A DNA stretch of 13,672 nucleotides. It comes from a virus. Every line of letters starts with the position of its first letter. Within the stretch, counting starts at the first letter, position 1. The stretch lies in UHGV virus genome UHGV-0140246. One strand, given 5' to 3'. The notes beneath the pieces are model-generated. The model was not told where the DNA came from. It saw nothing but the letters and a program-made list of their open reading frames with translations, and searched no databases. Both the position numbers and the translations under genes were made by a program. This document shows positions 1 through 13,672 of this stretch, piece after piece.

Positions 1-1422
1 GTGAAATTATTCAGATTCTCTAAAGTAAAAATTGCAGAACTGCCAACGCCGGAACATGGACAAGTCGAATACGGTGATACGGAGGTTAACGGGTTGCGTG
101 TCCGTGTGGGTTCGTCAGGTGTGAAAAGTTTCTGCATTTCCCGTAAGCGTAACGGAAAATTTATTCGTGCAACGCTGGGGCGTTTTCCTGATCTGAGCGT
201 GGATAATGCCAGGGCTAAAGCTATGGAACTCCTTGGCGAAGTCGCCACAACGGGGAAAAACCCGAACATAGCGAAGCGCACGAACAACAAGGCCATGATA
301 ACGCTGAATGAGGCACTTGAAGCCTACATAAAAAATCGTGGCCACCGCCTGAAACCCACCACAGAAAAACAGTACCGCAGCATATTACAGAATTATTCCG
401 GTGACTGGATGGCCCATACCCTCGCCAGTATTTCCCGCGAACGTGTGGAACAGCGACATAAAGCCGTCACCGACGGGGCTGTATGGTTCGGTGCTGATAA
501 AACCACGCTACGGGCTGGTGTTGGTACGGGAAGCAAGGCACAGGCCGATTTATGGGCGCGTGCGCTGCGTGCTGTGTGTCGGTTTGCGCATGATCATTAC
601 CGTGATGATGCGGGTAATACTCTTTTACCGGATCCGCCGACTCTGGTACTGAGCACCAAGCGCCAGTGGCACGGAACGGTAAGAAAAACGGAACGTATCC
701 GCCTGCATGATTTTCCCCGCTGGTTTGCTGCTGTAGCTGCTGTACGCGAACAGGGCGAACAGGAAAGGGATGATATAGCGGTGACGGTATGCGATGCCGT
801 GGAAATGGCGCTTTTTACCGGACTGAGGAAATCAGAAATTTTTGGCCTTACGTGGGATCGCGTGAATATGGGCGGTCGTTTTTTCTGGATAGACACCACG
901 AAAAACGGGGATCCGCTCGAATTACCGATTACTGATACGTTGCGGGAAATGTTCCACCGCAGACTGAAAATAAAAAACGCTGATGATGTTCTGGTGTTCC
1001 CTGGTGTGAAGGGAGTGATTCAGGAAACACGGCACATCATAGACCGGATAAGCGCGGCTACTGTTTCTGATGATAATGATGAAATGCTCTCCCCTGTACC
1101 ATTCAAATGGCACGATGCGCGCCGGACGTTCGGGACGGTTGCCGAACTGGTGGGCGTGGGTAATTACATCCTCAAGCGCCTGATGAATCACCGCACTATG
1201 CGAAGTGCTGACGTAACGCAGGGGTATTTACATTTTGGTGCTGATGAACTGCTGGAGCCAGCATCACGGATAGAACGGGCAATTCTGGAAAATGCCGGGC
1301 TGGTGGAGAGTAAAAAATCTATCGATGCGCAATTGCTTTCTGTGCTGGAAAGCATGAGTGATGAAGAAAAACGGAAATTAATATTTTCTTTGATTCAAAA
1401 TGCAGAGGTGTCTAATAAATGA
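1..1422 (+). CDS. int: Tyrosine-type site-specific integrase (P4-like); the ORF begins with GTG at base 1, so the true start may lie upstream of the window
   Basis: 473-aa ORF; N-terminal arm-binding-like region (GLRVRVGSSGVKSFCISRKRNGKFIRATLGRFPDLSVDNARAKA); C-terminal catalytic region with WHDARRTF, MNHRTMRS and a candidate nucleophile Tyr in TQGYLHF; stop TGA 1420-1422. Confidence 0.85.
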   Translation: MKLFRFSKVKIAELPTPEHGQVEYGDTEVNGLRVRVGSSGVKSFCISRKRNGKFIRATLGRFPDLSVDNARAKAMELLGEVATTGKNPNIAKRTNNKAMITLNEALEAYIKNRGHRLKPTTEKQYRSILQNYSGDWMAHTLASISRERVEQRHKAVTDGAVWFGADKTTLRAGVGTGSKAQADLWARALRAVCRFAHDHYRDDAGNTLLPDPPTLVLSTKRQWHGTVRKTERIRLHDFPRWFAAVAAVREQGEQERDDIAVTVCDAVEMALFTGLRKSEIFGLTWDRVNMGGRFFWIDTTKNGDPLELPITDTLREMFHRRLKIKNADDVLVFPGVKGVIQETRHIIDRISAATVSDDNDEMLSPVPFKWHDARRTFGTVAELVGVGNYILKRLMNHRTMRSADVTQGYLHFGADELLEPASRIERAILENAGLVESKKSIDAQLLSVLESMSDEEKRKLIFSLIQNAEVSNK

Positions 1423-2219
1423 AATTTATCCCAGCAGATGAAGCCATTGATATGATGTTATCAAAAATGAACCATGAGGAAAAATTGGATTATTTAAAGG
1501 CAGCATGGGATTATGATTATAAAAAAATGAATGGGATACATTCTAAGTATGGTCTTTCATTTCCAATTCCTATCAGTGAATTAATGAGTGATGATGAGGC
1601 TAAAGAACTTGCTGGCGAAATGCTAAAATCACCAGTAACTGATGATGATATTATTTCTTCGATGTTGAATGAATTTGTTCCAGAAAGAAAAAGTAAGGTT
1701 TCTTTAGACGATTCTGTATCAATATTAAATGAGTTGCATCGGCTTGATTCTAATTTTAATAGTTTCAATGCCGCTAATCATTACCTTTCAGTATCATTGG
1801 GCGATGATGCTTTTACGGTGCTTAAGGCGTATTTATGTGCAGATGTTGCAGGCTGCGATAATCTTAAGAGTGATTTAATTAAGTTATATACTAAAATAAT
1901 TGTTAACTCATATCACGCTAAAGCATCTTCAATTGTTAGTAAGTCAAAAATCATCAGTGAAGACCGAAGTAAAGCAAAGAAAGGAAAAACAAACAGGCAT
2001 CAATCAACTGCGTTGGCTATAGCTGGTAGCACTTGGGAAAAATACCCTAATGCTAGTTTACCTGGGCTATCAGCAGAGATATACGCGCACTTACGCAATA
2101 AATGGAATGATGTCCCTGTAGTTGGGACTATAGAGAGATGGCTTAAGGAGTCGGGAATGAATCCAAAATCCCCGCAAAAAAATAGGGACTTTAAGTTAGT
2201 TATTGGAGACGAAGAATAA
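1419..2219 (+). CDS. Hypothetical protein, AT-rich cargo gene (266 aa), function unknown
   Basis: Long ORF whose ATG overlaps the int stop (ATGA at 1419-1422); I counted 20 G+C in its first 60 nt (about 33%), clearly below the GC-richer flanking genes; I recognise no motif in the translation. Confidence 0.6.
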   Translation: MKFIPADEAIDMMLSKMNHEEKLDYLKAAWDYDYKKMNGIHSKYGLSFPIPISELMSDDEAKELAGEMLKSPVTDDDIISSMLNEFVPERKSKVSLDDSVSILNELHRLDSNFNSFNAANHYLSVSLGDDAFTVLKAYLCADVAGCDNLKSDLIKLYTKIIVNSYHAKASSIVSKSKIISEDRSKAKKGKTNRHQSTALAIAGSTWEKYPNASLPGLSAEIYAHLRNKWNDVPVVGTIERWLKESGMNPKSPQKNRDFKLVIGDEE

Positions 2220-2258
2220 ATCCAGTTTTATCCCCTGTAATCCAGATTTCAGTCAGGT

Positions 2259-2288
2259 AAACCAGATATGAGATTTTGTATCTGGTTT
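2259..2288. promoter_or_regulatory. Perfect 10-bp inverted repeat AAACCAGATA-N10-TATCTGGTTT; candidate operator, or weak terminator of the upstream gene
   Basis: Read directly from sequence; a related half-site, TCCAGAT, sits at 2241-2247; followed by TTTT at 2286-2289; lies in the intergenic region between the cargo gene and the HTH genes. Confidence 0.4.
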
Positions 2289-2360
2289 TCCTATCTTCAA
2301 GACTTCCCCATCGCTAAATAACGTATACCTGTTCTTAATCAGAAGTATACGGTGATACTC

Positions 2361-2549
2361 ATGCATTTAGAAAAGATGACCCGCAAAGAAGCTGCTGAGC
2401 ATTTGGGGGTAAGTGTCCAGACGCTGGCGAATTGGGCCTGTACTGGCAAGGTAAAAATCCCTTTTCATAAGCTGGGGCGCAAAGTGCTGTATATGCGCTC
2501 TGATCTCGATGCTTATCTTGCATCCACTCGCAGAACGCAGACGGTGTAA
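2361..2549 (+). CDS. Small helix-turn-helix DNA-binding protein, excisionase/Xis-like; start uncertain (GTG 2352, ATG 2361 or ATG 2376)
   Basis: ORF translation contains MTRKEAAEHLGVSVQTLANWACTGKVKIPFHKLGRKVLYMRSDLDAYL, the pattern I associate with excisionase-type winged HTH proteins. Confidence 0.6.
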   Translation: MHLEKMTRKEAAEHLGVSVQTLANWACTGKVKIPFHKLGRKVLYMRSDLDAYLASTRRTQTV

Positions 2550-2559
2550 GGGGGGAGTG

Positions 2560-2763
2560 ATGGCTCAATTTGACCGCATAATCCGTGAGGCTGAATGCAG
2601 TAAGTTAACCGGGGTTAGCCGTACCACTCGCTATGAACTGGAGAAAAAAGGGAGCTTTCCGTCTCGCCGTAATCTTGGTGGGCGTTCTGTAGGTTGGTTG
2701 CTTTCCGAAGTTATGGACTGGGTGCAAAACCGTGACCGAGTTAATTCAGGTAAGGCAGCATAG
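2560..2763 (+). CDS. alpA: AlpA-family phage transcriptional regulator
   Basis: Internal ATG at 2560 preceded by GGGGGAG Shine-Dalgarno; translation MAQFDRIIREAECSKLTGVSRTTRYELEKKGSFPSRRNLGGRSVGWLLSEVMDWV fits the AlpA pattern (LTG-SR-T-Y, G-FP, GGRSV-W, EV-W). Confidence 0.7.
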   Translation: MAQFDRIIREAECSKLTGVSRTTRYELEKKGSFPSRRNLGGRSVGWLLSEVMDWVQNRDRVNSGKAA

Positions 2764-2776
2764 GGGGAGTGATGGC

Positions 2777-2808
2777 ACATAAAACAAAGGCGACCGGGGG
2801 CGGTCGCC
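2777..2808 (-). terminator. Candidate rho-independent terminator for the leftward (minus-strand) transcript
   Basis: Perfect 8-bp GC-rich stem GGCGACCG/CGGTCGCC with a 4-nt loop at 2789-2808; on the minus strand it is followed by TTTGTTTTAT (complement of 2779-2788). Confidence 0.45.
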
Positions 2809-2902
2809 AATGGATACACACTAAACTTGAACGCATCACCAACAATGCCACATTTGCGGCTGGTGGGCAATGTGATCAGTGTGCTGGCTTGCTGGTTGGC
2901 TG

Positions 2903-3085
2903 TCAGCCTTTGGGTTCTATGCCTTCTTTGCGTAGCTTATCACGACAAGCATTTTTTACCCATGAGCTGAAATTACCAGGCCCTGCAACTTCGTTAATTT
3001 GTTGCAACAATGTGTCTTCGAAGCGGATGTTTTTCTTTGTGCTGCCGGAGCGATCAAATTTTGGTTTCACATTTTCTTCTTGCAT
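2903..3085 (-). CDS. Small divergently transcribed DNA-binding-like protein (possible ribbon-helix-helix fold); candidate repressor
   Basis: 60-aa minus-strand ORF MQEENVKPKFDRSGSTKKNIRFEDTLLQQINEVAGPGNFSSWVKNACRDKLRKEG; predicted strand-helix-helix arrangement is my inference; its start codon abuts the palindromic operators. Confidence 0.5.
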   Translation of the reverse strand: MQEENVKPKFDRSGSTKKNIRFEDTLLQQINEVAGPGNFSSWVKNACRDKLRKEGIEPKG

Positions 3086-3107
3086 TGGTACGTACCATCG
3101 TTATAAA
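3080..3107 (+). promoter_or_regulatory. Candidate sigma70 promoter for the rightward icd-to-primase operon
   Basis: -35-like TTGCAT (3080-3085), 16-bp spacer, -10-like TATAAA (3102-3107); the spacer is occupied by operator copy 1; the -35 match is weak. Confidence 0.35.
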
Positions 3108-3130
3108 CTGAAATCAAATGGTACGTACCA
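3086..3130. promoter_or_regulatory. Two copies of a perfect 12-bp palindrome TGGTACGTACCA (3086-3097 and 3119-3130), centre-to-centre 33 bp; candidate paired operators
   Basis: Read directly; each copy is its own reverse complement; located between the divergent minus-strand gene and the icd-like gene. Confidence 0.65.
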
Positions 3131-3160
3131 CATTAAAAATACGCAACCATTAAATACAGC

Positions 3161-3195
3161 GAAGCCCGGCAGTGCGGGAACACTAACCGGGCTTC
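3161..3195. other. Perfect 9-bp inverted repeat GAAGCCCGG-N17-CCGGGCTTC in the leader upstream of the icd-like gene; candidate RNA stem-loop or protein-binding site
   Basis: Read directly from sequence; no U-tract follows on the + strand. Confidence 0.4.
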
Positions 3196-3230
3196 TAACC
3201 ACCAACGATAGAAAGCGTATCGAGGTAGCT

Positions 3231-3434
3231 ATGTTAAATCATACCACACACCCGCAAGGGCGGGACTCGCACAACCTGAATAAATACATCTGGCGTTTTA
3301 TCGCCCTGAGCACGGCACAACCGCGCGTGATTACCATTGAGGCCACCAGCGAACAGGAAGCACGCCAGCAATCCCCGGCTGGCTGCGTGATGGTATTCGC
3401 CGCCCGTATTCGTCAGGGGGTGTGCCATGCCTGA
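3231..3434 (+). CDS. Icd-like small protein (host cell division inhibitor-like, as found in P4-type elements); assignment from memory
   Basis: Internal ATG at 3231 of the 2769-3434 ORF, preceded by GAGG at 3222-3225; translation MLNHTTHPQGRDSHNLNKYIWRFIALSTAQPRVITIEATSEQEARQQSPAGCVMVFAARIRQ. Confidence 0.5.
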   Translation: MLNHTTHPQGRDSHNLNKYIWRFIALSTAQPRVITIEATSEQEARQQSPAGCVMVFAARIRQGVCHA

Positions 3435-3747
3435 TATGTCAAATTACCAGTACCTGATTAATCCGCATTTTAACTGTGAGCATGATATTGCTAAAAAGGT
3501 TTATTCCGCTGCGGATGGGGCTACTGACAATATATCAATGGCTGTTGCGTCAATTGGTAGCCTGATGTGGCATGCGTCAGAAAATGAGGACTATGACGAA
3601 AAGGCCATGCGCATTGATATGGGTAATATTGGTTTGTTACTGGCAATGCTTGGACATTTTGATATTTCGTTACGGTGCACCATTGAAAATGCCACAGATG
3701 CATTAAATGCTATAAAGAAAGCGAATACTGATTCAAATCGGGGATAA
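3427..3747 (+). CDS. Hypothetical protein (106 aa)
   Basis: ORF overlaps the icd-like stop (ATGCCTGA); AGGGGG Shine-Dalgarno 7 nt upstream; lower GC than neighbours by eye. Confidence 0.55.
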   Translation: MPDMSNYQYLINPHFNCEHDIAKKVYSAADGATDNISMAVASIGSLMWHASENEDYDEKAMRIDMGNIGLLLAMLGHFDISLRCTIENATDALNAIKKANTDSNRG

Positions 3748-3753
3748 ATAATC

Positions 3754-4053
3754 ATGAGAACATATTTATCTGGCTTGACTGCCAGCGGTTATGCACACCC
3801 CAAAATTATCCCCGGCGCTATTTATCTGGATAAGAACGGTAACAGAGTAACGGTAAAAGAACTGATGTTTGACCGTGTGTATTTTATTCGTGATGGCTAT
3901 TCATTTCATAGTTCGCTGAACGTGGAGATCTTTATTAGCAGATTCAGGCGGGAAATCCCGCTTTCCAGAAAAAACCATGTGTCACGTGTGAATGTGGATA
4001 AAAAACTACAGGAACTGAAAAACATGATTGCCGCGTGGAGAGAGCAGAAATGA
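3754..4053 (+). CDS. Hypothetical protein (99 aa)
   Basis: ORF whose stop overlaps the start of the primase gene (ATGA at 4050-4053). Confidence 0.55.
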   Translation: MRTYLSGLTASGYAHPKIIPGAIYLDKNGNRVTVKELMFDRVYFIRDGYSFHSSLNVEIFISRFRREIPLSRKNHVSRVNVDKKLQELKNMIAAWREQK

Positions 4054-5867
4054 AAAAAGCGCCAAATTTAAAACACCAGCCGCGTGACAAAATGACGGAA
4101 GTCATCATTTTTGCGGGTAGTGATGCGTGGGCACATGCGAAGCAGTGGCAGGAACAGGACGGGCGACTGGCTGGCGATAACGTGCCTCCTGTCTGGCTTG
4201 GAGAGCAACAACTTGCCGAACTGGACAACCTGCAAATCGTACCGGACGGACGCTATCGCGTGCGTCTCTATCAGGCGGGGTTATTGCGTCCGGGGCTTGT
4301 TAATACCATCGGGCAGAAACTGGCAGCGGCAGGTGTCAGGGATGCTGATTATTACCCTGAAGGAATGCACAGCCAGAAACGGGAGAACTGGCGCGAATAT
4401 CTGGAACGTGAGCGGGGAGAGCTGGCGGAAAAGAAAAAGGTAGTTGAACTGCCTGTAAAGAAAAAAGAGCGGGTAAAAGACGATAACGCTTCATCACTGG
4501 CGCTTAACCAGATGGGAGCAAGTCAACGCGGCGAAGTTCTCCTGGCACATTATGGCGGTGAACTGGCGATTCATGCCGACTCTGACACTGTTCACCATTA
4601 CAACGGCGTTGTATGGGAGCCGGTTCAGGATAAAGAGTTACAGCGTGCTATGGCGCAGATTTTCATTGATGCGGAGATCAGCTATTCGCAGAACGCCATT
4701 AAATCGGCGGTCGATACCATGAAGTTAAGTTTGCCTGTAATGGGGAATACAGCCCGTAACCTGATTGGATTCAGTAACGGGGTATTTGATACCAGAACAG
4801 GTAATTTTCGGGAGCATAACAAAAACGACTGGTTGTTAATTGCCAGTGAATTACCTTTCAGCCCACCAGCAGAGGGGGAAACGCTGGCAACACATGCGCC
4901 GAATTTCTGGAAGTGGTTACGCCGTTCGGTGGCTGAGAATGACCGCAAGGCGGATCGCGTACTGGCTGCATTATTCATGGTGCTGGCGAACCGGTACGAC
5001 TGGCAGTTATTCATTGAGGTAACAGGTCCAGGGGGAAGTGGTAAAAGCGTGATGGCGGAGATTTGCACCATGCTGGCGGGTAAGGCCAACACAGTATCGG
5101 CAAGCATGAAGGCGCTGGAAGATGCAAGGGAACGCGCGTTAGTGGTTGGCTTTTCGCTGATTATCATGCCGGATATGACCCGCTACGCTGGTGATGGGGC
5201 AGGGATTAAGGCTATTACAGGCGGTGACAAGGTGGCAATTGACCCGAAACACAAAGCCCCCTACTCAACGCGTATTCCGGCAGTAGTGCTGGCGGTTAAC
5301 AATAACGCCATGTCATTCAGTGACCGCAGTGGGGGGATCTCACGTCGTCGGGTGATATTCAATTTTTCGGAAGTTGTACCGGAGAACGAACGTGATCCAA
5401 TGCTGGCGGAAAAAATAGAAGGTGAGCTGGCGGTAGTGATTCGCCATCTGCTTACACGGTTTGCTGACCAGGACGAAGCCAGACGCCTGTTATATGAGCA
5501 GCAGAAATCTGAAGAAGCACTGGCGATAAAGCGAGAGGGGGATTCGCTGGTGGACTTCTGCGGCTATCTCATGGCGTCGGTAATGTGTGATGGCCTGTTA
5601 GTGGGTAATGCTGAAATTGTGCCATTCAGCCCACGCAGGTATCTCTATCATGCCTATCTGGCTTATATGAGGGCACATGGGTTTGGTAAACCTGTAACAC
5701 TGACGCGCTTCGGTAAAGATATGCCGGGGGCAATGGCGGAATATGGCAGGGAGTATATGAAACGGAAAACGAAGCACGGTTTGCGTTCAAACGTGACACT
5801 GACGGAGGAATCAGAAGACTGGATGCCATCATGTGTATCGGTCACTAATGACGATAGCAAAAATTAA
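4050..5867 (+). CDS. Primase/helicase replication protein (P4 alpha-like, P-loop NTPase); start probably ATG 4050 rather than GTG 4035
   Basis: About 605-aa ORF; Walker A motif TGPGGSGKS in the central region; GGAGAG Shine-Dalgarno before ATG 4050; an iteron cluster lies immediately downstream. Confidence 0.7.
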   Translation: MKKAPNLKHQPRDKMTEVIIFAGSDAWAHAKQWQEQDGRLAGDNVPPVWLGEQQLAELDNLQIVPDGRYRVRLYQAGLLRPGLVNTIGQKLAAAGVRDADYYPEGMHSQKRENWREYLERERGELAEKKKVVELPVKKKERVKDDNASSLALNQMGASQRGEVLLAHYGGELAIHADSDTVHHYNGVVWEPVQDKELQRAMAQIFIDAEISYSQNAIKSAVDTMKLSLPVMGNTARNLIGFSNGVFDTRTGNFREHNKNDWLLIASELPFSPPAEGETLATHAPNFWKWLRRSVAENDRKADRVLAALFMVLANRYDWQLFIEVTGPGGSGKSVMAEICTMLAGKANTVSASMKALEDARERALVVGFSLIIMPDMTRYAGDGAGIKAITGGDKVAIDPKHKAPYSTRIPAVVLAVNNNAMSFSDRSGGISRRRVIFNFSEVVPENERDPMLAEKIEGELAVVIRHLLTRFADQDEARRLLYEQQKSEEALAIKREGDSLVDFCGYLMASVMCDGLLVGNAEIVPFSPRRYLYHAYLAYMRAHGFGKPVTLTRFGKDMPGAMAEYGREYMKRKTKHGLRSNVTLTEESEDWMPSCVSVTNDDSKN

Positions 5868-5878
5868 ACTTATGGAAT

Positions 5879-6111
5879 AACTGTTCACCACTGTTCACCC
5901 TGTCATAAATATCTTTTGTATCAGTATGTTATAGGGTGAACAGTTATTTATGAACTGTTCACCAAACTATTCACTGTTCACCTTTTTGATTGTTTATTGA
6001 GCTTCAAGGGTGAACAGTGGTGAACAGTTGGTGAATAGTTTTTGTGAAACTGTTCACCCCTTAACATTATGAATTAAAAGATAAAATATCAAAAGGTGAA
6101 CAGGTGAAGGG
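5879..6111. repeat. Iteron cluster, candidate origin of replication: about 11 copies of TGTTCACC / GGTGAACA in both orientations within an AT-rich intergenic region
   Basis: Forward copies at 5882-5889, 5892-5899, 5956-5963, 5975-5982, 6051-6058; reverse copies at 5935-5942, 6009-6016, 6019-6026, 6095-6102; degenerate copies at 6030-6037 and 6104-6111. Confidence 0.75.
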
Positions 6112-6154
6112 TTAAAACGCAAAAATTTTAATTTACTGCTGTGAGATAAAGCCT

Positions 6155-6400
6155 ATGACAGCGAAGCACACAAAAAAATCACAATCGCACGCCCTTGATT
6201 TGACGGAACACTGGTTAAGGGTGTCGATAAAAATCATCGACCGCAACGCCGGGGAAGGATATGCGAAAGCACATCCCGAACTGATTAGCTCATTCATGAC
6301 AACGGCAGCTGCAAACTTTGCCACGCTGACAGAACGGGAGATTGCCGAAGCGGAACAGGTGACAACCATCAACGTTAAAACCGGAGAGCAGACAGCATGA
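6155..6400 (+). CDS. Hypothetical protein (81 aa)
   Basis: ORF co-oriented with the operon; its stop overlaps the SSB start (ATGA at 6397-6400); weak ribosome-binding site. Confidence 0.45.
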   Translation: MTAKHTKKSQSHALDLTEHWLRVSIKIIDRNAGEGYAKAHPELISSFMTTAAANFATLTEREIAEAEQVTTINVKTGEQTA

Positions 6401-6819
6401 CAGCACAGATAGCAGCTTACGGGCGGCTGGTGGCTGACCCGCAGTTAAAGACCACCAGCAAGGGCACACAAATGGCTATGGCAAGCATGGCGGTCCACCT
6501 GCCGTGCAATCAGGCAGATGACGGACAGGCGACGATGTGGTTATCCGTCCTGGCGTTTGGCAGACAGGCCGACGCACTGGCAAAACACCACAAAGGCGAG
6601 CTGGTGAGCGTGGCGGGTAACATGCAGGTAAGCCAGTGGACAGGCCAGAACGGGGAAACGCGGCAGGGCTGGCAGGTTATCGCAGACAGCGTAATCAGTG
6701 CCAGAACGGCGCGACCTGGTGGCAAAAAAGGCCAGCAGGGTCAGGCTACTGACGCTCTAAATAGGGCTAAGCAACAGGCGGGGAATGATGATCCATACGG
6801 GGATAACATACCCTTTTAG
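6397..6819 (+). CDS. Single-stranded DNA-binding protein-like (SSB-like)
   Basis: 140-aa ORF; N-terminus MTAQIAAYGRLVADPQLKTTSKG resembles the start of an SSB OB-fold; Gly/Gln-rich linker; C-terminus DDPYGDNIPF resembles the acidic SSB tail ending in IPF. Confidence 0.65.
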   Translation: MTAQIAAYGRLVADPQLKTTSKGTQMAMASMAVHLPCNQADDGQATMWLSVLAFGRQADALAKHHKGELVSVAGNMQVSQWTGQNGETRQGWQVIADSVISARTARPGGKKGQQGQATDALNRAKQQAGNDDPYGDNIPF

Positions 6820-6836
6820 CGATAACAGGGGGATAC

Positions 6837-7085
6837 ATGCCAGTGACATTTGAAGAAGTTCAGCAACATAAAAAGTTTCATGGTATTGATGATCTGGAAA
6901 CCACGACAGCAAAAAAATATCGCCGTCTGCTTTCTTCCGATGCGTTATTTGTTGTGGATCATCATGATTTTCTGCGCAGCTCACTGACCGGGGAAATTTT
7001 CGCAACCAACCGTGAGCAGGTGGAAGCGATGATCGAATATTTGTGGAAAATAAGGCGCAGAATGCGCGATCCCGTGAAACAGTAA
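6837..7085 (+). CDS. Hypothetical protein (82 aa)
   Basis: ORF preceded by GGGGGA Shine-Dalgarno; followed 10 nt later by a strong terminator. Confidence 0.5.
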   Translation: MPVTFEEVQQHKKFHGIDDLETTTAKKYRRLLSSDALFVVDHHDFLRSSLTGEIFATNREQVEAMIEYLWKIRRRMRDPVKQ

Positions 7086-7094
7086 AGCGATAAA

Positions 7095-7122
7095 GGCCCG
7101 GATTTTTCCCGGGTCTTTTTTT
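7095..7122 (+). terminator. Rho-independent terminator ending the replication operon
   Basis: Stem GGCCCGG / CCGGGTC (7095-7101 and 7109-7115) with a 7-nt loop, followed by seven T (7116-7122). Confidence 0.7.
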
Positions 7123-7359
7123 CAGGTTTTGTAAATTATTTGTTCGTGGTTGTTTCTGGCTGTTCAGTGATTCTGGCTGATATTTACATACTGATTTTTA
7201 TGTATATGTTGGCGTGTGGCACTCAGACGTGAGCCGCCACAATGCCGCCTGACCCCCTGCGCGATGCCGGGTTGATCTGCGAGATGCCGAGAGTGTCGGG
7301 CGGCGCTCCCTCCGTGTTGGTTTCACGTCCTGAATCTTAACCAATACGAGAAAACCTTC

Positions 7360-8529
7360 ATGAAGAAATTAATCGAACTCCGCCAGCAAAAAACCGCCCT
7401 GAAAAACCAGATGCGATCCCTGCTGGAAAAAGCCGACAGTGAAAACCGCAGCCTGAACGATGACGAGGGCAAACAGTTTGATGAACTGCGTGCAAAAGCC
7501 GACTCCCTCGACACAGAAATTTCCCGCCTCGAGTCTGTGGCTGATGAAGAACGCAGCAAGCCAGGAACGGGCATCCAGAAATTATCATCTGATGAATTGC
7601 GTAACTACATCGTAACCGGAGATGTGCGATCACTGTCCACCAGCACTGACAGCGGCAGGGATGGCGGATATACCGTAATTCCTGAGCTCGATCGCGAAGT
7701 CATGCGCCAGCTACAGGATGACAGTGTTATGCGCGTGATCGCGACCGTGAAGACTGCAAAATCAAATGAGTTTCAGAAACTGGTTTCCACTGGCGGCGCA
7801 ACTGTAGGACGAGGCACAGAAGGCAGCGCACGCAGTGAAACCAACACCCCGAAAATTGAACGCGTAACCATCAAGCTGAATCCGATCTACGCCTACCCGA
7901 AAACCACGCAGGAAATCCTTGATTTTTCAGAGGTGGATATTCTGGGCTGGTTATCCTCCGAAATTGCCGACACGTTCGCCAGCACCGAAGAGGATGATTT
8001 TGTTAATGGCGACGGTAACGGCAAGCCGAAAGGCTTCATGGCTTACACCCGTGCGGCGACCAGTGACAAAACCCGCGCTTTTGGCACCATTGAAAAAATG
8101 GTAGCGGCAAGTGGAACCGCCATTACAGCGGACGAACTGATCGACATTCTCTACAAGCTGAAAGCGAAATACCGCAAAAATGCCGTCTGGGTGATGAACT
8201 CGGGCACGGCAGGGACACTACAGAAGCTGAAAAATGAGAACGGCGATTATATCTGGCGCGACAGCCTTAAAGAAGGTGCGCCGGATATGTTGCTTGGTCG
8301 TCCTGTTTACTGCCTGGAGTCCATGCCGGACATCGGCGCAGGAAAAGCACCGCTAGCGGTTGGCGATTTCAGTCGTGGTTATTTCATCGTTGATCATGTA
8401 ACAGGGATTCGCACCCGACCGGACAACATTACTGAACCCGGATTCTACAAGGTCCACACGGATAAATATCTGGGCGGTGGTGTGGTGGATTCAAACGCCA
8501 TCAAAATTCTGGAAATGAAAGCTGGCTAG
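7360..8529 (+). CDS. Major capsid protein, HK97 family
   Basis: 389-aa ORF; N-terminal coiled-coil-like region (MKKLIELRQQKTALKNQMRSLLEKAD...) followed by GGYTVIPELDREVMRQLQDDSVMRVIATVKT, typical of HK97-fold capsid proteins. Confidence 0.8.
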   Translation: MKKLIELRQQKTALKNQMRSLLEKADSENRSLNDDEGKQFDELRAKADSLDTEISRLESVADEERSKPGTGIQKLSSDELRNYIVTGDVRSLSTSTDSGRDGGYTVIPELDREVMRQLQDDSVMRVIATVKTAKSNEFQKLVSTGGATVGRGTEGSARSETNTPKIERVTIKLNPIYAYPKTTQEILDFSEVDILGWLSSEIADTFASTEEDDFVNGDGNGKPKGFMAYTRAATSDKTRAFGTIEKMVAASGTAITADELIDILYKLKAKYRKNAVWVMNSGTAGTLQKLKNENGDYIWRDSLKEGAPDMLLGRPVYCLESMPDIGAGKAPLAVGDFSRGYFIVDHVTGIRTRPDNITEPGFYKVHTDKYLGGGVVDSNAIKILEMKAG

Positions 8530-8540
8530 TCATGAGTAAG

Positions 8541-8563
8541 GAGGAGGCTGCGGCCTCCTTTTT
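8541..8563 (+). terminator. Hairpin plus T-tract immediately after the capsid gene; candidate partial terminator/attenuator
   Basis: Stem AGGAGGC / GCCTCCT (8542-8548 and 8553-8559), 4-nt loop, then TTTT (8560-8563). Confidence 0.45.
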
Positions 8564-8583
8564 CAGCTTTATGGAGTACACCG

Positions 8584-9144
8584 ATGAAAAACACCGATTT
8601 TGAAATCCGCACATCTGAACTGACCGCCAGCAATAAAAAGCTGGTGGGGTATGCCGTTCGCTGGAACAGCCTTTCAGAAATTATCTGGGACGAATTCCGC
8701 GAACAGTTCACGCCGGGGGCTTTTGCTGACTATCTGGCGGCGGGTAATGATGTGCGCTGCCTGTATGAGCATGACTATACCCAACTGCTGGGGCGCACCA
8801 AATCCGGCACTCTGGTACTGACTGAGGATAACACCGGGTTACGTTTTGAACTGACACCGCCGGATACCCAGCTTGGAAAAGATGTGCTTACGCTGGTGGA
8901 GCGTGGCGACATTACAGGAATGAGCTTTGGTTTTCGCGCATTATGCGAGGAGTGGAGTATCGCGCAAAAACCGTATTTGCGTACCGTAACCGCCGCTGAA
9001 CTCCGTGAAATCACAATAACGTCGATGCCTGCTTATCCAGAATCTGGCGTGGAGATTGCCCACCGTTCGTTGTTTGCACAGCACCCTGAATTATGCCCGA
9101 CAGGAAATAATCGTCATCGCTGGTCTGAGCTGGCGGGGTTGTGA
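8584..9144 (+). CDS. Prohead maturation protease, HK97 family
   Basis: 186-aa ORF; LVGYAVRWNSLSEIIWDEFREQFTPGAFADYL and ITGMSFGFR motifs match my recollection of HK97-type prohead proteases. Confidence 0.75.
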   Translation: MKNTDFEIRTSELTASNKKLVGYAVRWNSLSEIIWDEFREQFTPGAFADYLAAGNDVRCLYEHDYTQLLGRTKSGTLVLTEDNTGLRFELTPPDTQLGKDVLTLVERGDITGMSFGFRALCEEWSIAQKPYLRTVTAAELREITITSMPAYPESGVEIAHRSLFAQHPELCPTGNNRHRWSELAGL

Positions 9145-9145
9145 T

Positions 9146-10360
9146 ATGTGGTGGCCTTTTAGTCGTAAAAAAAGCGAGCAGCGTAACCTGTCCATTGATG
9201 ATTTTCTGGCGCTGTCCGGCGTACCGAATACCGGATCCGGAGAATATGTTTCTGCCGGGACGGCTGAATCATTGCCTGCAGTGATGAATGCGGTTTCTGT
9301 CATCGCTGAGGCGGTGGCCACGATGCCGTGTTATCTGTATCTGGTACGTAATGACAAGGGCAGGGAGGCGCGGGAATGGCTGGACAGTCACCCGGTAGAT
9401 ATTCTGCTGAATGAGCAGCCTAATTCGTGCCAGACACCTTACCAGTTTAAACGCACAATGATGCGTCACTGCCTGCTGAACGGTAACGCCTATGCGGTTA
9501 TTGAGTGGGGGCAGGACGGGCAGCCAAAATCACTTCATCCTTATGCGCCGGGGTGTGTTGTACCGGAACGCACAGGCGCACACAAATACCGCTATACCAT
9601 CACCGAACCCTATACAGGAACGGTGCGCACGTATTTACAGGAAGAAGTTCTGCATCTCCGCTATGCCTCGGATGATGGCTTTCTGGGGCGCTCCCCCGTC
9701 ACGATTTGCCGTGAGGCACTTGGGCTTGGCCTTGCTCAACAGCGCCACGGAGCCAGCATTATGAAAGATGGCATGATGGCGGCAGGGATTATCACGTCAG
9801 GCGAATGGCTGGACGGCGTGAAAGGTAAACAGGCATTGGATGCTCTGGAACGCTACAAGGGGGCGAAAAATGCCGGAAAAACGCCAATCCTTGAAGGGGG
9901 CATGGATTACAGGCAACTGGGAATGAGTAACCAGGATGCGGAATGGCTGGCCTCCCGTCGCTTCTCCATTGAAGACATCGCCCGCATGTTCAACGTATCG
10001 CCTATTTTTCTGCAGGAATACAGCAACAGCACCTACAGCAATTTCAGCGAGGCAAGCCGCGCGTTTCTGACCATGACAATGCGCCCGTGGCTGGCGAACT
10101 TCGAACAGCAAATCAAGGCCGCTTTGCTGGTGGCTTCTCCCGTACCTGGTACCCGTTATCTGGTTGAGTTTGATTCAGCCGATTTATTACGCGCCACACC
10201 CACCGAACGTTATGCCACGTATGAGAAAGGGATTAAGAACGGGATCATGAATCCGAACGAAGCCCGTGAGCGTGAGGGTATGCCGCCGCGTGAAGGTGGT
10301 GATGAGTTCAGCCAGGCATGGAAACAGACTGTGGAAATTAAAGGGAGAAAAGATGATTGA
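9146..10360 (+). CDS. Portal protein, HK97 family; start taken as ATG 9146, 1 nt after the protease stop
   Basis: About 404-aa product; LPAVMNAVSVIAEAVATMPCYLY motif near the N-terminus; the ORF is open from 9056 but that would overlap the protease gene by about 90 nt. Confidence 0.75.
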   Translation: MWWPFSRKKSEQRNLSIDDFLALSGVPNTGSGEYVSAGTAESLPAVMNAVSVIAEAVATMPCYLYLVRNDKGREAREWLDSHPVDILLNEQPNSCQTPYQFKRTMMRHCLLNGNAYAVIEWGQDGQPKSLHPYAPGCVVPERTGAHKYRYTITEPYTGTVRTYLQEEVLHLRYASDDGFLGRSPVTICREALGLGLAQQRHGASIMKDGMMAAGIITSGEWLDGVKGKQALDALERYKGAKNAGKTPILEGGMDYRQLGMSNQDAEWLASRRFSIEDIARMFNVSPIFLQEYSNSTYSNFSEASRAFLTMTMRPWLANFEQQIKAALLVASPVPGTRYLVEFDSADLLRATPTERYATYEKGIKNGIMNPNEAREREGMPPREGGDEFSQAWKQTVEIKGRKDD

Positions 10361-10655
10361 AGCCAGAATTACACCTGATGAAGTCAGGGCACATCTTCGA
10401 CTTGATGATGATTTATCCGGTGAAGGCGAACTTCTGAAAATGTATACCGATGCGGCGCTGGAAGCCTGCCAGAAGCATATCGGGAAACGTTTTGAAGACG
10501 GGCTGGAATTTACCCCGGCAATGCGTGTTGGTTGCCTGATGTACATCGCTTTCCTGTACGAGAACCGGGAAGCGGTTTCACCAGTGGAGCACTCGGAACT
10601 GCCTATGGCTATTTCTGCGCTCTGGTCAGTTTATCGTGACGTAGGGGTGTACTGA
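10353..10655 (+). CDS. Head-tail connector protein (gp6-like)
   Basis: Internal ATG at 10353 preceded by GGGAGAAAAG; translation MIEARITPDEVRAHLRLDDDLSGEGELLKMYTDAALEACQ resembles the gp6-like connector family; overlaps the portal stop. Confidence 0.65.
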   Translation: MIEARITPDEVRAHLRLDDDLSGEGELLKMYTDAALEACQKHIGKRFEDGLEFTPAMRVGCLMYIAFLYENREAVSPVEHSELPMAISALWSVYRDVGVY

Positions 10656-11095
10656 TGCCGTGGCAACCATTAAGGCGATGCACTGAGCCTGGCTGTAATA
10701 AGCGCGTGAAGTCCGGCAAGTGTGAAGAGCACAGGCGGGCTGCATGGCGTGCAGAGGATGCCAGACGGGGACACCGCCGCGCGCGCGGGTATTCCCGACA
10801 GTGGGACAAATACCGCGCCCTGTACCTGAGCAAAAACCCGTTATGCGTGCGTTGTCTGGCTAAGGGGATTTATACGCCAGCTCTTGTGGTGGATCACATC
10901 ATTCCCATCAATGGCGGCGGTGATGTTCTCTTCTGGCCTGAGTGGAATCACCAGGCATTGTGCCAGACGTGCCACAACCGTAAGACGACACGGGAAGATC
11001 CAGCCACGAAAGCAAACCGTAAAGCGGGCATGTATCGCGAGCAGGAAGAACGGGCGGCACACCGTAACGACTGGATGTATGGCGATGATGACTGA
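10655..11095 (+). CDS. HNH endonuclease (phage packaging-associated)
   Basis: 146-aa ORF; Cys-rich N-terminus; HNH-like core DHIIPINGGG...NHQALCQTCHNRKT; located immediately upstream of the terminase genes. Confidence 0.8.
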   Translation: MPWQPLRRCTEPGCNKRVKSGKCEEHRRAAWRAEDARRGHRRARGYSRQWDKYRALYLSKNPLCVRCLAKGIYTPALVVDHIIPINGGGDVLFWPEWNHQALCQTCHNRKTTREDPATKANRKAGMYREQEERAAHRNDWMYGDDD

Positions 11096-11264
11096 ACAGG
11101 AGCAAACCAGGCTGATACGTGGACTGATAAGGCAGCGTGACACATGGAAGACACAGGAGACAGAGCACAAAGCCAACAGGACAGGGCGCACAAAACGCAC
11201 CACAGCGAAGCGATTAACCGACCGTGACCGCGAGGTCATGGAATGTTTTCGCAATCGCTGGTGA
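11079..11264 (+). CDS. Possible small basic protein overlapping the HNH 3' end in another frame; existence uncertain
   Basis: ORF from ATG 11079 (alternative ATGs at 11085 and 11088) encoding MAMMTEQEQTRLIRGLIRQRDTWKTQETEHKANRTGRTKRTTAKRLTDRDREVMECFRNRW; no clear Shine-Dalgarno. Confidence 0.3.
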   Translation: MAMMTEQEQTRLIRGLIRQRDTWKTQETEHKANRTGRTKRTTAKRLTDRDREVMECFRNRW

Positions 11265-11383
11265 GGCCGTCAGAGGGGGTGGGGGTGGTTTTCAGGACGA
11301 AACCGTCCCTGCCGGACACCGACCGCCCCCTCAAATTTTTGTGCACGGTAATTTTTTTGAAAATAATTGGGCGAAAAAAGAAC
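11265..11383. other. Candidate cos/packaging-signal region between the HNH gene and terS
   Basis: G-runs CAGAGGGGGTGGGGGTGG (11271-11288); nested inverted repeats GAGGGGG (11273-11279) / CCCCCTC (11326-11332) and GGACG / CGTCC (11295-11308); followed by AT-rich T-tracts 11336-11357. Confidence 0.4.
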
Positions 11384-11740
11384 ATGGCAAGACCACCAAA
11401 AGCCCCCGCTTACCTGGATGAAATCGCGGTCAGGCAGTGGAAGGAAAAATCGCGCCAGCTTTCCGGGCGGGAAGACCTTACCCCCGCCGACTGGAGCAAT
11501 CTGGAACTGTATTGCGTTAACTACTCCATATACCGCAAAGCCGTCGAAGACCTTGCGACGCGCGGGTTCAGCATTGTTAACAGTCAGGGCAGCGAGAGCA
11601 GAAACCCCGCCCTGAGCGCAAAGGCTGACGCAGAAAGAATAATGATCAAAATGGCTTCTTTGCTGGGTTTTGACCCGGTAAGCCGCCGCAGAAATCCACC
11701 GGAAACAGAGGAAGAGGACGAGCTTGACTGCCTGGCATGA
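11384..11740 (+). CDS. terS: Terminase small subunit, P27 family-like
   Basis: Internal ATG at 11384; N-terminus MARPPKAPAYLDEIAVRQWKE matches what I recall of P27-family TerS; about 118 aa; the ORF is open from 11243 but that part overlaps the cos-like region. Confidence 0.7.
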   Translation: MARPPKAPAYLDEIAVRQWKEKSRQLSGREDLTPADWSNLELYCVNYSIYRKAVEDLATRGFSIVNSQGSESRNPALSAKADAERIMIKMASLLGFDPVSRRRNPPETEEEDELDCLA

Positions 11741-13385
11741 GTACGCAGAAGGCGTAAAAAACGGCAAAATTACGGCCTGTAAACGACTGAAACAGGCCGT
11801 TAAACGGTATTTTTCTGACCTTGAAAACCCCCTTTACACGTTCGATCCGGAGGTCGTTGAGCGGTTTATTGCCTTTTCCAGGGTGTGTCCGCACGTAAAA
11901 GGCGCAATGCGTGGTAGCCCCATTGAGCTGGAGCCGTGGCAGCAGTTCGCCTTTGCGTGCATCCTGGGCTTTAAGGTTAAGGCCACCGGACGGCGCAAAT
12001 ACACCAGCGCATTCATTGAAGTACCGCGAAAAAATGCCAAATCCACGGTCGCCGCTATCCTGGCTAACTGGTTTCTGGTTATGGAAAACGGGCAGCAGGA
12101 TATTTACACCGCCGCCGTGAGTCGTGATCAGGCGCGGATCGTGTTTGATGATGCGCGTCAGATGTGCCTTTTATCCCGACCGTTACGAAAGCGGGTAAAT
12201 ATTCAGGCACACAAGGTGATACACCCGAAAACCAACAGCCTGTTAAAGCCACTGGCAGCAAAAGCAGCAACCATTGAAGGTACAAACCCGAGTCTTGCCA
12301 TTGTGGATGAATATCACCTGCACCCTGACAACGGGGTTTATTCCGCGCTTGAACTGGGAATGGGGGCACGCCCAGAGGGGCTGTTATTTGCCATCACCAC
12401 ATCGGGGAGCAACGTTGTTTCAGCCTGTAAACAACACTACGACTATTGCTGCCAGATACTGGATGGTGAAGAGGTGAACGAATCCATGTTCGTGCTGATT
12501 TATGAGCTGGATGATGAAAGCGAGGTTGACGATCCGGCGATGTGGATAAAGGCGAATCCCAATATCGATGTTTCCGTAGATCGTGAAAAACTGGCCTCAA
12601 CCATCCAGAAAGCGCGGGGTATTCCGTCGCAGTGGGTGGAAATGCTCACCAAGCGATTCAATATCTGGTGTCAGGGGGCTACGCCGTGGATGGGTAACGG
12701 TGCATGGGCTGAGTGCGCCGGAACGTTCACGGAGGAAGATTTACACGGTCAGGAGTGTTACGCGGGGCTTGATTTATCATCCACAAGCGACATCTCCAGC
12801 GTGTGCTATGCCTTTCCGGTTGGTAAAACCATTATGCTGGTTTCTCGTCACTATCTGCCGGAATTTCAGCTACAGAACCCCGCCAATAAAAACCGCGCCA
12901 TCTATCGCCAGTGGGCAAAGGCGGGCTGGATACGCACAACACCGGGTGACTGCATTGATTATGACCGTATCCGTGATGACATCATGCTGGATGCAGAGAA
13001 TTTCAATATCAGGCTGGTGGGCTTTGATACGTGGAACGCCACGCACCTGAGAACGCAGTTACAGGGGGCAGGCTTTGAGGTGGAGCCGTTCCCTCAAACC
13101 TACCTTCGTTTCAGTCCGGCGGCGAAATCGTTCGAGGTTTTTGTTAACCGGAAGGTGATTGTGCATCGTGGTGATCCTGTGCTGGCCTGGTCAATGAGTA
13201 ATGTTGTGATGCAGAGTGACGCGAACGCCAATATCAAGCCGAACAAGAAAAAATCATCCAACAAGATAGACCCGAGCGTTGCGGCGCTGATGGCGTTTGG
13301 CACATTCCAGGCTGAGCATGAGGAATTTGCATTTGATATGAGCGACAGCCAGAAAGAGCGACTAGCGGCGTTTGATGGGGTATGA
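11724..13385 (+). CDS. terL: Terminase large subunit; apparent TTG start at 11724 with GAGGA Shine-Dalgarno 5 nt upstream
   Basis: 553-aa ORF overlapping the terS 3' end by 17 nt; first in-frame ATG lies about 60 codons further in; size and position after terS fit a large terminase. Confidence 0.8.
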   Translation: MTAWHEYAEGVKNGKITACKRLKQAVKRYFSDLENPLYTFDPEVVERFIAFSRVCPHVKGAMRGSPIELEPWQQFAFACILGFKVKATGRRKYTSAFIEVPRKNAKSTVAAILANWFLVMENGQQDIYTAAVSRDQARIVFDDARQMCLLSRPLRKRVNIQAHKVIHPKTNSLLKPLAAKAATIEGTNPSLAIVDEYHLHPDNGVYSALELGMGARPEGLLFAITTSGSNVVSACKQHYDYCCQILDGEEVNESMFVLIYELDDESEVDDPAMWIKANPNIDVSVDREKLASTIQKARGIPSQWVEMLTKRFNIWCQGATPWMGNGAWAECAGTFTEEDLHGQECYAGLDLSSTSDISSVCYAFPVGKTIMLVSRHYLPEFQLQNPANKNRAIYRQWAKAGWIRTTPGDCIDYDRIRDDIMLDAENFNIRLVGFDTWNATHLRTQLQGAGFEVEPFPQTYLRFSPAAKSFEVFVNRKVIVHRGDPVLAWSMSNVVMQSDANANIKPNKKKSSNKIDPSVAALMAFGTFQAEHEEFAFDMSDSQKERLAAFDGV

Positions 13386-13672
13386 CGAGAATGACTGAAA
13401 CTGATCTACTAAAAATAATTCGCCGCATTACCGGAATCAGTCAGCAGCCTGACGAACAGGCTACACAGCCGGACAGCGTGATAGCCGAAAATTACGCGCG
13501 TGTGGTGGCTGAGGTAATGCGCCGTGACGGTATTGAGCTTAACGGCGTGGATATGCGCAACATACGAACCAGAGTTCTTGAGTTGCTGGCATACCGTCGC
13601 CGTTCTCAACAACGGAGGGAGAGCGCGAAAAATACTTACCAGTGGAGGAAGCCGGAGCACTTACGGCGGTAA
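13382..13672 (+). CDS. Hypothetical protein (96 aa), last gene of the packaging operon within the window
   Basis: ATG overlaps the terL stop (ATGA at 13382-13385); stop TAA at 13670-13672. Confidence 0.5.
   Translation: MTRMTETDLLKIIRRITGISQQPDEQATQPDSVIAENYARVVAEVMRRDGIELNGVDMRNIRTRVLELLAYRRRSQQRRESAKNTYQWRKPEHLRR

What the first reader, a model, noticed from the sequence alone, without database searches (positions are those of the whole stretch)
2903..3130. Divergent small DNA-binding-like gene with two perfect 12-bp palindromic operators: candidate master switch
The only minus-strand gene in the window encodes a 60-aa protein with a pattern consistent with a ribbon-helix-helix repressor. 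Its start codon abuts two perfect self-complementary 12-mers, TGGTACGTACCA, spaced 33 bp centre to centre (about three helical turns). One copy lies between candidate -35 and -10 elements of the rightward promoter that would drive the icd-to-primase operon. This is the textbook architecture of a repressor-controlled divergent promoter and may be the element that keeps the island silent until a helper signal arrives. As far as I recall, repressors of this kind are not a well-described feature of enterobacterial PICIs.
Basis: partly seen in the sequence, partly recalled or inferred. Interest (0 to 1): 0.65.

Follow-up and report, generated by a model that had tools for sequence, protein, structure and literature searches.

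The report
Satellite's small repressor and its operators
A 60-residue DNA-binding-type protein of a previously uncharacterised family, together with two 12-bp palindromes and an antisense RNA, most likely locks the promoter of the replication operon in an E. coli phage satellite; no repressor had been identified for such Gram-negative satellites.

Summary
A 60-aa ORF lies at 2903-3085 (-). Two identical perfect palindromes, TGGTACGTACCA, lie at 3086-3097 and 3119-3130, 33 bp apart.

The ORF is a real, conserved gene of the function-unknown family DUF3950 / YlcI-YnfO (dN/dS about 0.1). The window is a capsid-forming PICI-type satellite.

In about 55 loci from other species the same gene is preceded by two TGGT-N4-ACCA 12-mers, 33-35 bp apart. 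Their inner bases change together with protein residues 17 and 19. In a profile alignment these residues line up with the base-contacting strand residues of Arc.

A natural swap also links gene and sites. A satellite 98-99% identical on both sides has replaced exactly 2880-3163, both gene and palindromes, while keeping AlpA unchanged.

O1 fills the spacer of a conserved rightward promoter (TTGCAT-16/18-TATAAA/TAAACT). O2 covers the -10 of a leftward promoter.

New here: the icd-like leader carries a SymR-family antisense RNA on the minus strand (about 3231-3149). In at least 26 of the fetched loci, all from other Enterobacteriaceae, the same cassette guards a SymE toxin gene.

The repressor-operator reading is well supported by comparison. 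The "helper-sensing master switch" role is untested. No binding or expression experiment exists.

The parts
2903..3085 (-). 60-aa gene of the DUF3950 / YlcI-YnfO family; predicted ribbon-helix-helix repressor
   Evidence: Pfam DUF3950 33 bits (cut-off 25). NCBIfam YlcI/YnfO 31.1 bits (cut-off 30). RefSeq annotates the identical gene as a YlcI/YnfO family protein. dN/dS is 0.07-0.2 against orthologues. hhalign to RHH proteins gives 69-75% probability. AF2 gives an extended N-terminus plus helices 24-34 and 39-53.
3086..3097 (.). Operator O1, TGGTACGTACCA; abuts the start codon and fills the spacer of the rightward promoter
   Evidence: A conserved TGGT-N4-ACCA site lies at -12/-11 in relatives, and its inner bases covary with protein residues 17 and 19.
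3119..3130 (.). Operator O2, TGGTACGTACCA; overlaps the -10 of the leftward promoter and about +4 to +16 of the rightward transcript
   Evidence: A conserved site lies at -45 in relatives.
3080..3109 (+). Predicted rightward promoter P_R: -35 TTGCAT (3080-3085, complement of the Met-Gln codons), -10 TATAAA (3102-3107) or TAAACT (3104-3109); predicted start about 3114-3116
   Evidence: Read from the sequence. A TTGCAT-16/18-TAnnnT arrangement is present in the listed relatives, and a perfect TATAAT occurs in L002, L006 and L011-L017. It was not reported by the generic scan. No transcript data.
3118..3146 (-). Predicted leftward promoter P_L for the small gene: -35 TTGCGT (3146-3141), 17-bp spacer, -10 TACCAT (3123-3118, made of the O2 half-site plus T); predicted start about 3111
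   Evidence: Read from the sequence. TTGCnT/TTGATA-17-TACCAT recurs in L002, L004-L006 and L011-L017. It is not evident in the SymE-linked loci. No transcript data.
3149..3231 (-). SymR-family cis-antisense RNA complementary to the leader, Shine-Dalgarno sequence and start of the icd-like gene
   Evidence: Rfam SymR 34.8 bits, below the gathering score of 61, with similar hits in L004 and L066. In a 22-sequence alignment, 11 of 21 pairs carry compensatory changes, with many G-U pairs that work only on this strand. RNAalifold gives -17.6 against -7.7 kcal/mol. MFE is -39.5 kcal/mol, z = -4.1. A model built from the alignment finds the annotated K-12 symR at full length, E 2e-4.
3238..3246 (-). 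Predicted extended -10 (TGGTATGAT) of the antisense-RNA promoter, inside codons 3-6 of the icd-like gene
   Evidence: Read from the sequence. It sits at the same position as the symR -10 mutated by Kawano et al. (CATTCT in symE; PMC1891008). The SymE-linked loci here have CATTCTACC, which gives TAGAAT.
3231..3434 (+). icd-like gene (67 aa), first gene of the rightward operon
   Evidence: NCBIfam phage_ICD_like 68.6 bits (cut-off 25). RefSeq gives the same start in L070.
3427..5867 (+). Rest of the operon: 106-aa ORF, DUF4222 protein, primase
2789..2808 (-). Terminator-like hairpin (8 pairs, 7 G-C, followed by TTTGTTTTAT) downstream of the small gene
2880..3163 (.). Exchangeable cassette (small gene plus operators plus promoters), replaced as a block in a near-identical satellite
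   Evidence: blastn against L001 gives 99.1% identity over 1-2879 and 98.2% over 3164-13672, with no similarity between them. L001 has no TGGT-N4-ACCA site. L070 shares 2770-13672 but has a different left arm.
2352..2763 (+). Upstream HTH_17 gene (2352-2549) and AlpA-family gene (about 2560-2763), convergent with the small gene
   Evidence: Pfam HTH_17 49.6 bits and Phage_AlpA 61.7 bits. RefSeq annotation.

Best explanation
The 60-aa protein is a ribbon-helix-helix-type repressor of the DUF3950 / YlcI-YnfO family. I propose that dimers bind the two TGGTACGTACCA sites through the N-terminal strand K17-K18-N19-I20-R21-F22.

O1 occupies the spacer of the rightward promoter that heads the icd-like / DUF4222 / primase operon. 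O2 covers the -10 of the protein's own leftward promoter and the first bases of the rightward transcript. Occupancy would therefore silence the replication operon and also autoregulate the repressor.

A second lock is a SymR-family antisense RNA. It is made from a promoter inside the icd-like gene and pairs with the leader, ribosome-binding site and start codon.

The repressor gene, operators and promoters form an exchangeable cassette with allele-specific sites. This resembles an immunity region. The same design guards SymE toxin genes in other enterobacteria.

Status of each step:
- Shown by sequence and comparison: the gene is real; the sites are conserved; protein and sites co-vary; gene and sites are co-inherited; the RNA structure is conserved.
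- Inferred: the fold, dimer binding, promoter positions, and repression rather than activation.
- Speculative: how the lock is opened. One possibility is AlpA-driven transcription reading through from upstream, convergent with the repressor gene. Another is a helper protein that binds the conserved C-terminal tail GIEPKG.
For: 1. The gene is real. It passes the curated Pfam and NCBIfam cut-offs. Two database searches find homologues: 31 representatives at 50% identity and 1297 clusters at 90% identity. dN/dS is about 0.1.

2. The sites are conserved. Two 12-mers lie at about -45 and -12 in about 55 of 62 loci, from Pantoea, Serratia, Erwinia, Xenorhabdus, Photorhabdus, Proteus, Enterobacter, Citrobacter, Gilliamella and others.

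3. Specificity covaries:
- STKKNIRF goes with an ACGT core (8 loci).
- STMKHIRF goes with AGTT/AACT (8 loci).
- STMKNIRF goes with AGGT/ACCT (about 30 loci).
- STRRTIRF goes with TGGTTCGAACCA (3 loci).
- STSKIIRF goes with TGGTATAAACCA (2 loci).
- R21 and the outer TGGT/ACCA are invariant.
hhalign places K17, N19 and R21 opposite Arc Q9, N11 and R13. From my own knowledge, those are Arc's base-contacting residues.

4. Natural swaps separate the candidates. L001 keeps Int, HTH_17 and AlpA at 99-100% identity, but it has lost the palindromes together with the gene. L070 keeps both the gene and the palindromes with a different left arm.

5. Other alleles at the same position each carry their own palindromes. 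These lie around a near-consensus promoter, with one copy in the spacer (TTGACG-17-TAAATT with GTGTTCAACAC repeated three times; TTGACA-17 with TGTGCGCACA).

6. Fold: AF2 secondary structure; hhalign at 69% and 75%; the L001 allele matches RHH_1 over the full model at E 0.02, and matches the family profile at 88%.

7. Antisense RNA.

8. Context: 8 of 8 sampled E. coli loci with the same leader have a divergent small gene (7 annotated YlcI/YnfO) in front of icd-like and primase genes.
Against: - There is no binding, expression or transcript-start data of any kind.
- The rightward promoter in this window scores only 8 of 12 and was not called by the scan.
- The leftward promoter is not recognisable in the SymE-linked loci.
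- The small gene has no Shine-Dalgarno sequence.
- One locus (L061) has the KKN strand motif but a GCGC core.
- The loci are related by descent, so the covariation reflects about five or six independent switches, not dozens.
- Published work on related satellites shows that induction needs AlpA, and no repressor has been reported (PMC6092414).
Confidence: 0.7

Rival explanations
1. The cassette is a dedicated lock on a toxic first gene, in the style of a toxin-antitoxin system. The icd-like gene here and SymE elsewhere would be that gene. It would not be the life-cycle switch of the satellite. Induction would run through AlpA, whose transcription reads across or past the cassette, and the repressor would only prevent leaky expression in the quiescent state.
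For: At least 26 loci have the same repressor family, the same two operators and the same leader in front of a SymE_toxin gene (PF08845, 52 bits) and no primase. The leader carries a SymR-family antitoxin RNA. Kawano et al. already noted MetJ/Arc-type factors next to some SymE genes (PMC1891008). AlpA is required for induction of related satellites (PMC6092414). On the + strand, only weak terminator-like sites lie between alpA and the icd-like gene.
Against: In satellites the controlled operon also holds the primase, so repression necessarily silences replication too. The satellite-linked alleles carry a conserved C-terminal tail (GIEPKG-like) that the SymE-linked alleles lack, which hints at a satellite-specific function. 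This rival concerns the biological role only. It accepts the same molecular mechanism.
Confidence: 0.35
2. The palindromes are bound by another factor, and the 60-aa protein does something else. The other factor could be AlpA, the HTH_17 protein, a host regulator or a helper-phage protein.
For: A 12-bp perfect palindrome is also typical of helix-turn-helix dimers. Two HTH genes lie just upstream. The RHH fold is not proven.
Against: L001 has 100% identical HTH_17 and AlpA but no such palindrome, and L070 has the palindromes with different upstream regulators. The palindromes follow the small gene into SymE loci that lack AlpA and primase. The inner bases covary with residues of the small protein. 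No LexA box lies nearby.
Confidence: 0.07
3. The protein binds the sites but acts mainly as an activator or a two-way switch. For example, it might repress its own promoter while stimulating the rightward one, or the reverse, as Mnt does at P22 Pmnt/Pant.
For: The two predicted promoters lie in each other's early transcribed region, with starts about 3 bp apart. Blocking one could therefore relieve interference on the other (inferred). The two sites sit differently relative to the two promoters.
Against: O1 lies inside the -35/-10 spacer of the rightward promoter. Other alleles also place a site inside that spacer. This position usually gives repression (general knowledge).
Confidence: 0.1

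Closest known systems
Arc and Mnt repressors with sar RNA in the immI region of phage P22
   Same: Both have small ribbon-helix-helix repressors whose operators overlap closely spaced opposing promoters. Both have a cis-antisense RNA against the ribosome-binding region of the first controlled gene. A weak Rfam sar match fell on the same hairpin (E 1.1).
   Different: Only a distant profile similarity was shown (69-75% hhalign). Arc and Mnt bind 21-bp operators as tetramers (my own knowledge), whereas here there are two 12-bp palindromes 33 bp apart. The cargo here is icd-like plus primase, not an antirepressor.
SymE-SymR type I toxin-antitoxin locus of E. coli K-12 (Kawano, Aravind and Storz 2007, PMC1891008)
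   Same: Both have an antisense RNA that starts at the start codon of the controlled gene, has two hairpins, and has its -10 inside the first codons. A model built from these loci finds K-12 symR. In relatives the cargo is a true SymE-family gene. Both show multi-layer repression.
   Different: K-12 symE is repressed by LexA; here no LexA box is present and a dedicated divergent repressor takes that place. The cargo in the window is icd-like, not SymE. The Rfam SymR score is below the gathering threshold (34.8 against 61).
Stl / Rpr master repressors of Gram-positive PICIs (SaPIs)
   Same: Both are divergently transcribed repressor genes placed between the integration genes and the replication operon, with operators in the intergenic region.
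   Different: Stl proteins are larger and are described in the literature as being inactivated by helper proteins. Here the protein is 60 aa, no Pfam HTH family matches it, and no inducer is known. The known inducing route in Gram-negative PICIs is activation through AlpA (PMC6092414).
immI of phages P1/P7 (c4 RNA - icd - ant)
   Same: The first gene is an Icd homologue, and its translation is controlled by an RNA that covers the ribosome-binding site.
   Different: c4 is processed from the same transcript and acts on downstream sites (my own knowledge). Rfam C4 and isrK gave no match even at E 10. Here the RNA is a true cis-antisense. There is no ant gene downstream.
YlcI (DLP12), YnfO (Qin) and the lambda right-end ORF: DUF3950 proteins of lambdoid phages
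   Same: They belong to the same protein family by HMM.
   Different: The phage copies lie between the lysis genes and cos. The one I examined has a normal Shine-Dalgarno sequence and no upstream palindromes. No function is reported for any of them.

Membership tests
DUF3950 / YlcI-YnfO protein family | Match to Pfam PF13132 and NCBIfam NF041551 above their curated cut-offs | tested here: met
   33 bits against 25, and 31.1 bits against 30. All 27 aligned homologues match DUF3950.
Ribbon-helix-helix (MetJ/Arc/CopG) superfamily | Strand-helix-helix topology in about 45 residues | tested here: met
   The AF2 monomer has residues 1-23 extended, then helices 24-34 and 39-53, with mean pLDDT 75. 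The strand is expected to form only in the dimer.
Ribbon-helix-helix (MetJ/Arc/CopG) superfamily | Sequence or profile similarity to established members | tested here: inconclusive
Ribbon-helix-helix (MetJ/Arc/CopG) superfamily | Dimer whose paired strands read bases in the major groove | not testable with these tools
   Indirect support only. The residues that covary with the operator core (17 and 19) and the invariant R21 align with Arc Q9, N11 and R13. No multimer or DNA-complex prediction was available.
PICI master repressor (Stl/Rpr type) | Divergent from the replication operon, with operators in the shared intergenic region | tested here: met
PICI master repressor (Stl/Rpr type) | Repression lifted by a helper-phage protein; deletion gives helper-independent induction | not testable with these tools
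   No experiment is available. The literature on relatives reports AlpA-dependent induction only.
PICI master repressor (Stl/Rpr type) | Homology to Stl-type helix-turn-helix repressors | tested here: not met
   No HTH family matches the 60-aa protein.
SymE-SymR type I toxin-antitoxin | Cis-antisense RNA matching the Rfam SymR model at the gathering score | tested here: not met
   34.8 bits against 61. The match is nevertheless full length, on the correct strand, and reciprocal: model R1 finds K-12 symR at 30.2 bits, E 2e-4.
SymE-SymR type I toxin-antitoxin | Controlled gene encodes a SymE_toxin (AbrB-fold) protein | tested here: not met
   The window gene is icd-like and has no Pfam match. 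The feature is met in at least 26 related loci.
SymE-SymR type I toxin-antitoxin | LexA box at the promoter | tested here: not met
   No CTGT-N8-ACAG with up to 1 mismatch lies between 364 and 4357.
P1-type immI (c4-icd-ant) | C4 antisense RNA (Rfam RF01695) upstream of icd | tested here: not met
   No C4 or isrK match at E up to 10 in 2750-3450, and none at the gathering score in the whole window.
P1-type immI (c4-icd-ant) | Icd homologue as first gene | tested here: met
   NCBIfam phage_ICD_like 68.6 bits against 25.
Capsid-forming PICI (cf-PICI) | int, alpA and primase plus own capsid, protease, portal, connector, HNH and small and large terminase genes, with no tail genes | tested here: met
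   RefSeq annotation of 98-99% identical copies flanked by chromosomal genes. Helper dependence cannot be tested.

The most novel reading that the evidence does not exclude
This protein family is the missing global repressor of Gram-negative PICIs and cf-PICIs. On this reading, allele-specific repressor/operator cassettes define immunity groups that let several satellites coexist in one cell. The conserved C-terminal tail (GIEPKG-like), found only in satellite-linked alleles, would be where a helper-phage protein (or AlpA-dependent events) inactivates the repressor. Lambdoid helpers carry homologues of the same family, which could in principle poison the dimer.
Probability: 0.25. Interest if true: 0.8.

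Novelty: new variant of a known kind. Interest (0 to 1): 0.62.

Why it matters

This finding offers a concrete and widespread candidate, with predicted operators, promoters and specificity residues. Roughly a quarter of complete E. coli genomes carry the associated leader (1430 of 5426), and 8 of 8 sampled loci carry a divergent small gene.

It assigns a testable function to DUF3950 / YlcI-YnfO, a family of at least about 1300 clusters at 90% identity that has no reported function.

It extends SymR-type antisense control from one K-12 toxin gene to the replication operon of phage satellites.

The allele-specific repressor/operator pairs could also be used as small orthogonal switches.

Tried and rejected
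- PDB sequence searches with the protein, the family profile and the L001 allele gave no meaningful hit.
- Pfam scans of 27 homologues and 7 other alleles for RHH families gave only sub-threshold hits.
- A profile search of the 5.8-billion-protein set returned only DUF3950-annotated proteins among the 120 listed, so it built no bridge to RHH families.
- Rfam C4, isrK and int-alpA gave no hit in the window. I had expected a P1/P4-type C4 RNA upstream of icd and reject that idea.
- A LexA box was searched for and is absent.
The bases to the right of O2 are conserved as the complement of a leftward -35 (TTGCnT), not as a rightward -10.
- I tried to locate the prototype EcCICFT073 in NC_004431 to see whether it carries the gene. 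Two 45-50 kb fetches hit the helper prophage and chromosomal genes only. I abandoned this, so whether the experimentally studied prototypes (EcCICFT073, EcCIEDL933) carry the cassette is unknown.
- The phage homologue in L003 was inspected for upstream palindromes; none were seen.

Full report
**What the window is**

The 13.7-kb window matches E. coli chromosomal islands at 98-99% identity. RefSeq annotates these islands with an integrase, HTH and AlpA regulators, an Icd-like protein, a DUF4222 protein, a primase and an SSB. They also carry a major capsid protein, prohead protease, portal, connector, HNH protein, small and large terminase, and no tail genes. They are flanked by ordinary chromosomal genes. 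This is the gene set described for capsid-forming PICIs (bioRxiv 10.1101/2022.09.08.507074).

**Checking the observation**

The ORF at 2903-3085 (-) encodes 60 aa. TGGTACGTACCA occurs at 3086-3097 and 3119-3130 and nowhere else in the window, even with two mismatches allowed. The first copy begins at the base next to the complement of the ATG, and the centres are 33 bp apart.

**Is the ORF a gene?**

- It passes the curated cut-offs of Pfam DUF3950 (33 against 25 bits) and NCBIfam YlcI/YnfO (31.1 against 30).
- RefSeq annotates identical copies as a YlcI/YnfO family protein.
- An exhaustive search found 31 representatives at 50% identity. A profile search found 1297 clusters at 90% identity, and the 120 listed are mostly from Enterobacterales and all carry the DUF3950 annotation.
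- Against 60-aa orthologues from Serratia, Erwinia, Rosenbergiella and Xenorhabdus, dN/dS is 0.07-0.2, with a median of 0.12 over 36 pairs and saturated dS.
- The N-terminus MQ(E/D) is conserved, which supports the annotated start.

It is a real gene. No paper in the library assigns it a function.

**Are the palindromes its sites?**

I fetched 62 loci from one-genome-per-species contigs. Almost all have two 12-mers of the form TGGT-N4-ACCA, at about -45 and -12/-11 from the ATG, 33-35 bp apart. The 21 bp between the two sites diverge freely. The outer TGGT/ACCA is constant. The inner four bases differ between lineages and track the protein's residues 17-19:

| Strand motif | Operator core | Loci |
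|---|---|---|
| STKKNIRF | ACGT | 8 |
| STMKHIRF | AGTT/AACT | 8 |
| STMKNIRF | AGGT/ACCT | about 30 |
| STRRTIRF | TGGTTCGAACCA / TGGTTCGCACCA | 3 |
| STSKIIRF | TGGTATAAACCA | 2 |

R21 is nearly invariant. One outlier, L061 from Aliiglaciecola, has KKN with a GCGC core. The loci are related by descent, so this amounts to about five or six independent switches. Even so, the pattern is what a cognate protein/site pair predicts.

Two natural swaps separate the candidates (protein identities).

- L001 is 99.1% identical to the window over 1-2879 and 98.2% over 3164-13672. Its Int, HTH_17 and AlpA are 100% identical. Between these stretches it carries an unrelated 58-aa allele and no TGGT-N4-ACCA site anywhere.
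- L070 shares 2770-13672 at 98.8%, including both palindromes. It has a different integrase, a different HTH protein and a Bro-type gene on the left, and it sits at another chromosomal site.

The palindromes therefore travel with the small gene and not with AlpA.

**Fold**

AlphaFold (27-sequence alignment, pLDDT 75) gives an extended N-terminal segment followed by helices 24-34 and 39-53. This is what a ribbon-helix-helix monomer looks like without its partner.

Profile-profile comparison with nine classical RHH proteins gives 69% probability (E 4.5e-5), and 75% with a broader alignment. The register puts K17-K18-N19-I20-R21-F22 opposite Arc Q9-F10-N11-L12-R13-W14. The covarying residues 17 and 19 and the invariant R21 therefore fall at the positions that, to my knowledge, contact bases in Arc.

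**Promoters (inferred only)**

On the + strand, TTGCAT (3080-3085) is the complement of the conserved Met-Gln codons. It is followed after 16 bp by TATAAA, or after 18 bp by TAAACT. Relatives have TTGCAT-16-TATAAT (L002, L006, L011-L017) or TTGCAT-18-TAGnnT. O1 fills this spacer, and O2 would lie at about +4 to +16.

On the - strand, TTGCGT-17-TACCAT (3146-3118) recurs as TTGCnT/TTGATA-17-TACCAT in many relatives. Its -10 is made of the O2 half-site. The two predicted starts (about 3114 and about 3111) are 3 bp apart, so each promoter lies in the other's early transcribed region.

The generic scan did not call either promoter, and the small gene has no Shine-Dalgarno sequence. Other alleles at the same position show the same logic more clearly. 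One example is TTGACG-17-TAAATT with GTGTTCAACAC upstream of, inside and downstream of the spacer. Another is TTGACA-17 with TGTGCGCACA sites.

**A second layer: an antisense RNA**

The 80 nt before the icd-like ATG (3231; same start in RefSeq) are conserved in 1430 of 5426 complete E. coli genomes, far more widely than the flanks.

- Rfam gives a full-length but sub-threshold SymR match on the minus strand (3230-3158, 34.8 bits against 61, E 9e-5). Similar matches occur at the same place and strand in L004 and L066.
- In a 22-sequence alignment, both hairpins are supported by compensatory changes (11 of 21 pairs). They contain invariant or frequent G-U pairs that would be A-C mismatches on the + strand.
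- RNAalifold gives -17.6 kcal/mol on the minus strand against -7.7 on the plus strand.
- The window sequence folds at -39.5 kcal/mol, z = -4.1.
- A covariance model built from this alignment finds the annotated symR of K-12 at full length, with the same 5' end and strand (30.2 bits, E 2e-4).
- An extended -10 (TGGTATGAT, complement of 3238-3246) lies where Kawano et al. mutated the symR -10 (PMC1891008).

I conclude that a SymR-family antisense RNA covers the leader, ribosome-binding site and start codon of the icd-like gene.

**The cassette is portable**

In at least 26 of the fetched loci (Enterobacter, Citrobacter, Kluyvera, Leclercia and others), the same repressor family, two operators and leader precede a SymE_toxin gene (PF08845, 52 bits). 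No primase was detected in these loci.

The SymE-linked alleles are 53-57 aa long. The satellite-linked alleles are 60 aa and end in a conserved (L/E)GI(E/K)PK(G/I/A) tail, which the unrelated-specificity alleles of L001 and L075 also carry.

Kawano et al. noted MetJ/Arc-type factors next to some SymE genes, and conserved upstream RNA-like sequence in others. Here both occur together.

**How common is it in satellites?**

Eight loci picked across the ranking of leader matches all have a small divergent gene directly upstream of the icd-like gene. A DUF4222 gene and a primase, DUF927 or RepA-helicase gene follow. Seven of the eight small genes are annotated YlcI/YnfO.

**Literature**

Fillol-Salom et al. 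2018 state that a global repressor in Gram-negative PICIs is unclear. They report that AlpA is an activator induced by the helper. The cf-PICI paper shows the same AlpA dependence. A survey of Gram-negative PICI organisation mentions Bro-type proteins and C4/isrK RNAs, but not this family. A 2026 survey merely lists "YlcI/YnfO family protein" as an accessory gene of two Enterobacter cf-PICIs.

**Verdict**

The repressor/operator reading is well supported by comparison (about 0.7). It is a classical design, made from an uncharacterised protein family and combined with a SymR-type RNA.

Whether it is the helper-sensing master switch of the island is open (about 0.25). The alternative is that it only keeps a toxic first gene and the primase operon silent until AlpA-driven transcription overrides it.

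Noticed in passing
window 3149-3246 (-): A SymR-family cis-antisense RNA lies opposite the icd-like leader and start codon, with a predicted extended -10 inside icd-like codons 3-6. It is supported by covariation and by a reciprocal covariance-model hit to K-12 symR.
   Followed up: yes
L021-L055 (e.g. L022 about 3590-4000), other Enterobacteriaceae: The same repressor family, two operators (TGGTAGGTACCA / TGGTACCTACCA) and leader precede a SymE toxin-family gene instead of icd-like/primase. In L022 the repressor gene lies about 480 nt from a tRNA-Sec gene.
   Followed up: partly
window 2903-2926 (codons for the last 8 residues): The C-terminal tail GIEPKG-like is present in all 60-aa alleles linked to icd-like/primase, including alleles of unrelated DNA specificity. 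It is absent from the 53-57-aa SymE-linked alleles. Its function is unknown.
   Followed up: partly
window 2769-3434 (+); L066 2371-2778; L068 2371-3111; L001 6161-6460: A long + strand ORF runs in the icd-like frame across the operators and over the small gene. Several RefSeq records extend the Icd-like CDS upstream across the leader and operators. Others start it at the ATG equivalent to 3231. This looks like an annotation inconsistency.
   Followed up: partly
window 5878-6114: The non-coding stretch just after the primase gene is about 70% similar to its own reverse complement over about 235 bp (blastn against L001 and L070). It may be the replication origin.
   Followed up: no
L016 3845-4180 and L033, upstream of 4001: Two YlcI-like genes lie in tandem. 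The upstream copy ends in ...SRGIEPKG, and no palindrome lies directly before the second copy.
   Followed up: no
phage records H56-H85; L003 4016-4216: Lambda and many lambdoid phages carry a DUF3950 homologue between the lysis genes and cos/terminase. In L003 it has a normal Shine-Dalgarno sequence and no upstream palindromes. In several lambda records the matching stretch is unannotated.
   Followed up: partly
P0007 (1338 aa) and P0022 (177 aa): P0007 has 11 separate matches to the 60-aa protein. P0022 is made of repeats such as GGNRSSWNRSACRT. It is unclear whether these are real multi-domain proteins or translated repeats.
   Followed up: no
L012 7352-7417 and L013 4832-4898: Rfam int-alpA RNA (RF02996) matches above its gathering score in two related satellites. 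No such match occurs in the window.
   Followed up: no
L066-L069 and L072-L075, intergenic regions: Other alleles of the divergent small gene carry their own repeated palindromes, up to three per region. Examples are GTGTTCAACAC, TGTGCGCACA, GTGTATTTCAC/GTGAAATACAC and TGTAATTACA. Several lie around near-consensus promoters. Together they look like a set of immunity-like specificities.
   Followed up: partly

Follow-up and report, generated by a model that had tools for sequence, protein, structure and literature searches.

A conserved hairpin upstream of an icd-like gene as the predicted terminator of a sar/SymR-like cis-antisense RNA in PICI-type phage satellites

What is the role of a perfect inverted repeat that lies directly in front of an icd-like gene in a phage satellite, and on which strand does it act? 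The window analyzed here, a stretch of 13,672 nt from the virus genome UHGV-0140246, carries such a repeat at positions 3161-3195. The first-pass annotation had described it as a 9-bp perfect stem with a 17-nt loop in the leader of a rightward icd-like operon, with no following U-tract, and had read it either as part of a structured leader RNA of the P4 type or as a protein-binding dyad. Coordinates and sequence are exactly as described there: the arms GAAGCCCGG (3161-3169) and CCGGGCTTC (3187-3195) enclose the loop at 3170-3186, and the hairpin is located 35 nt upstream of the ATG (3231-3233) of the icd-like gene. It is also true for the plus strand that there is no U-tract, since the sequence 3' of the hairpin, TAACCACCAA, contains one T in 10 nt. 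Dinucleotide-shuffled versions of the window contain 0.90 ± 1.0 perfect 9-bp stems with loops of 3-20 nt, at least one such hairpin occurs in 57% of the shuffles, and six distinct perfect 9-bp hairpins are present in the actual window. A bare 9-bp hairpin is thus at chance level, and the case for this one rests on conservation. In every homologous island examined, the hairpin was found at the same exact position and with compensatory changes. It occurs in 36 sequence versions, one of which has wholly different arms (GAGGCTG...CAGCCTC) beside an unchanged, otherwise near-identical leader.

The genomic context is that of a phage satellite. Across 2900-3440 the window is 99.6% identical to an island of Escherichia coli D8, which encodes, in this order, an integrase, a DUF6387 protein, an AlpA-type regulator, an ORF6N protein and the divergent YlcI/YnfO gene, followed by the Icd-like protein, a hypothetical gene, DUF4222, a P4-type primase and SSB, and at its end the major capsid protein, prohead protease, portal, head-tail connector, HNH endonuclease and the small and large terminase. 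This island is a capsid-encoding, PICI-type phage satellite. In the window, Pfam/NCBIfam models identified the integrase (1-1422), AlpA (2509-2763), DUF4222 (3754-4053) and the primase-helicase (4035-5867). Two further elements were observed outside the leader. A perfect 10-bp hairpin at 2259-2288, AAACCAGATA-N10-TATCTGGTTT followed by TTCC, is located 40 nt past the end of the open reading frame at 1419-2219 and is possibly a terminator between the integrase module and alpA. In the A+T-rich gap directly after the primase-helicase gene (end 5867), eleven copies of a 10-11-nt iteron, GGTGAACAGT(T), are arranged in both orientations at 5879-6113; this array is probably the replication origin of the island.

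The hairpin and the icd-like gene form a widespread module. Megablast matches were obtained in 1441 of 5426 complete E. coli genomes, which is about a quarter, with 1762 E. coli copies in total, and the carriers include Nissle 1917 and CFT073 (with the EcCICFT073 island), in which the RNA predicted below would map to NC_004431.1 ~1380774-1380851 on the minus strand. In most matching genomes homology starts at about window position 3159-3161, i.e., at the outer edge of the hairpin. The repressor/operator region to the left is completely different between islands that have the hairpin and icd module in common; it is a separate, exchangeable module.

The icd-like gene (3231-3434, plus strand) encodes a protein of 67 aa, which matches NCBIfam NF033153 with 69.8 bits and is annotated accordingly in the RefSeq entry of the D8 island. 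It heads the rightward operon and is followed by a hypothetical gene, DUF4222 and the primase-helicase gene. Its Shine-Dalgarno sequence GAGG can be read directly at 3222-3225, 5 nt before the ATG. From the sequence we place a candidate sigma-70 promoter for this operon, TTGCAT-16-TATAAA, at 3080-3107 on the plus strand. A consensus scan of 2700-3600 did not report it; better promoters are found at the equivalent place in CFT073 (TTGACG-18-TATAGT) and in Edwardsiella (TTGACG-17-TAGATT). With the promoter at this site, the hairpin lies within the mRNA leader, which supports the location assigned by the first-pass annotation. Two identical perfect palindromes, TGGTACGTACCA, are located 33 bp apart at 3086-3097 and 3119-3130 and could be operators flanking the rightward promoter. 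The divergent gene at 2903-3085 (minus strand) belongs to the YlcI/YnfO (DUF3950) type (NF041551, 31.1 bits; PF13132, 33 bits), and its product is putatively a small repressor, possibly with a ribbon-helix-helix fold. Taken as candidate elements, the promoter, the palindromes and the divergent gene resemble an immI-type switch. The icd reading frame on the plus strand is open far upstream, from 2769 to 3434, across the hairpin and the divergent gene, and many Icd-like proteins in the databases have 92-117 aa instead of 67, with 25-50 extra N-terminal residues. These long entries are probably due to mis-called starts, so that the gene calls would have to be corrected, as the N-terminal extensions run through the predicted RNA gene that is described below.

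In order to find out which strand carries the conserved structure, we compared the leaders of about 310 related loci. Four Icd-like queries against IMG/VR and a search of GTDB representative genomes supplied these loci, which comprise 91 distinct leader variants. The GTDB/contig search with the Icd-like alignment yielded two of the loci, one from Edwardsiella and one from Pantoea. For each variant, the interval from the hairpin through the base preceding the ATG was folded on both strands. The more stable fold is that of the minus strand in every one of the 91 variants, with a mean of -35.3 versus -22.5 kcal/mol and a smallest gap of 6.1 kcal/mol; for the window the values are -40.6 and -29.4 kcal/mol. 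The same two stem-loops form on the minus strand in all 91 variants. The first one (3197-3230, nt 1-34 of the predicted RNA) is recovered by folding, covariation and RNAalifold and consists of an outer helix AGCUACC/GGUGGUU, an inner helix CGAUA/UAUCG and a 7-nt loop, whereby the outer helix contains two G-U pairs that are present only on the minus strand. The second one (3161-3195, nt 36-70) is seen by folding, covariation and a match to sar and is the hairpin itself, extended on the minus strand of the window to about 15 pairs, GAAGCCCGGU(U)AGUGU-UCCC-GCACUGCCGGGCUUC, with 14-16 pairs across the variants.

Covariation across homologous islands, which the first-pass annotation had named as a check, was analyzed on 44 distinct sequences and 22 well-aligned pairs of the homologous leaders. 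On the minus strand 97.7% of the stem cells are paired, compared to 80.1% when the same pairs are read as plus strand. G-U pairs make up 18% of the minus-strand cells, and the asymmetry arises because these turn into A-C mismatches on the plus strand. It is most pronounced in the outer 5' helix (96.8% versus 68.2%) and in the lower stem of the hairpin (97.3% versus 78.4%), where both sides have changed at 6 of 10 pairs, whereas pairing is possible on either strand in the 9-bp hairpin core and in the inner CGAUA/UAUCG helix. Overall, two-sided changes were found at seven pairs (62 cells), together with 27 further pair types. For example, the inner pair 11-23 is A-U in E. coli, U-A in Pantoea and C-G in Edwardsiella-related loci. 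None of 500 column shuffles reached any of the observed measures, and pairing fell to 31-54% of cells when the 3' partners were slid by 1-3 columns. RNAalifold independently recovered the same two stem-loops. A covariance model of the minus-strand structure scored 91.7 bits on the minus strand of the window and 11.9 bits on the plus strand. The apical part of the hairpin was left out of the pair counts and judged from per-sequence folds, because the MAFFT alignment is inconsistent there, the helix register shifting by 1-2 nt between types. As most homologues are recombining E. coli islands, the cell counts overstate the number of independent events; independent support comes from the distinct hairpin types and from the three genera Escherichia, Edwardsiella and Pantoea. 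The compensatory changes exceed the controls, as is typical of a structured RNA under selection, and the conserved structure belongs to the minus strand.

A minus-strand RNA needs a start and an end, and candidates for both are present at the borders of the structure. Read leftward, the beginning of the icd-like gene is 5'-TGgTATGAT-TTAACAT-A, in which TGgTATGAT (3246-3238, minus strand, within icd codons 3-6) is a predicted extended -10 promoter, called from sequence reading and conservation. The 7-nt stretch that follows ends in CAT, the complement of the start codon, and the A is position 3230. We predict the RNA start at 3230 ± 2, abutting the icd ATG. The TGn and the -10 hexamer are kept in 295 of 297 loci; variants of the hexamer are TATTAT, TATAAT, TATAGT and TACGAT, with T1, A2 and T6 retained in all, and the substitutions hold or improve the match. 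There is no convincing -35 for this promoter in the window, where GTCCCG is found at that place. The diversity at third codon positions is 0.034 in icd codons 4-12 and five-fold higher, at 0.172, in codons 13-65. This constrained stretch (3240-3266) overlaps the antisense promoter and extends upstream of it, and it shows few differences or none in the Edwardsiella and Pantoea loci, although the proteins are only 53% and 44% identical. That it is so well kept despite the divergence of the protein points to a nucleotide-level constraint overlapping the coding sequence, even though the conservation of the first 12 codons could partly come from protein constraint, with HPQGRD being invariant. A small perfect hairpin, CCCGC-AAGG-GCGGG, was also noticed at 3251-3264 (icd codons 7-12), just upstream of the antisense -10. 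Its synonymous sites hardly vary between genera, and it may serve as an element upstream of the promoter, as a structure in the mRNA or as a site for a protein.

At the other end, the hairpin is followed on the minus strand by the U-rich tail GCUGUAUUUAAU (3149-3160), which was assigned from sequence reading and tail comparison and has 5 U in its first 10 nt. Averaged over 39 distinct minus-strand tails, the first 10 nt contain 5.05 U (range 3-8). The combination of a G+C-rich stem of about 15 pairs with this modest U-tract makes a terminator candidate. Neither the antisense promoter nor the hairpin terminator was picked up by the scan of 2700-3600 for sigma-70 promoters and terminators, which demands two hexamers and a loop of at most 8 nt. 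With the scanner silent, both calls rest on sequence reading and comparison. The promoter and the U-rich tail together would give an RNA from 3230 to about 3150-3157, the 3' end lying inside the tail, with a length of about 75-80 nt. We infer that the hairpin at 3161-3195 is the 3' terminator stem-loop of this predicted minus-strand cis-antisense RNA and assign a probability of about 0.7 to this reading. In addition, we propose that it stabilizes the RNA. The RNA would be complementary to the entire proximal icd leader, including the Shine-Dalgarno sequence GAGG.

It could also be that the hairpin acts in the sense icd leader, where it might stabilize the 5' end, direct processing, be recognized by an RNA-binding regulator or belong to an attenuator, and that there is no antisense RNA at all. 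The hairpin is indeed inside the predicted leader, the plus strand folds below the shuffled expectation (z -3.37), and neither the 9-bp core nor the CGAUA/UAUCG helix is confined to one strand. As the plus-strand mRNA also forms the core 9-bp hairpin, some role in the sense leader would be expected even of an antisense target. On the other side, the A-C mismatches degrade plus-strand pairing to 78% in the lower stem and 68% in the outer helix compared to 97% on the minus strand, the plus strand has the weaker fold in each of the 91 variants, and attenuation would call for a plus-strand U-tract, which is lacking. A purely sense-strand role would also leave the conserved leftward extended -10 in the coding region unexplained. 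We therefore consider it unlikely.

The protein-binding dyad of the first-pass annotation, for which AlpA or the YlcI/YnfO repressor might be suggested as ligand, would agree with a perfect inverted repeat in a regulatory intergenic region. Yet the half-sites are not conserved, since 36 versions of the arms stand beside near-invariant flanks, and RNA-type pairing is kept while the arm sequences vary freely, also by G-U wobble, which is meaningless for a site in duplex DNA. Separate perfect palindromes that would suit an operator, the two copies of TGGTACGTACCA, are located upstream. The dyad was rejected as very unlikely.

The idea of a structured leader RNA has to be divided. RNA-level control of the operon is likely the theme of this locus, but a plus-strand RNA of the P4 CI or P1 C4 type, processed from the leader and acting on downstream target sites, is not what was found. 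A minor correction concerns the icd gene, which belongs not to P4 but to the immI operon c4-icd-ant of P1, where Icd is a cell-division inhibitor and ant is fully repressed only with the help of the sense-strand C4 RNA (PMC8198154). This classical control of icd in P1 (PMC8198154) speaks for a C4-type RNA, as does its occurrence near relatives of the icd-like gene of the window: in seven more distant Icd-like loci from IMG/VR (L164-L171), a sense-strand C4 (RF01695, 73-89 bits) and isrK (RF01394, 68-84 bits) are located upstream of the gene, at about 1195-1476 of each locus, with c4-a1b1 (RF03163) additionally in two of them. Together with a hybrid island described below, these loci are the positive control for the Rfam search. 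Against it, a search of 2850-3500 for C4, isrK and c4-a1b1 remained empty at E≤10, as did one of the whole window at gathering score, the close class of the window (L084, L085, L087-L089) has neither C4 nor isrK at E≤10, and the conserved structure is on the opposite strand. On these negatives a C4/CI-type leader RNA was rejected as highly improbable. A chance hairpin without function, of which about 0.9 would be expected per window, can practically be dismissed in view of position-specific conservation and compensatory change across Escherichia, Edwardsiella and Pantoea.

Families related to the predicted minus-strand RNA were searched for in Rfam. At gathering score, Rfam has no family for the element in the window or in 17 related loci. 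In E-value mode, SymR (RF01809) matched over its full length (1-77) on the minus strand at 3230-3158 with 34.8 bits (E 8.6e-5), which is below its gathering score of 61. Positions 33-64 of sar (RF00262), its terminator half, matched the hairpin locally on the minus strand with 17.7 bits (E ~1), below the gathering score of 43, and the model remained unmatched beyond the terminator hairpin. Conversely, when our model was searched in the K-12 and P22 loci, the best hits fell on the annotated coordinates and strands of symR (13.7 bits, E 0.018) and sar (10.9 bits, E 0.14), with E-values that are roughly calibrated. Such scores are too weak for family membership, but they are consistent with a common design and a shared terminator hairpin. 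In the indexed literature, searched for Icd-like, PICI, EcCICFT073/AlpA, sar/P22/ant and sequence strings of the RNA, no description of the RNA was found, and the words antisense, sRNA and icd are absent from two PICI papers (PMC6092414 and another).

How might such an RNA work? We suggest that leftward transcription would begin at TGgTATGAT in icd codons 3-6, start at about 3230 and cross the icd Shine-Dalgarno sequence and leader; the transcript would fold into the two stem-loops and end at the hairpin and the U-rich tail. Its complementarity to the icd leader would be complete, so that it would anneal to the icd mRNA, probably by an initial loop-loop contact, and would block ribosome binding at the first gene of the replication/packaging operon. 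In this way the potentially harmful Icd-like protein might be silenced against leaky transcription during quiescence of the island. The downstream primase and packaging genes could possibly be silenced as well, by lost translational coupling, Rho-dependent polarity or cleavage of the duplex. Polarity on downstream genes is drawn from the P1 system. Once the island is induced, the operon would be transcribed strongly enough to titrate the RNA away or to occlude the convergent promoter from which it comes. That a constitutive antisense RNA represses icd translation in this manner, by analogy with sar and SymR, has in our estimation somewhat better than even odds.

The 7-nt apical loop of the 5' stem-loop (3211-3217; CGCUUUC on the minus strand, GAAAGCG on the plus strand) is a diversity hot spot. 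Its nucleotide diversity is 0.363 compared to 0.012-0.020 in the flanking stems, and 19 different loop types occur, which assort freely with the hairpin types. This pattern is that of a recognition or specificity loop, for which we regard it as a candidate. In genomes with two islands the loops differ in four of four cases, but we did not count this as evidence because chance could easily give the same outcome; a rough estimate with about nine common loop types puts the probability of that outcome by chance alone above one half. In the founding paper on Gram-negative PICIs, AlpA was identified as an activator, and whether there is a repressor was described as unclear (PMC6092414). If a conserved antisense RNA covers the ribosome-binding site of the first gene, the silence of PICIs would be secured by an additional, post-transcriptional lock. 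It is a tempting, though rather doubtful, extension that the antisense RNA is the missing negative regulator of these elements and that the hypervariable 7-nt loop and the variable terminator loop form a specificity code. If so, islands with the same loop would silence each other, which would amount to RNA-based immunity or incompatibility among satellites, and islands with different loops would coexist and be induced independently.

The antisense RNAs of plasmids offer a first comparison. CopA of R1 and RNA I of ColE1 are antisense RNAs built of stem-loops, and their specificity, and thereby the incompatibility group, is determined by the sequence of the loop. The likeness lies in the loop, which in the window family is a diversity hot spot between invariant stems. 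There is no homology, however, the target process is another one, and loop specificity is here a candidate property.

A second comparison is with the C4 RNA of P1/P7 and the CI RNA of P4 (RF01695, clan CL00128). C4 blocks icd translation, which in turn prevents transcription of ant. The predicted RNA of the window would likewise be a repressor of icd translation initiation that heads the operon, and C4 in P1 has downstream polarity. Both occupy the same position upstream of related icd-like genes (PMC8198154 for P1). In contrast, C4 is a sense-strand RNA, processed from the leader and acting by short complementary loops, and it has no sequence or structure match to the RNA of the window. Both types meet in a hybrid island of E. 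coli strain 167 (NZ_CM132939.1, 2496-3111), in which a sar-like unit (83.4 bits, minus strand) is followed by icd codons 1-18, to which an ash-like pseudogene is fused, and then by isrK, C4 and a second icd-like gene. The hybrid island retains the segment from the hairpin through icd codon 18 as a single block, and such mobility of a block from the hairpin to about codon 18 is the pattern of an RNA gene with its own promoter. The distant loci with C4/isrK and the hybrid island imply that two unrelated RNA regulators alternate at the same position. In the island class of the window, C4 appears to be replaced by an unrelated cis-antisense RNA. Homologous icd-like genes that are guarded either by C4/isrK or by a sar-like RNA would represent a non-orthologous replacement of an RNA control element. 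Under the doubtful extension given above, this alternation, the hybrid island included, would reflect repeated swapping of non-homologous RNA immunity modules.

The closest likenesses are to SymR and sar. SymR of E. coli is a 77-nt cis-antisense RNA with two stem-loops, which covers the 5' end and the ribosome-binding site of a gene with a harmful product, is made constitutively and mops up leaky mRNA; an apical GUGUU..GCAC motif is common to SymR and the predicted RNA. It differs in its target symE, which is unrelated, chromosomal and SOS-regulated, whereas here the target is icd-like, and in its start, which is inside the coding region, 3 nt beyond the start codon. The symE/symR pair is located elsewhere, in the hsd region of K-12.

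In the P22 record (NC_002371), sar begins at the base beside the ant start codon, its promoter Psar is within the first codons of ant, and it ends in a terminator hairpin, the sequence being TGcTATACT-ATTCAT-G(+1)...GAAGCCCUGACUGUUACCGCAGUUGGGGCUUC-AACUUUA. The window geometry corresponds to this layout in the 5' end (with a predicted start site), the promoter, the ribosome-binding site and the hairpin as candidate terminator. With a length of about 70 nt, sar is a cis-antisense RNA made of two stem-loops, as the predicted RNA would be. Like that of sar, the predicted 5' end adjoins the start codon of the target, an extended -10 without a good -35 is within the first codons of the target, and the ribosome-binding site would be covered. 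The base of the sar terminator hairpin, GAAGCCCUG...GGGGCUUC, is near-identical to that of the window hairpin, and the proven sar terminator has a tail, AACUUUA, whose run of U is comparably weak to that of the window. Differences are that sar targets the antirepressor gene ant in the immI region of a P22-like phage, whereas here an Icd-like gene (NF033153) of a PICI-like island is concerned, that the 5' stem-loop of the window cannot be aligned with that of sar, and that the 5' loop is hypervariable in the window family. The only phage hit to the window, the P22-like phage JEP4, has a sar-type antisense unit upstream of its Rha gene (MT740315.1, 2512-2586, minus strand), whose 5' half aligns with sar and whose hairpin GAGGCCCGGUUUGUGUUCGCGCACUGCCGGGCUUC, followed by ACUAUUUUUAUU, is of the window type; judged by its sequence, this unit bridges sar and the RNA of the window. 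It misses the sar gathering score in Rfam, and sar is not listed for it even at E≤10, so that RF00262 seems too narrow for relatives of sar. Overall, the comparison suggests that the RNA, whose transcription we infer, belongs to the cis-antisense translational repressors of the sar/SymR kind, with a host element and a target that are both new.

Follow-up and report, generated by a model that had tools for sequence, protein, structure and literature searches.

An Icd-like gene and two coupled small ORFs ahead of the replication gene of a probable PICI-type satellite, with a candidate cis-antisense RNA at their start

Three small ORFs stand directly ahead of a replication gene in the virus genome UHGV-0140246, and the question raised by this locus is what such genes do there and, in particular, whether one of them acts on a helper. 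The initial annotation had suggested as much by position, likening the three to the P4 genes that lie between the early promoter and alpha. We analysed the whole stretch of 13,672 nucleotides (the window). It holds genes for an integrase, an HTH/AlpA regulator, SSB, an HK97 capsid protein, an S78 protease, a portal, a connector, an HNH protein, TerS and TerL. The integrase, alpA, replication and capsid/packaging genes expected of a cfPICI are present and, judged by this content, the window appears to be a capsid-forming PICI-type satellite of E. coli, known from genes up to position 13672, inside the late region. Its order (integrase, alpA, regulatory zone, primase/SSB/ori, late genes) is that of Gram-negative PICIs, of the cfPICIs (EcCICFT073, EcCIEDL933) and of the 'Bro zone/replication zone' scheme (PMC10111431), and the region is matched in 1719 of 5426 complete E. 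coli genomes, about a third. Satellites of the PICI type affect virulence, gene transfer and the spread of phages. The early (replication) operon of this satellite opens with the three ORFs, which are in themselves an ordinary, largely expected part of such an operon.

The coupled early operon and its Icd-like first gene

3231-3434, plus strand: ORF1, 67 aa, pI 9.5, its ATG preceded by GAGG; the first short translated gene of the early operon
3427-3747, plus strand: ORF2, 106 aa, acidic (pI 4.8) and all-helical, of an unnamed family of about 100 aa
3754-4053, plus strand: ORF3, 99 aa, pI 10.2, a small basic protein of the DUF4222/RgdR family, ATGA-coupled to the replication gene
4050-5867, plus strand: replication protein, 605 aa, with a 135-aa N-terminal domain (4050-4454) followed by a D5_N/SF3-helicase/Pox_D5 body
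5879-6113, no strand assigned: probable origin of replication, AT-rich, with 11 copies of GGTGAACAG / CTGTTCACC in both orientations, found by repeat search

The existence of the three small ORFs is borne out. They are more than chance ORFs, because pairwise dN/dS values (0.19-0.48 for ORF1, 0.06-0.22 for ORF2 and 0.14-0.39 for ORF3) reveal purifying selection on all three, and because homologues of each hold the same operon position in many other elements. The lower GC content of ORF2 (40.6%) and ORF3 (42.1%), first noted by eye, is real against flanks of about 50-55%; that of ORF1 is 57.7%. The genes are also coupled as described, leading into the replication gene: ORF1 and ORF2 overlap by 8 nt (ATGCCTGA), a gap of 6 nt separates ORF2 from ORF3, and the stop codon of ORF3 overlaps the replication-gene ATG at 4050 (ATGA). 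Coupled chains of small genes are the rule across loci. In 24 of 24 an overlap follows the Icd-like gene (8 nt in 18, 11 nt in 6), after which 2-7 small ORFs, with overlaps mostly of 4 or 8 nt, run up to the replication gene. A tblastn search of 50,697 phage records with the three ORFs returned a single match, between ORF1 and a cfPICI that had been entered as a phage, while ORF2 and ORF3 matched nothing; a PADLOC search gave no match.

The description of ORF1 as Icd-like stands, since its product matches the 48-residue Icd-like domain of NCBIfam NF033153 at 69.8 bits (1.5e-19; cut-off 25); it also matches phrog_6196 at 1.5e-45. The Kil region of P4 matches the same Icd-like model (73.9 bits, 7.8e-21, with the old P4 'cI' ORF as query), so that sequence evidence for a P4-like role, which had been thought lacking for all three ORFs, does exist for this one. 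By this common profile, ORF1 and P4 Kil are one family. The last 65 codons of the old 'cI' ORF are kil. Division inhibition or killing on expression is known for P1 Icd and for P4 Kil (PMC10111431) and, by analogy with both, ORF1 would inhibit division or be toxic when made. The block 3160-3430, which comprises the leader and ORF1, is 91-95% conserved in many otherwise different elements and recombines as a unit.

The positional analogy with P4 is correct and indeed stronger than was proposed, as the window shares with P4 both the Icd-like model and the overlap that follows it: P4 kil and epsilon overlap by 8 nt (GTGCGTAA), exactly as do ORF1 and ORF2. The P4 left operon reads orf88/vis(alpA), eta containing kil (with the CI RNA), epsilon, orf151, orf106 and alpha, and the operon plan of the window follows the same order of functions: alpA, an eta-like frame containing the kil-type gene, and coupled small genes that lead to the replication protein. 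In both, a nested long in-frame ORF begins just after the alpA homologue and shares the stop codon of kil or ORF1. The parts, however, differ. Unlike P4, the window is without C4/CI RNA and seqA/isrK, a two-hairpin element on the minus strand taking their place; a divergent YlcI-type gene lies inside its eta-like frame; neither ORF2 nor ORF3 is related to epsilon, orf151 or Cnr; the replication protein is without the N-terminal ~320 residues of alpha; and the late region carries a full capsid and packaging set, whereas that of P4 carries sid, delta and psu. The immI region of P1 (c4 - icd - ant1/ant2) is also alike in that translation of Icd, which blocks cell division, is needed for the overlapping downstream gene, and in that an RNA acts at the icd ribosome-binding site. 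In P1, however, the downstream gene encodes an antirepressor and not replication functions, and the C4 RNA (Rfam RF01695, not detected in the window) is trans-acting and processed from the same transcript.

A minus-strand hairpin element and the frame that crosses it

2557-2763, plus strand: AlpA-family regulator gene (Pfam Phage_AlpA, 3.2e-17)
2769-3434, plus strand: eta-like nested open frame, in frame with ORF1 and sharing its stop; begins 6-9 nt past the alpA stop
2903-3085, minus strand: small gene of the YlcI/YnfO type (Pfam DUF3950, 5.6e-08; NCBIfam YlcI_YnfO_N, 31.1 bits, cut-off 30)
3086-3097 and 3119-3130, no strand assigned: two perfect 12-bp palindromes TGGTACGTACCA, found by repeat search; candidate operators between the divergent genes
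3158-3230, minus strand: two-hairpin RNA element of ~73 nt, opposite the 5' UTR and ribosome-binding site of ORF1, its end adjoining the ORF1 start codon
3238-3246, minus strand: candidate extended -10 TGGTATGAT, read by eye, inside ORF1 codons 3-6 and ending 7 nt before helix 1 (3230)

Between 3158 and 3230 the minus strand folds with an energy of -37.5 kcal/mol (z -5.8) and the plus strand with -28.1 kcal/mol (z -3.1). Across 15 sequences, 95.5% of the cells pair on the minus strand, with 68 G-U cells, against 79.8% on the plus strand, with 6, and 8 hairpin pairs are changed on both sides. A covariance model found the hairpin element in 7 further loci (41-69.5 bits), where pairing is 90.7% on the minus strand (26 G-U) and 77.5% on the plus strand (2 G-U), with 10 compensatory pairs. 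The conserved structure belongs to the minus strand, and the asymmetry in G-U cells (68 vs 6, 26 vs 2) excludes a purely sense-strand function. We read the element as a cis-antisense RNA, which would be transcribed from within the 5' end of ORF1. Each of the 15 aligned sequences has a TAnnnT hexamer whose spacing to helix 1 is constant, although that to the ATG varies. No -35 was found for this candidate -10, which a two-hexamer promoter scan did not call. Past hairpin 2 the U-rich tail is short and interrupted, and no terminator was called; it follows that the RNA may be no discrete sRNA but the 5' portion of the ylcI mRNA.

Along these lines, the hairpins might belong to the ylcI mRNA as its 5' leader, terminate minus-strand transcripts that arrive from the right, or act as a structure in the sense mRNA, an alternative that we regard as unlikely. 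It would account for the missing canonical U-tract and tool-called promoter, and for the location of ylcI downstream on the same strand; moreover, transcripts might enter the hairpins from a promoter-like site at 3494-3467, likewise on the minus strand. Its sense-strand version conflicts with the G-U asymmetry, and the hairpins and ORF1 recombine as one block, whatever minus-strand gene lies beyond and whatever follows ORF1; the fixed 7-nt spacing of the TAnnnT hexamer also speaks against it. In any variant, the minus-strand RNA would still be complementary to the ORF1 ribosome-binding site.

A cis-antisense RNA different from the RNA of P4, and so far undescribed, apparently controls the operon. 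Rfam gave no match to C4 or isrK at E <= 1 in the window, nor any to these families in the other loci carrying the hairpin element. We rejected the idea that a C4-type RNA had been overlooked, because the positive controls were matched (P4 at 74.9 bits and L016 at 77.7 bits, with isrK too in both). Homologues of C4/isrK have been reported in only 'several' PICIs (PMC10111431). The best Rfam match on the minus strand was to symR (RF01809) at 34.8 bits (E 0.0018), and membership of that family was rejected as well, the score being well below the gathering threshold of 61. The element resembles SymR, the cis-antisense RNA of symE, in size (~75 nt), in its two hairpins, in a 5' end beside the start codon of the target and in covering the ribosome-binding site, but the target gene is unrelated and common descent is not supported. 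No sRNA was found in the literature on CP-933C.

The eta-like frame has two candidate starts, GTG 2769 and ATG 2772, which follow an AGGGGG; alpA ends at 2763. Nearly all loci have such an in-frame extension of ORF1, some 35-360 codons long. Its dN/dS of about 0.4-1 denotes weak or no constraint at the protein level, which fits a frame held open for the passage of ribosomes and not for its protein; that the extension is a conserved protein was rejected on these values and because no Pfam domain was found in it, except for Phage_ASH in one locus. In P4, where eta and kil are nested, Kil is made from an internal promoter and Eta solely from the upstream late promoter, and translation of Eta prevents termination (PMC10111431). 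The YlcI/YnfO-type protein, encoded divergently, is a candidate DNA-binding regulator of the intergenic region. Other loci carry a small minus-strand gene at the position of ylcI; in a comparison of the coding strands of the overlap by dN/dS, the sequences were saturated. By eye, other elements have different palindromes in the same place. A plus-strand promoter scan of the window gave no clear sigma-70 promoter for ORF1, and in other loci TTGACG-17-TAnnnT can be picked out by eye.

We lean towards an account in which a Kil/Icd gate, an antisense RNA, opening through the eta-like frame, and ORF2 and ORF3 as replication accessories act together, and hold it to be somewhat probable as a whole. 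Translation of ORF1 would be the gate for all downstream genes, because ORF2, ORF3 and the replication gene come after it by overlap or near-abutment. In a resting, prophage-like state the gate would be kept shut by the ~73-nt cis-antisense RNA, which would cover the ribosome-binding site of ORF1, and the YlcI-type protein may also contribute to silencing, at the two palindromes. A helper phage would switch on alpA, the upstream neighbour, from which transcription would read through and translation would pass by coupling into the eta-like frame; upstream transcripts, translated through this frame across the antisense target, would then open the operon. ORF2 and ORF3 would be accessory factors of the replication protein, acting on its N-terminal domain or on the use of the origin, in a role similar to that of Cnr. 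How the replication operon of Gram-negative PICIs is silenced, and how it is opened by AlpA, is poorly understood; an RNA switch at the Kil/Icd gene, if true, would fill this gap and provide a mechanistic tie between the PICIs and the phages P4 and P1.

ORF2, ORF3 and the replication protein

ORF2 and ORF3 had both been called unknown. This remains apt for ORF2, which gave no match in Pfam, NCBIfam or PADLOC and belongs to an unnamed family (phrog_15327), but not for ORF3, a member of DUF4222, the family of the studied regulator RgdR. The ORF2 family has 128 cluster representatives of 86-171 aa, mostly 100-111, none of which bears a family name, and its distribution suggests that it is restricted to satellites of Enterobacterales. 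The operon position is shared by members in, for example, Citrobacter, Yersinia, Klebsiella, Rahnella and Hafnia, and the family lies two genes upstream of the replication gene in at least 12 contexts in many genera. A single-sequence search of 1.8 billion representatives returned only 15 matches, some of them TPR-repeat proteins found through one motif, and against PDB sequences the ORF2 profile gave only weak, TPR-like matches (E >= 0.08).

That one of the ORFs derepresses a helper as epsilon does is without support. P4 epsilon matches PF25738 (Derepression protein family) at 9.2e-51; ORF2 and ORF3 gave no Pfam match to it, or to a family related to it, at E <= 0.1, BLASTP was null, and hhalign of the ORF2 family against epsilon returned a probability of 0.3%. 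Structure prediction for ORF2 and ORF3 gave models of low confidence (pLDDT 55 and 59), that of ORF2 being helical. As far as sequence comparison can tell, the P4 analogy holds for the architecture and for ORF1, and not for helper derepression. In the P4 record the gene immediately before alpha is ORF106 (DUF5375, 2.9e-63), which we take to be cnr. The copy-number regulator gene cnr of P4 lies between epsilon and alpha (PMC8628076). Neither ORF2 nor ORF3 has a Pfam match to DUF5375, BLASTP and hhalign against Cnr were null, and no homology to a known replication factor was detected in profile searches. When loci are compared, ORF2 and ORF3 go with the replication gene and not with the Icd-like gene; this puts them nearer to where cnr lies in P4 than to where epsilon lies, without making them homologues of Cnr.

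ORF3 matches DUF4222 (Pfam PF13973) at 61.1 bits (gathering score 27) and is 35% identical to O157 RgdR over its full length. RgdR (ECs1581, of OI-51/CP-933C in O157:H7) is likewise a DUF4222 protein of 99 aa with a basic pI, its gene directly preceding the replication gene in a PICI-type island, though the O157 replication gene codes for a RepA-type helicase. Of 12 loci, 11 have a DUF4222 gene directly upstream of the replication gene, and RgdR homologues have been reported in CFT073 and O157 islands (PMC3378721). RgdR is a non-sequence-specific DNA binder that changes gene expression, and its RGD motif has been linked to activation of type III secretion (PMC3378721). Residues 20-22 of ORF3 are P20-G21-A22 where O157 RgdR has R-G-D, and no LEE-related function can be assumed for ORF3. 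The DUF4222 profile found nothing in the PDB. By analogy, we propose that ORF3 is a DNA-binding protein of the RgdR type. What is known of RgdR phenotypes relates to the virulence and motility of the host and not to replication.

The downstream gene, initially annotated as a primase, does encode a protein with D5_N, DUF5906 and Pox_D5 domains, but it matches only the helicase and C-terminal part of P4 alpha (residues 320-771, 51% identity). The first ~320 residues of alpha are replaced here by the unrelated 135-aa N-terminal domain, for which nothing was found in the PDB. This domain is common to 11 replication proteins with different bodies, and 10 of these 11 represent every locus with a full-length DUF4222 gene; DUF4222 co-occurs with it whatever the helicase body. 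The co-occurrence could also reflect mere physical linkage of neighbouring DNA. The GC content drops to 32% at the probable origin.

It is possible, if doubtful, that the scheme is general: in most enterobacterial PICI-type satellites the C4/CI RNA would be replaced by a ~73-nt cis-antisense RNA that begins within the Icd/Kil gene, covers the ribosome-binding site of that gene, so shuts the operon, and is overridden by ribosomes coming from alpA along the eta-like frame, and the ORF2 family and DUF4222 would be dedicated partners of the exchangeable N-terminal domain of the initiator. The ORF2 family, the pairing of DUF4222 with the N-terminal domain and the minus-strand RNA element are without description in the PICI/cfPICI literature cited here. 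If true, a role in replication would supply a native function for RgdR, which has been known only for regulating virulence in E. coli O157 and the virulence effects of which would be a side effect of a satellite replication factor, and would name, through ORF2, a widespread family currently without annotation.

Other roles for the small ORFs

Could ORF2, or less likely ORF3, nonetheless be an antirepressor of the epsilon or Ant kind that induces the helper through its repressor, with ORF1 as a Kil-like partner? ORF2 occupies in the window the slot of epsilon in P4 and of ant1 in P1, right after the Icd/Kil gene and with the 8-nt overlap; what fills this slot varies among elements, as expected of helper-specific factors, and a small, acidic, helical protein with a TPR-like motif would suit a protein binder. 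We consider such a role very unlikely, however, given the lack of similarity of ORF2 and ORF3 to epsilon by Pfam, BLASTP and hhalign. In other genera, moreover, the ORF2 family is second to last before the replication gene and not beside the Icd-like gene, and its conservation from Escherichia to Yersinia, Rahnella and Hafnia, at low dN/dS, is not that of a helper-specific antirepressor, which would evolve fast. PICIs are induced by helpers and are not known to induce them in turn.

A distinct proposal, that ORF1, ORF2, ORF3 and the replication gene serve mainly for superinfection exclusion or phage-triggered cell death, the Icd-like protein being the effector, draws on E. coli ECOR61, in which the architecture matches that of the window and the effect is gone once the Icd-like gene is removed (Silas et al., bioRxiv 10.1101/2023.04.06.535777). 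The same observation is expected if a phage protein simply induces the early operon of the satellite, and PADLOC found no match; we judge the proposal improbable, although it is compatible with the gated-operon account and does not exclude it. Finally, ORF2 and ORF3 could be low-GC cargo ('morons') with no role in satellite replication, reprogramming host expression as does RgdR, which, from the same position in O157 island OI-51, activates the LEE1 promoter and represses motility, and the deletion of which affects the uninduced host (PMC3378721, PMC10877973). Their GC content of 41-42%, below the roughly 52% of their neighbours, would be in line with such an origin. But ORF3 carries PGA in place of the T3S-linked RGD motif, the hosts of DUF4222 and ORF2-family genes are mostly without LEE, and strict placement, coupling to the replication gene and co-occurrence with the N-terminal domain are unexpected of free cargo, all of which makes this a distinctly unlikely explanation. 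The usual cargo site in PICI-type elements adjoins the integrase. An AT-rich ORF lies at 1419-2219 of the window and may be compared with this integrase-side site.

Gene content and the Kil/Icd-family gene

The P4-like architecture that the initial annotation proposed from gene position is borne out, and homology is added for ORF1, the first of the three small ORFs preceding the replication gene. Judged by sequence, all three are genuine protein-coding genes, with pairwise dN/dS values against homologues of 0.19-0.48 (ORF1), 0.06-0.22 (ORF2) and 0.14-0.39 (ORF3). Their coordinates are exactly those first claimed, and the lower GC content of ORF2 and ORF3, then noted by eye, is confirmed by measurement. 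The features of the window are as follows.

1-1422, plus strand: integrase
1419-2219, plus strand: AT-rich ORF without a family match
2352-2549, plus strand: HTH_17 gene
2557-2763, plus strand: AlpA gene
2903-3085, minus strand: small gene of the YlcI/YnfO family
3231-3434, plus strand: ORF1, 67 aa, GC 57.7%
3427-3747, plus strand: ORF2, 106 aa, GC 40.6%
3754-4053, plus strand: ORF3, 99 aa, GC 42.1%
4050-5867, plus strand, from an ATG: replication protein of 605 aa, with D5_N, DUF5906 and Pox_D5
5879-6113, directly 3' of the replication gene: 9-bp iteron GGTGAACAG / CTGTTCACC, 11 copies in both orientations, 32% GC
Plus strand: SSB gene
Plus strand: late genes for an HK97-type capsid, S78 prohead protease, portal, head-tail connector, HNH, TerS and TerL

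The gene set is that of a capsid-forming PICI-type phage satellite, and the iteron region is the probable replication origin. An Rfam match to the microRNA MIR1508 within 5879-6113 is spurious.

ORF1 matches the NCBIfam Icd-like domain with 69.8 bits (cut-off 25), and the old 'cI' ORF of P4 matches the same model (7.8e-21, residues 85-132), which places ORF1 in the Kil/Icd family by sequence and not by position alone. P4 kil occupies the last 65 codons of the old 'cI' ORF, its ATG preceded by CAGGAGG, and the eta frame yields Kil as its short product (PMC10111431). By analogy, ORF1 probably encodes a toxic or division-inhibiting peptide, and we infer that its more important role would be that of a translational gate of the operon. 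ORF1 and ORF2 overlap by 8 nt (ATGCCTGA), exactly as the stop of P4 kil overlaps the start of epsilon (GTGCGTAA); ORF3 begins 6 nt behind ORF2, and its TGA shares an ATGA with the ATG of the replication gene. In 24 loci (17 from other Enterobacterales besides the window, P4 and E. coli loci), the Icd-like stop is overlapped by the start of the following gene, the overlap being 8 nt in 18 loci and 11 nt in 6, and behind this neighbour come 2-7 small ORFs, with overlaps mostly of 4 or 8 nt, up to the replication protein. The interval between the Icd-like and replication genes holds differing mixes of about 10 recurrent small-protein families among elements, and where other E. coli elements match the window by megablast, the match typically covers 3160-3430 only: ORF1 with the 70 nt before it, its right end exactly at the ORF2 start codon. 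The differing gene sets and the matches that stop at this codon indicate that recombination shuffles cassettes at the coupled junctions.

A minus-strand element at the ORF1 start

Rfam detects a C4 immunity RNA and an isrK-type target in P4 and one E. albertii locus, and neither in the window or the other satellite loci. Two conserved hairpins instead span the 73 nt preceding the ORF1 ATG (3158-3230), and their fold is stronger on the minus strand (-37.5 kcal/mol, z -5.8) than on the plus strand (-28.1, z -3.1). When 15 distinct sequences are aligned on a 27-pair structure, 95.5% of the cells are paired on the minus strand (68 G-U) against 79.8% on the plus strand (6 G-U), and 8 pairs are changed at both positions. 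A search with the covariance model of these 15 sequences finds the element in 7 further loci (41-69.5 bits), in each case on the minus strand and adjoining the Icd-like start. In these loci 90.7% of the cells are paired, with 10 compensatory pairs, a level reached by 0 of 500 shuffles; this pairing is somewhat inflated by fitting the alignment to the model, which leaves the G-U/A-C asymmetry unaffected (26 G-U cells on the minus strand, 2 on the plus strand). A putative promoter element lies close by.

3246-3238, minus strand: candidate extended -10, TGGTATGAT, recognised by reading the sequence; ends 7 nt before the first base of helix 1

In all 15 sequences a TAnnnT hexamer stands at constant spacing from helix 1, whereas its distance from the ATG varies. 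Strand-specific pairing together with this fixed spacing predicts a cis-antisense RNA of about 73 nt, probably undescribed so far, which would be complementary to the ribosome-binding site of ORF1 and end beside the start codon. The hairpins might also be the leader of the ylcI gene, which lies further along the same strand; the candidate -10 has no -35 and no call by promoter scan, and the U-rich tail behind the hairpins is poor. The two-hairpin element occurs in every non-C4 Icd-like locus examined. The top Rfam match in the window is SymR, itself a cis-antisense RNA, on the same minus strand, but at 34.8 bits (threshold 61) the likeness is far below threshold and a resemblance only.

In P4, kil has a long form, eta, which is coupled to an alpA homologue and translated from the upstream late promoter only, its translation preventing premature termination (PMC10111431). 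This nesting is matched in the window, where the ORF1 frame is open upstream to 2769, 6 nt past the alpA stop (2769-3434, plus strand), and neither the minus-strand ylcI gene nor the promoter region interrupts it. Nearly all loci have such an upstream extension of the Icd-like frame, some 35-360 codons long; examples among the comparison satellites are 8578-9552 in L003, 3725-5008 in L008 and 2688-3698 in L013. The extension has no Pfam domain, save Phage_ASH in one locus, and its dN/dS of about 0.4-1 indicates weak constraint at the protein level. By analogy with P4, it looks as if the frame were kept open for the passage of ribosomes; those arriving from alpA would pass over the antisense target and override it.

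The interval separating ORF1 from the divergent ylcI-type gene contains two perfect copies of a 12-bp palindrome, TGGTACGTACCA (3086-3097 and 3119-3130, 33 bp apart), and related elements carry other palindromes at the same place (for example GTGTTCAACAC and GGTGTACACC). Those at 3086-3130 are probably element-specific operators, and their ligand is perhaps the YlcI/YnfO protein.

ORF2, ORF3 and the replication protein

ORF3 belongs to DUF4222 (Pfam, 61.1 bits; cut-off 27), as does RgdR (ECs1581) of the E. coli O157:H7 island OI-51/CP-933C, a protein of 99 aa and pI 10 whose effects are activation of the LEE1 promoter and repression of motility, and whose binding to DNA is not sequence-specific (PMC3378721, PMC10877973). 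The O157 gene occupies the same slot as ORF3, directly 5' of the replication gene, which it overlaps by ATGA; the two proteins are 35% identical over their full length, although the R-G-D motif of RgdR is replaced by P-G-A in ORF3. DUF4222 is the final gene before the replication gene in 11 of the 12 loci that carry it. Moreover, residues 1-135 of the replication protein (4050-4454) form a domain common to 11 replication proteins, 10 of which come from exactly the loci whose DUF4222 gene is full-length. The bodies behind this domain vary (D5-type primase/helicase, RepA AAA_25 helicase or DUF927 protein); conversely, P4 alpha and the protein of L022, another comparison locus, have the same body with another N-terminus and lack DUF4222. 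Co-occurring across differing bodies, DUF4222 and the N-terminal domain behave as one exchangeable module, which suggests that they are functional partners, although plain linkage could also account for the pairing. The domain corresponds to phrog_2850 and has no Pfam or PDB match. The so-called primase of the window aligns to residues 320-771 of P4 alpha only, and may be without a primase domain.

ORF2 has no match in Pfam, NCBIfam or PADLOC, its sole family match being a PHROG of unknown function. A single-sequence search returns few relatives; analysis of the operon slot reveals homologues in other genera at 20-40% identity, and a profile search 128 cluster representatives, mostly of 100-111 aa and none with a family name, from Escherichia, Citrobacter, Klebsiella, Yersinia, Serratia, Rahnella, Enterobacter and other genera. 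With a pI of 4.8 the protein is acidic; it is modelled with low confidence as all-helical and carries a conserved motif, IGxLMxHAxxNExY...DMxNIGLLLxxLG, weakly like one TPR hairpin. Its sequence gives no function, and the sole real clue to its role is its conserved place near the replication gene: the family gene lies in the same operon in every context examined, normally with one small gene between it and the replication gene. In E. coli the intervening gene is DUF4222; elsewhere it belongs to an unrelated 112-122-aa family, which is unannotated, has no Pfam match and may stand in functionally for DUF4222 (cluster c5; non-E. coli satellites L008, L017, L021, L024, L025, L031, L033 and L035).

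The suggestion that ORF2 or ORF3 acts as an epsilon-like helper derepressor found no support in any test run, and becomes less likely given that both are conserved in several genera and tied to the replication gene; in sequence comparison, P4 epsilon, orf151 and ORF106 (Cnr) are all unrelated to ORF2. The phage-triggered growth arrest reported for an Icd-like gene and five linked genes, including a primase, in ECOR61 (bioRxiv 10.1101/2023.04.06.535777) can be explained either by induction of the satellite or by an exclusion role of the operon, the latter being a rival reading compatible with the main one. The operon type, the Icd-like gene and DUF4222/RgdR are already known; our literature search found no description of the ORF2 family, the DUF4222/N-terminal-domain module or a minus-strand RNA replacing C4.

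Distribution and module exchange

Near-identical copies of positions 2850-4400 occur in E. coli chromosomes, with at least 80% of the interval matched in 266 of 5426 complete genomes and at least part of it in 1719. The nearest E. coli relative, L001 (NZ_CP061101.1), is 99.4% identical to the window across the regulatory and ORF1-3 block, but its replication protein has another body (DUF927, 707 aa) and its late genes form another module (lambda-like capsid, decoration protein, TerS only), which shows that satellite types have recently exchanged modules; by its sequence, L001 is a classical PICI and not a capsid-forming one. An int-alpA RNA (RF02996), not detected in the window (Rfam, E <= 1), lies between integrase and alpA, upstream of alpA, in L013, L014, L018, L020 and L026. 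The ORF at 1419-2219 (266 aa, 32% GC, 4-nt overlap with the integrase stop) has no match in Pfam, PHROGs, NCBIfam or PADLOC. Its slot is a frequent site of cargo or defence genes in satellites, and L001 carries another gene in its place.

Follow-up and report, generated by a model that had tools for sequence, protein, structure and literature searches.

The locus analyzed here raises the question of what a dense cluster of short repeats does directly downstream of a gene coding for a P4-alpha-like helicase. The window, that is, the whole stretch of DNA that was analyzed, is 13,672 nucleotides long. Our results indicate that the segment 5880-6112 is very probably the vegetative replication origin of an integrated E. 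coli cf-PICI (capsid-forming phage-inducible chromosomal island, a phage satellite) and consists of two units of the P4 ori1/crr type. The case for an origin rests on sequence homology, a conserved layout, co-variation of the iterons with the binding domain of the helicase, and the swap of a replication cassette between sibling islands.

Nine exact sites of the octamer TGTTCACC were found within 221 bp (5882-6102), five on the plus strand and four on the minus strand, and a search allowing mismatches added three degenerate sites.

5882, 5892, 5956, 5975 and 6051, plus strand: exact TGTTCACC (exact octamer search)
5935, 6009, 6019 and 6095, minus strand: exact TGTTCACC (exact octamer search)
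5966-5973, plus strand: degenerate iteron TATTCACT (search allowing mismatches)
6030-6037, minus strand: degenerate iteron TATTCACC (search allowing mismatches)
6103-6110, minus strand: degenerate iteron CCTTCACC (search allowing mismatches)

The array contains 12 iteron sites in total, spanning 5882-6110, and the full repeat obtained when mismatches were allowed is the 10-mer ACTGTTCACC. A sequence-only reading of this DNA had counted about 11 copies; its five forward and four reversed exact copies stand, while its two degenerate copies have become three. The tandem head-to-tail pairs that it placed at 5882-5899 and 6009-6026 are real. Over the whole 13.7-kb window TGTTCACC occurs 10 times against 0.53 expected from 200 dinucleotide-preserving shuffles of the window, none of which gave 10 copies. 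The tenth exact copy lies at 4589-4596 within the helicase gene, as part of a lone exact 10-mer ACTGTTCACC at 4587-4596. The near-identical elements L003 and L087 share this 10-mer and diverged relatives lack it, so it is probably there by chance. This lone copy aside, no second iteron cluster was found in the window.

The array is intergenic. The stop codon of the helicase gene is at 5865-5867, the first iteron follows 15 bp later, and the next ORF begins at 6155; the GC content of the array region is 34%, compared with 50% across the window, in keeping with the earlier description of AT-rich DNA directly downstream of the helicase gene. Neither a sigma-70-like promoter nor a terminator was found in 5700-6500. 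No DnaA box with at most 1 mismatch was found in 5868-6124, and the nearest, with 1 mismatch, is at 6222-6230; the array does not have the DnaA boxes in or beside it that characterize a DnaA-dependent iteron plasmid origin. In the window as a whole, DnaA-box-like 9-mers (TTATCCACA, at most 1 mismatch) number 12 versus 3.3 expected from shuffles, 2 of them exact; examples are 3993-4001 and 12541-12549 on the minus strand. No Rfam family was detected in 5883-6111, where a permissive search returned only sub-threshold plant and animal microRNA hairpin models (best match 45.7 bits; gathering score 249). These matches are an artefact, because the array forms an imperfect palindrome of about 230 bp from two inverted units.

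The two units, each of about 125 bp with six iterons, are mutually inverted and align with each other.

5880-5982, plus strand: origin unit A, with iterons 5882+, 5892+, 5935-, 5956+, 5966+ (TATTCACT) and 5975+
6009-6112, minus strand: origin unit B, an inverted copy of A, with iterons 6009-, 6019-, 6030- (TATTCACC), 6051+, 6095- and 6103- (CCTTCACC)
5900-5934: AT-rich spacer of unit A, 26% GC
6059-6094: AT-rich spacer of unit B, 17% GC, the counterpart of the AT-rich stretch between the P4 ori1 iterons
5983-6008: central spacer of 26 bp between units A and B, 27% GC, the dyad centre (inverted-repeat search)

The order in each unit is two tandem iterons, an AT-rich spacer of about 35 bp, one inverted iteron, and three iterons at 10-11 bp. 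The site offsets of unit A are 0+, 10+, 53-, 74+, 84+ and 93+, and those of unit B, counted from the first iteron of the array, mirror them at 127-, 137-, 148-, 169+, 213- and 221-. Two pairs of inverted-repeat arms support the symmetry, 5866-5901/6007-6042 being 83% complementary and 5910-5965/6028-6083 being 75% complementary. All 12 site centres are phased at 10.5 bp (R=0.84, Rayleigh p about 2e-4), and the same centres gave no signal at periods of 9.5, 10 or 11 bp; the twelve sites are on one face of the helix. The position of the unit A spacer is conserved in relatives, and this spacer, 5900-5934, is a candidate melting site.

The octamer had been taken for the iteron of P4 ori and crr, and a check against the P4 reference proved this right: GenBank X51522 annotates 8-bp 'ori type 1 repeats' with the sequence TGTTCACC/GGTGAACA, six of them at ori (9310-9413) and five in each of two 120-bp crr repeats (4314-4585). 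When 5800-6200 was compared with phage records by BLAST at sensitive settings, window 6004-6076 aligned with P4 9304-9378, a stretch annotated both as "origin of DNA replication" and as "ori type 1 repeat". Units A and B can be aligned with both crr units and with ori1 of P4 as versions of one unit of about 125 bp, and when ori1 is read as its reverse complement its offsets are 0+, 10+, 53-, 75+, 86+ and 96+. Unit B is collinear with P4 ori1, including the AT-rich stretch, and unit A matches the crr units and the reverse-complemented ori1. The minimal ori1 of P4 is 123 bp long; crr-type arrays are required in cis, and initiation takes place at ori1. It is established that the P4 alpha protein binds the type I iterons (reported by Ziegelin et al. 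1993, reference 15 of PMC8628076). A 106-aa ORF at 3427-3747 was considered as a relative of P4 ORF106, which lies upstream of alpha, and was rejected as the two gave no alignment.

The protein encoded upstream of the array is related to P4 alpha in its helicase and binding domains.

4050-5867, plus strand: initiator gene, coding for a P4-alpha-like SF3 helicase and origin-binding protein (Pfam, P4 alpha alignment)
4050-4454, plus strand: N-terminal domain of about 135 aa, outside the swapped cassette, without a zinc ribbon and without EG or DxD acidic residues
5538-5828, plus strand: C-terminal winged-helix origin-binding domain (residues 502-598, numbered from 4035; PDB 1KA8, E=1.8e-24)
6397-6819, plus strand: single-strand DNA-binding protein, SSB (Pfam SSB, E=4.9e-17)

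The initiator has 605 aa from the ATG at 4050, to which the RefSeq start is equivalent, and the ORF opens at a GTG at 4035. It is 48% identical to residues 290-771 of P4 alpha and matches D5_N, DUF5906 and Pox_D5 in Pfam, with a weak match to PPV_E1_C; its C-terminal domain matches the solved origin-binding domain of P4 alpha (PDB 1KA8) and has the wing motif KRKTKHG-LRSNVTL. Together with the BLAST match to P4 ori, these similarities bear out the proposed tie to the P4 lineage. The RefSeq name 'DNA primase family protein' derives from the helicase part (TIGR01613). No Pfam match to Zn_Ribbon_Prim or Toprim_3 was found in the initiator, whereas P4 alpha matches both. The "primase" had been described as shorter than P4 alpha, and it is shorter because the zinc-ribbon and Toprim primase module is missing; primase-dependent replication, which the same reading had proposed, is therefore its weak part.

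The first 135 or so residues of the initiator have a confident AlphaFold model (pLDDT 83) and possibly adopt a Toprim-like fold. In the initiator's family the Toprim EGxxD and DxD positions show an invariant AGSDA, with the acidic pair missing. Since both the zinc ribbon and the Toprim acidic residues are missing, self-priming by the initiator is doubtful, and its N-terminal primase-like domain is probably inactive; the island would then take its primers from host DnaG, and the island-encoded SSB is likely an accessory of replication. The mechanism of P4 cannot be transferred as a whole, because the initiator has no recognisable primase. Other islands of E. coli have the same N-terminal domain joined to DUF927 or RepA-like AAA_25 helicases, with the recombination joint at 4470. 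Full-length alpha-like proteins of Xenorhabdus and Zobellella, which have the zinc ribbon and Toprim, are likewise followed by a two-unit inverted origin of this kind. It is thus the helicase and binding domain, and not the N-terminus, that this origin accompanies.

Besides the helicase and SSB, the window codes for an integrase, AlpA-like, Icd-like and DUF4222 proteins, an HK97-type capsid protein, a prohead protease, a portal protein, a connector, an HNH endonuclease, TerS and TerL. These genes are all on one strand, and tail and lysis genes are absent. The element is thus organized as published for cf-PICIs, which encode a capsid and packaging module of their own and lack tail or lysis genes. 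In E. coli 181.1 the island is located between nfeF and a tRNA-Ile gene. The 221-aa ORF at 2769-3434 has an Icd-like domain at its C-terminus only, and RefSeq has a short Icd-like CDS; antisense to it RefSeq has a small ORF (YlcI/YnfO family in the sibling island). Strain 181.1 and the window diverge most in this region.

4471-6363: replication cassette exchanged as a block (helicase core, binding domain, iteron array and orf81)
6155-6400, plus strand: orf81, phrog_1231, inside the swapped cassette
10655-13385: packaging genes HNH, TerS and TerL

A sibling island (L004, in E. coli CFSAN064036) is 98-99% identical to the window over 1-4470 and 6364-13672, with nothing alignable between. In place of the cassette the sibling encodes a helicase of the DUF927 family, after which come six TAACCCGCA repeats; TGTTCACC is absent. 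The repeats thus go with the helicase rather than with the terminase, because the packaging genes of the sibling are unchanged while its repeats and helicase differ. At 7197-7321 of the sibling, two TGCGGGTTA and four inverted TAACCCGCA repeats surround an AT-rich stretch; this array is a putative origin, apparently of a second type unrelated to that of the window, in an otherwise shared island backbone. The orf81 gene was considered as an origin-associated gene and rejected, as it was not found beside the origins of relatives.

The array was then compared with 80 loci carrying relatives of the initiator, from Enterobacterales, Zobellella and Oceanisphaera. In most of the 80 loci the commonest octamers directly 3' of the gene are TGTTCACC-like, and they are nearly absent from the remaining 6 kb or so of each locus. 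The site layout is kept in about 20 diverged loci that were checked, with at least six iteron sequences. The alternatives to TGTTCACC include TGTCTACC, TCTCCACC, TGTCCGCC, TATACACC, GTATACC and GTGTTCAT. In about 70 loci, among them that of P4, the wing reads K[RK]K[ST]KxG[IL]RSN and the sites are of the TGTTCACC type; four loci combine a GPDKGR insertion in the wing with TGTCTACC, and two more wing variants each have their own octamers. Iteron class follows the wing of the binding domain, although not without exceptions: EcCICFT073 has TGTCTACC with a different wing, and the iterons differ within the close pairs L074/L077 and L079/L080 with few changes in the wing segment. Among the few exceptions in the survey are four loci of Pantoea and Ewingella (L081-L084) with full-length alpha-like genes of 55% identity and no iteron-like repeat in the 500 bp after the gene; by analogy with P4 ori1, their origin may be elsewhere. 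The adjoining inverted pair of units appears to be the common state among the relatives surveyed, which seems to go beyond published accounts as far as these were searched.

The origin is also widespread in E. coli, a form of it covering at least 80% of the sequence being present in 668 of 5,426 complete genomes, and 30 matches picked at points throughout the ranking had no annotated feature under them. Where a genome has any match to the origin, the median number of matching places is two, so satellites with a common iteron would have an opportunity for cross-talk. In the integrated state such loci can coexist, since several Xenorhabdus genomes have four or five of them.

A tested replicon with this layout is available in EcCICFT073. 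Its Pri-Rep protein is 49% identical to the window protein over the full length, including the N-terminal domain, and the region 3' of its gene has TGTCTACC sites at offsets 0+, 9+, 57-, 77+, 88+ and 97+, and at 130-, 141-, 209- and 218-. Cloned with its downstream ori site, the rep gene of EcCICFT073 sustained a temperature-sensitive plasmid at 44 C, whereas rep or ori mutants failed to do so (Fillol-Salom et al. 2018, PMC6092414). In addition, the circular E. coli record NZ_CP148328.1 (L087), of 10,790 bp, contains the cassette at 97.8% identity with identical iteron offsets and has no replicon type listed. Deposited as a plasmid, this record is a PICI-like island with integrase, AlpA, Icd-like and DUF4222 genes and the helicase-origin cassette; its morphogenesis module differs in having a ClpP-like protease/capsid fusion. 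Its support for an extrachromosomal form is circumstantial, since it could be an excised, non-replicating circle caught in assembly. The initial proposal of a candidate origin is strengthened by the co-variation of iterons and binding domain, the cassette swap, the layout of EcCICFT073 and this circular record.

Other functions of the array have to be weighed against these results. The array might be a crr-like cis enhancer or a copy-control (handcuffing) site, to which the helicase binds while initiation occurs elsewhere in the island. It does hold the position of crr in P4, directly past the alpha stop codon, and unit A aligns with the crr units; P4 is also said to have a second origin, ori2, inside the alpha gene and without iterons, a precedent for initiation elsewhere. 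Against such a role as an enhancer only, which we judge unlikely, stand the collinearity of unit B with P4 ori1 proper, AT-rich stretch included, and the lack of any other iteron cluster in the window, the copy at 4589 being single and non-conserved. The plasmid maintained by pri-rep and the downstream ori of EcCICFT073 (PMC6092414) also argues against it.

The repeats might alternatively be operators through which the helicase or another island protein regulates orf81, ssb or the packaging genes, or autoregulates. The array is located between co-directional genes, where a bound protein could block read-through, and iteron-binding initiators often autoregulate. However, 5700-6500 contains no sigma-70-like promoter or terminator, and the array has the layout of an origin, with twelve sites in helical phase, AT-rich spacers and collinearity with a mapped origin; a role as operators would in any case be compatible with this. 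We consider regulation as the main function to be very improbable. Least credible of all, and close to negligible, is a cos/pac packaging signal for the island terminase or a chance low-complexity repeat. The cf-PICIs package their own DNA with HNH, TerS and TerL, and packaging sites can have repeats; a packaging signal would co-vary with the terminase and not with the replication protein, whereas the sibling island has near-identical terminase, HNH and capsid genes and wholly different repeats, which changed together with the helicase. Chance is excluded by the shuffles, none of which reached 10 copies.

For an origin at 5880-6112, we infer how this element would work as regards binding, the site of melting, the double hexamer, the source of primers and replication in both directions. 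The C-terminal winged-helix domain of the helicase encoded upstream (4050-5867) would bind the iterons, the bound protomers would distort the DNA, and the AT-rich spacer would open. Hexamers of the SF3 helicase would then load, probably one per unit and in opposite directions, and bidirectional theta replication would follow induction of the island by a helper phage. Priming would probably be carried out by host DnaG, aided by the SSB of the island, since the initiator has no zinc-ribbon/Toprim primase. The second, adjoining unit would take the part that the distant crr has in P4, and with P4 as the model, one of units A and B could be only an enhancer.

That origins lie 3' of PICI replication genes and that P4 has type I iterons is already known. 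What, in the literature searched, appears to go beyond published accounts is the unit-level homology of PICI and cf-PICI origins with P4 ori1/crr, the series of matched classes of iteron and binding domain, and the probably inactive primase-like domain. As far as the literature was searched, published descriptions of cf-PICIs do not discuss the origin or iterons, so our results annotate an origin for a type of satellite whose published description leaves it undiscussed. They also indicate that the 'DNA primase' annotations in such islands cover proteins probably unable to prime. The matched variants and the clean swap could be used to derive recognition rules for alpha-type winged-helix domains or to construct orthogonal replicons. 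A more tentative idea, which we regard as possible and rather doubtful, is that cf-PICIs, classical PICIs and P4-like satellites share a homologous origin unit and often the iteron, that co-resident satellites cross-talk, and that the many classes of iteron and binding domain in close relatives are a selected escape. If this were true, P4 alpha with its active primase could fire the window origin in trans, or, alternatively, the primase-less helicase could occupy P4 ori/crr and interfere; diversity would be selected to avoid cross-activation or incompatibility. As a corollary, the split ori1/crr of P4 would be an unusual state.

Among known systems, papillomavirus E1 and SV40 large T likewise combine an SF3 helicase with an origin-binding domain of their own, at inverted sites beside AT-rich DNA. 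Their binding domains are unrelated to that of the window protein, and the likeness is an analogy only.

The likeness to the PICIs is closer. In Gram-negative PICIs the origin directly follows the replication gene and has an AT-rich region with a set of iterons on either side (PMC6092414), and the window origin has the position 3' of its initiator, the two iteron sets at AT-rich DNA, and homology to a tested replicon. With EcCICFT073 it shares the origin immediately 3' of the replication gene, the two iteron sets, the AT-rich DNA, the layout of the sites, and the neighbouring genes, which are icd-like, DUF4222, orf and ssb. The two differ in the iteron, which is TGTCTACC in EcCICFT073 and TGTTCACC in the window, and in the wings of their binding domains, and EcCICFT073 has no full packaging module. 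The layout of PICI origins was said to be common to no other known replicon, and P4 and PICIs were argued to have evolved independently (PMC6092414). However, the window origin aligns with P4 ori1/crr, and the PICI layout is homologous to it unit for unit, contrary to that 2018 paper.

Compared with P4, the window has the identical type I octamer TGTTCACC, the six-iteron unit of about 125 bp with an AT-rich spacer of about 35 bp, near-helical spacing, and a homologous helicase with an alpha-type C-terminal origin-binding domain; its array lies 3' of the initiator gene, as crr does. In contrast, P4 alpha has a zinc-ribbon and Toprim primase of its own, which the window protein does not, and the window element, as a cf-PICI, has capsid genes of its own, whereas a P4-like satellite carries sid, psu and delta. 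The arrangement also differs: P4 is bipartite, with three units at two sites 4.5 kb apart, ori1 and two direct crr units, whereas the two units of the window adjoin each other, 26 bp apart and inverted.

What the first reader, a model, noticed from the sequence alone, without database searches (positions are those of the whole stretch)
6397..6819. Island-encoded SSB-like protein with a host-like IPF tail
A short SSB-like protein ends in DDPYGDNIPF, resembling the acidic C-terminal tip of bacterial SSB (ending DDDIPF), which is the docking site for many replication and repair proteins. A satellite-encoded SSB with a variant tip could support island replication or compete with host SSB for its partners.
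Basis: partly seen in the sequence, partly recalled or inferred. Interest (0 to 1): 0.45.

Follow-up and report, generated by a model that had tools for sequence, protein, structure and literature searches.

The report
Phage-satellite single-stranded DNA-binding protein gene
This is an ordinary, already annotated single-stranded-DNA-binding protein gene in the replication module of an E. coli phage satellite; its slightly unusual tail is a family trait, not a new kind of system.

Summary
The ORF at 6397-6819(+) encodes a 140-aa protein ending in DDPYGDNIPF. It is a bacterial-type SSB: Pfam PF00436 E=4.9e-17, TIGR00621 above cut-off, and an AlphaFold OB fold whose 50 best PDB matches are all SSBs. 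Three of the four E. coli base-stacking aromatics are kept. After residue 103 the protein is a disordered linker plus tip. dN/dS is about 0.1-0.2.

The tip is a conserved family variant. In 110 close homologs the Asp at -5, the aromatic at -7 and the final Pro-Phe are invariant (Ile at -3 in 106). Position -6 is usually Gly and -4 is free (N/D/G/E).

The gene sits about 290 bp downstream of a P4-type origin (10 ACTGTTCACC iterons) and a P4-alpha-like helicase, inside a capsid-forming PICI-like island. It keeps this position with several swapped initiator types and in other Enterobacterales.

RefSeq already names it SSB, megablast finds it in 1472 of 5426 complete E. coli genomes, and a 2023 paper lists SSB as a Gram-negative PICI replication gene. 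P4 and one related satellite lack it, so it is accessory.

Most likely it coats ssDNA during satellite replication and docks host SSB partners, probably more weakly than host SSB. Competition with host SSB is untested.

Novelty: already known. Interest is low.

The parts
6397..6819 (+). ssb gene: 140-aa satellite SSB, stop codon included
   Evidence: ORF. Pfam PF00436 E=4.9e-17. TIGR00621 63.9 bits against cut-off 53.95. RefSeq names homologs 'single-stranded DNA-binding protein'.
6397..6702 (+). OB-fold ssDNA-binding domain (residues 1-102)
   Evidence: AlphaFold block pLDDT is 74-92 over residues 1-100. The 50 best Foldseek PDB matches are all bacterial SSBs, with target-normalised TM-score 0.65-0.80. 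W48, F54 and W81 align to E. coli W54, F60 and W88. They are invariant in 48 close homologs and aromatic in 66-67 of 68 distant relatives.
6703..6786 (+). Basic, disordered linker (residues 103-130), with a weakly predicted helix at 117-127
   Evidence: Almost all residues from 104 on have pLDDT <50. The linker occurs in at least three cassette-like variants among close homologs, while the OB domain and tip are kept.
6787..6816 (+). C-terminal tip DDPYGDNIPF (residues 131-140), the presumed protein-docking motif
   Evidence: In 110 close homologs: D(-5) 110/110, Y/F/W(-7) 110/110, I(-3) 106/110, P(-2) and F(-1) 110/110. Position -6 is Gly in 91. Position -4 is N58/D20/G19/E11/S2.
5880..6104 (.). 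Origin-like iteron cluster: 10 copies of ACTGTTCACC in both orientations, in AT-rich DNA
   Evidence: 12 matches at up to 1 mismatch in the whole window against 0.72 expected by chance; 10 of them lie at 5880-6104. GC is 32-36%. The core TGTTCACC equals the annotated 'ori type 1 repeat' of P4.
4035..5867 (+). Replication initiator helicase: P4-alpha-like D5_N/DUF5906/Pox_D5 core plus C-terminal origin-binding domain, with an N-terminal 145-aa domain of unknown function
   Evidence: Pfam. The P4 alpha C-terminal domain structure 1ka8 matches residues 502-598 with E=1.8e-24. 50.8% identity to P4 alpha. No Zn-ribbon or Toprim domain was found.
6155..6400 (+). 81-aa ORF (phrog_1231, function unknown); its stop overlaps the ssb start
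   Evidence: PHROG E=8.3e-49. 71-99% identical in L001-L003 and absent from L004.
6837..7085 (+). 82-aa ORF (phrog_1957, function unknown) just downstream of ssb
   Evidence: PHROG E=8e-37. 100% identical in L001 and L004.
3754..4053 (+). DUF4222 gene overlapping the start of the initiator gene
   Evidence: Pfam PF13973 E=7.3e-17. It holds the same position in L001-L004.
1..1422 (+). [quoted passage not shown]
   Evidence: Pfam Phage_integrase plus Arm-DNA-bind_3.
2560..2763 (+). AlpA-family regulator
   Evidence: Pfam Phage_AlpA E=3.1e-17.
7360..13385 (+). Capsid and packaging module: HK97-type capsid, S78 protease, portal, connector, HNH, TerS and TerL. No tail genes.
   Evidence: Pfam. RefSeq annotation of near-identical islands.

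Best explanation
The gene encodes a functional bacterial-type SSB that is an accessory part of the satellite's replication module.

Proposed mechanism:
1. A helper phage induces the island.
2. The P4-alpha-like helicase binds the TGTTCACC iterons just upstream of ssb and unwinds the origin.
3. The satellite SSB, expressed from the same rightward gene block, coats the exposed single strands through its OB domain.
4. Its disordered arm, ending in ...D-x-I-P-F, docks into the hydrophobic pocket used by host SSB partners such as the Pol III chi subunit, DnaG and PriA. This couples the satellite fork to the host replisome.

Because the acidic residues at -6 and -4 are missing, this docking is expected to be weaker or more selective than that of host SSB.

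Shown here: family membership, predicted fold, conserved DNA-stacking residues, the conserved tip, purifying selection, and placement next to the origin and helicase.

Inferred: ssDNA binding, oligomeric state, timing of expression, which partners the tail binds, and any benefit to satellite replication.
For: - SSB profile hits are above curated cut-offs.
- The AlphaFold model is an OB fold, and its 50 best Foldseek PDB hits are all SSBs.
- W48, F54 and W81 match E. coli W54, F60 and W88. They are conserved in close and distant relatives.
- The C-terminal third is disordered and its tip is conserved.
- dN/dS is 0.08-0.19.
- The gene starts 293 bp after the last of 10 P4-type iterons, downstream of a helicase with a P4-alpha origin-binding domain.
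- In E. coli islands, ssb keeps this position with D5-, DUF927- and RepA-type initiator cores.
- In 11 of 15 loci from other species (mostly Enterobacterales genera), ssb follows a helicase of the DUF927 or P4-alpha/D5 type.
- Mageeney et al. place SSB with Primase and DUF5906 in the 'Replication' category of Gram-negative PICIs, colocalised with mapped origins (PMC10111431).
- The roles of the P-F pocket and of the acidic contacts are documented for chi (PMC3045619).
Against: - No biochemical or genetic data exist for this protein.
- P4 itself, and the cf-PICI-like 'phage' vB_KppS-Ant with an 86.6%-identical initiator and similar iterons, have no ssb at this position. The gene is therefore not required for this replicon type.
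- Host SSB is abundant, so the benefit is unclear.
- The tip departs from DDDIPF at two of the three acidic positions. In other genera it drifts further (APF, PPF, DDF) or is lost. A strict host-partner constraint would not predict this.
- The E. coli W40 equivalent is Cys and the H55 equivalent is Leu.
Confidence: 0.72

Rival explanations
1. The satellite SSB has a private partner. Its tail is tuned mainly to a satellite or helper-phage protein rather than to host SSB partners. One candidate is the N-terminal domain shared by the different island initiators. The precedents are HK620 SSB, which uses its NDYPPF tail for Sak4, and T7 gp2.5, whose tail binds its own polymerase and helicase.
For: - The tip differs from the host tip at -6 and -4 and varies between genera.
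- The three E. coli island initiator types that accompany ssb share a 69-97% identical N-terminal ~145-aa domain of unknown function.
- HK620 is a precedent for a variant MGE SSB tail serving a cognate partner (PMC5928155).
Against: - No interaction data exist.
- The N-terminal domain model is of low confidence and has no informative structural match.
- In several other genera, ssb follows initiators in which tblastn found no match to this N-terminal domain.
- The invariant P-F with a free C-terminus is just what host partners recognise.
Confidence: 0.12
2. The protein is an interference or competition factor. It occupies ssDNA or titrates SSB-binding proteins so as to slow helper-phage or host DNA metabolism in favour of the satellite.
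For: - Satellites commonly interfere with their helpers.
- The tail keeps the I-P-F needed to enter partner pockets.
Against: - With two acidic contacts lost, it should be a poorer competitor than host SSB.
- The gene lies in the replication block, not in the packaging or interference block.
- PADLOC gives no defence-system match.
- The DNA-binding residues are fully conserved, as expected for a working SSB rather than a decoy.
Confidence: 0.08
3. The gene is a non-functional or decaying passenger, carried along with the origin cassette.
For: - Related satellites lack it.
- Truncated or tail-less copies occur in some genomes.
Against: - dN/dS is 0.08-0.19 over the whole gene.
- The tip is unchanged despite synonymous divergence.
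- Full-length copies (at least 80% of the gene) occur in 972 complete E. coli genomes.
Confidence: 0.04

Closest known systems
E. coli chromosomal SSB (PDB 1eqq, 178 aa)
   Same: - Same OB-fold family.
- The W54, F60 and W88 equivalents are kept.
- The K73-G74 and L45-hairpin motifs are similar.
- Both have a disordered linker and a C-terminal ...D-x-I-P-F tip.
   Different: - Only 24% identity over 98 residues.
- It fails the E. coli-type NCBIfam model (26.5 against 260 bits).
- W40 is Cys and H55 is Leu.
- The linker is about 28 aa and basic, rather than about 55 aa and rich in Gly, Gln and Pro.
- The tip is GDNIPF rather than DDDIPF.
'SSB' gene family of Gram-negative PICIs and helper-embedded PICIs (Mageeney et al. 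2023, PMC10111431)
   Same: - Same kind of element and the same position with Primase/DUF5906 and the origin.
- The O157:H7 copy (L002) sits in an island inserted into a prophage terminase gene, as that paper describes.
   Different: That paper only categorises the family. It does not analyse the tail, the fold or the function.
Phage HK620 SSB
   Same: A mobile-element SSB with a variant tail (NDYPPF). Experiments show the tail is needed for partner recruitment.
   Different: - HK620 SSB is paired with the Sak4 annealase, and no annealase gene lies next to this ssb.
- Sequence relatedness was not tested here. No phage record is more than 31% identical to this protein.
Satellite phage P4 replicon (alpha, ori, crr)
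   Same: - The helicase and origin-binding core is 50.8% identical.
- The iteron core TGTTCACC is identical.
- The iteron cluster lies just downstream of the initiator gene, like the P4 crr.
   Different: - P4 has no ssb.
- P4 alpha has an N-terminal primase region, which this 610-aa protein replaces with an unrelated 145-aa domain.
Conjugative-plasmid SSBs (F-type)
   Same: They are accessory SSBs carried by mobile elements. That they can substitute for host SSB is from my own knowledge.
   Different: Those are close relatives of host SSB, and this protein is not. Only 66 of 72,556 plasmid records match it at all, and only 2 of those are conjugative.

Membership tests
Bacterial-type SSB (Pfam PF00436 / TIGR00621) | The sequence matches the family profile above the curated cut-off | tested here: met
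   PF00436 scores 62.3 bits against 26. TIGR00621 scores 63.9 against 53.95.
Bacterial-type SSB (Pfam PF00436 / TIGR00621) | OB fold with an SSB-like long beta-hairpin | tested here: met
   The AlphaFold model has block pLDDT 74-92 for residues 1-100. All 50 best Foldseek PDB hits are SSBs, probability 1.00.
Bacterial-type SSB (Pfam PF00436 / TIGR00621) | Aromatic base-stacking residues (E. coli W40, W54, F60, W88) | tested here: met
   Three of four are kept (W48, F54, W81). The W40 position is Cys and varies across the wider family.
Bacterial-type SSB (Pfam PF00436 / TIGR00621) | Disordered linker plus an acidic-hydrophobic C-terminal tip ending in Pro-Phe | tested here: met
   Almost all residues from 104 on have pLDDT <50. 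The DDPYGDNIPF tip is conserved in 110 homologs.
Bacterial-type SSB (Pfam PF00436 / TIGR00621) | High-affinity ssDNA binding as a homo-oligomer | not testable with these tools
   This needs EMSA or fluorescence titration, and SEC-MALS.
E. coli housekeeping-type SSB (NF006533/PRK09010; tip DDDIPF) | Match to the enterobacterial SSB subfamily model, and the exact DDDIPF tip | tested here: not met
   NF006533 scores 26.5 bits against a cut-off of 260. Identity is 24%. The tip is GDNIPF.
Capsid-forming PICI (cf-PICI) | Integrase, AlpA and a primase/replication gene with the origin downstream, all co-oriented | tested here: met
Capsid-forming PICI (cf-PICI) | Own capsid, protease, portal, head-tail connector, HNH, TerS and TerL, and no tail genes | tested here: met
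   Pfam hits. The near-identical island in L004 ends one small ORF after TerL, with no tail genes. The right end of the island lies outside the window.
Capsid-forming PICI (cf-PICI) | Helper-phage-dependent induction and the use of helper tails | not testable with these tools
   This needs induction and transfer experiments.
P4-type replicon | Alpha-type helicase with a C-terminal origin-binding domain and TGTTCACC iterons | tested here: met
   1ka8 E=1.8e-24. 50.8% identity to alpha. Iterons.
P4-type replicon | Primase domain in the initiator. Pfam finds a Zn-ribbon plus Toprim in the homologous initiators of L010 and L011. | tested here: not met
   Pfam finds no such domain in the 610-aa protein. 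The initiators at the homologous position in Buttiauxella (L010, L011) have Zn_Ribbon_Prim plus Toprim_3.
Anti-phage defence system component | Match to a known defence-system protein model | tested here: not met
   PADLOC gives no hit for the SSB, p81, p82 or two other island ORFs.

The most novel reading that the evidence does not exclude
The satellite SSB may not be just a spare copy of a host function. Its conserved but de-acidified tip (D-D-P-Y-G-D-x-I-P-F) and basic linker could be tuned to a satellite-specific partner. The best candidate is the ~145-aa N-terminal domain that the D5-, DUF927- and RepA-type island initiators all share. That domain replaces the primase region of P4 alpha. 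The SSB would then organise a private satellite replisome, or divert host primase and polymerase to the satellite origin at the helper's expense.
Probability: 0.1. Interest if true: 0.5.

Novelty: already known. Interest (0 to 1): 0.15.

Why it matters
As it stands the finding matters little. Mobile elements often carry their own SSB. This one is already named as such in RefSeq and is already listed as a PICI replication gene.

Three modest points could still be useful:
- The gene is very common: megablast finds it in 27% of complete E. coli genomes.
- It marks the origin-proximal end of the satellite replication module.
- Its tip gives a natural series of variants (N/D/G/E at -4, Gly at -6) for asking which acidic contacts SSB partners really need.

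If the tail proved to serve a satellite-specific partner, it would help explain how these islands replicate with an initiator in which no primase domain is detectable.

Tried and rejected
- **Defence role:** PADLOC gave no hits for the SSB or neighbouring small ORFs.
- **RNA features:** Rfam at gathering threshold and ARAGORN found nothing in the window.
- **Promoter and terminator scan, 5700-7450:** counts were at or below shuffle expectation, so this was uninformative.
- **N-terminal domain of the initiator:** the single-sequence AlphaFold model had pLDDT 64 and a generic Rossmann-like alpha/beta topology. No PDB match had E below 0.01. This is inconclusive.
- **Permissive Pfam scan of that domain, p81 and p82:** nothing meaningful.
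- **Full-text search for the iteron TGTTCACC:** it returned only unrelated primer sequences. The P4 GenBank annotation gave the check instead.
- **Phage origin of the gene:** no phage record is more than 31% identical.
- **Plasmid origin of the gene:** 66 plasmid records match, mostly non-mobilizable, and one of them is a mislabelled chromosome.
- **Mixed tetramers with host SSB, and binding of the tail to chi, DnaG or PriA:** these could not be modelled, because no multimer prediction is available.
- **cf-PICI papers:** they do not mention ssb. Nor does the large satellite survey.

Full report
**1. Observation**

The ORF at 6397-6819 (+) is real. It starts with ATG, encodes 140 codons, ends with TAG, and the protein ends ...NDDPYGDNIPF. 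A GGAGAG motif precedes the start. The start overlaps the stop of an upstream 81-codon ORF (ATGA), which suggests the two are translated together.

**2. Identity of the protein**

- Pfam SSB (PF00436) matches residues 5-99 with 62.3 bits, E=4.9e-17.
- NCBIfam TIGR00621 is passed, 63.9 bits against a cut-off of 53.95.
- The enterobacterial housekeeping model NF006533 is far from passed, 26.5 against 260 bits.
- PHROG 44 'single strand DNA binding protein' gives E=5.7e-40.
- phmmer against PDB sequences returns almost only SSBs. The best are the Thermus, Deinococcus and Thermotoga proteins. E. coli SSB scores E=2.5e-5.

I checked my remembered E. coli SSB sequence against PDB chain 1eqq_A, and it is identical over residues 1-178. 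BLASTP against it gives 24% identity over 98 residues. In that alignment:

| E. coli residue | This protein |
|---|---|
| W54 | W48 |
| F60 | F54 |
| W88 | W81 |
| W40 | C37 |
| H55 | L49 |

W48, F54 and W81 are invariant in 48 close homologs. They are aromatic in 67, 67 and 66 of 68 distant family representatives.

An AlphaFold model built on that alignment has a confident beta-barrel over residues 1-101, with block pLDDT of 74-92. Almost everything from residue 104 on has pLDDT below 50, with only a weakly predicted helix at 117-127. All 50 best Foldseek matches in the PDB are bacterial SSB OB domains, with probability 1.00 and target-normalised TM-score of 0.65-0.80.

ssDNA binding itself cannot be tested here.

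**3. The tail**

Among 110 close homologs (72-97% identical) that end in Pro-Phe, the last ten positions read as follows:

| Position | Residues (count) |
|---|---|
| -10 | D 100 |
| -9 | D 100 |
| -8 | P 99 |
| -7 | Y 92 / F 12 / W 6 |
| -6 | G 91 |
| -5 | D 110 |
| -4 | N 58 / D 20 / G 19 / E 11 / S 2 |
| -3 | I 106 |
| -2 | P 110 |
| -1 | F 110 |

More distant relatives are one representative per 50% cluster. 370 of them have E<=1e-10. Those that end in Pro-Phe show the canonical P-F-D-D-[DE]-[IL]-P-F.

This subfamily has therefore kept the hydrophobic end, the -5 Asp and the -7 aromatic. It has lost the -6 Asp and freed position -4.

The published model of the chi-SSB complex places P176 and F177 in a hydrophobic pocket. 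It pairs D174 (-4) with chi R128, D173 (-5) with R135, and D172 (-6) with K132 (PMC3045619). By that model this tail can still enter partner pockets. It lacks two of the three acidic contacts, so I expect weaker or more selective binding. That expectation is an inference.

The whole gene is under purifying selection, with pairwise dN/dS of 0.08-0.19. Against the O157:H7 copy, the linker and tip have dN=0 with dS about 0.5.

In other genera the tip drifts: IPF, APF, PPF, VPF, DDF, and in a few cases it is lost. This is looser than expected for a housekeeping SSB.

The linker is basic and occurs in at least three cassette-like variants.

**4. Context**

The window is a capsid-forming PICI-like satellite. 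Its genes, in order:

- integrase (1-1422)
- HTH and AlpA regulators
- a YlcI-like gene on the opposite strand
- a DUF4222 gene
- a 610-aa initiator helicase (4035-5867)
- an AT-rich gap
- p81, ssb and p82
- HK97-type capsid, S78 protease, portal, connector, HNH, TerS and TerL

No tail genes are present, neither here nor in the near-identical island L004, which ends just after TerL.

The gap holds 10 copies of ACTGTTCACC in both orientations at 5880-6104. The whole window has 12 matches, against 0.72 expected by chance. GC there is 32-36%.

The initiator's C-terminus matches the solved origin-binding domain of P4 alpha (1ka8, E=1.8e-24). Its core is 50.8% identical to P4 alpha. The iteron core TGTTCACC is exactly the annotated 'ori type 1 repeat' of P4, and it lies downstream of the initiator gene like the P4 crr. 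So ssb starts about 290 bp beyond a P4-type origin.

**5. Is the link to the replication module conserved?**

Yes. The initiator cores vary between E. coli islands, but ssb stays:

- D5-type core in the window, L001 and L002
- 'RepA family' helicase core in an O157:H7 island (L003)
- DUF927 core, with different iterons (TAACCCGCA), in L004

A scan of one genome per species returned 15 loci. Most are Enterobacterales: Escherichia albertii, Leclercia, Buttiauxella, Pectobacterium, Serratia, Pantoea, Rahnella and Yokenella. One record is titled Chryseobacterium, and one is an alphaproteobacterial MAG. In 11 of the 15, ssb lies downstream of an initiator helicase: DUF927-type in nine, at gaps of about 90-750 bp, and full-length P4-alpha-type with Zn-ribbon plus Toprim in two, 0.8-1.4 kb upstream.

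The gene is not universal, however. P4 has none. 'Escherichia phage vB_KppS-Ant' is a 16.5-kb cf-PICI-like record with an 86.6%-identical initiator and similar iterons. It goes from the origin to the capsid gene without ssb, p81 or p82. The SSB is thus an accessory component of the replicon, not an essential one.

**6. Prior knowledge**

- RefSeq annotates the gene as 'single-stranded DNA-binding protein'.
- Megablast finds it in 1472 of 5426 complete E. coli genomes. 972 of them have at least 80% coverage, and strain KSC9 has a 100% identical copy.
- Mageeney et al. 2023 list SSB with Primase and DUF5906 in the 'Replication' category of Gram-negative PICIs, colocalised with mapped origins (PMC10111431). 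That paper also describes islands embedded in prophage late genes, which is the situation of L002.
- The cf-PICI papers and the large satellite survey do not mention ssb.
- No phage record holds a close homolog; the best is 31% identical. Plasmid matches are few.
- A mobile-element SSB whose variant tail serves a cognate partner has a precedent in HK620 (tail NDYPPF, partner Sak4; PMC5928155).

**7. Mechanism and rivals**

The best-supported reading is an accessory replication SSB. It coats ssDNA opened at the P4-type origin and uses its I-P-F tip to engage host SSB partners. I give this a confidence of about 0.7.

| Rival reading | Confidence | Main reason for the low weight |
|---|---|---|
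| Tail tuned to a private satellite partner | about 0.12 | No interaction data |
| Competitor of host SSB | about 0.08 | Disfavoured by the lost acidic contacts and by the gene's place in the replication block |
| Decaying passenger | about 0.04 | Contradicted by dN/dS |

**8. Verdict**

The feature is ordinary and already known, and the tail variant is a family trait of modest interest.

Noticed in passing
window 5880-6104: An origin-like cluster of 10 ACTGTTCACC iterons in both orientations, in 32-36% GC DNA. The core is identical to the annotated 'ori type 1 repeat' TGTTCACC of phage P4. It lies just downstream of the initiator gene, like the P4 crr.
   Followed up: yes
window 4035-4470 (initiator residues 1-145); L003 7137-7520; L004 5535-5915: The 610-aa 'primase' has the P4-alpha helicase and origin-binding core but no detectable Zn-ribbon or Toprim primase domain. 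Homologs at the same position in Buttiauxella (L010, L011) do have these domains. Its N-terminal ~145 aa is shared at 69-97% identity with islands whose initiator cores are DUF927-type or RepA-type, so it looks like a swappable docking domain of unknown function. The single-sequence AlphaFold model gives a Rossmann-like alpha/beta fold with no informative PDB match.
   Followed up: partly
window 6155-6400; L004 7674-7885: An 81-aa ORF (phrog_1231, unknown function) has a stop that overlaps the ssb start. It is 71-99% identical in three E. coli islands. It is missing from the DUF927-type island, whose different iterons (TAACCCGCA) end at a recombination joint inside the last ~10 codons of this ORF.
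   Followed up: partly
L002 (E. coli O157:H7 Z1836, NZ_CP062778.1 1790747-1800634): The same initiator-p81-ssb module sits in a different island. That island is inserted into the large terminase gene of a prophage and carries a ClpP-protease/capsid fusion gene. It is a helper-embedded PICI of the kind described in PMC10111431.
   Followed up: partly
L020 (LR881103.1, 'Escherichia phage vB_KppS-Ant') 9938-12290: A 16.5-kb record deposited as a phage looks like a cf-PICI. It has an integrase, an initiator whose helicase and origin-binding core is 86.6% identical, GTGTTCACC iterons, capsid, portal and terminase genes. It has no ssb, p81 or p82 between the origin and the capsid gene.
   Followed up: partly
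window 6703-6786 (SSB residues 103-130) and homologs P0073, P0081, P0098: Among close homologs the SSB linker occurs in at least three alternative cassette-like versions, with conserved OB domain and tip on either side. The linker is unusually basic (six Lys/Arg, one Asp).
   Followed up: partly
window 6837-7085: An 82-aa ORF (phrog_1957, unknown function) lies directly downstream of ssb. It is 100% identical in two other islands. Pfam gives only sub-threshold hits.
   Followed up: no
L001 10204-11349 versus window 7360-8529: In strain A41 the capsid gene is only 68% identical to the window's, while the flanking protease, portal, HNH and terminase genes are 97-100% identical. This suggests local replacement of the capsid gene.
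   Followed up: no
window 1419-2219: A 266-aa ORF overlaps the integrase stop. It has no Pfam, PADLOC or NCBIfam match. The corresponding slot in L001 holds a different gene (DUF6387). It may be a variable cargo position.
   Followed up: no

Follow-up and report, generated by a model that had tools for sequence, protein, structure and literature searches.

A conserved promoter and a predicted three-hairpin leader RNA precede the capsid gene of an Escherichia coli capsid-forming phage-inducible chromosomal island

The DNA analyzed here, which we refer to as the window, is a stretch of 13,672 nucleotides from UHGV virus genome UHGV-0140246. Judging by its gene content, this 13.7-kb window is an Escherichia coli capsid-forming phage-inducible chromosomal island (cf-PICI). 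We found int, alpA, and a replication module together with the island's own HK97 capsid, protease, portal, connectors, HNH, TerS, and TerL, which matches the gene set published for cf-PICIs with EcCIEDL933 as the prototype (10.1101/2022.09.08.507074); the definition also includes the absence of tail and lysis genes and a size of 10-18 kb (10.1101/2022.09.08.507074, 10.1101/2025.02.11.637232). The left part of the island contains the integrase gene, an AlpA-family helix-turn-helix gene (2509-2763; Pfam Phage_AlpA), a D5-type primase gene (4035-5867), an SSB gene (6397-6819), and an 82-aa gene (6837-7085), with Pfam matches for AlpA, primase, and SSB. The packaging module follows in the order HK97 capsid, protease, portal, connector, HNH, TerS, TerL, and the first gene of its operon encodes the HK97-type major capsid protein (7360-8529, + strand; RefSeq annotation of the KSC9 locus). 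From 6800 to 7700 the window is 99.9% identical to E. coli KSC9. Relatives are present in 266 of 5426 complete E. coli genomes, chromosomal every time and at several integration sites, and near-identical loci are flanked by host genes in the RefSeq annotation.

Between the 82-aa gene and the capsid gene lies the control region studied here (7123-7359). It is preceded by the intrinsic terminator of the 82-aa gene (7095-7122, + strand), a GGCCCGG-loop-CCGGGTC hairpin followed by T7, which the initial annotation had correctly placed and which appears to shield the capsid promoter from upstream read-through. A terminator-like hairpin, GGAGGAGGC-UGCG-GCCUCC followed by U5, occupies the gap between the capsid and protease genes (8540-8566, + strand); a partial terminator after the capsid gene is common and sets stoichiometry. 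On the minus strand we found neither a promoter nor a terminator for an antisense RNA. A cos site within the control region was considered and set aside, with the gene order pointing to the G-rich gap before terS (11265-11383) as the more likely place.

The control region had been described as AT-rich and then GC-rich, and its GC content is 0.32 over 7123-7210 and 0.70 over 7211-7310. In this sequence alone, the features noted in the region are not beyond chance: a consensus scan gives 1 promoter-like site against 1.0 expected, there are 3 inverted repeats of 6 nt against 1.5 expected (p = 0.23), and folding gives a z-score of -2.25. The evidence must therefore come from relatives. Our comparison covered >300 related islands from at least 15 genera, comprising five divergent E. 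coli islands (L001-L005), 80 loci found via the capsid protein in one-genome-per-species contigs of Enterobacterales, Orbaceae, and Pasteurellaceae, >200 viral and metagenomic contigs found via a 22-mer of the first leader hairpin, and 41 contigs of the EDL933 type. De-duplication left 161 distinct promoter sequences and 177 leaders with both the first and the last of the three hairpins that we call H1, H2, and H3. Covariation was assessed in a MAFFT alignment of 37 diverse leaders, and the extra EDL933-type sequences, which are mutually too similar, added none. Comparison makes most of the noted features significant, as the promoter hexamers, H1, H2, and H3 are conserved or covarying among the relatives.

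We predict a sigma-70-type core promoter at 7183-7210 (+ strand; consensus scan), with a -35 hexamer TTTACA (7183-7188), a 16-bp spacer TACTGATTTTTATGTA (7189-7204), and a -10 hexamer TATGTT (7205-7210). Promoters of this type have the two hexamers, a spacer of 16-18 bp, and a -10 with A as its second and T as its sixth base, all of which are found here. The initial annotation had proposed a weak promoter made of TTTACA and TATATG (7203-7208); both elements are in place and a weak, conserved promoter does lie here, but the scan prefers the overlapping TATGTT as its -10. Among the 161 distinct sequences the -10 consensus is T-A-T-n-T-T, with the first T, the A, and the final T present in all 161, the -35 consensus is TTT(A/T)C, and a 16-bp spacer is found throughout. 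From the position of the -10 we infer that transcription should start at about 7216 (7216-7218), giving GTGGCACTCAGACG as the initially transcribed stretch.

Two further conserved elements lie upstream of the core promoter. The first is the TTTGTAAATTATTTGT box (7128-7143, + strand; core TGTAAAT, 7130-7136), a putative site for an activator or architectural protein that as a 16-mer has a single occurrence in the window. Its TGTAAAT core sits at about -88 from the first G of GGCAC in H1, and at -88/-89 in 145 of the 161 distinct promoters. The box is invariant in the 5 divergent E. coli islands and in 23 islands spanning genera, and it is also found in Xenorhabdus and Pasteurellaceae islands that have no long leader. 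The second is a set of direct repeats, TTGTTC/TTGTTT/CTGTTC, that start at 7140, 7150, and 7160 with exact 10-bp spacing (7140-7165, + strand). These phased repeats lie at about -77 to -52 from the predicted start and are seen again in further promoters of class I; in class II their place is taken by CATGTTTAC/GTGATTAC repeats and, after these, a hairpin that covaries and has a T-run. Box and core promoter alike are kept where the upstream gene is on the opposite strand (L005) and in the short-leader Xenorhabdus and Pasteurellaceae islands, and the promoter therefore belongs to the packaging module. With a weak -35 and conserved elements at -50 to -90, the promoter is probably activator-dependent, and the likely activator site is the TGTAAAT box plus the phased repeats (7128-7165), held at a fixed distance from the -10.

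Several identities for these elements were tried and rejected. An IHF site in the box is, by inspection, a poor match to WATCAANNNNTTR. A sigma-54 promoter built on the TGGCAC of H1 lacks the -12 element, and the EDL933 type has no TGGCAC (also by inspection). Replication initiator binding was suggested by the ori iterons CTGTTCACC, which resemble the TGTTC repeats, but the iterons vary by island and do not track the promoter repeats.

The initial annotation placed helper- or AlpA-dependent activation of the packaging operon in this region and pointed to its GC-rich block. The region does appear to control the capsid (packaging) operon, but the GC-rich block is not a likely DNA site for an activator, because it is located past the predicted start and its sequence changes are those of a folded transcript. 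The reported absence of a P2 Ogr/Delta-type site holds, with zero TGT-N10-14-ACA matches in 7086-7359. Dependence on the helper fares less well: helper late activators appear unnecessary, as overexpression of alpA alone is reported to be enough to drive reproduction of EcCIEDL933 (preprint 10.1101/2025.02.11.637232). In Gram-negative PICIs, AlpA acts as an activator both of its own promoter and of PICI genes further downstream (PMC6092414). Together these results suggest that the activating signal lies downstream of AlpA and that no helper late activator is needed. The leading activator candidate is AlpA, which may or may not act directly at the promoter, or a product made after AlpA induction. 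The window and KSC9 have the same promoter and AlpA proteins that are only 47% identical, and one AlpA allele occurs with both promoter repeat classes. Co-evolution of AlpA with the promoter repeats was therefore rejected, as the allele does not track the repeat class. Pointing toward direct AlpA binding, five 10-bp-phased GAACAA or TGTTCATC repeats precede alpA by about 300 bp in some lineages; in a strict scan, such TGTTC/GAACAA arrays upstream of alpA are restricted to a few lineages.

Downstream of the predicted start, the GC-rich block is very probably part of a transcribed leader RNA of ~145 nt with three hairpins, H1, H2, and H3, so that the promoter would be followed by a structured cis-regulatory leader. 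Across the 37 leaders, 93.1% of the H1+H2+H3 positions are paired, against 35-46% in slid controls in which the partners were moved by 1-3 columns. In the same alignment 16 pairs carry double changes, a number reached in 0 of 500 shuffles, and an unguided RNAalifold run recovered the same three hairpins. Conservation and covariation of the leader are thus directly observed, and the compensatory and G-U changes keep pairing in a way that is consistent with a + strand RNA.

H1 lies at the 5′ end of the predicted transcript (7215-7241, + strand; alignment and RNAalifold) and reads (U)GUGGC-A-CUCA[GACG]UGAG-CC-GCCAC(A), with GGCACUCA as its 5′ strand. It corresponds to the inverted repeat TGTGGC-N15-GCCACA of the initial annotation, which we confirmed at 7215-7241 and which is conserved as a hairpin. 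H1 is paired in 99.4% of the alignment cells from the 37 leaders, with compensatory changes at 3 of 9 pairs (for example GUGGC/GCCAC to GUGAC/GUCAC and CUCA/UGAG to CUCC/GGAG). Its energy is -13.0 kcal/mol and its sequence is nearly invariant, the 22-mer core being present in >200 contigs.

The same repeat could also be read as a DNA operator over the start site, with a dimeric repressor or activator and co-evolving half-sites, an explanation to which we give very little credence. A position from +1 to +27 is classical for an operator, and the arms do change symmetrically, from GTGGC/GCCAC to GTGAC/GTCAC and to ATGGC/GCCAT. However, relatives conserve an asymmetry between the halves, of which the left has one unpaired base and the right has two; a U-G pair in the EDL933-type H1 would be a mismatch between half-sites. 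Moreover, the neighboring H2 and H3 show RNA-type conservation, and no universal DNA-binding regulator co-occurs with the repeat.

H2 (7244-7304, + strand; alignment) has a basal stem, GCCGCCUGAC/GUCGGGCGGC, and a variable apical part. All 13 of its 13 basal pairs are changed on both sides among the 37 leaders. We collected 116 distinct spacers between H1 and H3 and found that nearly all form one long hairpin with many different stem sequences, the top of which varies from a simple loop to a three-way junction. From this pattern, H2 appears to be selected for shape only, with its stem sequence free. The repeated motifs of the initial annotation, GATGCCGGG (7263-7271) and GATGCCGAG (7283-7291), are present and belong to a 13-nt direct repeat (7257-7269 and 7277-7289), but they are lineage-specific and not conserved: these GATGCCG repeats are confined to E. 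coli KSC9/L005-type leaders, where they sit at the variable apex of H2. A C/U-rich single-stranded linker, GCUCCCUCC (7305-7313, + strand; alignments), follows H2 and is CCUCC-like in most relatives.

H3 (7319-7356, + strand; alignment and RNAalifold) adjoins the start codon, with GGUUUC-A-CGU(C) as its 5′ arm (7319-7329) and ACG-A-GAAAACC as its 3′ arm (7346-7356). It is 98.1% paired in the 37 leaders; 5 of its 10 pairs vary on one side only, through G-U, and 0 are compensatory. The 3′ arm holds the only purine-rich candidates for ribosome binding, and the family-type H3 pairs ACG-GAAACC(A) at 5-16 nt before the AUG. The window also has an alternative stem of its own, CGUGUUGGUU/AACCAAUACG (7313-7322/7339-7348), at -11.5 kcal/mol versus -3.7 kcal/mol for the family-type H3. 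This favored, lineage-specific stem leaves GAGAAAACC unpaired, so that occlusion of the ribosome site is uncertain for the window's own leader. Downstream of H3 the window has CCUUCAUG, with no U-tract. A leader peptide was rejected, as conservation is lacking for the short ORFs: a 10-codon ORF, ATG(7200)-TAT-ATC...TGA(7230-7232), ends in H1, but many relatives have lost its ATG, because these bases belong to the -10.

Among the records compared, the leader is present only beside cf-PICI capsid genes. The only records labeled as phages that have the leader encode capsids ~77% identical to that of the window, and some of them, at 15-17 kb, look like packaged cf-PICIs; true phage capsids are ~37% identical, and in the records of these phages nothing matched the leader. 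The leader is absent from the known RNA families: Rfam gave 0 matches in the window at gathering or E-value thresholds, and the best sub-threshold matches in 6950-7500 align only to the upstream terminator, through the terminator parts of leader models. The other leader types described below had no Rfam match.

Beyond the three hairpins, the leader contains a second set of pairings. The loop and 3′ strand of H1, GACGUGAGCC (GACGUGAG-CC; 7226-7235, + strand; alignment and fold), can pair with the 5′ arm of H3 at 7319-7329, GGUUUCACGUC (GG-U-UUCACGUC), in a 10-bp helix in which UUUCACGUC faces GACGUGAG. This alternative helix is 99.7% paired across the 37 diverse leaders, with one compensatory pair and one G-U change, and this conserved potential for alternative pairing is directly observed. 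The compensatory pair (7230/7325) goes from U-A to G-C in 4 of these sequences, from about two related lineages; a U to G change in H1, present in six sequences in all, is matched every time by an A to C change at the base that H3 leaves as an unpaired bulge, with one exception elsewhere (L248). For the window's own sequence, the duplex reaches a length of ~14 bp and an energy of -19 kcal/mol.

The alternative helix appears in the predicted fold once the 5′ strand of H1 is blocked. Otherwise, H1+H2+H3 is the predicted minimum-energy fold in all nine representatives and lies 6-10 kcal/mol below folds that contain the long-range helix, so that a trigger would be required for any switch.

We found the same arrangement in leaders with other sequences. 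In the EDL933-type leader, which is too different to be found by a covariance model of the window-type leader, H1 contains CCAGGACGC, a 9-nt perfect complement of GCGUCCUGG in the 5′ arm of H3. There H3, a terminator-like hairpin with the sequence GUCCUGG..CCAGGAC, runs into U7-8 and the AUG and also contains an AGGA ribosome site. In a third leader type, from Xenorhabdus and Photorhabdus, the 5′ end is complementary over 8 nt to the hairpin beside the ribosome site. For three of the four leader types, the duplex energy between the first 32 and last 60 nt is better than in shuffled sequences (1000 shuffles; p = 0.011-0.028); for the window's own leader p = 0.10, which is not significant alone.

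These observations also bear on whether the leader regulates at all. It could be a passive 5′ UTR whose hairpins stabilize the late mRNA against 5′-end-dependent decay and fix a low level of translation, with the H1/H3 complementarity incidental. 5′ stem-loops of the ompA type act as mRNA stabilizers, H1 is exactly at the predicted 5′ end, and the short-leader Pasteurellaceae cf-PICIs also start with a small hairpin. The predicted fold is H1+H2+H3 every time, and we found no trigger. Nevertheless, a stabilizer needs structure and not sequence, whereas the H1 loop, the bulges, and the 5′ arm of H3 are near-invariant across genera whose capsid proteins are only 60-77% identical. A passive role also leaves aside the covariation of an H1 base with a base that is bulged in H3 and the recurrence of 5′/3′ complementarity in three unrelated leader types, and we consider it a somewhat unlikely account of the region.

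The near-invariance of H1 and of the H3 5′ arm, unpaired bases included, could alternatively reflect binding of a protein. H1 and/or H3 would then be operators for an RNA-binding protein in autogenous translation control, with the alternative helix secondary. Candidates are a packaging-module protein (a capsid/scaffold domain or TerS) or a host protein, which would repress or activate. H3 does have a conserved bulged A beside the start codon, and only packaging-module proteins are universal in the leader-bearing islands. Among accessory genes, a ProQ/FinO protein is encoded just upstream in some islands, and a phrog_1957 protein is enriched at 130 of 253 leader-bearing loci versus 1 of 55. However, outside the structural genes no candidate is present in all leader-bearing islands, phrog_1957 reaching about half of them, and an operator would leave the H1/H3 complementarity in unrelated leader types unexplained. 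On this evidence, protein operators appear distinctly unlikely.

Another way in which H1 and H2 could act is through RNA polymerase. HK022 put RNAs bind the β′ zinc-binding domain of RNA polymerase and suppress terminators that follow. They are ~70 nt long with two stem-loops, and putL is at the 5′ end of its transcript (PMC9378689). By analogy, H1+H2 could be a put-like RNA that binds RNA polymerase and allows it to read through terminators, for example after the capsid gene. The two stem-loops adjoin at the transcript 5′ end, 2-4 nt apart, and the hairpin at 8540-8566 would be a possible target. But put needs specific bulges and non-canonical pairs in both stems (PMC9378689), whereas the sequence and size of H2 vary freely, and the leader covariance model has no match in the HK022 genome at E ≤ 1. 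With H3 and the H1/H3 complementarity also unaccounted for, we regard a put-like function as highly improbable.

In our preferred reading, the packaging operon of the cf-PICI has its promoter and 5′ leader in 7123-7359; the promoter would be activator-dependent and the leader attenuator-like, a proposition for which we see the balance as even. The weak sigma-70 promoter would depend on a factor acting at the TGTAAAT box and the TTGTTC repeats, 50-90 bp upstream. Transcription from ~7216 would yield the ~145-nt leader with H1 at its extreme 5′ end. H2, selected only for its structure, would be a clamp holding H1 next to H3, and H3 would bury the weak ribosome-binding region or, in the EDL933 type, double as an intrinsic terminator abutting the AUG. 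The OFF fold would be H1+H2+H3. In the ON fold, a helix between the 3′ strand of H1 and the 5′ arm of H3 would free the ribosome site: when the 5′ strand of H1 is held or removed, the 3′ strand would invade H3. The leader would in this manner be an attenuator-like gate that holds capsid synthesis low until some factor opens H1. This specific H1/H3 switch is a tentative proposal that falls short of an even chance; we infer its direction and trigger, as we do the activator.

The distribution of genes limits what could open H1. Packaging-module proteins are the only proteins that are universal among 29 near-complete islands, and we found no universal accessory regulator outside the packaging genes in these islands. 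The candidates for the trigger are therefore packaging proteins, host factors, and properties of the transcription complex. A stronger version of the attenuator-like reading is a new class of riboswitch-like satellite gate, in which a specific signal opens H1 and releases an anti-sequestor/antiterminator strand to turn capsid synthesis on. That signal could be a packaging-module or host protein, or a modified state of the transcription complex. Such a gate seems unlikely to us at present; if true, it would couple the capsid output of the satellite to the right moment of helper infection, and it would have evolved at least 3 times from unrelated sequences (the window, EDL933, and Xenorhabdus/Photorhabdus types).

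cf-PICIs build their own capsids and take only tails, and the timing and dosing of capsid output are not described in the papers searched. The cf-PICI papers searched do not mention a packaging-operon promoter or leader, and a folded leader of ~145 bases has no description in the databases or papers searched. The leader of the capsid operon probably gates the amount of satellite capsid protein. Its testable parts are a promoter with an invariant box, a leader supported by covariation, and one complementary pair of strands. With its presence in >200 contigs across Enterobacterales, the leader could mark a cf-PICI lineage and enter RNA family databases.

Each part of the control region has counterparts among known systems. 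The late promoters activated by P2 Ogr and P4 Delta are weak, with the activator bound upstream of the -35 at a TGT-N12-ACA dyad at about -55. The cf-PICI promoter is similar in being the weak late promoter of a structural operon with a predicted need for an upstream activator, but the dyad is absent and the TGTAAAT box at about -88 and the 10-bp-phased direct repeats are found instead. AlpA-activated PICI promoters come from the same family of elements, but AlpA has no defined binding site, and AlpA allele and promoter repeats do not go together. The P. aeruginosa "AlpA" antiterminator uses GGGACG between the -35 and -10 and a -10-like pause site (PMC9371919); unlike this Q/P. aeruginosa AlpA type, the window has no GGGACG in its spacer TACTGATTTTTATGTA and no TAnnnT-like pause hexamer in GTGGCACTCAGACG. 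The leader shares with HK022 put that two stem-loops start the predicted transcript of a mobile element whose operon has a terminator-like hairpin, although H1+H2 span ~90 nt; unlike in put, the sequence of H2 is free, and a third hairpin is present at the ribosome site.

Classical leader attenuators follow the 1:2, 2:3, 3:4 logic of the trp and pyrBI type or the translational attenuation of the ermC type. Unlike them, the cf-PICI leader has no conserved leader peptide and no known ligand, tRNA, or protein. As an intrinsic-terminator attenuator, H3 of the window lacks a U-tract, whereas the EDL933-type islands have a hairpin followed by U7-8; the mutually exclusive, antiterminator-like pairing is present (7226-7235 with 7319-7329). 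As in the classical attenuators, three segments pair in mutually exclusive ways: a sequence further upstream is able to pair with the 5′ arm of the last hairpin, which itself would either terminate (EDL933 type) or cover the ribosome site (family type). By these analogies the control region, while it falls in no family tested, is most like a competing-hairpin attenuator placed behind an activator-dependent late promoter.

Directly 5′ of the capsid promoter lies an 82-aa gene (6837-7085) of phrog_1957, a family whose function is not known. Its product is 43% identical to that of the gene at the equivalent position in the EDL933-type island (L003 5750-5974). Among loci bearing the leader, the predicted RNA 5′ of the capsid gene, 130 of 253 have a phrog_1957 homologue 5′ of that gene, versus 1 of 55 leaderless loci. 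At the other end of the capsid gene, a strong hairpin followed by U5 (GGAGGAGGC-UGCG-GCCUCC; 8540-8566) occupies part of the gap from the capsid stop at 8529 to the start of the protease gene at 8584. This hairpin is an operon-internal terminator-like element and, unless read through, would reduce the output of the packaging genes 3′ of it.

The promoter and leader take several other forms among related islands. Class II capsid promoters, which have upstream repeats other than the TTGTTC type of the window, carry a covarying GC-rich hairpin and then a T-run, a terminator-like arrangement, between these repeats and the -10. The hairpin and T-run, seen in L011, L018-L021, L025 and many IMG/VR loci, span -60 to -35, the place occupied by the -35 region in the window. 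Three further leaders (L228 3937-4034, L251 and L313) appear truncated or rearranged: the third leader hairpin, H3, and a directly downstream capsid gene are both absent, and what is retained is H1 with the promoter or H1 with part of H2. Pasteurellaceae islands (L056, L072, L078, L075 and L080) keep the TGTAAAT box, TTTACA and TATCTT, followed by a leader of ~55 nt with a small hairpin (GGGCUACUUGUAGCC) at its start and a strong Shine-Dalgarno sequence. The leader of most Xenorhabdus islands is ~33 nt, A-rich and unstructured.

Within the capsid gene, the codons for SETNT contain GTGAAACCAACAC (7835-7847), a perfect antiparallel complement to leader positions 7314-7326 in the H3 5′ arm. L007-type islands have TGAAACCAGC at these codons, complementary to GCTGGTTTCA in their own leader; relative to the window this is a T:A to C:G swap on both sides. 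Complementarity extending past GAAACC is absent from other lineages. With ~0.03 such 13-mer matches expected by chance, the complementarity may reflect long-range pairing between leader and coding sequence, or it may be fortuitous.

Repeats are also found near alpA. Four copies of (A/T)CCAGAT(T/A)T (2221-2290) lie 5′ of two overlapping ORFs (2362-2549 and 2509-2763; together 2362-2763) encoding Xis/AlpA-type helix-turn-helix proteins, and this may be an auto-regulated alpA promoter region. Five 10-bp-phased GAACAA(C) repeats, the reverse complement of the TTGTTC repeats at the capsid promoter, occur about 300 bp upstream of alpA in L002 (about 3540-3600), L254, L208, L249 and L088; in other lineages the interval from int to alpA contains TGTTCATC repeats. 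A single protein binding both control regions is a lead suggested by this repeat match, seen in few lineages only.

Approximately ten iteron copies (CTGTTCACC/GGTGAACAG) lie in an AT-rich stretch 3′ of the primase gene (5868-6110) that is probably the replication origin of the island. Iteron sequences are not the same from one related island to another. Finally, a G-rich gap (CCGTCAGAGGGGGTGGGGGTGG...; 11265-11383) separates terS from a 61-aa ORF (phrog_3173) located 3′ of HNH, a position matching that of the cos site in HNH-dependent cos phages.

Follow-up and report, generated by a model that had tools for sequence, protein, structure and literature searches.

Packaging-gene order in the 13,672-nt stretch UHGV-0140246: the fixed signature of a known cf-PICI satellite lineage

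[quoted passage not shown] The order of these genes and its contrast with that of the helper phage have been stated in the cf-PICI paper (Alqurainy et al., 10.1101/2022.09.08.507074), and the identical gene list has served as a search criterion (He et al., 10.1101/2025.02.11.637232). Elements lacking one core component are still accepted by SatelliteFinder, under the class 'Type B'. Classical E. coli PICIs (EcCICFT073 type) share, according to the literature, the integrase-alpA-primase backbone and the dependence on a helper; however, they lack capsid, portal and TerL genes of their own, all three of which are encoded by the island described below.

The window, by which we mean the whole stretch of DNA under analysis (UHGV-0140246, 13,672 nt), is in all likelihood an almost complete E. 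coli cf-PICI that carries its own packaging module, belongs to this known family and displays the gene order that is the signature of its lineage. It is an ordinary member of the family, and its gene order is already published rather than new. A record from E. coli 181.1 matches it at 98.4% identity over the full window length, and in that copy the island occupies the space separating nfeF from a tRNA gene with anticodon CAT (tRNA-Ile2), with chromosomal genes on its flanks and the 3' end of the tRNA gene as its integration point. A 65-nt direct repeat of the 3' part of the tRNA is found 14,771 nt away from the tRNA copy, and of this repeat-to-repeat span the window takes in 13,672 nt, from the integrase gene to the last ORF. 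The island of ~14.8 kb is therefore within the size expected of a cf-PICI (about 10-18 kb, with attachment-site repeats at both ends), and it also carries the integrase, AlpA-type regulation and replication module of such elements (PF00589, PF05930, D5 primase domains, SSB). The features to the left of the packaging module are as follows.

1-1422, + strand: integrase (PF00589 and Arm-DNA-bind_3; RefSeq calls an integrase in the 98%-identical E. coli 181.1 record)
2509-2763, + strand: AlpA-family regulator/excisionase (PF05930, E 6e-17)
4035-5867, + strand: D5-type primase/helicase of the replication module (D5_N, DUF5906 and Pox_D5 domains)
6397-6819, + strand: single-strand DNA-binding protein (PF00436, E 5e-17)
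6837-7085, + strand: 82-aa ORF just 5' of the capsid gene (phrog_1957, E 8e-37)
7095-7122, + strand: terminator-like hairpin and T7 run (GGCCCGG-ATTTTTC-CCGGGTC then TTTTTTT, read by eye from the sequence)
7183-7210, + strand: weak candidate sigma-70-like site (9/12 consensus matches, within the 275-nt gap 5' of the capsid gene)

Seven of the eight cf-PICI core genes are present in the window in the published order, the head-tail genes being represented by one of two (Ad1 only), and all window ORFs are intact and closely packed. Pfam and PHROGs profile searches assigned none of the window ORFs to a tail, holin or endolysin family, so that the complete virion set of an HK97-like temperate phage, with tail and lysis genes, is absent from these ORFs; likewise, the window does not contain the order terS-terL-portal-protease-capsid-Ad1-Hc1 seen in BiPBO1, ST64B, phiP27 and 32 phage-type loci of IMG/VR. 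Nor does the island have the location of a helper-embedded PICI, since its near-identical copy in E. coli 181.1 adjoins nfeF and a tRNA gene and is not inside a prophage.

The packaging module runs from 7360 to 13385 on one strand in the order capsid, S78 protease, portal, Ad1, HNH, TerS, TerL, with an unambiguous profile match for every gene.

7360-8529, + strand: HK97-fold major capsid protein, opening the module (PF05065, E 2e-71; phrog_10, E 3e-93)
8538-8565, + strand: GC-rich hairpin and T run directly 3' of the capsid stop codon (RNA fold -24.3 kcal/mol, z only -1.7)
8584-9144, + strand: prohead serine protease S78 (PF04586, E 7e-46)
9146-10360, + strand: portal protein (PF04860, E 2e-92; phrog_12, E 5e-118)
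10353-10655, + strand: head-tail adaptor Ad1, gp6-like (PF05135, E 8e-5; phrog_40, E 2e-28)
10655-11095, + strand: HNH endonuclease (PF01844, E 9e-10; phrog_144, E 4e-45)
11079-11264, + strand: conserved 61-aa ORF between HNH and terS (phrog_3173, E 6e-27)
11270-11375, + strand: conserved non-coding block with a probable cos site, between the 61-aa ORF and terS
11384-11740, + strand: small terminase TerS, P27 family (PF05119, E 4e-23; phrog_83, E 6e-38)
11724-13385, + strand: large terminase TerL, ATPase and nuclease domains (PF03354, PF20441; phrog_9, E 2e-180)
13382-13672, + strand: 96-aa ORF after terL, the final gene at the island's right end (phrog_1561, E 7e-48, for the E. coli 181.1 version)

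The portal start is placed at 9146 after the RefSeq annotation of the 98%-identical record, the mechanical ORF beginning at 9056, and the TerS start at 11384 is preferred because a longer ORF from 11243 would cross the conserved non-coding block. The order and coordinates given for these genes in the earlier note, which had been drawn from the letters of the sequence, proved right by Pfam and PHROGs, and the profile searches left every module ORF with the function originally proposed for it. The 61-aa ORF (11079-11264), the block at ~11270-11375 and the ORFs at 6837-7085 and 13382-13672 had escaped that note.

As for expression of the module, the hairpin at 7095-7122 is terminator-like and might close the upstream (replication) genes, and the one at 8538-8565 is a candidate attenuator or RNA-stabilizing hairpin; a crude scan located a GGGGC-loop-GCCCC hairpin trailed by a T-rich stretch at the post-capsid position in 40 of 74 related loci. 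A consensus promoter/terminator scan missed both hairpins, and it found fewer sigma-70-like sites in the region than in shuffles, so that the site at 7183-7210 is no better than chance. With the capsid gene at the head of the module and a hairpin plus T run behind it, a single promoter might yield more capsid protein than product of the later genes.

For comparison with the prototype we used an island of E. coli O157:H7 86-24 that was found by similarity and that, judging from serotype and size, we take to be of the EcCIEDL933 type. In this island the module is laid out on the same strand and in the same order as in the window, down to the small ORFs that precede the capsid gene and follow HNH and terL, and the proteins of the two are 94% (TerL), 88% (TerS), 84% (HNH), 82% (portal), 64% (capsid), 62% (protease) and 56% (Ad1) identical. 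The small ORFs follow suit, with 43% identity for the 82-aa ORF (whose homologues occupy the equivalent position in ~20 of 80 genome loci), 77% for the 61-aa ORF (seen in ~20 loci) and 67% for the 96-aa ORF. EcCIEDL933 and the proteobacterial cf-PICIs further share with our island the int-alpA-primase-ssb arrangement on the left, a length of ~15 kb, a P27-family TerS and the lack of tail and lysis genes. The two islands differ in attachment site (tRNA-Ile2 in the window versus the roxA-phoQ region), in their integrases and in the primase, which is of the D5 type in the window and of the DUF927 type in the EcCIEDL933 type. The prototype also possesses a head-closure (Hc1) gene that is missing from the window; the latter thus lacks one of the prototype's two head-tail genes, and its behavior may therefore not be identical.

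Two other relatives are informative. Escherichia phage vB_KppS-Ant (LR881103), a 16.5-kb record deposited as a phage and derived from an induced prophage, has the same module in the same order, with 76% (capsid), 87% (portal) and 82% (TerL) identity to the window; unlike the window, it carries Hc1 and, after terL, an accessory gene of 2.3 kb. The packaging module of an island in E. coli O177:H21 is, the connector genes aside, 98-100% identical to that of the window. This second island lies within, and in the same orientation as, the terL of a lambdoid prophage, i.e. in the helper-embedded PICI arrangement (Mageeney et al., PMC10111431), whereas the island of the window is not embedded, has an unrelated integrase and uses a tRNA site. 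We considered whether the terL-embedded relative might represent a new phenomenon and rejected the idea, as helper-embedded PICIs and cf-PICIs have already been described.

Beyond individual relatives, the module order is kept in all 60 complete modules that we recovered from genomes of Enterobacterales, Pasteurellales and Orbales, the two loci flagged in this survey amounting to one split Ad1 hit and one partial tandem copy. Viral contigs were scanned with a TerL alignment, the alignment of distant capsids offering no stretch that was conserved enough. In IMG/VR, satellite order was found at 48/48 loci whose TerL is 68-100% identical and phage order at 32/32 loci whose TerL is at most 39% identical, with no TerL identity between 39% and 68% and a single locus of ambiguous order owing to a confused hit pattern. 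Capsid relatives at 40-45% identity retain capsid-protease-portal in satellite-like contexts, and relatives of 10.7-16.5 kb, one of them from an induced prophage, have been deposited under phage genomes. By identity, capsid and TerL group with the cf-PICI type, at 61-100% to satellite-sized records and cf-PICI-type loci against at most 37-39% to phages; our clade statements rest on such identity bands and on published trees. We conclude that capsid-protease-portal-(Hc1)-Ad1-HNH-cos-terS-terL is a fixed signature of the satellite lineage.

The phages bear out the reference order that had been assumed for the HK97 type, since BiPBO1, ST64B and phiP27 all read terS-terL-portal-protease-capsid-Ad1(-Hc1). 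One of them, phiP27 (NC_003356), an example of the HNH-requiring HK97-type cos phages, shares with the island an HK97-fold capsid, portal, Ad1, HNH, a P27-family TerS and TerL, with 30-39% identity across the six proteins that gave a BLASTP match; for the gene that takes the place of the protease in phiP27, BLASTP found no similarity to the S78 protease of the window. Its HNH gene and annotated cos site lie directly upstream of terS, so that HNH-cos-terS-terL is collinear with the island; in contrast, the head genes that follow terL run portal-protease-capsid-Ad1, and the 42-kb genome includes the full set of tail and lysis genes that the island lacks. The cos site of the island lies probably within 11270-11375, near 11320-11329, as homology to phiP27, conservation and the ends of one record suggest. 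More precisely, the cos site annotated in phiP27 lines up with CGACCGCCCC at 11320-11329, window positions 11320-11345 share homology with the cos of phiP27 (CGCCCGCCCC plus TCAAATTTTTAC), and in a 65-sequence alignment conservation is at least 90% in most columns of GGGGTGGGGG...ACCGCCCCC(T)C..TCAAATTTTTACGCACGG.ATTTTTTTGAAAAT. The LR881103 record ends and restarts in a block homologous to 11270-11375, but without ~75 nt of it.

These maps bear on the possibility that there is no true rearrangement at all, the odd order arising because an integrated map, permuted at the attachment site, is read instead of the cos-to-cos virion map. Permutation does explain why HNH is next to terS and why the terminases come at the end, as the prophage map of phiP27 and the linear LR881103 record illustrate: the former also reads HNH-cos-terS-terL with a homologous cos at the same spot, and the latter reads terS-terL ... 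capsid-protease-portal-Hc1-Ad1-HNH, with terminases first and HNH last as in HK97-type phages. The earlier description of the terminases as having moved to the end consequently does not hold. Permutation cannot, however, convert portal-protease-capsid-Ad1-Hc1 into capsid-protease-portal-Hc1-Ad1 on the same strand, nor can it interpose the integrase and replication genes between terL and the head block. It is thus refuted by the maps as a full explanation, in which capacity we hold it to be improbable, and stands as a partial one. What differs is that capsid and portal have exchanged places on either side of the protease, in agreement with the earlier observation that the capsid gene precedes the other two; that Hc1 comes before Ad1 in the satellite relatives that have both, versus after it in phages; and that the head block sits upstream of HNH rather than downstream of terL, because on the circular map the integrase, regulation and replication genes separate terL from the capsid gene.

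A rearranged order might also be read as the debris of a decayed HK97-like prophage with its genes scrambled and its tail and lysis genes deleted, a reading to which the lack of tail and lysis genes in the window and the absence of Hc1 by comparison with its relatives lend some color. It is nonetheless very improbable and already contradicted: the ORFs are all intact and tightly packed, the same order recurs in every complete module of many genera and in the 48 viral contigs, the portal-Ad1-HNH junction is common to 159 complete E. coli genomes, relatives of 10.7-16.5 kb have been submitted to databases as phages (one of them obtained from an induced prophage), and each module gene of the prototype is needed for transfer. 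Recent capture of the module from a helper phage, followed by rearrangement, could draw on the fact that the gene set is that of HK97/P27 phages and that the cos region is recognizably homologous to that of phiP27, yet we consider it extremely improbable given that the best identities to true phages are 37% for both capsid and TerL, that the six phiP27 proteins reach only 30-39%, that TerL identities leave a gap from 39% to 68%, and that the phages with the best capsid match are not those with the best TerL match. The earlier inference that this is not a recent capture accordingly stands, the nearest true phages reaching no more than 37% identity in capsid and TerL, and the arrangement is fixed across the satellite lineage. 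Synteny with phages and cf-PICIs bears out an HK97-type gene set in a different arrangement, one that departs from the phages and equals the published proteobacterial cf-PICI layout; the earlier reading as an 'independently organised operon' is indistinguishable from that of a set captured long ago and then rearranged.

Having thus placed the window among the cf-PICIs, we turn to its head-tail genes. Hc1 has no match anywhere in the window (tblastn, E up to 10); the Ad1 gene start overlaps the portal stop by 8 nt with no head-closure gene in between, and the distance from portal to HNH is 298 nt in contrast to ~640 nt in relatives with Hc1 and Ad1. The Ad1-only form of this junction, shared by the same 159 complete genomes of E. 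coli, recurs in several further genera, and the E. coli O177:H21 module carries Hc1 and a different Ad1 within an otherwise 98-100% identical context. It is conceivable, if rather doubtful, that Ad1-only islands, provided they are functional, borrow the helper's head-closure (neck) protein along with the tail, or else dock a different class of tail.

By homology, the steps published for EcCIEDL933 may be applied to the island of the window. A helper prophage would elicit AlpA-dependent excision and replication of the island, whose own capsid protein, protease and portal would form small capsids. The HNH protein, a likely partner of the terminase in cos cleavage as in EcCIEDL933, would together with TerS and TerL cut the cos of the island, inside the module in the gap between the 61-aa ORF and terS, with the result that unit-length island DNA would be packaged; the adaptor at the portal vertex would then dock tails made by the helper.

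These findings show that gene order sorted satellites from phages in all the capsid and TerL relatives surveyed except one ambiguous locus, and that this split coincides with a clean gap in sequence identity. They also correct the picture of what was rearranged, the cos/terminase segment being phage-like and the head block being the part that differs, and supply, by way of the annotated phiP27 cos, a cos candidate for the lineage. Were Ad1-only islands indeed to borrow a neck protein or dock other tails, the rule that cf-PICIs steal only tails would be modified for a sizeable sub-group of the family.

Profile searches against Pfam and PHROGs bear out the gene identities, order and coordinates that an earlier note had read from the morphogenesis module (7360-13385, + strand), and this check, which the note itself had named as a possible refutation, did not reassign the ORFs to other functions. 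Every long ORF in the ORF listing of the window lies on the + strand, and the profile assignments are as follows.

1-1422, + strand, tyrosine integrase
2509-2763, + strand, AlpA-family regulator
Left part of the window, + strand, DUF4222 protein
4035-5867, + strand, D5-type primase/helicase
6397-6819, + strand, SSB
7360-8529, + strand, major capsid protein
8584-9144, + strand, S78 prohead protease
9146-10360, + strand, portal
10353-10655, + strand, head-tail adaptor Ad1
10655-11095, + strand, HNH endonuclease
11079-11264, + strand, conserved 61-aa ORF
11384-11740, + strand, P27-family small terminase
11724-13385, + strand, large terminase

A 96-aa ORF on the + strand follows the large terminase and reaches the window end, and no window ORF matched a tail, holin or endolysin family in either profile collection.

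Along its entire length the window matches part of the E. coli 181.1 chromosome (locus L001) at 98.4% identity; there the copy is flanked by nfeF on one side and, on the other, by a tRNA gene with anticodon CAT that RefSeq labels tRNA-Ile. The 3' part of this tRNA recurs as a 65-nt direct repeat immediately left of the integrase gene, at a distance of 14,771 nt from the copy in the tRNA; location and repeats thus make the element a tRNA-inserted island of ~14.8 kb, of which the window spans the first to the last gene. Immediately inside both island ends is another repeat, which includes GGTATCCTATAGGTATCCT (L001 5756-5950 and 20457-20591). With an integrase, AlpA, a primase and a head and packaging set, without tail or lysis genes, in ~15 kb, the element fits the definition of a capsid-forming phage-inducible chromosomal island (cf-PICI). 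The founding paper describes EcCIEDL933 (15.4 kb) as a cf-PICI whose transfer requires each packaging-module gene, the helper head genes being dispensable (10.1101/2022.09.08.507074).

The core gene organisation of cf-PICIs has been reported as very conserved in the SatelliteFinder paper (PMC10085698), and our surveys agree on this point. Among 80 loci from species-representative genomes of Enterobacterales, Pasteurellales and Orbales, with capsids 63-76% identical to that of the window and homologues of each window protein placed by tblastn, all 60 complete modules read capsid-protease-portal-(Hc1)-Ad1-HNH-(61-aa ORF)-terS-terL on one strand, Hc1 being the head-closure gene, and 13 partial loci are compatible with this order. 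Apparent re-orderings flagged by script at two loci were rejected, as they amounted to a split Ad1 match and a partial tandem copy. A second survey, of viral contigs in IMG/VR with TerL as the starting point, found the satellite order at all 48 loci with TerL 68-100% identical to that of the window; the 32 loci at or below 39% read (HNH)-terS-terL-portal-protease-capsid-Ad1-Hc1, bar one confused match pattern (L172), and no locus fell between 39% and 68%. Searching 50%-identity cluster representatives retrieved deeper capsid relatives at 40-45% identity, which also have capsid-protease-portal within small, satellite-like surroundings, so that the capsid-first arrangement reaches well beyond the enterobacterial clade; one of them has Ad1 before Hc1, as in phages. 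Reduced satellite-like islands with 40-45% capsid relatives occur on metagenome contigs (L087/L088, L091/L092, L093): one carries capsid-protease-portal-HNH-terS without terL or connector genes, one only terS and capsid beside int and Prim-Pol, and one terL, a 155-aa ORF, capsid, protease and portal. These contigs may represent further satellite layouts.

The earlier note had read this order as suggesting an independently organised operon rather than a recent capture from a helper phage, and the absence of recent capture holds: three true phages, which give best or near-best TerL or capsid matches, all read terS-terL-portal-protease-capsid-Ad1(-Hc1), with proteins only 28-39% identical to those of the window, whereas the island of O157:H7 strain 86-24, taken to be of the EcCIEDL933 type, has the same gene order as the window and 56-94% protein identity, which reproduces the published conclusion. 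In contrast, the terminases only seem to have moved to the end because of the map that is read. The phiP27 record in prophage order also runs HNH, an annotated 10-nt cos site, terS and terL, and the window is arranged alike; the linear record LR881103 (vB_KppS-Ant), from a relative described as an induced prophage, runs terS-terL, an accessory gene, int, regulation, replication and capsid-protease-portal-Hc1-Ad1-HNH. With terS and terL at one end and HNH at the opposite one, the arrangement is thus that of HK97-type phages. What does distinguish the satellite from those phages is that its terL is separated from the head genes by the non-structural genes and the attachment site, that capsid and portal are swapped around the protease, and that Hc1 stands ahead of Ad1. 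Since no gene has changed strand, a single inversion cannot yield the satellite order, and we infer that several events were needed.

The connector region varies within the family. The O157:H7 island, vB_KppS-Ant and Pmp8 carry Hc1 followed by Ad1, whereas the window island carries Ad1 only (10353-10655, in a portal-HNH interval of 10360-10655), with an 8-nt overlap between the portal gene and Ad1; no Hc1-like sequence was found anywhere in the window, and the island lacks a head-closure gene. Of 5,426 complete E. coli genomes, 159 share the Ad1-only portal-Ad1-HNH junction, and several hundred others, O157:H7 strains included, have Hc1 with Ad1. The Ad1-only form is also present in 11 of the 60 complete modules of other genera, and the Ad1 it comes with is of two different types. 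It resembles an alternative connector cassette more than the outcome of decay.

The module is likewise mosaic: against the O157:H7 island (L097, 8232-14573), window 7360-13385 has high values for TerL (94%), TerS (88%), HNH (84%) and portal (82%), and lower ones for capsid (64%), protease (62%) and Ad1 (56%); cf-PICIs appear to trade sub-modules among themselves. In an E. coli O177:H21 cf-PICI (L178, NZ_CP016546, 4311-21516) the packaging module is 98-100% identical to that of the window, the connector cassette excepted, and the capsid 100%; this module sits on a different backbone, whose integrase, unrelated to that of the window, has placed the island within terL of a lambdoid prophage, in the same orientation as that gene. 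The crossover of the terL-embedded island is at TTACCAA, which falls in the stretch encoding the conserved TerL motif F-T-K-H-x-N-x-W; 905 genomes have the rebuilt empty site intact, and the integrase occurs in 36, with all four inspected copies sitting in terL. Further loci of this island are L099, L103, L104 and L179-L181. Tandem GTGTATTGC repeats likewise lie just inside each of its ends, and these and the GGTATCCTATAGGTATCCT repeats of the tRNA-inserted island are probably integrase arm-binding sites. At class level, the terL-embedded island matches the helper-embedded PICIs already described (PMC10111431). The 106.5-kb record of Klebsiella phage P12620-1 (PQ569648.1) contains, at about 90984-105244, a cf-PICI-type terL (83% identical), with capsid to portal (77%) ~10 kb beyond it in the satellite layout; this segment could be a satellite, either co-assembled with a phage or embedded in it.

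The non-coding stretch upstream of terS (11270-11375) is probably the cos site of this satellite lineage, since its sequence and the annotated phiP27 cos region are homologous. Window 11320-11329, CGACCGCCCC followed by TCAAATTTTT, aligns with phiP27 cos CGCCCGCCCC followed by TCAAATTTTT, and a G-rich run lies ~35 nt upstream in both. No other non-coding sequence of the module is as conserved as this ~100-nt block: conservation is strong from E. coli through to Pasteurellaceae and Gilliamella, and most columns are at least 90% conserved over 65 aligned sequences. LR881103 ends inside such a block and restarts 22 nt before terS; the ~75 nt of conserved block that it lacks may have been lost at physical DNA ends.

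Upstream of the capsid gene is a gap of 275 nt that holds a single weak promoter-like site, and two signals were read from the sequence around this gene.

7095-7122, terminator-like hairpin and T7 run, closing the upstream genes
8538-8565, GC-rich hairpin and T run, directly 3' of the capsid stop codon

Of 74 related loci, 40 have a hairpin of the GGGGC-loop-GCCCC type in the same post-capsid place, with differing stem sequences, and the one at 8538-8565 may act as an attenuator or stabilise the RNA. If the capsid gene comes first and a leaky terminator or stabilising hairpin follows it, capsid protein might be made in large excess relative to the portal, connector and terminase proteins, as assembly needs.

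From what the literature has shown for the prototype we infer how the island would work: AlpA would mediate its induction by a helper, the island would then excise and replicate, the module would assemble island proteins into small capsids, HNH, TerS and TerL would cleave the island cos and package a single island genome, and helper tails would join via the adaptor and connector proteins. The non-phage gene order of the cf-PICI module is already in print and hence known, and the window element is an ordinary member of the described family.

Follow-up and report, generated by a model that had tools for sequence, protein, structure and literature searches.

A predicted HK97-type cos site upstream of the small terminase gene in a capsid-forming PICI of Escherichia coli

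The stretch of DNA analysed here (UHGV virus genome UHGV-0140246, 13,672 nucleotides; called the window) is a capsid-forming PICI (cf-PICI) of Escherichia coli, as judged by its gene set and gene order. Positions 11275–11366 very probably constitute the cos site of this island, which is built like that of phage HK97 and whose ends are assigned from relatives. The exact nick positions that we assign, 11319/11320 and 11329/11330, are likely ones. A candidate cos site between the HNH gene and terS had been proposed in the initial annotation, and this proposal is supported by an HK97-type set of HNH, terS and terL genes, a conserved element, a match to the HK97 cos and the ends of relatives, which fall at the site.

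The genes of the window run in the order capsid, protease, portal, connector, HNH, small open reading frame (ORF), terS (P27 family) and terL, as confirmed by Pfam, and this gene set and order defines cf-PICIs (bioRxiv 10.1101/2022.09.08.507074). The packaging module (10600–12000) is 100% identical to the chromosomes of several E. coli strains and is present in 517 of 5426 complete E. coli genomes. For example, the island carrying this module in strain APEC37 sits between cspD/yljB and clpS and encodes, in order, an integrase, a D5-type primase, the major capsid protein, a prohead protease, a portal, a head–tail connector, an HNH endonuclease, a small hypothetical ORF, the P27-family small terminase, the large terminase and a further small ORF. 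No tail or lysis genes appear in the gene list of the APEC37 island. The genes surrounding the site in the window are as follows.

10655–11095, plus strand: HNH endonuclease gene, packaging accessory nuclease (Pfam PF01844, E = 8.8e-10; phrog_144, E = 3.6e-45)
11085–11264, plus strand: small conserved ORF of 59 aa (phrog_3173, unknown function, E = 5.6e-27)
11384–11740, plus strand: terS, P27-family small terminase of 118 aa (PF05119, E = 1.6e-23; phrog_83, E = 6.4e-38)
11724–13385, plus strand: terL, large terminase with ATPase plus nuclease (PF03354, PF20441)

The HNH protein of the island shares 36% identity with HK97 gp74 (E = 6e-17), and its TerL shares 28% identity with HK97 gp2 (E = 2e-48). 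The 59-aa ORF begins before the HNH gene has ended, has no Pfam match and is annotated by RefSeq as a hypothetical protein in a locus whose packaging module is 100% identical to that of the window. Its product ends in ...ECFRNRW, and a similar ...ECFRNR end is found in the E. coli-type and Klebsiella-type relatives that were viewed. According to the cf-PICI preprint, transfer drops severely when a hypothetical gene, 1792, is lost.

Despite the complete identity of their packaging modules, the islands of the window and of APEC37 differ at least in the leftmost part of the window, where positions 1–200 have no exact match in the APEC37 locus. This mismatch suggests that the integration end and the packaging module are mosaic with respect to each other. 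The APEC37 island also has a gene-free right arm of 1.3 kb (17073–18424) that lies beyond the end of the window. It carries a 118-nt direct repeat (17423–17540 and 17857–17974, 96.6% identical), a weak second cos-like sequence at 17760–17826 (nhmmer E = 9e-4) that has a G-block and cut region and no T7 tract, and an HK97-like stretch of G-run and T-run near 18049–18120. These repeats and cos-like stretches may represent additional packaging signals or what is left of other satellites. A 25-nt match between 3969–3993 and 18400–18424 of the APEC37 locus looks like attL and attR.

The interval that contains the site spans 119 nt (11265–11383), from the stop codon of the 59-aa ORF, which terminates one base before it, to the terS ATG at 11384. 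Thus, the coordinates given in the initial annotation are right, whereas the gene directly upstream is the 59-aa ORF rather than the HNH gene. The G-runs, T-tracts and nested inverted repeats noticed there are all present. The G-runs form the sequence GGGGGTGGGGGTGG at 11275–11288, and the T-tracts are T5 at 11336–11340 and T7 at 11352–11358, with an additional A6 at 11375–11380. The outer inverted repeat pairs GAGGGGGTGG (11273–11282) with CCGCCCCCTC (11323–11332) and is complementary at 9 of 10 positions, a nested pair is formed by GGTG (11284–11287) and CACC (11317–11320), and an inner hairpin joins CAGGACG (11293–11299) to CGT.CCTG (11304–11311).

This 119-nt interval occurs in 534 of 5426 complete E. 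coli genomes (roughly 10%), always on the chromosome and in at most five copies per genome. It is never annotated in those 534 genomes, and the site itself is without RefSeq annotation. The version carried by O157:H7 genomes is 83% identical to that of the window and has T6 and GAAAAATAA where the window has T7 and GAAAATAA.

To define the conserved part, relatives were collected by a TerS protein search with one genome per species, which gave 71 loci, and the 57 distinct element sequences among them were aligned. The loci derive from Klebsiella, Citrobacter, Enterobacter, Kosakonia, Serratia, Erwinia, Rahnella, Xenorhabdus, Photorhabdus, Aeromonas, Gilliamella, Frischella, Haemophilus and Rodentibacter. 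An element of about 95 nt is present upstream of terS in nearly all 71 loci and aligns almost without gaps, with the consensus GGGGTGGGGG, approximately 36 variable nucleotides and then ACCGCCCNCCYCCTCAAATTTTTACGCACGGYRATTTTTTTGAAAATAA. Projected onto the window, it has the following parts.

11275–11288, no strand assigned: conserved G-block (GGGGGTGGGGGTGG; family core GGGGTGGGGG), roughly 45–55 bp upstream of the predicted cut
11289–11315, no strand assigned: variable spacer of near-constant length, with a mean pairwise identity of 53%, holding the non-conserved inner hairpin (11293–11311)
11320–11329, plus strand: predicted 10-nt 3′ cohesive end CGACCGCCCC, placed by the ends of a relative's contig and by the HK97 nick, which aligns to the same position
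11330–11343, plus strand: conserved start of the packaged left end (CTCAAATTTTTGTG), with AATTTT invariant in the 57 sequences; the relative's contig begins CTCAAATTTTT
11344–11358, plus strand: predicted small-terminase binding site (CACGGTAATTTTTTT), at +15 to +29 from the cut, with a position and a G-plus-A-tract make-up as in HK97
11359–11366, plus strand: conserved GAAAATAA, the 3′ edge of the element, nearly invariant in the 57 sequences

Conservation of the primary sequence across the 57 distinct sequences is far beyond chance. Mean pairwise identity reaches 84% in a 52-column core, compared with 75% in the first 330 nt of terS, 77% in the G-block and 53% in the spacer. Positions G13–G16 of the alignment, within the G-block, are invariant, as are five T columns in the T-tract of the predicted TerS site (T84–T88 of the first sequence). 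In Xenorhabdus hominickii, the G-block upstream of terS is expanded to five tandem GGGGTA units, which suggests a short GGGGT repeat as the possible unit of recognition.

The element does not code for protein. Among relatives, the number of nucleotides between it and the terS ATG varies and is not limited to multiples of three; its core falls in frames 0, 1 and 2 relative to terS in 13, 23 and 20 sequences, respectively, and just 8 of 56 sequences have a terS frame that stays open across the element. Many automated calls nonetheless give a 165-aa TerS that starts at the ATG at 11243 (11243–11740 of the window, plus strand) and reads through the cos site. Given the scatter of the element over three frames and a terS frame that rarely stays open, these calls are gene-caller artefacts whose reading frame is not conserved; the 118-aa TerS called by RefSeq is the conserved form.

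The initial annotation had also raised the possibility that the inverted repeats serve as a terminator for the HNH transcript. In this case, they would form an intrinsic terminator, or an attenuator, that ends the transcript of HNH and the small ORF before terS. A G+C-rich stem can indeed form between 11273–11282 and 11323–11332, followed by AAA and then T5, and a consensus scan returns one weak 5-bp candidate at 11267–11282. However, the AAA separates the T-run from the stem, and the stem encloses approximately 40 nt, which departs from the pattern of intrinsic (Rho-independent) terminators, wherein a short G+C-rich hairpin abuts a U-run and the structure is conserved. As a fold, the interval is unremarkable: its RNA has a minimum free energy of −48.5 kcal/mol (z = −1.68), which is within the range of shuffled sequences, 11 of 200 of which fold equally well.

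Evolutionary evidence also argues against a structured RNA. The 57 sequences exhibit no covariation, with shuffles scoring at least as high in 450–500 of 500 cases on four of five measures and in 305 of 500 on the fifth. RNAalifold retains five G–C or G–U pairs worth −3.05 kcal/mol, none of them compensatory. For the inner helix, just 27.8% of the cells in the alignment are paired, and the 72% reached by the outer helix is due solely to an invariant G-run lying opposite an invariant C-run. No Rfam match at E ≤ 1 is found on either strand of 11150–11500. What is conserved is sequence, which reaches 35 nt past the stem and exceeds the conservation of the flanking gene. Expression is moreover required of terS and terL, which follow directly in the same operon. 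The lack of a conserved RNA structure argues against a terminator, which we consider very unlikely, and speaks for a site on double-stranded DNA, recognized by proteins through its sequence. The nested inverted repeats are not the functional core of the element, and the inner one lies in the variable spacer.

The HK97 genome offers a direct comparison. Its record is linear, with terS at the left end and the HNH gene at the right end, and thus cos lies between HNH and terS; the ends read ...CAGGGCAGGGGGGGGGATCAAATCTTCAAAACCTTTGCCCCAAATGACCGCCGCCAAA on the right and GTTTGAATTTAACGCTAACCCGATTTTTTTAG... on the left. HK97 DNA carries a 10-nt 3′ overhang, and the HNH protein gp74 stimulates cutting (PMC9410871, PMC11331095). 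The HK97 TerS site has been mapped to +15 to +29 from the cut and depends on a G and an A-tract (PMC11331095). HK106 and HK446 are the helpers reported for the prototype cf-PICI EcCIEDL933. The terS DNA of both is identical to that of HK97 (Hendrixvirinae), and the HK97 cos is therefore the relevant helper comparison. ST64B was set aside as a second comparator, given that its record is circular and uninformative on ends.

When a profile of the cf-PICI element was searched with nhmmer against both strands of the circularized HK97 genome, the best match was the mapped cos junction itself, over 79 collinear nucleotides (E = 0.0082, 11.5 bits; significant but weak). Only 1 of 3000 dinucleotide-preserving shuffles of the HK97 junction reached this score. 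The alignment puts the HK97 top-strand cut just 5′ of CTCAAATTTTT in the window, between 11329 and 11330.

The two sites share a common plan. Each lies between an HNH gene and terS, with the 59-aa ORF intervening in the island, and in each an upstream G-run is followed by a C-rich cut region and an A-tract site, after which comes terS. G-run and T7 are 65 nt apart in HK97 and 63–66 nt apart in the island, the island would share the 10-nt 3′ overhang, and the HNH (gp74) and TerL (gp2) proteins are homologous. The sites differ in the overhang (CGACCGCCCC in the island and CGCCGCCAAA in HK97), in the bases of the TerS site (CACGGTAATTTTTTT versus CTAACCCGATTTTTT) and in TerS itself. The island TerS belongs to PF05119 (P27 family) and has no detectable sequence similarity to gp1, and gp1 does not match PF05119; transfer of the TerS binding site from HK97 to the island is thus an analogy. 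An AlphaFold model of the island TerS (pLDDT 60) is too poor for a fold comparison with gp1, Foldseek returns no PDB entry at E ≤ 0.001, and a sequence search of the PDB finds nothing.

Physical ends at the predicted bases are present in a relative. The IMG/VR entry IMGVR_UViG_3300022664_000095, a single linear metagenome contig of 15,518 nt that is roughly 77% identical to the window, begins exactly CTCAAATTTTTACGCACGG and ends ...CAGGACAAAACCCAAGCCGCAAGGCAC. BLAST places its base 1 at window position 11330, and extrapolation of the last aligned block places its final base at 11319. Integrated relatives carry 10 nt, CACCCGCCCC, between these two ends. The top-strand cut had been predicted from HK97 before the start of this contig was seen, and the two agree. 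The absence of exactly 10 nt is what end-polishing of a 10-nt 3′ overhang would give, whereas with a 5′ overhang those 10 nt would occur twice, once at each end of the contig, and we infer the 3′ polarity from this difference.

A second set of ends comes from vB_KppS-Ant (GenBank LR881103.1), a 16.5-kb cf-PICI of K. pneumoniae DSM 30104 sequenced from phage-lysate DNA with Nextera XT. This record ends ...GGGGTGGGGGAGGTTTTCAGGAC and begins ACGAAAAGG...ATG, the last being the terS start codon, and integrated copies have 69 nt more between these ends, corresponding approximately to 11299–11367 of the window. Tagmentation of a linear molecule is expected to lose the last tens of bases at each end. 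The packaged DNA of the DSM 30104 island is reported to form concatemers through cohesive ends (preprint 10.1101/2025.02.11.637232).

The paper on vB_KppS-Ant describes a filamentous single-stranded DNA induced prophage, and the gene content of the record is that of a cf-PICI: capsid, protease, portal, an HNH homologue that the record calls hypothetical, terS, terL, integrase and primase. The annotation of one ORF beyond terL as a tape measure protein seems doubtful. A further record, PQ569648.1 (‘Klebsiella phage P12620-1’, 106,503 bp), is labelled a complete genome and looks chimeric. Its final 15.9 kb or so (90,644–106,503) consists of a cos-permuted cf-PICI that runs from terS to the small ORF, with an abrupt junction to unrelated DNA at the second terS codon. 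The cf-PICI segment is likewise broken in the interval between HNH/small ORF and terS.

Scans of 48 E. coli-type IMG/VR contigs and a further 56 from metagenomes gave no additional end at the site; every one of them carries it internally and appears to be an integrated copy. One sequence that starts 18 nt upstream of the G-block was taken as a random break, and Salmonella phage As1 (16.5 kb) proved to be a fragment of an ST64B-like phage rather than a cf-PICI.

The HK97 match and the contig ends also bear on the proposal that the A/T-rich conserved part serves chiefly as promoter or operator of terS–terL and that the assembly ends are artefacts. By eye, TTGTGC (11339–11344) and AATAAT (11362–11367), separated by a 17-nt spacer, do resemble a sigma-70 promoter. 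However, a scan finds no promoter on the plus strand here, and the −10-like hexamer is specific to the window, since the family consensus is AAATAA/AATAAA, without the final T. A promoter would furthermore leave the G-block, the C-block and the constant spacing unexplained, together with the match to the HK97 cos and a contig that lacks exactly 10 nt at the predicted nicks, and we judge this proposal to be highly improbable. It is scarcely credible that the region instead serves headful packaging as a pac site: pac phages, too, have TerS-proximal recognition sites, but the ends of contig 3300022664_000095 are precise with a 10-nt gap, HNH-dependent terminases are a cos-type system (Kala 2014, as represented in papers that cite it), cohesive-end concatemers are reported for a related cf-PICI (10.1101/2025.02.11.637232) and TerL is homologous to HK97 gp2.

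If the region is a cos site, packaging might proceed as follows. After induction, the island would excise and replicate, and its TerS would bind the A-tract site just downstream of the cut, at approximately 11344–11358. TerL and HNH would then nick the top strand at 11329/11330 and the bottom strand at 11319/11320, leaving the 10-nt 3′ end CGACCGCCCC, and the ligated junction would read ...GGACAC-CGACCGCCCC-CTCAAATT... DNA would enter island-made capsids from the terS side, and entry would stop at the next cos. By analogy, the invariant T-tract at the predicted TerS site fits the DNA-bending requirement described for HK97. The G-block (11275–11288) would also be part of the site, where it may be recognized by the terminase or by HNH or, judging from its position, may act in termination or in positioning the nuclease.

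The initial annotation held that the sequence of the site determines whether the terminase packages only island DNA. This claim needs to be divided. The element is almost unchanged across cf-PICIs of many genera, and thus it can separate island from helper and probably does not separate one cf-PICI from another. Packaging of island and helper is mutually exclusive (bioRxiv 10.1101/2022.09.08.507074), and the differences from HK97 in the overhang, the TerS site and TerS are candidates that could account for this exclusion. The overhang bases vary by lineage, with CGAACGCCTC in the O157:H7 type and CACCCGCCCC in the Klebsiella type.

Much more tentatively, the module of roughly 95 bp, made up of G-block, fixed spacer, cut region and A-tract site, might be one packaging signal, almost unchanged and common to cf-PICIs from Enterobacterales to Pasteurellaceae, with an ancestor shared with the HK97 cos and a different TerS family, a proposition that we hold to be possible rather than probable. 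If true, island and helper packaging would be kept apart by a handful of TerS-site and overhang bases, one cf-PICI could package another, cf-PICIs could move any DNA with the short module on it, and the G-block would act in termination much as cosQ does in lambda.

Satellites of the cf-PICI type are widespread, build capsids of their own and package nothing but themselves. Given the cos sequence and the likely cuts, it becomes possible to test which bases separate island packaging from HK97-type packaging, whether cf-PICIs package one another and what minimal DNA is sufficient for plasmid mobilization. The element also provides a compact sequence signature for finding cf-PICIs, and it corrects the annotation in which terS is read through the site.

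A cos site is an expected feature of this known satellite family, and what the analysis adds is the nucleotide-level model, the deep conservation and the kinship to the cos of the helper. The island resembles the described cf-PICIs EcCIEDL933 and KpCIDSM30104 (Alqurainy et al. 2022 and He et al. 2025, preprints) in its gene order and its island-encoded hnh–terS–terL, and the element itself is present in O157:H7 genomes (83% identity) and in the island of K. pneumoniae DSM 30104. According to the main texts of these preprints, the islands package by cos and require hnh, terS and terL. The cos sequence and ends are absent from those main texts, and journal versions or supplements may already give the sequence. 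For EcCIEDL933, the earlier preprint describes transfer as abolished in all packaging-module mutants except that of one hypothetical gene (bioRxiv 10.1101/2022.09.08.507074).

Two more distant systems place the site in context. SaPIbov5 carries the cos of its helper and uses the helper's terminase, whereas the island described here has its own terminase and a cos that has diverged from that of the helper. In the staphylococcal cos phages and SaPIbov5, as Quiles-Puchalt reportedly described in 2014, cos adjoins the HNH gene and terS, and cutting is said to need HNH, TerS and TerL. The cos of phage lambda has a 5′ overhang and works with no HNH protein. Its three-part layout (cosQ–cosN–cosB) is nevertheless suggested in the island by the upstream element, the nick region and the downstream TerS site, with a cosQ-like role of the G-block in termination being an analogy drawn from its position.
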